A stretch of 33,380 bases of DNA from Nitrospirota bacterium (GTDB lineage Bacteria > Nitrospirota > Thermodesulfovibrionia > Thermodesulfovibrionales > Dissulfurispiraceae): assembly GCA_040754455.1 (NCBI GenBank), contig JBFMCP010000036.1, forward strand, positions 1 through 33,380, in the 5' to 3' direction. Positions within the stretch are counted from its first letter, which is position 1. Each line of letters starts with the position of its first letter. Shown here in pieces: positions 1 through 33,380 of the stretch. Made by a program: the position numbers and the translations under genes. Below the pieces are notes generated by a model that made no database searches, was not told the DNA's origin, and worked only from the letters and a program-made list of their open reading frames with translations.

Positions 1-20
1 GCCAATGCCTGTAATATCAT
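1..20 (-). CDS. cas8c: Type I-C Cascade large subunit Cas8c/Csd1, first codons only (runs off window)
   Basis: ATG at 20 overlaps the cas5 stop (ATGA), preceded by GGAGGTGA. It reads MILQAL, a typical Cas8c N-terminus, in the expected cas3-cas5-cas8c order. Confidence 0.75.
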
Positions 21-691
21 CGCCTCACCTCCTTTTCATCAATCAACATACGCCCATTATTAAGACTTGCTCGGAAAAATGATGGGCGGCAATTGTCATT
101 GCAGAAGTGCTGATTATTCTCGTCTGCAGAGTTATAATGGAATATGTCATACAGCATCCAGCCGAGATCGCGTGTTTCAGAAATTGGCTCTGGCAACGGC
201 TTGTCGTTTGTGAATATCTCAAACTCTGCTGCAAACTCCCTGCAGCCGAGATACGGACGGTGAAAACACTGACCCTTCTCTGCACGGCGCAGAAACATCT
301 CTGTAAACTTAACCACTGTATCCTCAGCCCCTGCCCTGTCGGTCATTTCAAAAAAGGCATGGATAGTATATGCAACATCTCTCAGCAGCAACCCTGCTCG
401 CTGCTGGCGCTGGTCTTCGATAAACAAACCGCTTGTTCTCGGCGACATAACAGCGCCAACCTCATTTCTGCGCACTGACTCCCATTTGATTGGATTCAAG
501 ACATCAATCTGCGTCACCTTCCAGCGTATTGCCGGCTTCCACAGAATTGCCTCAAAAATACCTCGTGCTGCTGAAGGTGTCATTATATCGTATGAGACGC
601 GCTCCACTTTCATTTCCGGTCTTGTAAAACAGGCATTTCTGCCCCATACTTTTAAACGAAAGGCATTACTGCTTACGGGTGAACCTCTCAT
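17..691 (-). CDS. cas5c: Type I-C CRISPR-associated protein Cas5c (Cas5d)
   Basis: Motifs ACFTRPEMKVERVSY, TPSAARGIFEAI, PYLGCREF, DLGWMLYD; SD GGGAGG upstream. Confidence 0.96.
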   Translation of the reverse strand: MRGSPVSSNAFRLKVWGRNACFTRPEMKVERVSYDIMTPSAARGIFEAILWKPAIRWKVTQIDVLNPIKWESVRRNEVGAVMSPRTSGLFIEDQRQQRAGLLLRDVAYTIHAFFEMTDRAGAEDTVVKFTEMFLRRAEKGQCFHRPYLGCREFAAEFEIFTNDKPLPEPISETRDLGWMLYDIFHYNSADENNQHFCNDNCRPSFFRASLNNGRMLIDEKEVRR

Positions 692-716
692 AAATTATCC
701 TCCCTGTCTGTGGTCG

Positions 717-2921
717 TTATATTATCAACTCATCCGGCTCGTACATCATGGACTTGTCAGGGCAGAAGCCAAGCTCAGAATTATACATTGCCCCGCTGAC
801 CTGGACAAATATCCCGGGATGCGCCTCAATAATAGAGCCTTCTTTATAGAGCTTTGAATGAACATACTTTGGCAGATTTACAATGTATCTTTGAATCTTA
901 CGCATCAGCCATCTTTCGGGACCAAATTCTTTAAGCACCTCTATCAACTCTGCGCCCTCTTCATAGCAGACAATCACAGGCGCATACTGCGATTCGTCAA
1001 TTAGTTTGAATTTTTGCGCTGCCGAAAGAAAGCTGAATCGTAGCTCTCTGTCCGGAGCAAGGTCTTTTAAAATATCGTGTTTGTCAAGATTATTTCCTTG
1101 CAGCCAATAAAGCTGCTTGAAGAACTTTTCAAATCTTTCAGGTGCAAGATGGTCATCTATCTTTTCTCCAATTAACTGCCTCCCTATTTCGCCTGCCTGT
1201 TTAAGGTAACCAGAAGGAATTTTGCTCGGAGGCATAAACACGACAACACAGCCTTTCTCAAGCAATCCTTCTCTATTACATCTGCCCGCTGCTTGAGCAA
1301 TTGAGTCAAGTCCGGCGATTGCACGGTAGACAACAGAAAAATCAAGATCAACGCCTGCTTCAACAAGCTGTGTGCTGATGACACGGGTCGGTATTTTATC
1401 TTTCAATCTCTGTCTTATTTGATTGATAACTTTCGAGCGATGCTTGCCGCACATAAGAGCGGAAAGATGGAACGTCTTTTCTCCTTTATCGGGCATCAAT
1501 TCATAGAGCGTCCGGCAGTCATCACGTCGGTTGACTATGCATAAGACGGAAGAATATTGACTAAGCTCGGATGCAAGGTCTTCCCATGTGCGCGGCGTCA
1601 TAAGATCATCAGGGATAACTTCTACACGCTTGAACGTTTTATAAAGCGATAAAGGATTCTCCATAATCTCTACGGTATCCGCAAGGCCTTCAAAACTATA
1701 ATCAATAGATTTGTGCGGTGTAAATGCTGGCTGTGTGGCTGTGCTGAGGACAAAAGTAACGCCGTAGTTCTGATTTAATTCTTTGATGATATGAAGAACG
1801 GGTTTGAGATATTCTGGCGGCAGTAACTGGACCTCATCAAGCACAACGACGCTGTTGACAATGTTGTGGAGCTTGCGGCAGCGGCTTGAACGGTTTGAAA
1901 ACAATGATTCAAAGAATTGAACAGATGTTGTAACAATAACCGGCGCATCCCAGTTTTCAGATGCCAACCTGCTTTTTATAGTCTCTATGCTTTTGTCATG
2001 GACATCAACATTACTGTGATGTTCTACAACAGCATTGCCGAATATTTGTCTGAATTGATCTGCGGTTTGCTCAATAATGCTTGTATAAGGAATAACATAG
2101 ATAATCCGCCTCTTGTCAAACTTCACTGCATGGTTTAGCGCAAACGCCATTGATGAGAGCGTCTTACCCCCACCGGTAGGAACGGTCAATGTAAATATCG
2201 CAGGCTCATGAGCCGACTTTGTCACACATTGCTTGAAAATATGAGCCCGTTGTTTGTTGACAAAAGTATTGTCTGCATTTGCCTGTTTATCAGCCATATA
2301 AGATTTAAAAAGCGGCAGCAACTCATTGAGCGATGGATAGCCTTTTCGCGTTTTAGCTTTTTCAGGCTCAAAAAATTCTTCAGTATCGAGAAAATCGGCA
2401 TCAACAAGACATGAATAAAGCATTCTTATCCATAGGGCATGACCTTCTTTCGTCTGGAATTTCTGCTTTGGCAGTGATTGCTCTATTATATGAGCCGGAA
2501 TGCCTGAGAAGGGGAGTTTGTTGAAAAGTTCAATATTTTGAAGGCGCTGCGCAAGGCTTTTTCTTCCGGCAGTATCCGTTTGCCAATCAGCAAGCCCAGC
2601 GTGATGCCCTGCAATAAGATAGCTGAAAATCCGTCCGGCTTTACCCAATTTCTCAATTGCGTGAATTGCCCCTGCTGTCGAATGATCTACCTGAGCCTTT
2701 GCCTCCAGATGGGCTTCAGGTCCATCGGAGGCTGCGCAGACCTTCTTCTGAAAAGCAAAAGAGTATTTCCCTAAGTCATGCCACAACCCCGCCAGATAGC
2801 CCCATTCACCGCAGCCGAATTCGGCGGCAAAATCCGCAGCCTTTTTCGCAGTGCCAATCAGATGCTCATCGAGCCCGTGCTCTCTGCCGTCTTCGGCGAT
2901 ATGTGCAAAATATTTGCTCAT
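717..2921 (-). CDS. cas3: CRISPR-associated HD nuclease/helicase Cas3
   Basis: N-terminal HD (HDLGK, HH, DAD), Walker A PTGGGKT, DEVQ, SAT and QAAGRCNR helicase motifs; adjacent to cas5c. Confidence 0.96.
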   Translation of the reverse strand: MSKYFAHIAEDGREHGLDEHLIGTAKKAADFAAEFGCGEWGYLAGLWHDLGKYSFAFQKKVCAASDGPEAHLEAKAQVDHSTAGAIHAIEKLGKAGRIFSYLIAGHHAGLADWQTDTAGRKSLAQRLQNIELFNKLPFSGIPAHIIEQSLPKQKFQTKEGHALWIRMLYSCLVDADFLDTEEFFEPEKAKTRKGYPSLNELLPLFKSYMADKQANADNTFVNKQRAHIFKQCVTKSAHEPAIFTLTVPTGGGKTLSSMAFALNHAVKFDKRRIIYVIPYTSIIEQTADQFRQIFGNAVVEHHSNVDVHDKSIETIKSRLASENWDAPVIVTTSVQFFESLFSNRSSRCRKLHNIVNSVVVLDEVQLLPPEYLKPVLHIIKELNQNYGVTFVLSTATQPAFTPHKSIDYSFEGLADTVEIMENPLSLYKTFKRVEVIPDDLMTPRTWEDLASELSQYSSVLCIVNRRDDCRTLYELMPDKGEKTFHLSALMCGKHRSKVINQIRQRLKDKIPTRVISTQLVEAGVDLDFSVVYRAIAGLDSIAQAAGRCNREGLLEKGCVVVFMPPSKIPSGYLKQAGEIGRQLIGEKIDDHLAPERFEKFFKQLYWLQGNNLDKHDILKDLAPDRELRFSFLSAAQKFKLIDESQYAPVIVCYEEGAELIEVLKEFGPERWLMRKIQRYIVNLPKYVHSKLYKEGSIIEAHPGIFVQVSGAMYNSELGFCPDKSMMYEPDELII

Positions 2922-2945
2922 ATATGCCTCATCCCCCCTTCTCCC

Positions 2946-3116
2946 TCACAAACTCTTCCTTTTCTTCAGCTCCGCATCATCCATGTTTTCTTTTAGAGCG
3001 TTTGGCTTTAGCGAGGTTGTTAGAGGGATCAGATTACAGTGCAAGAGGTATAGGGGCATTGTTGCATTAAACAACTTCCCGACCGGAATGCAGCGATTGG
3101 TGGTTATAGCGCTCAT
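2946..3116 (-). CDS. Putative 56-aa small protein immediately upstream of cas3 (below ORF-track cutoff)
   Basis: Hand translation: MSAITTNRCIPVGKLFNATMPLYLLHCNLIPLTTSLKPNALKENMDDAELKKRKSL*. Purine-rich SD (GAGGGGGGAAGGAC-ATG); stop lies 24 nt before the cas3 ATG. Confidence 0.4.
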   Translation of the reverse strand: MSAITTNRCIPVGKLFNATMPLYLLHCNLIPLTTSLKPNALKENMDDAELKKRKSL

Positions 3117-3164
3117 GTCCTTCCCCCCTCAGAGGCGCTAAATTTTCGGCAATCAGTTATGTAA

Positions 3165-3192
3165 ATTAGTCAAATCAAATCGGATTAGTCAA
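3165..3192 (-). promoter_or_regulatory. Direct repeat TTGACTAAT x2 (19-bp period) in the likely cas operon promoter region
   Basis: attagtcaa at 3165-3173 and 3184-3192 on +. Each copy contains a -35-like TTGACT on the minus strand. Confidence 0.45.
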
Positions 3193-3219
3193 GAGAAGGT
3201 TGGCCTGTCGAACAATGAA

Positions 3220-4164
3220 TTAAAGCACGCCGCACTCTCGTGGCGTGCAGAACAACCCGGTGCTGAAGTACCTGTCTCCTCTATCGGGAAACAGGACCAC
3301 TACCTTTTTCCCTCTGCCGAGCCTTTGGGCGATCCTCATTGCCGCCCACATCGCCGCGCCGGAAGATATCCCGGCGAGGATCCCCTCCCTGTGCGCAAGC
3401 TGACGTGCCGTCTCCGCAGCATCTTCGTCGGTGACCGGGATGATCTCACCGTATATTTTCGAATTCAATACTCCAGGGAAGAATCCCGCGCCGAGACCGG
3501 CGATCTTATGGCTGCCTGGGTCGCCACCCGACAGCACCGGAGAGCCTGCCGGCTCGACAGCAACGATCAGGATATCGGGCTTCTTCTCTCTGAAGACTTC
3601 TCCATTTCCGGTGATGGTGCCGCCGGTGCCGACCCCGGCGACAAAAGCGTCGGGCACACTGCCGAGATCGCGTATGATTTCCGGTGCGGTTGTTTTCCGG
3701 TGCGCTTCAGGATTTGCAGGGTTTTCGAACTGCAGTGGTATAAAAGCATTCGGTGTAGTTTTACGGAGATATTCCGCCCTATCCCATGCGCCCATCATTC
3801 CCTTATCACCCGGCGTCAGCACCAGCTCGACTCCATAAGCACTGAGCATCTGTCTTCTCTCCATCGACATGGTTTCGGGCATGGTAAGGATAAGCCGGTA
3901 CCCTTTTACTGCAGCGATGAGCGCAAGCCCGATACCGGTATTGCCACTCGTCGGCTCGATAATGGTTCCGCCGGACTTCAGCACTCCTTCCCGTTCAGCA
4001 GCCTCGATCATGGAGAGCGCGACCCTGTCCTTCACCGAGCCTCCGGGATTGTGTCCTTCGAGCTTGGCCCAAACTTCGGCGCTGTCATCGCCTATCATCA
4101 TGCGATTGATTTTTACCAGTGGCGTGTTTCCTATAAGGCACAATATGTTTTCTTGTCGTGCCAT
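3220..4164 (-). CDS. cysK: Cysteine synthase A (O-acetylserine sulfhydrylase)
   Basis: IGNTPLV, PLP-lysine motif NPGGSVKDR, EPTSGNTG, GVGTGGT, GISSGA. Confidence 0.93.
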   Translation of the reverse strand: MARQENILCLIGNTPLVKINRMMIGDDSAEVWAKLEGHNPGGSVKDRVALSMIEAAEREGVLKSGGTIIEPTSGNTGIGLALIAAVKGYRLILTMPETMSMERRQMLSAYGVELVLTPGDKGMMGAWDRAEYLRKTTPNAFIPLQFENPANPEAHRKTTAPEIIRDLGSVPDAFVAGVGTGGTITGNGEVFREKKPDILIVAVEPAGSPVLSGGDPGSHKIAGLGAGFFPGVLNSKIYGEIIPVTDEDAAETARQLAHREGILAGISSGAAMWAAMRIAQRLGRGKKVVVLFPDRGDRYFSTGLFCTPRECGVL

Positions 4165-4253
4165 TCGTGCTTAAAACTCCAAAAAAATCGTTCCTCTGAG
4201 CTTGGCTTTTTTTGTTTGCTTGGAATTTGTGATTTGGAATTTATGATTTTGCA

Positions 4254-5624
<1,371 letters not shown>

Positions 5625-5726
5625 TCAACATTCCTTTGTGTATATTGTATACATTTTGTCTGTATTTTAATCAACTCCGGTCAGCCCGCGGCTACTAAGA
5701 CATTGTTTTTTTCACCGCTTTTCTCC

Positions 5727-5742
5727 TGGCACAACTATTGCG
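5727..5742 (+). promoter_or_regulatory. Sigma54 (-24/-12) promoter
   Basis: TGGCAC-AACTA-TTGCG matches TGGCAC-N5-TTGC with correct GG/GC spacing, divergent from a bEBP gene. Predicted +1 is about 5753. Confidence 0.85.
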
Positions 5743-5752
5743 TTCAAAAACG

Positions 5753-5874
5753 ACAAGTTCAGTCATACATTGCTATCGAGATGGTAAGCCTAACCGGCCT
5801 CCTTCTGGTGAACAACCACTGGTTTGCTTACCCGCTCCCCCCGGGCAGCCTCCTGAGCGGGGCTGCCTTTTTTT
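5753..5874 (+). ncRNA. Candidate sigma54-dependent small RNA (~120 nt)
   Basis: Bounded by the sigma54 promoter and an intrinsic terminator. Nested stems GGTAAGC/GCTTACC, AACCGG/CTGGTT and TGGT/ACCA with unpaired CCTCCTTC; no SD-led ORF inside. Confidence 0.65.
5844..5874 (+). terminator. Rho-independent terminator
   Basis: GGCAGCC(TC)...(GG)GGCTGCC stem followed by T7. Confidence 0.85.
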
Positions 5875-5964
5875 ATTTCTTCATATTTTCTTCAAAATCG
5901 GATGGTATTGTAGAAGCATGAAAAGAGAAATATTCACAACAATAGTTCGTGCGGAGGACCACCT

Positions 5965-6270
5965 ATGAGATTTTTTGTTCTTTTGCTCATTGCACTCGGC
6001 GTAGCAATCATCAGCCACGGCAATGCCGGCGCAGTCAGGAGTGATAGCCGCAGCAGTTATACCATGAGTGGTGGAGCACCGTCCGCTAGCCATAGTAATT
6101 ATCGTCTGTTCGAAAGCCCGGCAGCAACAATCCCTGATACAACGGACAGCGTCGAGCAGGCGTGTCAGGACACTGCACCGGTGTGTTCCGGCCCCGCGGA
6201 GCCTCGGTATGGCGAGCGCACTGCCGAAACGTCTGCGCATGAGAAAAATGCCGGTAGGCGCACTCATTAA
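5965..6270 (+). CDS. Hypothetical secreted small protein
   Basis: SD GGAGG 7 nt upstream. Signal-peptide-like N-terminus MRFFVLLLIALGVAIISHGNAGA; Ser/Thr/Ala-rich remainder. Confidence 0.6.
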   Translation: MRFFVLLLIALGVAIISHGNAGAVRSDSRSSYTMSGGAPSASHSNYRLFESPAATIPDTTDSVEQACQDTAPVCSGPAEPRYGERTAETSAHEKNAGRRTH

Positions 6271-6407
6271 ACAGGTGGAAAAACATTCGGTTATGTTGAC
6301 AACAGGTGATCAATGTGATAAGTGTCTGAAAGGAGATGGTACAGTCTTCCGATCATATAAAAACGTTGTCTCATAGAAAACACTCTACAATTTCAAGAGG
6401 AGGTAGT

Positions 6408-6797
6408 ATGAAAAGGATACTGGTGGTAGTAATGGTTGTGCTTTTCATAGCTGGCATCGCGTATGCGAAGGACTATGAGGTGAAGAAGAAAGCAGGAGAG
6501 TATGAGGTCACTGCACGGATCGACAGGAACCCCCCTGTCGCAGGTGAGAACAATATTGCAGTCGCAGTGAAGGATGCATCAGGAAACGCTGTCACCGATG
6601 CCAAGGTGAAGGTGGAGTACTCCATGCCTGCAATGCCGGGCATGCCGCCGATGAGTTACAAGACCGATGCGACGTTGAGCGGCAGCGAATACAAAGGGAA
6701 AATCAACCTCTCCATGGCAGGCCCGTGGAATGTCATTGTTAAGATAACCCGAGGCGGAAAAACATCATCAATGAAATTCAGCGTGGACGCGAGGTGA
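6408..6797 (+). CDS. YtkA/FixH-like periplasmic Ig-fold protein associated with metal efflux
   Basis: Start moved to ATG 6408 (SD GGAGG). Signal peptide, Met-rich MPAMPGMPPM, C-terminal LSMAGPW; first gene of a cus-like operon. Confidence 0.8.
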   Translation: MKRILVVVMVVLFIAGIAYAKDYEVKKKAGEYEVTARIDRNPPVAGENNIAVAVKDASGNAVTDAKVKVEYSMPAMPGMPPMSYKTDATLSGSEYKGKINLSMAGPWNVIVKITRGGKTSSMKFSVDAR

Positions 6798-6801
6798 TAC
6801 T

Positions 6802-8130
6802 ATGATGCGGGGACACGGAGACACAGAGACACGGAGCGGTATTCAGGTCCGATTCACCCGTTCCTTGCTGCTCCGGTTCATACTGCTGTGTGTCATCGCT
6901 ACCTTTTTTTCCATGCAGAGTGCTTCTGCCCGAGAATTGACGCTTCAGGATTTGATCAGCGAGGCGCTCCAGAAGAGTCCCGAGATCCATGCTGCGCAGG
7001 CACGGGCAGCGGCATCGCAGTTCAAGATACCTCAGGCTAAGAGTTTACCTGACCCCATGCTCATGTTCGGCTACCAGAATGAGGGATATGAAAAGTTCAA
7101 TTACGGAAAATCCGAAGACGCCCAGTTCATGTATTCCGTATCGCAAATGTTTCCCTTTCCCGGCAAACGCGGATTGAAAGGCGAGATGGCAGCACGTGAG
7201 GCCGAGAGCCTTGCCGCGTCATCCGGCTCCACGAAATTAAAAACCATAGCACGAATAAAAGAGCTCTACTACGACCTCTTCTTCACCTATAAGAGCATCG
7301 ATCTCCTTAAGGATCGGACCGAGCTGTTCTCCCAAATAGAGAATGCAGCGCTTGCCCGCTATTCGTCAGGAATGGCGCCGCAGCAGGAAGTGCTGATGGC
7401 GCAGACGGAAAAATATATGCTCCTCGAAAGAGAAGAGATGCTCAAGCAGAAGATACAGGCTCTGGAAGCCATGCTCAATACCACGGTGGGGAGAAAGGTT
7501 GACGCCCCGCTCGGCAGGCCGGTCGAGCCGAACTATGATCCCTACCCCCGCAGCCTGGACGAGTTGATCGCTGTAGCCTATGAGCGTTCTCCCGACGTCA
7601 AGGCAAAGGAAAAGATGGTCGCCGCTGCCGAGGCAAGGATCAAAATGGCAAAGAGGGAATACTATCCCGATATTACACTAGCCGGCAGCGTCTTCGAGAG
7701 AAAAAACTTTGATGATATGTGGAGCGTGACGACGACCGTCAATGTCCCCATCTTTTACCGCTCAAAACAGCGCCAGGCGGTGCATGAGGCTGAAGCATCG
7801 CTTTCAGAGGCACAAAGCGAGCTCGATGCTACGAAGCTCATGCTCTCCTCGGCCATCCGCGACAACTATTCCATGCTCAAGACAACGGAGCGGCTGATGG
7901 ATTTGTATCGCGAAGGACTCATTCCCAAGACATATCAGGATTTCGAGTCGGCCCTTGCCGGCTACGGCACCGGGAAGATCGAAGCGATAACAGTGATCAA
8001 CAGACTCAAGGCGATCATTGACTTCGAGACTTCCTACTGGGGACAGCTCGCTGAGAGAGAGAAGGCCAAAGCAAGAATCGAAGCTCTGACGGGGATTGCG
8101 GAAGGAATCGACGAAACGGCGAGACAGTGA
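6802..8130 (+). CDS. TolC-family outer membrane efflux protein (CusC/CzcC-like)
   Basis: LPDPML, SQMFPFPGKRGL, YYPDITL helical OEP pattern; lies upstream of MFP and RND genes. Confidence 0.9.
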   Translation: MMRGHGDTETRSGIQVRFTRSLLLRFILLCVIATFFSMQSASARELTLQDLISEALQKSPEIHAAQARAAASQFKIPQAKSLPDPMLMFGYQNEGYEKFNYGKSEDAQFMYSVSQMFPFPGKRGLKGEMAAREAESLAASSGSTKLKTIARIKELYYDLFFTYKSIDLLKDRTELFSQIENAALARYSSGMAPQQEVLMAQTEKYMLLEREEMLKQKIQALEAMLNTTVGRKVDAPLGRPVEPNYDPYPRSLDELIAVAYERSPDVKAKEKMVAAAEARIKMAKREYYPDITLAGSVFERKNFDDMWSVTTTVNVPIFYRSKQRQAVHEAEASLSEAQSELDATKLMLSSAIRDNYSMLKTTERLMDLYREGLIPKTYQDFESALAGYGTGKIEAITVINRLKAIIDFETSYWGQLAEREKAKARIEALTGIAEGIDETARQ

Positions 8131-8146
8131 ACCAGAAAGGAAAACG

Positions 8147-9397
8147 ATGAATAAGAGAAACATTATCATTATCGCTGCTGCAATCGGCCTCATAGCAGGA
8201 ATTCTCTTCGCAGCGTTTTCAAAAACGGGTTCACGTTTTCTTAATAAATCCGTTCAGGAGAAAACAGTGCAGACGACTCCTGCAGCACCTCCGGCTGCAG
8301 GACACCAGGGGCATGGAGGGGGAGCACCACCTCCTCCGTCTTCCGAAGCGTCGGCACAGGAACAGGTTGCCGGAGAGGAGCCACAGACCATCGAGATCCC
8401 ACCCGAAAAGCAACAGCTGATCGGCGTCAAGGTCGTCACCGCAGCAGTGAAGCCGCTCAAGAAGACGATCAGGACGGTAGGCCGTGTCGAATACGACGAG
8501 CGGAAAGTCGCCACCATCAACACCAAAATCGAGGGCTGGATCGAACGGCTCCACGTGAATTACACCGGCAGGTTCGTGAAGAAAGGAGAGCCCCTCGCCG
8601 AGATCTACAGCCCCGAGCTTGTGGCGACACAGAGAGAATATCTGAATGTGTTGAGGTGGGCGCAGCAGGGTACCCGCGGGGGGAGCGAGACCTCGGGGAC
8701 ATTAAGCAAAATGTTCACACGGGATGCCGAAGCGATGCGCGAGGCTGCAAAACAACGTTTGAAGCTCTGGGATATCACCGAATCACAAATCAAGAAAATC
8801 GAGACGACCGGAACGCCGATCCGTACCCTTGCGATCTACAGCCCGGTCAGCGGGTATGTGGTGCAGAAGATGGCGCTCCAGGGGATGCGGGTGATGCCTG
8901 GTGAGAAGCTCTTCGATATCGCCGACCTCTCGACGGTATGGGTGATAGCCGATATCTATGAGTACGAATTGCCTTTGATAAAAACGGGCGAGTCAGCTGC
9001 CATCACGTTAAGCTATTTTCCTGATAAGGTTCTTCATTCGAAAATCGACTTCATCTATCCTGTGCTCGCCGGAGAGACGAGGACCGCCAAAGTGCGGTTC
9101 GTCATCCCCAACCCCGGAGGCCAACTCAAGCCACAGATGTTCACCAATGTCGAGCTGCACATTGACATCGGCAATAAACTGGTAATCCCCGATGATGCGA
9201 TCATCAACACCGGAACGCGGCGGATCGTGTATGTCGACAAGGGTGAAGGATATTTCGAGCCGAGGGATATCACGGCAGGAATAAGCGCTGAAGGAATGAC
9301 CGAAGTGGTACGCGGACTCAAGGCAGGCGAAAAGGTCGCGGCCTCGGCAACCTTCCTCATTGACTCTGAGGCACGGCTGAAAGGCATCGTTAAATAA
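8147..9397 (+). CDS. cusB: RND efflux periplasmic adaptor, CusB-like
   Basis: Start moved to ATG 8147 (SD AAGGA). N-terminal TM, GWIERLHVNYTG, YSPELVATQREY, LKPQMF, FLIDSE; stop overlaps the cusA start. Confidence 0.85.
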   Translation: MNKRNIIIIAAAIGLIAGILFAAFSKTGSRFLNKSVQEKTVQTTPAAPPAAGHQGHGGGAPPPPSSEASAQEQVAGEEPQTIEIPPEKQQLIGVKVVTAAVKPLKKTIRTVGRVEYDERKVATINTKIEGWIERLHVNYTGRFVKKGEPLAEIYSPELVATQREYLNVLRWAQQGTRGGSETSGTLSKMFTRDAEAMREAAKQRLKLWDITESQIKKIETTGTPIRTLAIYSPVSGYVVQKMALQGMRVMPGEKLFDIADLSTVWVIADIYEYELPLIKTGESAAITLSYFPDKVLHSKIDFIYPVLAGETRTAKVRFVIPNPGGQLKPQMFTNVELHIDIGNKLVIPDDAIINTGTRRIVYVDKGEGYFEPRDITAGISAEGMTEVVRGLKAGEKVAASATFLIDSEARLKGIVK

Positions 9398-12300
9398 TGA
9401 TCGCAAAAATCATCGAGTACAGTGCGCGGAACAAGTTCATCATCTTCCTGCTCGTCTTCTTTCTCGCTGCCTGGGGGTACTGGTCGCTCAAGAAGACGCC
9501 GCTCGACGCCATTCCGGATTTAAGCGACACGCAGGTCATCATCTTTACCGAATGGGAGGGGAGGAGCCCTGACCTCATCGAGGACCAGATCACCTATCCT
9601 ATTACTTCTACACTCCTTGCCGCGCCGAACGTCCAGGTAGTGCGCGGCTTCTCATTCCTGGGGAGCTCGTTCATCTATGTCATCTTCGAAGAGGGTACGA
9701 ATATCTACTGGGCGCGGAGCAGGGTGCTCGAGTATCTACAGGCAGTGAAGAACAAACTTCCCGCCGACGTCAACCCTGTGCTCGGCCCCGATGCAACAAG
9801 CGTGGGATGGGGGTTCTCCTATGCTGTGGTCGACGAGACAGGGCAACATACTCTCGCCGATCTCCGCTCGGTGCAAGATTGGAACATAAAACTTGCCCTC
9901 GAAAGCGTTCCCGGCGTCTCGCAGGTGGCGAGCATCGGCGGGTTCGTCAAACAGTACCAGATCGTCATTGACCCGAACCGCCTCCTTGCCTACAATCTTG
10001 CGCTCGATACCGTGATGAATGCCATAAAGAGGAGCAACAAGGACGTCGAGGGCCGGGTACTCGAATTCTCCGGGGTCGAATACATGGTGAGGGGAAGAGG
10101 ATATGTCAGGAACATAAAGGACCTCGAGAATATCCCTGTTGCTTCGAGCGGTGCGGGAACCGCCGTCTTTCTGCGCGATGTCGCAAAGGTGCAGCTCGGC
10201 CCTGAGATCAGGAGAGGGCTTGCTGAGCTCGACGGCAAAGGTGAAGTGGCCGGAGGCATCGTCGTCGTCCGCTTCGGTGAAAATGTGCTCAATGTAATCG
10301 AACGCGTTAAAGAGAAAATAAAGAATGATATTGCGCCGAGCCTGCCCAAGGGCATGAAGATCATCACCACCTATGACCGCTCCGACCTGATCCACCGCTC
10401 GATTGATACCCTGAAGGAAGAGATTCTCAGACTTTCAATTGCCGTGAGTGTTGTCTGCGCGGTCTTCCTTTTTCATCTGCCCAGCGCACTGGTCGTTATC
10501 CTTACGCTGCCGTTTGCCATCATTATTTCTTTCGTGTTGATGTACTACCTCGGTGTTACGTCCAACATCATGAGCCTGAGCGGCATCGCGATCGCCATCG
10601 GCGCCATGGTGGACGCATCGATCATTATGGTGGAGAATGCCCACAAAAAACTCGAGGAGTGGGAACATGCTGGCAGACCGGACAGTCGCACCGAGGTTAT
10701 CATCGTGGCGGCAAAGGAAGTAGGCCCTTCCCTCTTTTTCTCCCTGCTCGTCATCACCGTCGGCTTTCTGCCGGTCTTTACGCTCCAGGCACAGGCAGGA
10801 AGGCTCTTCAAGCCGCTGGCGTATACAAAGACCTTCGCCATGCTCTTTTCCTCCTTCCTCGCGGTGACGCTGACGCCGGTGCTGATGACCCTCTTCATCC
10901 GCGGGAAGATCAGACCTGAAGATAAAAATCCGATAAGCACCATTCTCCGTAAGATATACGAACCCTTCGCAAAGCTCGCGCTCCGCTTTAAGTGGGGCGT
11001 CATCATCCTCGCACTAATTATCATGGCGTTGACCGCTTATCCCTATATGAAGCTCGGTTCCGAGTTCATGCCGCCGCTCTATGAGGGGACGCTTTTCTAT
11101 ATGCCGGTGACCGTGCCCGCCGCCTCGATTACCGAGGTATCGAAGCTGCTCCAGATGCAGGACAAGCTCCTGAAGACAATCCCTGAAGTGGAGCAGGTCT
11201 TCGGCAAGGCAGGACGCGCCGAAACCGCCACCGACCCGGCGCCGCTCGAAATGTTCGAGACGATCATCAATCTCAAGCCTGAATCCCAATGGCGTCCGGG
11301 GATGACCGTTGAGCAGTTGAAGAACGAGATGAATGATGTACTCACCATACCAGGAGTGGCAAACTCCTTCACCATGCCGATCAAGGCCCGTACCGATATG
11401 CTCTCCACCGGCATAAGGACGCCCGTCGGGATCAAGGTCATGGGCTCGAACCTCGAGGAAATCGAACGCATCGGATTGGAAATTGAAACTCTCCTCAAAG
11501 ATATCCCGGGCACGCGGAGCGTCTATGCCGAGCGGGTGACCACCGGCTATTTTCTCGACTTTACGGTAAAGCGCGACGAGGCAGCGCGGTACGGACTCAC
11601 CGTCGATGATGTCCAGGAGGTTATTCAGTCCGCGATCGGCGGTATGAACCTCACCACGACCATTGAGGGAAGAGAGCGCTATCCTGTAAATGTTCGTTAT
11701 CAGCGCGATTTCAGAAGCGACATCGAACAGCTCAAACGTGTATTTGTACCGATCATGATGCAGGGAAGGAATGCACCGTCCGGTCAGGGTATGCCGGGAG
11801 GCCGGGGAGCGTCTTCCGTCACGGCGTCGACACTCGCTGCGCCGACAGCTCCCTACTCTCTTACGGCCGTGCCGGCCTCTCTCCAGGTTCCCATCGGTGA
11901 GCTCGCCGACATAAGGATCGTCCGCGGACCTACGGGGATCAAAAGCGAAGAGGGCCTGCTCGCCTCGTATGTCTTTATCGACTTTACCGGCAGGGATATA
12001 GGCAGCTATGTCGAAGAGGCGAAGAAAAAAGTCGCCTCCTTGAAAATACCCGAAGGCTACCGCCTGGAGTGGAGCGGAGAATACGAGTACCTGGTAAAAA
12101 CACAAGAGCGGCTCAAGATCGTCATACCGCTCACGATCCTGATCATCTTCGTGCTGATCTTCATGAATACCAAGTCGGTGACGAAGACCTTCATCGTGCT
12201 TCTGGCCGTGCCTTTCTCGCTCGTCGGCTCGTTCTGGCTCCTCTATATCCTCGGTTACAACATGAGCATTGCCGTATGGGTCGGCATCATCGCCCTCGCG

Positions 12301-12642
12301 GGACTTGATGCCGAGACCGGCGTGGTCATGCTCCTCTATCTCGAGCTTGCCTACGATCAATGGAAGAAGGAGGGAAGGCTCAAAGGCATTGCCGATCTCA
12401 AGGAGGCGATCATGCACGGCGCGGTGAAGAGGATACGGCCCAAGATCATGACGGTAAGCGTTATCCTCGCCGGTCTGATCCCGATCATGTTCAGCCACGG
12501 CACCGGTGCGGATGTGATGAAACGCATCGCGGCCCCCATGGTCGGCGGCGTCATCACCTCGACCATCCTCGAACTGATCATCTATCCTGCGATCTATCTG
12601 ATCTGGAAACAGCGGGAGTTAAAAAAACAACCTGGTGCATAG
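9397..12642 (+). CDS. cusA: CusA/CzcA-family heavy-metal RND permease, Cu(I)/Ag(I) type
   Basis: DAIPDLSDTQVI, GPDAT, AIGAMVDA. Met-triad contexts FYMP, APLEM and RTDML match those of E. coli CusA; RIRPKIMT. Confidence 0.93.
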   Translation: MIAKIIEYSARNKFIIFLLVFFLAAWGYWSLKKTPLDAIPDLSDTQVIIFTEWEGRSPDLIEDQITYPITSTLLAAPNVQVVRGFSFLGSSFIYVIFEEGTNIYWARSRVLEYLQAVKNKLPADVNPVLGPDATSVGWGFSYAVVDETGQHTLADLRSVQDWNIKLALESVPGVSQVASIGGFVKQYQIVIDPNRLLAYNLALDTVMNAIKRSNKDVEGRVLEFSGVEYMVRGRGYVRNIKDLENIPVASSGAGTAVFLRDVAKVQLGPEIRRGLAELDGKGEVAGGIVVVRFGENVLNVIERVKEKIKNDIAPSLPKGMKIITTYDRSDLIHRSIDTLKEEILRLSIAVSVVCAVFLFHLPSALVVILTLPFAIIISFVLMYYLGVTSNIMSLSGIAIAIGAMVDASIIMVENAHKKLEEWEHAGRPDSRTEVIIVAAKEVGPSLFFSLLVITVGFLPVFTLQAQAGRLFKPLAYTKTFAMLFSSFLAVTLTPVLMTLFIRGKIRPEDKNPISTILRKIYEPFAKLALRFKWGVIILALIIMALTAYPYMKLGSEFMPPLYEGTLFYMPVTVPAASITEVSKLLQMQDKLLKTIPEVEQVFGKAGRAETATDPAPLEMFETIINLKPESQWRPGMTVEQLKNEMNDVLTIPGVANSFTMPIKARTDMLSTGIRTPVGIKVMGSNLEEIERIGLEIETLLKDIPGTRSVYAERVTTGYFLDFTVKRDEAARYGLTVDDVQEVIQSAIGGMNLTTTIEGRERYPVNVRYQRDFRSDIEQLKRVFVPIMMQGRNAPSGQGMPGGRGASSVTASTLAAPTAPYSLTAVPASLQVPIGELADIRIVRGPTGIKSEEGLLASYVFIDFTGRDIGSYVEEAKKKVASLKIPEGYRLEWSGEYEYLVKTQERLKIVIPLTILIIFVLIFMNTKSVTKTFIVLLAVPFSLVGSFWLLYILGYNMSIAVWVGIIALAGLDAETGVVMLLYLELAYDQWKKEGRLKGIADLKEAIMHGAVKRIRPKIMTVSVILAGLIPIMFSHGTGADVMKRIAAPMVGGVITSTILELIIYPAIYLIWKQRELKKQPGA

Positions 12643-12645
12643 GGA

Positions 12646-12716
12646 AATCGGTGAATCGGTGAGTCGGCAAGTTGAAATATTTATAATCAATCATTCCTTC
12701 ACCTGTTCACCGCTTT
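12646..12716. repeat. 8-nt tandem repeats arranged as an inverted pair between convergent genes
   Basis: AATCGGTG x2 plus AGTCGGCA (12646-12669), an AT-rich spacer, then TTCACCTG TTCACCGC (12698-12713). Confidence 0.6.
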
Positions 12717-13486
12717 CACAGCGATTGATTTGACAGCGGCATAAACAGAGAGTCCGGAATATCGGGATTTATGGTATAGGTCTCGATCACCGTCTCGGCT
12801 ATTTTCAACCCACCGGCAAAATTGGTGACCTTAAAAGGGAATACTCTTCCATCAACCTTTTTAAAATCCGAGAACTCGGCAGAGAGGCTTGTTGTTTTGT
12901 CTCCTGCTTTAAAATAACCGACAACCTTAATGATATAGGAGGTACGTGTATCGATATAGGTTTCAATAACTGCGCCCTCATTATCGGCCATAGTGAATTT
13001 TTCGACATCGTTTCCGTACAGCGAGCTGTACGTTGCATCTCTCCCGCCCGGGCGTATCTGATAGGCTCCCCGCACCAAATCGTAGAGCAGGTTGAGGTGC
13101 TTATACTGGTACAACATCGAAAGATAGCGGGGCCCCGACACCTCTTCGAGAGCGTGGCGGTCCGAAGTTCTGTAGCCTCTGGTGCCATTGAGGATTCTCC
13201 GTTCCCACGAATCACCATACCTGGTTTCGACAAAGAGCTTTCTGTCCCTCTTGAACTGCACCTCATAAACCCCTTGTTTACCTGACATGCGCGTTGTAAT
13301 GGTACCCCTGGCGCGAAGCGTATGGATGTTCCCGATCGCCTCTTTACCGCCGTAGGCTTCAATCACGTTATTGATGACCGCTGCGACCCTTCCGGCCTCA
13401 TCGGCCATTTCACCGCCGAAGGAGGGGACAACGCCACCGACGATACCGATGGAAAAAAACATCCAAACGTACAAAAGACGATTCAT
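12716..13486 (-). CDS. Exported hypothetical protein, possibly LolA-like/lipoprotein-sorting fold
   Basis: SD AAGGAG; signal peptide; IEAYGGKEA, FSDFKKVDG..FPF and INPDIPDSLF patterns seen in LolA-like periplasmic proteins. Confidence 0.65.
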   Translation of the reverse strand: MNRLLYVWMFFSIGIVGGVVPSFGGEMADEAGRVAAVINNVIEAYGGKEAIGNIHTLRARGTITTRMSGKQGVYEVQFKRDRKLFVETRYGDSWERRILNGTRGYRTSDRHALEEVSGPRYLSMLYQYKHLNLLYDLVRGAYQIRPGGRDATYSSLYGNDVEKFTMADNEGAVIETYIDTRTSYIIKVVGYFKAGDKTTSLSAEFSDFKKVDGRVFPFKVTNFAGGLKIAETVIETYTINPDIPDSLFMPLSNQSL

Positions 13487-13577
13487 ATGACACTCCTTTA
13501 CACCATTACTGTCTATTATGCTGCCGGGAAGGGCATACCGAGAGCTAAGAGAATTTCAGAGGGGAAGGACGTAGCAA

Positions 13578-13973
13578 TCACTGGCTCTTCTGATTCAGCC
13601 TTCTGAGAACAGCGGTAAGCTTCTGGCAGAGCACTTCGGCATTGAGCGGTTTTACGATGTAATCGGTAACCCCTGTGTTTATGGCATCGAGAATGGACTC
13701 TTTTTCCCTCTTCGCAGTGACCATAATAAAAGGAATATCCTTGACGGGAGGGGTGCTCCGTACCCATTTCAAGAGATCGCTCCCGCTCATCTCGGGCATT
13801 TCCCAATCGCACAAGACCACATCGAAGCGCGCTGCTTCGAGTTTTTGCTGCGCCTCTTTTCCGTTGCTCGCATCATAGACTTCAACGGAGGGGAACGACT
13901 CGGTGATGGCTGCTTTAATGAACTCCCGCATCATGTGCGAGTCGTCAACGACCAGAAGCATGTATTTTCCCAA
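13578..13973 (-). CDS. Single-domain response regulator (CheY-like)
   Basis: LVVDD, CDWEMPEMSG (phospho-Asp), MVT, YIVKP; TTG start with SD GGGAGG. Confidence 0.9.
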   Translation of the reverse strand: MGKYMLLVVDDSHMMREFIKAAITESFPSVEVYDASNGKEAQQKLEAARFDVVLCDWEMPEMSGSDLLKWVRSTPPVKDIPFIMVTAKREKESILDAINTGVTDYIVKPLNAEVLCQKLTAVLRRLNQKSQ

Positions 13974-14019
13974 TCCGCTCCTCCCTTTATATCTATGTTG
14001 TTATCGATGCAAGGCTGTC

Positions 14020-14048
14020 AGTTTAGCAATCGTCCCGCTCTTTGTCAA
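14020..14048 (-). promoter_or_regulatory. Sigma70 promoter for the response regulator
   Basis: TTGACA-17 nt-TAAACT on the minus strand, with TG preceding the -10. Confidence 0.65.
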
Positions 14049-14059
14049 TAGTGTTTTTA

Positions 14060-15688
14060 CTATCTTTTCTTGAAGAGACTTCCGATTCCCTTGCCGATAC
14101 CGATGACTCCCTTGCCGACCTGCTGCACTCCTTTGGCGCCGAGGCCGATAACGGTCTTCCCCGCATCAACGACGGTGAGGCCGAGACTTTTGGCGAGGCT
14201 GACGGCAATCCGCCGGGCAAAGTTTTCCTTTATATCAAATTGAGGATCATCAAGACTTCCGGTGACTACAAAGGCAAGGGCGATCTCGTTGTTGCCTGAC
14301 TTCAAAAGCCGTATCACCATTGATCGCGGCGCTCCCAAAAACTTATCACCGTACCCCTTACCCGTAGCAAAGGCGATATCTCTCAGCACCGCACTGCCGG
14401 GCGCATTGAGGGCCCGTGAGCGCACGTTAAGATCCATCGATATTCCCAGCGTACCCCGTACGGTGTCTGCGTCGCCCTCTTTCCGGTAATACGGTTTGAA
14501 CCCGGTGATATCCAGTCCATTCAACACTACTTTTGCATCCGTATCGAGGGTTTTGCAGTTCGTCTTTCCCTCCCATCTGAGGGTGGCGGTGCTCAGTTTT
14601 CCCGGTATCCGCGCTGCAAAGGCGTACCTTGTCCACCGGTTTTCGAAGGGAACAGTGAAATCGGTGATCTTCCACGTGATTGCCTCAAGACGTACCGGAT
14701 GCGGCGGCTGTGCGATCTTGCCATCGAGATAAAGCACCTCGCCGTCGTTGATAGTGATTTTTTTCATAAGAACACTGAGGCCGTTTTTATTGCTGTTGCC
14801 GTTCTTTCCGTTGCCGTTTCCCCCCAGCAGGTGCAGCGGGTCGACAATATCGCCCTTCCTGTCGGTCTCTATCCGCACAAAGGGCCTTGTCATGGCCAGA
14901 TCGGGAATGATGTAGCGCTTCGGTGATTCCTTTGATGACGCAATCGCAAAGATGATATTCGCCGCCCGCATCGCAGGGCCTTTTTCGTTCATATCGAAAA
15001 GAGCGAGGTTTTTTATCTTCGTGGTAAGGTCCAGCCCGCCTGTCTTCACGTTGATTTTACCGCTGCACGCCAGCTCGCCCGAAACCAACCTCCCCCTGAA
15101 GAGTGCCGACACCTCAATTTTTGCGCTACCGGATGGAAGGGGATAGGAAAAGCCGTCGAGTGCGATAGAGCGATTTTCCATGGTGATGGTATTATAGGAA
15201 TCAGAAAGACGCTCATCCTTCAGATACAGTTCACCGCCGTTGATGCGTATACGGTGTATGTCGAATGCAGGCACAACAGTACCCGAGGTGCCCTTCTCTT
15301 TTCTCTCTCCGGATGCAAAGGGATTTACGAAATTGCCCTCTTTATCAATGGTAAGATGCACCCGGGGGTTTTCAGCAATAAGACTCCCTACAGAATAGTT
15401 TCTTTTGAAGACAATGCCGATCAGATCGGCCCGTATGGTGAGCCTGTCGATTACAATCGAATCCCTGCCACCCTTCCTGAATCTTAAGCCGTAAGCATCC
15501 ACTCCACGCAGCCCGACCGAAATGCGCTCGACGGAAAAATTACTCCCCATCGCTTTTTCGAGCTCGCGCTTGAGGATCTTATTTGCATTGATGATTACAA
15601 GGGTGACTGCCAGGACAACAACGATCGCAACCGAAAGGGCGACAACAACCCTTTTCCGTCTCTTCTGCATGACTGTTAATTGTACCAT
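14060..15688 (-). CDS. AsmA-like / DUF748-domain envelope protein
   Basis: N-terminal basic stretch plus TM anchor. Two repeated beta-rich modules (RIRINGGELYLKD / KITINDGEVLYLD); C-terminal VTGSLDDPQF. Confidence 0.75.
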   Translation of the reverse strand: MVQLTVMQKRRKRVVVALSVAIVVVLAVTLVIINANKILKRELEKAMGSNFSVERISVGLRGVDAYGLRFRKGGRDSIVIDRLTIRADLIGIVFKRNYSVGSLIAENPRVHLTIDKEGNFVNPFASGERKEKGTSGTVVPAFDIHRIRINGGELYLKDERLSDSYNTITMENRSIALDGFSYPLPSGSAKIEVSALFRGRLVSGELACSGKINVKTGGLDLTTKIKNLALFDMNEKGPAMRAANIIFAIASSKESPKRYIIPDLAMTRPFVRIETDRKGDIVDPLHLLGGNGNGKNGNSNKNGLSVLMKKITINDGEVLYLDGKIAQPPHPVRLEAITWKITDFTVPFENRWTRYAFAARIPGKLSTATLRWEGKTNCKTLDTDAKVVLNGLDITGFKPYYRKEGDADTVRGTLGISMDLNVRSRALNAPGSAVLRDIAFATGKGYGDKFLGAPRSMVIRLLKSGNNEIALAFVVTGSLDDPQFDIKENFARRIAVSLAKSLGLTVVDAGKTVIGLGAKGVQQVGKGVIGIGKGIGSLFKKR

Positions 15689-15818
15689 GATCTGCTTTGT
15701 TCTTTCAGCACGCAGACAGCGATGTGTATGATATCACTTTCATTTTTATCGGCGGCAGGGCCCGGCACTTTAGGGAAAACATTCTCGTATCTGATAGAAT
15801 ACGGGAGAGGATACGATT

Positions 15819-16763
15819 TTGAACGAGCCCCCTTTTAACGCATCGGATTTGCCGTTAGTAGACGGAAAAGTCTACCACCTCGGCCTCCGTCCCGAAGAGA
15901 TCGCAAAGGATATTATTATTGTCGGCGATCCTGAGCGTGTCCCGTTTATCGCCGAAGAATTTTTCATTTCGAGAGAGCTCGATGTATCCAACAGGGGACT
16001 CAGGACGATCACCGGCATTGTCAGGGAGACAGGGCAGCGTGTTTCGATTACGACCTCCGGAATGGGAACCCCCTCCCTCGAAATTGTGCTCAACGAGATC
16101 GTTGCCCTGCACGAGATAGATTTTCGCACCGTAAGGCGCAAAGAGCGTTTCGACAGGATGACCATCATTCGCGTCGGCACTTCGGGAGGCATACAGCCCG
16201 ATACGGACATCGGTACGCTGATCATTACCGATTATGTCGCCGGACTCGACAACACCGGTCACTTCTATAATGCTCCCCATTACGACTTGAAAAGCAGTGT
16301 TCTCGAAGAGAGGATCAGACGCGCCATCGACAGCGCCATCCAGAAGGGCTCTCGCTTTAAAGGCATGATATTTCCCTATGCGGCACGAGCGGATCAGGAG
16401 GTGGTCAAGGCCCTTGAGCAAGAGTCACAGAGGCTCGGCATAGCATATAAAAAAGGGATTACCGTCTCGAATGCAGGGTTCTTTGCCAATCAGGGTCGGT
16501 CGGTGTCAAGAATCCCTCTCACTGTTCCCGATATCGATAACGTCCTCTCTTCGGTGGATACCGGCATCGAAGGGCTCAGGATCGAAAACCTCGAAATGGA
16601 AGCAAGTTTTTTGCTCCATTTCATGACCGCCCTCGGACATAGGGCAGGCGTGATATGTCCGGTTATCGACAAGCGGAAAGAGGAAAAATTCGCGACGAGG
16701 TATGCACGGCATGTGCAGGATGCGGCGCAGATCGCGCTGCGGGCACTCAATGTCGTGCGATGA
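15819..16763 (+). CDS. Nucleoside (uridine) phosphorylase family protein
   Basis: YHLGL, VGDPERV, GMGTPS, IIRVGTSGG, NLEME; TTG start with SD GGGAGAGG. Confidence 0.85.
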   Translation: MNEPPFNASDLPLVDGKVYHLGLRPEEIAKDIIIVGDPERVPFIAEEFFISRELDVSNRGLRTITGIVRETGQRVSITTSGMGTPSLEIVLNEIVALHEIDFRTVRRKERFDRMTIIRVGTSGGIQPDTDIGTLIITDYVAGLDNTGHFYNAPHYDLKSSVLEERIRRAIDSAIQKGSRFKGMIFPYAARADQEVVKALEQESQRLGIAYKKGITVSNAGFFANQGRSVSRIPLTVPDIDNVLSSVDTGIEGLRIENLEMEASFLLHFMTALGHRAGVICPVIDKRKEEKFATRYARHVQDAAQIALRALNVVR

Positions 16764-16796
16764 GCGGAAGAGGGCCAGACGCGCATGTCCCGTATT

Positions 16797-17189
16797 TCAT
16801 TTCTCAAAAGTATCGAGTTTCACGGTATTCTGTGAGGCGATAGCATCGACCAGCAGCAGGAGGTATTCGATATCCTCCGCAGCCCTTTTCAATGCTTCTT
16901 CATAATCGGTGAAATCGATCTGTGCGGAATGGGGGAAGGTCTTTATTGTTTCGAGCCGTGTCCTGATCGCCAGCAGCTTCGGGCTCAGCCCTGAGAAGAG
17001 GTCATGCCACTCGATATCCAGCAGCTGCATGATAGCGAGCAGTTCATCGAGCGACAGGGGGACTTTGCCGATCTCCTTTTTGGAATAGCTGGTCCTGTCG
17101 ATTCCTAATTCTTCGGCAATACGACCCTGCTTGATTCCTTTTGCCTTTCTGATTTCCCTGATCTTTTTGAGAACCTGATTCACCCTCAC
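16797..17189 (-). CDS. XRE-family HTH transcriptional regulator
   Basis: IREIRKAKGIKQGRIAEELGIDRTSYSKKEIG is an HTH_3 pattern; GTG start with SD GGGG. Confidence 0.85.
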   Translation of the reverse strand: MRVNQVLKKIREIRKAKGIKQGRIAEELGIDRTSYSKKEIGKVPLSLDELLAIMQLLDIEWHDLFSGLSPKLLAIRTRLETIKTFPHSAQIDFTDYEEALKRAAEDIEYLLLLVDAIASQNTVKLDTFEK

Positions 17190-17231
17190 CGATTCCCCGT
17201 AGATAACAAAACCGTAAAGAGCTCTGCGCTT

Positions 17232-17265
17232 ACGTTACTCAAAAATAGTGTTATTTGTCAAATAA
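17232..17265 (-). promoter_or_regulatory. Sigma70 promoter of the XRE gene with an overlapping palindromic operator
   Basis: TTGACA (17261-17256)-18 nt-TAACGT (17237-17232). Perfect IR TTATTTG-T-CAAATAA at 17251-17265 covers the -35. Confidence 0.6.
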
Positions 17266-17337
17266 TTAAGAGCCTCCACCAGGTGGAAAAGACCGGCGGG
17301 GGTGATCGGAGAGGACGTATGGAAGAGCAGGCGCACC

Positions 17338-17369
17338 AAAAAAAGGGGCACCCTTACGGAATGCCCCTT
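17338..17369 (-). terminator. Rho-independent terminator after the thioredoxin-TPR gene
   Basis: Minus strand AAGGGGCATTCC-GTAA-GGGTGCCCC-T7. Confidence 0.85.
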
Positions 17370-17395
17370 CAGAATTCCCGGCTCCTGAATTCTGT

Positions 17396-17989
17396 TTATA
17401 CCTCCGCGTACGCGGGTATTTGTGAATAAGGCTGTGCACGTCGCGCCCATTCGCTCTGCGGATATTTCGCCGCAAGCGCGTCATAGATCCTGCGGAGCGC
17501 GGCGGCATCATGGTAGCGTTTGTATTCGGCGACTCCCCGGTAATACACCGCTTCAGGAGCTATCCCCGCATCCGGATACTGCTCGACAATGCCCCTGAAG
17601 GCTTCTATTGATTTGATCAGGTGGTCGCCGTCAAAGAGGACCTTCCCTTTTCCGAACATAAGGTGGGGAATAAGATCATTGACCGGAACAAACCCCACCA
17701 TCCGGTGATGCTCCCTTCCCTCCTTGTCATGGATGATGAGTGTCGGCGTCCATTTGATGGTAAACCGTTCCATGAGCTCGCTCTGCTTGTCCCAGAAGAC
17801 CTGGGTCTTGAGCGGTATGAATTGCTCCTGAACAAAGGCCTGGAATTGCTCATTTGAATACGGACCCGCATTCATGGCGTTGCAGCCCGCTCACCCTTCG
17901 AACCAGAAATCATGGTACACCGGCTTCCCCTCTTTTTTCGCCCGTGTGACTGCCGATGCAAAGTCACGCTCCCATTGAATCTCTGCCAT
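17396..17989 (-). CDS. Thioredoxin-fold plus TPR-like selenoprotein (197 aa, Sec33 in U-A-G-C)
   Basis: SD GGGGAGGTGA and ATG 17989 give MAEIQWERDFASAVTRAKKEGKPVYHDFWFEG-[TGA 17893-17891]-AGCNA, continuing in frame into the 159-aa ORF. WTPT cis-Pro loop; helical APEAVYYRG/YPQSEWA C-terminus; SECIS-like hairpin. Confidence 0.85.
17855..17874 (-). promoter_or_regulatory. Bacterial SECIS-like hairpin
   Basis: UGAAUGCG-GGUC-CGUAUUCA: 8-bp stem (one G.U), 4-nt loop beginning GGU, loop starting 24 nt after the in-frame UGA. Confidence 0.75.
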
Positions 17990-18070
17990 AATCGGTCACC
18001 TCCCCTCGTTTATGTACTCACTCCATATTACTTTTTACCACAAAAAGAATATGCAATCAACAGGGCATTG

Positions 18071-20392
18071 CTACACGACCACTACCTTGTCGCGGCCCTC
18101 TGCTTTCGCACGGTAGAGCGCCGCATCAGCGGCGCGCAAAAGCGCCTCGCTGTTGTCGCCGTGCAGGGGGAAGACGGCAACACCCAACGAGAGGGTAACC
18201 GGACCGAGCGTCTGACCGCGATGCTGAATCGTCAGATCCTTGATGTTCCGACGCAGCTGTTCCGCACGCTGTCGTGCGCTTTCCAGCGGCGTTTCGGGCA
18301 GTATAAGGATAAACTCCTCTCCGCCGTAGCGGCAGGCAAAGTCTTCCGTACGAATTTGATGCTGAAGAAAGCCGCCGAGCTCGCGGAGCAGCATATCACC
18401 CGCGTCATGGCCGAAGGTATCGTTAAATATCTTGAAATGATCGATATCGAGCATGATGAGGCTCAACGGCAGCTCTTTACGGAGCATGCGGTGCAGCTCT
18501 TTCCCGAGCAGTTCATCCATGTAGCGCCGGTTGAAGAGGCCGGTAAGAGGATCATGGATTGATTGGATATACAGGGTCTCACGGAGCTTGAAGTTCGCCA
18601 GTGACAAGGCAATGCTCTCTGCCACGGCTTCGGCCAGCCGTTGTTTGCCGCGTATTTTTCTCTCTCGTGCCTCCTCGGGGTAAGCCGCCCACCGGCCGTT
18701 AAACTGAAGGTGCAACAAACCGAGCGCTTCACTCAGAGCGATCATAGGGACACAGAGATAAGCGGTATCAGGTTGCGGTACGATATGGGGGCAGACCATT
18801 TCCGCCCGCCCTGTACCCGACAGGTACGTCCTGCCGAGCCGCAGCGCCCAGCACTCGCGAGGGCTGAGCACATGCTCCGTTGCTTTGAAATCTCCCCAGA
18901 TCGCGATGGACTCCAATATTCCCTGCTGACTATTGAACAGATAGACAATGCCTGATTCGTCCGGGAATATCTGCTTGATCGTCCTGTCAAGAATCTGTGA
19001 GACCTCATCGGCGTTGAGGCATGCCTGCAAAAGACTGTTCATCTCGGCAAGCAGCGCGATCTCGCGGTTGCGCTGCTCAAGCTCGCCGACATAGTTCGAG
19101 AGATTTCTGGCAGCCTCATGCGCCGCTTCTTCAGCGTACTTCCGCTTCGTGATATCCCTGAAGGTGATGACCGCTCCGACAATCCTGCTGTCTTCGAAAA
19201 CCGGCGTCGTGGTGTACTCCACAGGAAAGCTTGTACCGTCCTTCCTCCAGAAGACCTCATTGCTGATCCGGTTGACCGTCCCCTCCCTGAATGTTTTATA
19301 GATGGCACACTCCTCTTCCGGATAGGGGCTCCCGTCAAGCCGGGTATGATGCCAGGTACTGTGGCTTCGCTTGCCGATAACCTCTTCTACAGAGTAGCCG
19401 AGCATCGACGCTGCAGCGGTGTTGACAAACACCACCACGTCATTCAAGGCCACACCGTAGATACCCTCTCCCGCGGAATTGAGAATCATCTCATACTTGC
19501 GGGTGAGCCGTTTGATCTGCTCTTCTGCCCTCCTCCGCTCGGTGACATCCCTGAAGACAACAACGACGCCGTCAATTGTATTATTCCGATAGATAGGTGT
19601 TACCGTATACTCGACCGGGAAGCTCGTACCATCTTTCTTCCAAAAGACCTCGTCGTCCACATGTCTTGCAACACCGTCACGGATGGTTTTGTATATTTTG
19701 CATTCCTCTTCGGAATAGGGAGTTCCATCTGTCCGCGTATGGTGCCAGATAGGGTGGCTCTTCCTGCCGACGATCTCCTCAACCGGATAGCCGAGCATAT
19801 GCACTGCTGCGCGGTTGACAATTGTGTGGTTGCCGTTCCTGTCCAACCCGTAGATGCCTTCACCGGCGTATTCCAGGATGAGCTCATAGCGGCGGCTTAT
19901 CCATGCCAATTCTTCTTCAGCGCGCCTGTGATCGGTAATATCTCTCGCTATAAGAGCGGCCCCTATCCGGTTGCCACTCTTATCCTTAATGGTATTGAAG
20001 ATAGCCTCATACGTGCGTCGCTGGGGACCGAATTCTCCGGCAATGGTAAACTGCTCGCCCCTCAGTGCACGGTCCCACAATTCCACAATCTTTGACTGTT
20101 CTTCGGGCAAGTGCGCAAGCGCATCGACAATACTCATCCCTACTTCGATGTCCTTGTCGAAGATATTTTTAAATGCTCTACGGTAGGCACTATTGAAAAC
20201 AATGAATCTGAACTCAAGGTCAAGCGCTGCAATCAGGTCATTCGTTCCTTCGATGATGCCGCTGAGACGGCTGTTGACAGATTCGAGATCTTCAGCAGCC
20301 TGGCGAAGTTGTTTCTCCGCTCGCTTGCGTTCGGTACTCCCATGCACAATGAGTGAGGCCCATATCCGCTTGAAAAGGCCGGTTATCTTCAT
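18071..20392 (-). CDS. Diguanylate cyclase (PAS-PAS-PAS-GAF-GGDEF)
   Basis: Three PAS/PAC units (two near-duplicate, GEGIYG...FPVEY...FRD), a GAF-like region, DPLTGLFNRRY, RTED I-site and GGEEF. Confidence 0.93.
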   Translation of the reverse strand: MKITGLFKRIWASLIVHGSTERKRAEKQLRQAAEDLESVNSRLSGIIEGTNDLIAALDLEFRFIVFNSAYRRAFKNIFDKDIEVGMSIVDALAHLPEEQSKIVELWDRALRGEQFTIAGEFGPQRRTYEAIFNTIKDKSGNRIGAALIARDITDHRRAEEELAWISRRYELILEYAGEGIYGLDRNGNHTIVNRAAVHMLGYPVEEIVGRKSHPIWHHTRTDGTPYSEEECKIYKTIRDGVARHVDDEVFWKKDGTSFPVEYTVTPIYRNNTIDGVVVVFRDVTERRRAEEQIKRLTRKYEMILNSAGEGIYGVALNDVVVFVNTAAASMLGYSVEEVIGKRSHSTWHHTRLDGSPYPEEECAIYKTFREGTVNRISNEVFWRKDGTSFPVEYTTTPVFEDSRIVGAVITFRDITKRKYAEEAAHEAARNLSNYVGELEQRNREIALLAEMNSLLQACLNADEVSQILDRTIKQIFPDESGIVYLFNSQQGILESIAIWGDFKATEHVLSPRECWALRLGRTYLSGTGRAEMVCPHIVPQPDTAYLCVPMIALSEALGLLHLQFNGRWAAYPEEARERKIRGKQRLAEAVAESIALSLANFKLRETLYIQSIHDPLTGLFNRRYMDELLGKELHRMLRKELPLSLIMLDIDHFKIFNDTFGHDAGDMLLRELGGFLQHQIRTEDFACRYGGEEFILILPETPLESARQRAEQLRRNIKDLTIQHRGQTLGPVTLSLGVAVFPLHGDNSEALLRAADAALYRAKAEGRDKVVVV

Positions 20393-20523
20393 GAGAAGCG
20401 CATCCCTCGGTAAGATACCGATTGTTTATATGAATACTTCTACGGACGTCGTATGTTGTGCGTCGTGGCACGAGAGAGTAAGTACCTGTGCTACTTTAAT
20501 TATACGTCCCAGGCAGCTGAATG

Positions 20524-21351
20524 TTAAGAAGCAAAGAGCCTGCACTCTTTGCAGTGCATTTTTTTGCAGACGCCGGTGATGCCCTGATGGCAGAGGGCAA
20601 AATCGTATTTAAGAGGGTCTTCGGGATCGAACCGCTTCAGCGCTTCGGTGATCTCGACGGCCGTCTTCCAGTCCTGAGAAGACCGTCGGGTAAAACCGAG
20701 GCATTTTGCGATGCGCGCGATATGGACATCAAGGGGGATAACGAGCTTGTTTTTGGGAATACCCTTCCAGATACCGAAATCGATATCTCGATCTCGAACC
20801 ATCCAACGGAGGAACATATTCATCCTCTTACAGGCGCTCCCCTGCGCCGGCGAGGGAAAGAACTGAAGGAACCCGAAGGGCTTGGTACTTTCACCATAGA
20901 CCATTGCTGTATTGATGCCGAGGGACGCTTCGATGAAACCAACAAGACCGTTACCGATGGTGGGATCATCATTGCGGTAATGTTTTTTAAAGAGCAATTC
21001 TATGCTGCCGTATCTTTTGAGAAGTCCGCTGAGAACATAGAGTAAGGCAATAATATCCTCGTTCCTGTTAAACCGGTAGTAAAGCCCTAAAAATTTGTCC
21101 CTCTGCTTTTTAACATTGAACGTCAGAAGAAAATCGTAAGGGTGCCGCCCCATTTTCTCAAAGAGGGCACCCAACACCGGCTTGAAAAGGTCTACTCTGC
21201 CGTAGGCGAAGCAGGAGGAGATAAAGCCGACGACTTCGATGTCTTCACGCCGCTTATAACGGTGAGGAAACTCTATAGGATCGAAGCACAACCGATCTTT
21301 GAAGTTATATTGTTCATAGAGCCTGTCAAGGGTCTGTTTTAACGAATTCAT
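20524..21351 (-). CDS. TIGR02757/DUF2400 family protein
   Basis: DPIEFPHRY, FAYGRV, SACKRMNMFLRWMVR, IPLDVH, DPEDPLKYDFAL. Confidence 0.88.
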   Translation of the reverse strand: MNSLKQTLDRLYEQYNFKDRLCFDPIEFPHRYKRREDIEVVGFISSCFAYGRVDLFKPVLGALFEKMGRHPYDFLLTFNVKKQRDKFLGLYYRFNRNEDIIALLYVLSGLLKRYGSIELLFKKHYRNDDPTIGNGLVGFIEASLGINTAMVYGESTKPFGFLQFFPSPAQGSACKRMNMFLRWMVRDRDIDFGIWKGIPKNKLVIPLDVHIARIAKCLGFTRRSSQDWKTAVEITEALKRFDPEDPLKYDFALCHQGITGVCKKMHCKECRLFAS

Positions 21352-21360
21352 ATGAGATCA

Positions 21361-23463
21361 TTATATTCCTAAGAGCACCTCTTTATCATCCATGTCCACA
21401 CGGTCGACTCTTACTTTCACCTTTTTCCCGATGGTGAATTTCCTCTTACGGTTCACACCGTAGAGACTCATCTCCCGCTCGTCGTAGTGATAAAAATCAT
21501 CGGTCATATACGACACATGGAGCAACCCCTCGACATAATAATCCTTAAGCCGCACTCTCATCCCGTAGGGCATGACCGATACGACCTTGCCTTCGAACTC
21601 TTCGCCTACTTTGTCGCGCATGAACCAGACCCGCATGGCCTGCAGCACCGCCCGCTCCGCATCATCGGCCTGGCGCTCGGTCCTCGACGAATGAAAGGCG
21701 ATGTCAGGCAGGATTGCTTCGAGCTCTTTTGTGCGCCGTTCACTGAGCTGTTTTTTCCCGAGTACGGATCTCAGTATCCGGTGCACCACGAGATCGGGAT
21801 ATCTCCTGATCGGCGACGTGAAGTGGGTATAGGATGGGGAGGCGAGCCCAAAGTGGCCGACATTGATTGGAGAGTAACGGGCCTGTTTCAGGCTCCTGAG
21901 GATCATATGATTGATGATTTCTTCTTCAGCGGTACCGCTGATCTGTTTCAGAAGAGAGGGAAAATCTTTCGGCCGCAGCTGCTTATTGCCCCTCGCAATA
22001 CCAAGCGTGGCGATGGCTTTCGTTATATTTTCGAGCTTCAGCGGGTCCGGCTCCTCATGCACCCGGTAGAGCGACGGCACCTCGAGCTCTTCGAGATACC
22101 CGGCAACCGCCTCATTGGCAGCGACCATGAACTCCTCGATGATCATATGGGCGAAATTGCGCTCGGCCTTGATGATCGCCTCGGGATTCCCCTGCATATC
22201 GAGGACCACCTCGGGCTCGGGGAGATCGAAATCGAGACTGCCCCGTTTGAGCCGTTTTGCTTTTATGAGGGTGCAGAGCTCTCCCATAAGCTCGAACTCC
22301 TGTAAGAGATATGCATACCTTTCGCGCTCTTCAGTATCTTTATCGACGAGGATTTTTCGTACCGACGTATACGTCATCCGCTCATCGCTCCTGATGAGAC
22401 TGGGATAGAAGAGAGAGGAGAGCATAGCGCCGCTCCTGTCGAAGTCCATCTCGACGGTAAAGGCGAGCCGGTCGACCTTCGGCCTCAGGCTGCAGAGGTC
22501 TTCGGAGAGCTCCTTCGGCAGCATAGGGATGACCCGGTCGGGAAAATAAACGCTCGTTCCCCGCTTCCTCGCCTCCAGGTCGATGGCCGAGTCCCACCGG
22601 ACATAGTAGCCGACGTCCGCAATATGTACCCAGAGGCGGTATCCCTCTCCGGTCCGCTCGATGGAAACGGCATCGTCGAAGTCCTTTGCCCGCTCGCCGT
22701 CGATGGTGACGGTAGGAAGCTCGCGCAGGTCTTTTCTCTTGTGTCCGCCGTGCCCTTCCTGCGCCCTTGTATACAGCTCCCGCGCCTCTTCCACCACCTC
22801 GGGAGGGAACTTTCTCGGGAGGTTCAGCTCATCGATGATGAGCTCCACATCATCGACAGGGCTCTCGGGCTGTTTCAGGACCTTCACCACTCTTCCCGCG
22901 GGTGGTCTCTTATCTGTGGGATAGCTGATGACCTCGACGATGACGCTGTCGCCGTCCCTGGCCTTGCCCCTGTCGCGGGGAGCGATATAGAGGTCAAACG
23001 GCACCGATCGGTTCTTGGGCTTCACATACGACACCGCCTTGTTCCCATTCTCGAAGGTGCCGGCAAGCCGTGTATGCGCCCGCTCGAGAATCCGTATGAT
23101 CCTCCCCTCTCTGCGGTGCTGGTTTTCGATGCGCGCCACGACACGGTCATGGTCCATGGCGCCGAGCGTTGCACGGGCAGGGATAAAGACATCGCGCTCA
23201 CCCGGCTGCTCAAGAATGACAAAGCCATACCCTTCGCGGTGCGCTTCGAAATAGCCGGAGACGAGGTTCATCTCCTCGGCAGGACCGTACAGCCCCTTGC
23301 GTGTCCTGATGATCTCGCCATCACTCACCATTTCGCGTAGGAGCCGCTTGAGCTTGCGTCGCTCCGGAGGAGAAAGGTTCAGAAGAAAGACAATATCATT
23401 GAATCTAACCGGCCTGGTTACCTTGTCTTTGAAAAAGGCAGCAAGAGAATCTTTTGTCATCAT
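21361..23463 (-). CDS. rnr: Ribonuclease R (start uncertain: 23460/23463/23484)
   Basis: HREGYGFV cold-shock domain, TIDGERAKDFDDA, HFTSPIRRYPDL, C-terminal S1 domain. Confidence 0.95.
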   Translation of the reverse strand: MMTKDSLAAFFKDKVTRPVRFNDIVFLLNLSPPERRKLKRLLREMVSDGEIIRTRKGLYGPAEEMNLVSGYFEAHREGYGFVILEQPGERDVFIPARATLGAMDHDRVVARIENQHRREGRIIRILERAHTRLAGTFENGNKAVSYVKPKNRSVPFDLYIAPRDRGKARDGDSVIVEVISYPTDKRPPAGRVVKVLKQPESPVDDVELIIDELNLPRKFPPEVVEEARELYTRAQEGHGGHKRKDLRELPTVTIDGERAKDFDDAVSIERTGEGYRLWVHIADVGYYVRWDSAIDLEARKRGTSVYFPDRVIPMLPKELSEDLCSLRPKVDRLAFTVEMDFDRSGAMLSSLFYPSLIRSDERMTYTSVRKILVDKDTEERERYAYLLQEFELMGELCTLIKAKRLKRGSLDFDLPEPEVVLDMQGNPEAIIKAERNFAHMIIEEFMVAANEAVAGYLEELEVPSLYRVHEEPDPLKLENITKAIATLGIARGNKQLRPKDFPSLLKQISGTAEEEIINHMILRSLKQARYSPINVGHFGLASPSYTHFTSPIRRYPDLVVHRILRSVLGKKQLSERRTKELEAILPDIAFHSSRTERQADDAERAVLQAMRVWFMRDKVGEEFEGKVVSVMPYGMRVRLKDYYVEGLLHVSYMTDDFYHYDEREMSLYGVNRKRKFTIGKKVKVRVDRVDMDDKEVLLGI

Positions 23464-23547
23464 AGGATCGGCACCCTGATGCACCTGGCAGGAGTACCCG
23501 GCAGGTGGAGTGGAGGGTTAATGAGAGATTCTGAAATGTCCTGGAGC

Positions 23548-24585
23548 TTACTGCGGTGAGGAGGCTTCGGGAGACTCAGACTTAGCAGATGCCGGCGACT
23601 TCTTTTTTGCAGAGGGCTTTGCCGCAGCAGAGGCAGGAAGGGTGATACGCACCACTTCACCCTCTTCGCCGAGATGCTCGATAGCCTTGCCGTCATACTT
23701 TAATTTTATACCAGCTGCGTTGCCGATGGTAAGCGCAAATGATTCATTGGCGGCAAAGCCTACTTTGTCCCCAGGGTTCAGAAGGACCTCTTTTGTCTCG
23801 TCGCTGTCGATGACCATCTGGATCCATGTTTTATCAGTGGCAACGATATCGAGGCTGTGCTTCTTCTTCGGGGCTGCACTCTTTTCCTTAACCGCTGCAG
23901 CCTTTTCTTCAGCAGGTGCACCAGCGGATTCTTTCTGCGGCGCTGGTTTGGTCTCCTTTTCAGCAGGTGCAGCAGGTTGAGTCGCAGTGCCGGACGATGC
24001 TTGCGGCGGAGGTGCCGTCTCTGCACCCTGCTGGCCTGCTCCTTCCGGCGCAGGTGGAGGAGCTGGCGGCGCCTGTTCGACAGGCGGCAACTGAGGCATC
24101 GGCGCCTGCGCAGGAGGCGCACCGAGTTGCAGCGTATGGTAGAAATAGACGCCCGCAGCAGCAATGAGCAGAGGAATGATCCACAGGATCTTCAAAGAGC
24201 GTTTCCCCTTTTCAAACGCTTCGGTTTCTTCAGCAGGCTGCTTCCTGGTGCTCACCTCTTCCAGAACCGGAAGGGGCTCAAGTTTATCGGAATTCTCTTT
24301 TGCCAGTTTGTAGGCCAGGCTTTTTTCATGGAGGGTATCTTTTTCTTTTCTCTTGCCACGTTCTTCAAGGTAGCGCTCATAGGGGTCGAGCGCTTCGGAA
24401 GGGGGGATCCCCAGAAAGTCAGCATATTCCTTTATATACCCCCTTGTGTAAACCTCGACCGGAAGCTTGTCGTACTCTTCTTCCTCGATTGATCGCAGGT
24501 AGGCGCCTTTGATGCGGGTTACCTCGGCAATTTCATTGATATCCTTGCCAAGTTCTAATCTGCGTTCTCTCAGTATCCTGGCCAT
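23548..24585 (-). CDS. rodZ: RodZ-like protein (HTH, TM, Pro/Ala linker, DUF4115)
   Basis: LRERRLELG...YTRGYIKEYADFLG, single TM, IGNAAGIKLKYDGK C-terminal domain. Confidence 0.8.
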   Translation of the reverse strand: MARILRERRLELGKDINEIAEVTRIKGAYLRSIEEEEYDKLPVEVYTRGYIKEYADFLGIPPSEALDPYERYLEERGKRKEKDTLHEKSLAYKLAKENSDKLEPLPVLEEVSTRKQPAEETEAFEKGKRSLKILWIIPLLIAAAGVYFYHTLQLGAPPAQAPMPQLPPVEQAPPAPPPAPEGAGQQGAETAPPPQASSGTATQPAAPAEKETKPAPQKESAGAPAEEKAAAVKEKSAAPKKKHSLDIVATDKTWIQMVIDSDETKEVLLNPGDKVGFAANESFALTIGNAAGIKLKYDGKAIEHLGEEGEVVRITLPASAAAKPSAKKKSPASAKSESPEASSPQ

Positions 24586-24663
24586 AGTGGTAGTAAATTA
24601 ACATATTTGTTTAATAAATAAAAGGTATTGGATTGTAAACCTTCTGTGCTATCATAGTTTACC

Positions 24664-26007
24664 ATGAAACGGGTCGTGATTACCGGAATAGGGTCCGTAA
24701 CCCCTCTCTCAAACACCTTTCCTGACTCCTGGGAATCCCTCACCAAAGGGCTTTCCGGCATAGCTCCTATCACGAAATGCGCTCCCTCCCTATCTCATTG
24801 GTGTTCGGCTGGTGAAGTCAAAAACTTTAATCCTGCCCTGTATCTTACCTTCAAAGAGATACGGCATTTTGATCCTTTCGTGCAGTACGCCGTTGCGGCA
24901 GCATGCATGGCGGCAGCGGATGCGGGGATACTACATCAGAAGACAGAAGACAGGAGTCAGGAGTCAGGATTCAGAAGCCAGAACACAGACTACAGAAAAC
25001 AGAAGGCAGAAGGACAAAACAACACAAAACCAGGAAAAGAGACAACCTCATCACGCATCACGCATCACGCATTACTTCAAAATGCCGGGGTCATTATCGG
25101 CTCAAGCCGCGGTGGAATAAGTACGCTCGAAAAGGCCATTGGGAAAATGCATACAGGTGGCCGTGTATCACCCTATCTCATGCCCGCTACCACGATCAGC
25201 ATGGCTGCTTCCTTTATCGCGCAGAAGTTGGGAGTGCGGGGACACTGCTTGGGGGTTTCGAATGCCTGCGCTTCCGGGGCCAACGCGATCGGAGAGGGCT
25301 TCAGATCGATCAGATACGGACAATCAAACATCATCCTGGCAGGAGGAACCGAGGCCCCTCTCTGCAGGCTCTGTGTTGAGGGGTACGGGAGTGCAGGTGC
25401 GTTATCCAAGAGGAACGGTGCTTCGGCAAGCCGCCCCTTTGATGCGACACGTGACGGCTTTGTCCTCGCTGAGGGCGCCTGTGTGCTCGTTCTCGAAGAA
25501 TACTGTTCGGCACTCGAACGGGGAGCGCACATCTATGGTGAGATCATCGGCTACAGCAGCACGGGCGACGCCTTTCACATTACAAAACCCGATCCCGCCG
25601 GGGAGGCATATGCACTCGCTGCCGCGCTTTCGGATGCGGGGGTGCGTCCTGAGGAGATTGATTATATCAATGCTCATGGCACAGCAACACCACTGGGCGA
25701 CAGGACCGAAGCAGCAGCGATAAGAGAAATATTCGGAGCGCGCACGCGGGATATTCCGGTCAGTGCGATCAAATCGATGACCGGTCATATGCTCGCTGCA
25801 TCAGGGGCCTTCGAGATCGCCAGTACGTTGATGAGCATAAAACACGGTATCATTCCTCCAACGATCAACCTCATCGAGCGGGATCCGGACTGTGATCTTA
25901 AGGTGATAACGGAAAAGAAAGAGGCCTCTATTACCCATGCGCTTTCGAGCTCCTTCGGGTTCGGGGGGGTAAATGCGGTGATTGTCTTAAGAAAGGTGAA
26001 TCGGTGA
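24664..26007 (+). CDS. fabF: 3-oxoacyl-ACP synthase II family protein with an in-frame repeat insertion
   Basis: KRVVITGIG, catalytic NACASG, NAHGTAT, KSMTGHML, SFGFGG. Confidence 0.88.
   Translation: MKRVVITGIGSVTPLSNTFPDSWESLTKGLSGIAPITKCAPSLSHWCSAGEVKNFNPALYLTFKEIRHFDPFVQYAVAAACMAAADAGILHQKTEDRSQESGFRSQNTDYRKQKAEGQNNTKPGKETTSSRITHHALLQNAGVIIGSSRGGISTLEKAIGKMHTGGRVSPYLMPATTISMAASFIAQKLGVRGHCLGVSNACASGANAIGEGFRSIRYGQSNIILAGGTEAPLCRLCVEGYGSAGALSKRNGASASRPFDATRDGFVLAEGACVLVLEEYCSALERGAHIYGEIIGYSSTGDAFHITKPDPAGEAYALAAALSDAGVRPEEIDYINAHGTATPLGDRTEAAAIREIFGARTRDIPVSAIKSMTGHMLAASGAFEIASTLMSIKHGIIPPTINLIERDPDCDLKVITEKKEASITHALSSSFGFGGVNAVIVLRKVNR
24937..25076 (+). repeat. Heptamer tandem repeats inside fabF
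   Basis: 11 consecutive CAGnnnn units (24937-25013), and CATCACG x3 plus CATTACT (25049-25076). Confidence 0.9.
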
Positions 26008-26012
26008 ATCGG

Positions 26013-27206
26013 TTACGTTATCTTTTTTTCATATATCCTATATCGCTTGTACAATGCGGCTCCGAAGAGCTCGGCGATTCTCTTCACAGGCGTATTGTCC
26101 TCAAGGATCCATGAGAATTCTATCTGCCGGCAGCTGCCTCTTTTGGCGATATTCTTGTGTCCCTCCTTGAAGAGGAGCGCATCCACTCCCCTGCTCCGGT
26201 ATTCGGGTTTGATGCCGTAGAGGAGAAGTCGGAGGGAAGGAATCTTCCTCGAATAATAGAGTGCCTTCATGATGCTCAACGGAGTAAGCCGTCCCTTCAT
26301 CTGCTTGAGTACGACATTGAAATCAGGAATGAGGCCAAGAAAGCCCACGGGCTCGCCATCTTTTTCTGCAATAAAGGTGAGGTTAGGCACGACAATCGGC
26401 TTCAGCCGTTGCGCGCTGTAGCTGAGCTCAGCATCAGTGAGCGGCAGGAATCCCCAGTTATGTTCCCACGCGGCGTTATAGACATCCTGAAAGACACGCA
26501 TGTCCGACATGAACCGCTTCATGTTGATGGCGCGAACAGTTACTCCTTTTTTCTCGGCAAGAGAAGCGACCCTCAGCACCTTATCGGGAAGGGTGTGTTC
26601 GAAATCATAGATATATGCATAGAGGTCTTTCGATTTTGTCATGCCGAAGCGTTCCACCATGGCATTGTAATAAGGCGGATTATAGGGGGTCATGAGCATA
26701 GGCGGACGGTCAAAGCCTTCGATGAGAAAGCCGCACTCCTCATTCGTCGAGAAATTCATGGGACCACGCATGATCTCCATCCCCTCCGCTGACAGTTCAT
26801 CGCACACCTTGTTCAAGAGGGCATCGGCAACGGCACTATCATTGATGCTCTCAAAAAAACCGAAAAATCCCGCACGCTCCCCATGCCTCTCAATATGCTC
26901 AGGATTGATGATCGAAGCGATCCTGCCCACCACCGCTCCCCCTCTCCGGGCCAGAAAAAACTTCACTCTTGCATGTCTGAGAAAAGGATTTTGGGAAGAA
27001 AAATGGACCTTCATGTCCCTCGTGAGCTGCGGGACATAGTAGGGATCGCGGGCATAGAGTGCAAGGGGGAGTTTGATAAAATGCGCGAGGTCGCGTTGTG
27101 TGGCTACTTCCCGGACATCGATGATATTCAATGAGTTAATCGAGCAATGAAAAGAGGAAGTAGTGTCGTGATGGAGTATCGGGGAAAAGAGACGGGGAAT
27201 TTTCAT
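26013..27206 (-). CDS. GNAT-fold N-acyltransferase, candidate bacterial ceramide synthase (bCerS); start uncertain
   Basis: VGRIASI, GFFGFFESIND, GPMNFSTNEECGFLIEGF, PYNPPYY, AWEHNWGF, SWILEDN; directly downstream of an spt-like gene. Confidence 0.75.
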   Translation of the reverse strand: MKIPRLFSPILHHDTTSSFHCSINSLNIIDVREVATQRDLAHFIKLPLALYARDPYYVPQLTRDMKVHFSSQNPFLRHARVKFFLARRGGAVVGRIASIINPEHIERHGERAGFFGFFESINDSAVADALLNKVCDELSAEGMEIMRGPMNFSTNEECGFLIEGFDRPPMLMTPYNPPYYNAMVERFGMTKSKDLYAYIYDFEHTLPDKVLRVASLAEKKGVTVRAINMKRFMSDMRVFQDVYNAAWEHNWGFLPLTDAELSYSAQRLKPIVVPNLTFIAEKDGEPVGFLGLIPDFNVVLKQMKGRLTPLSIMKALYYSRKIPSLRLLLYGIKPEYRSRGVDALLFKEGHKNIAKRGSCRQIEFSWILEDNTPVKRIAELFGAALYKRYRIYEKKIT

Positions 27207-27233
27207 TGTTCCAATGCTCCATCGCGACAGTAG

Positions 27234-28424
27234 TTATATGAGGCCGATCGCTTTCCCGACTTTCTTGAATGCATCGAGCACCTTGTCGAGGTGCGCGTCC
27301 GTGTGGGTCGCCATGTAGCTCGTTCTGATCAATGCCTTGCCGGGAGGCACTGCAGGCGAGACAGCAACGTTGGCGAAGACCCCTTCATCCTGGAGCATCA
27401 TCACCATCTTGAAGGCGGTCTCGTCCGCTCCGACAAGGATGGGGATGATCGGCGTTTCGCTCGGCCCTACTTCGAATCCGAGTTCCTTAAAGCCTTTGAG
27501 CATTTTATGCGTCGACTTCCAGAGCCGCTCCAATCGTTCAGGCTCGCTCTCGATGATGTCCAGCGCAGCGCTAACCGACGCCACCGACGCAGGGGGTGGG
27601 CTCGCGCTGAAGATCAGCGATCTTCCGAAGTGCTTTATATAATGGATAACAGATTCGTCTCCGGCGATAAAGCCGCCGATGGAAGCGAGCGATTTGCTGT
27701 AAGTCCCCATGATCAGGTCCACCTCATTTTCGAGGCCGAAGTGCTCCGCCGTTCCCCTGCCGGTCCTGCCGAGCACGCCGATGCCGTGGGCGTCATCCAC
27801 CATGACGCGGGCACCGTAGTTCCGGGCGATCTTCAGAACTTCGGGCAGATTGACGATGTCGCCCTCCATGCTGAAGACACCGTCCACCACCAGGAGTTTC
27901 CCCCGTCCGTTATTTTCAGAGAAGACCCGCTCGAGATCCGCCATATCGTTGTGTTTGAAGCGCTTCACCTCGCCGAACGACAACCTGCAGCCGTCGACGA
28001 TGCTCGCATGGTCCATTTTGTCGATGATCACCACGTCGTCCTTGCCGACCAGTGCGGAGATGACGCCGAGGTTCACCTGAAACCCTGTGGAGAAGACGAG
28101 AGCGGCCTCTTTCCTCATGAACCGCGCAAGCTTCTCCTCCAGTTGCACATGAATATCGAGCGTGCCGTTGAGAAAACGCGAACCGGCGCACCCGGTACCG
28201 TATTTTTTTATCGCCTCGATAGCAGCCTCTTTGACCTTCGGATGGTTCGTGAGTCCGAGATAGTTGTTCGAACCAACCATGATCATCTTTCTGCCGTTCA
28301 TGATCACTTCGGGGTCCTGGGCGCTCTCTATCATCCTGAAGAAAGGGTAGACTCCTGTCTTCTGCAGATCCCTGGCAGCGGTGAATCTGAAGCACTTCTC
28401 GAATAAATCGGTTGTTCCTGTCAT
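27234..28424 (-). CDS. spt: Alpha-oxoamine synthase, probable serine palmitoyltransferase
   Basis: [22 protein letters not shown] (Spt-type rather than BioF/Kbl-type), DHASI, DDAH, PLP lysine in GTYSKS. ATG 28424 overlaps the upstream stop (ATGA). Confidence 0.75.
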
Positions 28425-29383
28425 AGCCACTGATGGATCCTGTACCAGTCTGCTGTCCATCTTGCTCCTTCCTTGATCTTTACTTTCGGCTCAAACTGCA
28501 GCCGCGCTACTGCCTTCGACGTATCGCAAATCCAGTGGGAGTGCTGCATATCTTTAATCCTGTCGCTGCTGACGATGCTCAGCCCCTTGAGCCTCTCGGA
28601 AACAGCAGCAATGACCGGCATGACAAAACGGGGGATGCTTATTCTGACCGGCCTTTTCTGCAATGCTTCGGCAATGGCATCAACGATATCATCGCTGGTA
28701 TACACCATGCCGTCAGACATGAAGAAAACCTCCCCCCGCGCCTGGTCGCTCAATGCGGAACGTATTATACCATTAACAAGGTCGTCGATATAAAGAAAAG
28801 AATAGAAGCATTTCCCCCAATAGGGGACAACTCCCGACTTTACGAGCTTGAAAAAAACATACAGATCCCGGTCCCGTGGCCCGTACACCGCAGGGGGCCT
28901 GATGATCGTTACCGGCAGATCACCCCGATGTTTGTAGACAATCTGCTCCCCCTCGAGCTTCGTCTTTCCGTAAAGAGAAACCGGCCTTGTTTCACAATCC
29001 TCTTTAAGGGGGAGGCCGCTGCTGCTCGGCCCTGCTGCAGCGAGGCTGCTCAGGTGCACAAAACGTTTAATCGCAGGGTTGACCTTGAGCGTGACCCTCA
29101 CGATATTTTCGGTGCCTTTGACATTGACGCTGAAGAAATCTTCTGCACAGCGGGCCTTCGTCAGCCCCGCGAGATGAAAGATATAGTCGCACCCCTCAAC
29201 TGCTTCGGCAAGCGATGAGACCTCGGTGCAATCGCCCCGAACGGTCCGGACCGGCAAGCCCTCGAGATAGGTTACCCTCGTGATGTCTCTTACCAAACAG
29301 ACCACCTCGAAGCCCTCACGCACGAGCGTTTCGACAAGATGGCTTCCGATAAAGCCTGTTGCACCGGTGACCAACGCCTTCAT
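28421..29383 (-). CDS. NAD-dependent epimerase/dehydratase-family SDR, candidate ceramide/3-keto-sphingoid reductase
   Basis: [26 protein letters not shown]; translationally coupled to spt. Confidence 0.8.
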
Positions 29384-29420
29384 AATTCTGAAGTATTGTA
29401 AGTAAGTACCGTCGGTTTTT

Positions 29421-30755
29421 TCAAGAAAATGGTGCTCTTCTCACCTTGACCTTCAGCCCTTTCACCGCTTCGACGACAATGCGCTCGCCTTTCGGGATGG
29501 GCTCATCGGCATACGCGGACCAAAACTCGCCATGCACAAAGACCATACCGCCCCCGGGTGTCACCTCGGTCTTTGCACTGCCTTCGAGCCCGACCAGCCC
29601 TTCTGCGCCGGTCGTCGGCCTGCTCCTGAACGCCCGGTACGCAAGCCTGAAGGTCATGATAAAGAAAAGCGCCGTCACTGCTGCTGCAGGAAGAATAACA
29701 GATAAGGAGAGCTTGAAAAACGGGAGGGGGGACTCAAAGAGCATGAGAGAGCCGAGGACAAGTGAGAGCAGTCCCCCGACCGTCAACATGCCGTAAGAGG
29801 TAACCGTAACCTCAAGGATGAAGAGAATAATACCGATGATGATGAGCAGGAGCCCCGCGTAATTCACCGGCAATGTCTGAAAGGCGTAAAAACCGAGCAC
29901 CAGGCAGATACCGCCGATCACTCCCGGGAAAATCGCTCCGGGATTGGTCAGCTCGAAAAAGAGACCGTAAAAACCGAGGAGCATGAGAATATAGGCCACG
30001 TTGGGATTGCTGATGAGGTCGAGGACCTTCTGCCGCAGGTTCATCTCATGCGCGACGATCTTCGCACCGGCTGTTCTTAGCACACGTTCGCCGGCGGCAG
30101 TTACTATCTTTTTTCCATCAATCCTGGTGAGGAGATCGTCCATATCCTTTACCACTGCATTGATCACCGTTTTGTTCAGCGCTTCCGTCTCGGTGATCGA
30201 GACGCTCTTCCGCACCGCCTCTTCAGCCCATTCGGCATTTCTCCCGCGCTGCTGCGCAATCGACCGTATATATGCCGCTGCATCATTCGTCGCTTTTTCG
30301 GCCGTGACCTTGTCCATCTTCTCTCCCACGGCAACCGGATGGGCTGCCCCGATATTCGTCCCCGGTGCCATGGCAGCAAAGTGTGAGGCCATGGTAATGA
30401 AAACCCCCGCAGAGGCAGCGCGCGCCCCGCTCGGTGCGACGAATACGATCACCGGAAGAGGAGCGGCACTAATATCCCTGACAATACTTCGCATCGAGGT
30501 ATCGAGCCCTCCGGGAGTATCAAGCTGGATCACCAATGCCTCTGCGCGCATTTCGGAAGCCTTTTTGATCGAGCTCCCGATATACTCTGCTGCAACGGGA
30601 TTAATGATTCCCCCGACGGTGCTTACCAGCACCGTCCTCTGGTCAGGTGTTTTTTCCGGGAGGTCCTTCCGGGAGAAGCTGTCCGCAGTTACAAGGAGCG
30701 ATGGCCCCAGCAAGAGAGGGATGATAAGAAAGAAAGAGAAACACATCTTTTTCAT
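29421..30755 (-). CDS. nfeD: NfeD family membrane-bound ClpP-class serine protease (long form)
   Basis: Signal peptide, LDTPGG, AASAG, GTNIGAAHPV, multi-TM region, C-terminal OB fold VFVHGEFWSA. Start set at ATG 30755. Confidence 0.9.
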   Translation of the reverse strand: MKKMCFSFFLIIPLLLGPSLLVTADSFSRKDLPEKTPDQRTVLVSTVGGIINPVAAEYIGSSIKKASEMRAEALVIQLDTPGGLDTSMRSIVRDISAAPLPVIVFVAPSGARAASAGVFITMASHFAAMAPGTNIGAAHPVAVGEKMDKVTAEKATNDAAAYIRSIAQQRGRNAEWAEEAVRKSVSITETEALNKTVINAVVKDMDDLLTRIDGKKIVTAAGERVLRTAGAKIVAHEMNLRQKVLDLISNPNVAYILMLLGFYGLFFELTNPGAIFPGVIGGICLVLGFYAFQTLPVNYAGLLLIIIGIILFILEVTVTSYGMLTVGGLLSLVLGSLMLFESPLPFFKLSLSVILPAAAVTALFFIMTFRLAYRAFRSRPTTGAEGLVGLEGSAKTEVTPGGGMVFVHGEFWSAYADEPIPKGERIVVEAVKGLKVKVRRAPFS

Positions 30756-30761
30756 AGTGAA

Positions 30762-30820
30762 ATTATACCACAGCATGTTTCCACAAATTGATTGACACCT
30801 CCTGCTCTTCTTGGTATATT
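30762..30820. promoter_or_regulatory. Back-to-back sigma70 promoters for nfeD (-) and glgC (+)
   Basis: Plus: TTGACA (30792-30797)-17 nt-TATATT (30815-30820) with TGn. Minus: TGTGG-TATAAT (30767-30762). Confidence 0.75.
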
Positions 30821-30826
30821 CTATTG

Positions 30827-32083
30827 ATGAAAAAACAGGAAGACGGCTCGTCCATTAAAGACGTCCTCGCCATTATTCTCGCCGGAGGCAAAGGCGAGCG
30901 GCTCCATCCCCTCACCATGCACCGGGCAAAGCCCGCTGTTCCCTTCGGCGGAAAGTACCGCATCATCGATTTCACCCTCAGCAACTGCATTAACTCCAAC
31001 ATCAGGAAGATAGGGGTCATGACCCAATATAAATCCCTCTCCCTCGAGCGCCACATTGCGCTCGGCTGGGAGCATTTGCTGAGCACGGAGCTCGGCGAAT
31101 TTATCATTAACGTCCCGCCACAGCAGCGGGTCGACGAGCGGTGGTATGAGGGGACTGCCGATGCGGTCTATCAGAATATCTATTTTATTGAGAAGGAGGC
31201 ACCTCCCTATCTGCTTATCCTCTCCGGCGACCATATCTACAAGATGGATTATTCCGAAATGTTCGCCTTCCATAAGAAAAAAAAAGCTATCGGCACTATC
31301 GCCGCCATCGAGGTGGACAAGAAGCTCGCTTCGGCCTTCGGCATCATGGAGGTCGATGAAGAGGGGCGTATCATCGGCTTCGAAGAAAAGCCCGAAAACC
31401 CGAAGACGATTCCCGGCAACCCCGGTCAGTGCCTTGCCTCCATGGGTGTCTATCTGTTCAATACCGAGGTGATGATCGAGGAGCTCAAGATGGATGCGGC
31501 GCGGTCGTCCGCCCACGATTTCGGCAAGAATATCATTCCGGATATGATCACCACCGGAAAACTCTTCGCCTACAACTTCAGGGATGAAAACAAGAAGGAG
31601 GCGAAATACTGGAGAGACGTAGGCACGGTCGACGCATACTGGGAGGCGAATATGGACCTCGTGGCCGTCGACCCCCAGCTCAATCTCTATGATGAGGCAT
31701 GGCCCATACGGACGAGAAAGCGCCACAACCCTCCTGCAAAATTCGTCTTCGCCCAGGAGTACGAGGGCGGAAGGCTCGGCATCTCACTCGACTCCATTGT
31801 CTGCGACGGCTGCATCATCAGTGGCGGCAGGGTACAGAACTCCGTGCTCTCCCCGCGCGTCAGGGTCAACAGCTGGGCGACGGTCGAGGAGTCGATCCTC
31901 ATGGAGAATGTGGAGATCGGCAGACATGCGAAGATACGGCGCGCCATCATCGACAAAGATGTGTATATCCCTTCGGGCACGGTCATCGGCTACGACCCCG
32001 AAGAGGACCGGAAGCGGTTCTATGTAAGCCCCGGCGGCATCGTCGTCATCCCGAAAGTGGTCAAGTCATCGCTTACGGAATAA
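30827..32083 (+). CDS. glgC: Glucose-1-phosphate adenylyltransferase
   Basis: [53 protein letters not shown]. Confidence 0.96.
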
Positions 32084-32154
32084 AGACGATTTACGATTCC
32101 GATTTTCAATTCCGAGTATTGTTAAACAGGTCCTCTTTATTATTATGCATCGTC

Positions 32155-33000
32155 TTATTCGACGATCATGTTATCGATAAGGCGGGTGCTGCCGATCTTT
32201 ATGGCAATAGCGAGGAGATTGCGTTTTTTATATTCAATGAGATCATCAAGCGTTTCGGGATCATAAACGCCTGCATACTGTATCTCAGCGACGAGCGGTT
32301 CTGTTTTCAGCAAAGCATGCATATGGCTCCTGACCTCCTCAGGCCTGGAAGCGCCTGACTTTACCATCTTCGATGCCTCAGTAAGCGTCTTGTAGATGAT
32401 CAGGGCCGCCTTCCGCTCGGGAGCGGTGAGATACATGTTCCTCGAGCTCATGGCAAGGCCGTCGCTCTCCCTCACTGTCTGGCCGATCACCAGCTCAATG
32501 TCCATGTTGAGGTCTTCGATGAGCCTCTTGATGACAACGGTCTGCTGAAAGTCCTTCTGTCCGAAGTATGTCCGTGTCGGTTTTACGATATTGAATATCT
32601 TTGCGACAACAGTAGCCACGCCGGCAAAGTGGCCCGGGCGAAAAGCACCGCAGAGCTTCTCCGAAAGGCCCTGCACCGTAATCCGGGTCGCGTACCCCTC
32701 AGGGTACATCCCCTTCAGTTCCGGAACCAGGAGGATGTCAGCTCCCTCATGCTGCAGCAGTTCCTTGTCCCTCTCGATATCCCGCGGATACCGGTCGAAG
32801 TCCTCATTCGGTCCGAACTGAAGGGGGTTGACGAAGACGCTGACGACAACGATATCGTTTTCGGACCTCGCCCTCCTGACCAGGCTCATATGTCCTTTGT
32901 GGAGCGCCCCCATCGTGGGGACGAGGCCTATGGTTTTCCCTTTACAAAGAGCGGCTTTCGCAGTTGCCTGCATGATACGAGGAATACGTATGGTTTCCAT
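32155..33000 (-). CDS. panC: Pantoate-beta-alanine ligase
   Basis: VPTMGALHKGH, FVNPLQF, RPGHFAGV, FGQKDFQQ, GLAMSSRN, RLIDN. Confidence 0.96.
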   Translation of the reverse strand: METIRIPRIMQATAKAALCKGKTIGLVPTMGALHKGHMSLVRRARSENDIVVVSVFVNPLQFGPNEDFDRYPRDIERDKELLQHEGADILLVPELKGMYPEGYATRITVQGLSEKLCGAFRPGHFAGVATVVAKIFNIVKPTRTYFGQKDFQQTVVIKRLIEDLNMDIELVIGQTVRESDGLAMSSRNMYLTAPERKAALIIYKTLTEASKMVKSGASRPEEVRSHMHALLKTEPLVAEIQYAGVYDPETLDDLIEYKKRNLLAIAIKIGSTRLIDNMIVE

Positions 33001-33101
33001 CACTATACTCTATATAGAATAACGATCACAGGTCAAGAACTATTAAAAAATCTCGATAAATATAATGACTAGTCAGTATAAATTAAAAGTTTCGAAATCT
33101 C

Positions 33102-33130
33102 TTGACAATGTACCTTTTATCAGGTAGAAT
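33102..33130 (+). promoter_or_regulatory. Strong sigma70 promoter
   Basis: TTGACA-17 nt-TAGAAT. Confidence 0.75.
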
Positions 33131-33322
33131 TTCATACAGGAGTTTTAAATGCATTTCACAGCTTTCTCGTTCATGCACCGCCGCCTTTTTCATGGCGCAG
33201 CGCCCTTCCCGCAGGCTGGCCTTCGGGTTAAGCAGCCACTCTCTCATTGTTATCCTTATAATCTTGCATTTTGCAACGCATCGATTACAGCAACGCGTTC
33301 TCTTCAGAGAATCTATAGATGA

Positions 33323-33339
33323 TTGTTACCATGTAACAA
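33323..33339. promoter_or_regulatory. Palindromic candidate operator
   Basis: Perfect IR TTGTTAC-CAT-GTAACAA, immediately before TAAAAT (33342-33347) and the SD of the next gene. Confidence 0.55.
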
Positions 33340-33368
33340 CGTAAAATCTTTATATCAAGGAGGTTGTG

Positions 33369-33380
33369 GTGAGTATTCGG
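33369..33380 (+). CDS. Start of an unidentified gene running off the window (M-S-I-R)
   Basis: Perfect SD AAGGAGG (33357-33363) then GTG AGT ATT CGG; alternative in-frame GTG at 33366. Confidence 0.55.

Follow-up and report, generated by a model that had tools for sequence, protein, structure and literature searches.

In the stretch of DNA analysed here (the window, 33,380 nt), a bEBP- and sigma-54-dependent promoter now probably gives rise to a transcript that terminates after about 120 nt, a reading that is well supported by comparison with related genomes. As to the nature of this transcript, we make a tentative proposal, to which we give somewhat less than an even chance: it may be a young, species-restricted anti-Shine-Dalgarno small RNA (sRNA) that is induced together with sulfur-amino-acid genes. 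It would be young and restricted to one species because the protein operon once served by the promoter moved away in an ancestor, and within the lineage concerned the old promoter was kept only in the species of the window.

The activator gene, its probable binding site and the promoter

The control region between the divergent activator gene and the RNA unit comprises the following features.

4254-5624, minus strand: bEBP gene, 456 aa, with sigma-54 interaction AAA+ domain, lid and Fis-type HTH
5637-5653, no strand assigned: palindrome TGTGTA-TATTG-TATACA, the probable bEBP binding site (UAS), kept beside orthologous bEBPs
5668-5674, no strand assigned: second conserved box TAATCAA, seen by eye in orthologous upstream regions and also in a three-way alignment (see below)
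5727-5741, plus strand: sigma-54 -24/-12 promoter, a consensus match at a position orthologous to promoters in relatives

The first-pass annotation had called a near-consensus sigma-54 promoter, and the element TGGCAC-N5-TTGC (TGGCACAACTATTGC) was indeed found on the plus strand at 5727-5741. The GG at -24 and the GC at -12 stand at the fixed spacing, and all ten specified promoter bases are intact in this genome. With C5741 taken as -12, transcription is predicted to start near A5753. The genome carries rpoN (Sigma54_DBD match of 211.6 bits, contig C22) and contains 48 sites of the form TGGCAY-N5-TTGC, against about 13 expected from composition. A terminator-like site follows within about 175 nt in two of the 48; one of these is the site at 5727, and the other sits within an lpxC-like coding region (named by eye from the translation). 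The base after TTGC is a T in 30 sites, an A in 11, a C in 6 and a G in a single case. This sole G belongs to the promoter at 5727-5741 and marks a deviation.

The earlier description of the bEBP as an orphan has limited justification: its gene has no kinase gene as a neighbour, and no Pfam match was obtained for the first 130 residues. The protein also had no NCBIfam equivalog at its cut-off. A cysK-type cysteine synthase (3220-4164) is encoded behind the bEBP gene, and a Cas3 gene (HD nuclease and helicase; 717-2921, minus strand) lies two genes away from it. A protein search of 68 genomes of the family identified full-length bEBP orthologues with 63-77% identity in 25 loci (L003-L027), and the best-scoring non-orthologous matches were 40-41% identical (up to 49% over shorter stretches). 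Thirteen bEBP-like loci on JGI metagenome contigs, all with at most 55% identity, were set aside as paralogues. Twelve bEBP-like loci in species genomes, with at most 49% identity, were likewise dismissed as candidates for closer orthologues.

The sigma-54 promoter recurs in the orthologous loci. TGGCAY-N5-TTG was present in 22 of the 25, with the strict TTGC in 19, and in most loci it stands about 95-108 nt from the bEBP start; the whole 15-mer of 5727-5741 is identical in locus L013. The palindrome is similarly widespread. A copy of TGTATA-N5-TATACA with at most one mismatch adjoins the bEBP start in 24 of the 25 loci, and in the window it precedes the promoter by 90 nt. Among the 22 promoter-bearing loci, the spacing is 87-90 nt in 16, 78 nt in 3, 100 nt in 1, and 190 or 193 nt in 2; these spacing classes (78, 87-90, 100 and about 190 nt) differ from one another by an integral number of helical turns. 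A UAS would be expected about 80-150 bp from a sigma-54 promoter, and a candidate for it is kept across the orthologous loci. In the 3.27-Mb genome, the pattern TGT[AG]TA-N5-TA[AT]ACA has two occurrences (contig C24 and window position 5637), each 90 nt before a sigma-54 promoter; as the pattern was written from those two sites, the count of two is partly circular, and the equal spacing alone is independent.

Taken together, palindrome and promoter are arranged as one would expect of an enhancer and the promoter under its control. The link between the promoter and the divergent bEBP, which had been proposed at the outset, is thereby strengthened: the palindrome lies 90 nt upstream, and helically phased spacing is kept in the orthologous loci. 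Judged by this conservation, the promoter at 5727-5741 is very probably the ancestral target promoter of the divergent bEBP.

The predicted RNA, its conservation and its possible targets

Downstream of the promoter, the following elements of the putative RNA unit were recognized.

5753-5782, plus strand: predicted 5' end of the RNA, with a start near A5753 deduced from the -12 element and a tail largely unpaired to about 5777
5783-5832, plus strand: long hairpin, from fold and pairing probabilities, with the one-sided bulge CCUCCUUC at 5798-5805 and an apical loop at 5810-5814
5838-5842, plus strand: unpaired C-run linker, from pairing probabilities
5843-5874, plus strand: intrinsic terminator, with a 10-pair stem (7 G-C) and 6-nt loop CUGAGC at 5843-5868, then a T-run

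The region 5750-5878 folds at -44.8 kcal/mol, compared with -33.2 +/- 3.6 kcal/mol for shuffled sequences (z = -3.24; 1 of 200 shuffles was as stable). The long hairpin with its CCUCC bulge, as described in the first-pass annotation, is present, and a short outer stem of 3 bp pairs 5778-5780 with 5835-5837. Each base of the bulge CCUCCUUC is predicted to be unpaired with a probability of at least 0.97, and with the C-run at 5838-5842, predicted unpaired at the same level, two C/U-rich seeds would be exposed. The strong terminator reported about 120 nt downstream of the promoter was recovered as the stem-loop at 5843-5868 plus the T-run. The second CCUCCU (5849-5854) does lie in the terminator hairpin, half in the stem and half in the loop. 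At the genome-wide word frequency, the chance of two CCTCCT within 124 nt is about 0.002 (calculated post hoc). With its own promoter and intrinsic terminator, and without a credible coding frame, the unit has the layout of an sRNA gene.

An Rfam scan of the whole window at gathering thresholds gave 0 matches, and a permissive scan of 5600-6000 returned sub-threshold matches to irrelevant families, the best with an E-value of at least 3. Families such as Qrr, GlmY, CrcZ, alpha-r14, RsaE and others were compared as far as they are contained in release 15. This check with covariance models agrees with the earlier impression that the RNA falls outside known families. Since the sequence features were all found in their places, the original observation is confirmed.

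DNA contigs from three other studies (runs X4, X5 and X6) carry the region with about 1-3% divergence. The listed changes within the RNA are a T>C exchange at 5758 in the 5' tail, the loss of one C from the C-run (reported at 5837) in the X4 and X5 contigs, a G>T exchange at 5857 and a C inserted after 5856, both in the terminator loop, and the loss of one T from the T-run. All of them are at predicted unpaired places, in numbers too small for a test. The X6 contig has a complete difference list, and the covered part of the hairpin is unchanged in it; the X4 and X5 contigs have two further differences each outside the listing, so that the invariance of the hairpin was judged on X6 alone. In run X5, a contig with a depth of 242 (the full form has 160) joins 5684 to 5819 and skips 134 nt. 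If real, this junction would be a natural deletion of promoter and bulge.

By DNA search, the RNA locus is single copy in its own genome, and it was found in none of 40 relatives. A covariance model was derived from this one sequence with its predicted fold. It gave no credible match in the 67 other genomes of the family (best E = 0.67) and three weak matches only in a sample of 150 genomes of the order (E = 0.003-0.07 per genome). The best of the order-level matches was examined and turned out to be an ordinary terminator after a cytochrome-like gene, not a homologue of the RNA. The exact hairpin-core pattern had 0 matches in the species-genome collection, which may omit the genome of the window, and a comparison of the RNA with the upstream regions of relatives yielded only 9-10-nt chance matches. 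Conservation in relatives, by which the earlier reading was to be judged, held for the promoter; it failed for the hairpin and the CCUCC bulge, and conservation in either sequence or structure of the RNA was not found in the relatives. Within the genomes searched, the RNA appears to be unconserved and limited to a single species.

Possible targets were sought by complementarity. The genome contains the word GAAGGAGG 270 times, in 84 cases before a possible start codon, and a CCUCC seed alone cannot discriminate among Shine-Dalgarno sites. Over the whole genome, the RNA has exact complements of 11 nt (134), 12 nt (21), 13 nt (8), 14 nt (4) and 15 nt (1), a decay that is chance-like. In a duplex ranking over 8,497 crudely called gene starts, no outlier survived inspection. 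A 13-nt complement at a crude start codon lies inside a ThiD-like coding region (named by eye) and was dropped. The best match at a ribosome-binding site, the 11-nt complement AGAAGGAGGCC before an 822-aa gene on contig C9, is within chance, and the target scans of crude gene starts gave no ribosome-binding site beyond chance. We also note that CGGGGGGAGCGG, in the coding region of the bEBP (about 4401-4412, minus-strand mRNA), is a perfect 12-nt complement of the linker at 5832-5843. Our own arithmetic from the complement counts gives a post hoc P of about 0.007 for this pairing, which could be feedback or coincidence. The genome contains hfq.

The operon of the promoter in relatives and the adjacent efflux operon

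That an RNA is the product of the promoter, as first proposed, would hold for the window, where the promoter is followed by the terminator, but not for the relatives, where the same promoter drives a protein operon. ORFs were listed for 10 orthologous loci, and in 6 of them the promoter is followed by a gene for a small conserved protein of 103-130 aa (for example L015:1024-1332, minus strand). In the DNA of most other orthologous loci the same gene start can be seen by eye, with L011 as an exception. The small protein has the N-terminus ..IYGLCLERL..Q and invariant G, C, R, LLE.Y, I.DIL and GLYL columns. Pfam and NCBIfam gave no matching family, and a protein-atlas look-up returned no usable match.

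The neighbours of the small-protein gene were named from translations read by eye, without a profile. In L013 and L015, it is followed by a gene for an E1-like (ThiF/MoeB-type) enzyme, and in L015 also by the start of a JAMM-like protein. The order is reversed in L019, where the E1-like gene precedes that of the small protein, and in L008, a locus without the promoter, a cysteine synthase gene stands ahead of the small protein. The small protein is possibly a new component of a sulfur-carrier pathway. The 5' leader of its gene contains about 90-130 nt of extra hairpin-rich DNA in L013 and L017; we read these extras as REP- or MITE-like insertions, which the leader tolerates.

In the genome of the window (G000), the small-protein gene was found on another contig, C24 (L032:1462-1794, minus strand; E = 5e-44), where it is followed by a homocysteine synthase gene (O-acetylhomoserine sulfhydrylase family). 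This operon has a promoter of its own, TGGCACATTGATTGC, with a palindrome of the same type exactly 90 nt upstream; the sequences between palindrome and promoter are unrelated at the two sites. The existence of a second palindrome-plus-promoter site in front of the small-protein and homocysteine synthase genes contradicts the earlier idea that bEBP and RNA form a closed two-part module.

The closest relatives by bEBP identity are G005 (77%) and G001 (75%, same genus). At their bEBP loci (L003 and L004, respectively), neither the promoter nor the small-protein gene is present. Both genomes have a single copy of the small-protein gene elsewhere, with a sigma-54 promoter and with the same divergent neighbour gene. 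As the gene is separated from the bEBP in three genomes (G000, G001 and G005) and adjoins it in G019 and G074, the sulfur operon moved before the split of the three species. Of these three, only the G000 species has retained the old promoter. A profile of the small protein, run against the six frames of 5700-5920, gave negative scores only and detected no coding remnant.

The comparison also appears to define a previously unnamed bEBP regulon in an uncultured family. Its elements would be the palindrome TGTATA-N5-TATACA with a sigma-54 promoter some 88-90 nt farther downstream, the small protein, and genes for E1-like enzymes, cysteine synthase or homocysteine synthase. This regulon stands independently of the RNA and is testable.

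In order to trace the fate of the vacated locus, the bEBP-proximal intergenic regions of G000, G001 and G005 were compared in a three-way alignment. A left block with the bEBP start, the palindrome and TAATCAAC is shared, and so is a right block, TTCATATTTyCTTCA ... TGnTATnnT ... ATG. The middle zone is wholly different, with the promoter and the RNA in G000, about 20 nt in G005 and about 330 nt in G001. The promoter is absent in both sisters, being replaced by a clean gap in G005 and by other DNA in G001, and the surrounding G000 DNA can no longer be aligned with that of relatives. The G001 insert (L004:1110-1440, minus strand) contains a long inverted repeat, the core of which (about 120-150 nt) has 45 further matches in the G001 genome at 74-100% identity; it looks like a miniature repeat element. 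Rfam scans of the G001, G005 and C24 loci gave no match.

Beyond the terminator, two features belong to the efflux genes.

5880-5920, plus strand: promoter-like block of the efflux operon, conserved in G000, G001 and G005
5965-12642, plus strand: metal-efflux operon, outside the RNA unit, coding for a small secreted ORF, a YtkA-like protein, an outer-membrane factor, a CusB/HlyD-type fusion protein and an RND pump

The promoter-like block is composed of a direct repeat TTCA-N7-TTCA (5880-5894), an extended -10 element TGgTATTGT (5903-5911) and the ATG at 5918. We infer that the efflux operon may have here a promoter of its own, activator-dependent and with an extended -10, so that the sigma-54 unit would be separate from the efflux operon. 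A scan of 5300-6500 for consensus sigma-70 promoters called no site. The ATG at 5918 stands 6 nt past the extended -10 and would give a leaderless start; its frame is 16 codons long (5918-5968) and runs into the beginning of the ORF at 5965. A 105-aa secreted CxxC protein is encoded at the equivalent place in G005.

Possible function of the RNA and comparison with known systems

In the scheme that we favor, the bEBP would bind the palindrome at 5637-5653 and activate the sigma-54 promoter at 5727-5741. Transcription would start near 5753 and stop at the terminator (about 5872). The resulting RNA of about 120 nt would begin with a free 5' tail, followed by a long hairpin exposing CCUCCUUC, then by a C-rich linker and finally by the terminator and its U-tail. 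The operon moved in the ancestor of the three species with a copy of its control region, leaving the promoter orphaned, and the RNA would be induced together with the sulfur-amino-acid genes. The signal to which the bEBP responds may be a shortage of sulfur or cysteine. Its most likely function, if any, would be the pairing of CCUCCUU with Shine-Dalgarno regions and a lowering of translation, probably with the help of Hfq. Transcription, its start and 3' end, its dependence on the bEBP and any action of the RNA in trans are predictions.

A function of the RNA is suggested by its control region, since promoter, palindrome and spacing have long outlasted the departure of the operon while neighbouring DNA diverged beyond alignment, by motifs resembling the 16S tail that are displayed in the predicted fold, and by the apparent U-tail of the terminator together with the presence of hfq. 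Some of the evidence points the other way, and agrees with the view that the unit is a functionless relic, which is nearly as likely and to which we assign about a third of the total probability. The promoter would then fire whenever the bEBP is active, the RNA would be inert, the terminator would shield the efflux operon, and the unit would be on its way to loss, as in the sister lineages. The promoter is gone in G005 and G001, which suggests loss of the unit in both; a strain with a deletion may exist in X5; a homologue of the RNA was not found in the genomes searched; and no target stood out in the scans. Rearrangements are also described as both creating and destroying sRNA-bearing intergenic regions (PMC4350180). 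A relic is harder to reconcile with the intact state of the control region (the ten promoter bases, the palindrome and the spacing of 90 nt), given that the operon moved before this species separated from G001 and G005; neutral decay would be expected to erode such a region, unless the copy of the gene at this locus disappeared a short time ago. Two CCUCCU, one of them in a stable bulge, are moreover improbable by chance.

The remaining explanations are less probable. The promoter could be out of use, owing to the G after TTGC (1 of the 48 genome sites) or to a bEBP that acts only at C24, but the -24/-12 cores are perfect and palindrome and spacing are kept, and we consider such a silent site unlikely. 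We deem it more improbable still that hairpin and terminator are a leader or attenuator of the metal-efflux operon, a regulated stop that is riboswitch-like or controlled by a protein. The arrangement would fit, since unit and operon are on the same strand, the distance from the end of the terminator is about 45 nt to the ATG at 5918 and about 90 nt to the ORF at 5965, and the scan of 5300-6500 was empty for sigma-70 consensus sites. However, the block with activator box and extended -10 lies between the terminator and the first ORF, is common to G000, G001 and G005, and is present in G001 and G005 without any sigma-54 promoter. The unit is not kept before the homologous efflux operon of G001, an Rfam riboswitch match is absent, and no convincing alternative anti-terminator pairing was seen on inspection. 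Least probable of all, to the point of being scarcely credible, is a small-protein gene that starts at the ATG at 5782, a hydrophobic frame of 46 codons ending at 5922. Frame +0 is open throughout the translated 5700-5920, and a 72-aa frame with a TTG start spans 5703-5921. Against this, the ATG at 5782 lacks a Shine-Dalgarno sequence, the frame crosses the terminator and enters the next promoter block, and no relative searched carries it.

If the RNA is made and active as an anti-Shine-Dalgarno sRNA, the locus would show the birth of an sRNA stepwise and without the evolution of a new promoter: an operon moves, its enhancer-dependent promoter remains, and a short terminated transcript joins an existing signal. 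It would add an example from sulfur metabolism to the small set of sigma-54-dependent sRNAs. A bolder version, which we regard as doubtful, is that of a datable birth of a regulatory RNA, in which the left-behind promoter was taken over for a mimic of the 16S tail and a signal for cysteine and homocysteine synthesis would also damp the translation of some Shine-Dalgarno-led mRNAs; the 12-nt complement in the mRNA of the bEBP would then hint at feedback. Should the RNA be no more than a relic, the finding would be ordinary.

Among known systems, sigma-54-dependent sRNAs driven by a bEBP include Qrr (LuxO), GlmY (GlrR) and CrcZ (CbrB), which are conserved across genera. Unlike these, the RNA described here is not conserved and has no Rfam match. 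Four non-coding RNAs in 36 regulons are reported for the sigma-54 regulome of Desulfovibrio vulgaris (PMC4641369). With all of these the RNA would share a bEBP, a -24/-12 promoter and a short terminated transcript.

By motif, the closest RNAs are alpha-r14/NfeR1, which are related to the 'cuckoo' RNAs. They are found in alpha-rhizobia and carry CCUCC-type anti-Shine-Dalgarno motifs more than once per RNA, with the ultraconserved CCUCCUCCC in unpaired regions of three hairpins; in NfeR1 the motifs silence mRNAs through occlusion of the ribosome-binding site, and its promoter is described as lacking a sigma-54 signature, so that NfeR1 is not sigma-54-dependent (PMC10746234). In the RNA of the window, by contrast, the motif stands once in a bulge and once in a partly paired copy, accompanied by a C-run, and the RNA is unconserved and without an Rfam match. 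In Salmonella, a rearranged intergenic region has also been presented as the birthplace of a species-specific sRNA (Raghavan et al., 2015; PMC4350180). There, a sigma-70 promoter arose by point mutation, whereas here a ready-made regulated sigma-54 promoter would have been left behind.

The known case most similar in arrangement is Pxr, which occurs in Myxococcus and its myxobacterial relatives. This non-coding RNA measures about 100 nt, has several stem-loops and a predicted sigma-54 promoter, and adjoins nla19, the gene of a sigma-54-dependent regulator (PMC5568312). Pxr lies downstream of its regulator and is conserved and duplicated across myxobacterial genera, whereas the RNA described here is divergent from its bEBP gene and occurs in one species. 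The two have no sequence relation. By the absence of an Rfam match and of a homologue, the RNA of the window appears to belong to none of the families compared, and in contrast to Pxr its promoter is one that, in relatives, serves a protein operon.
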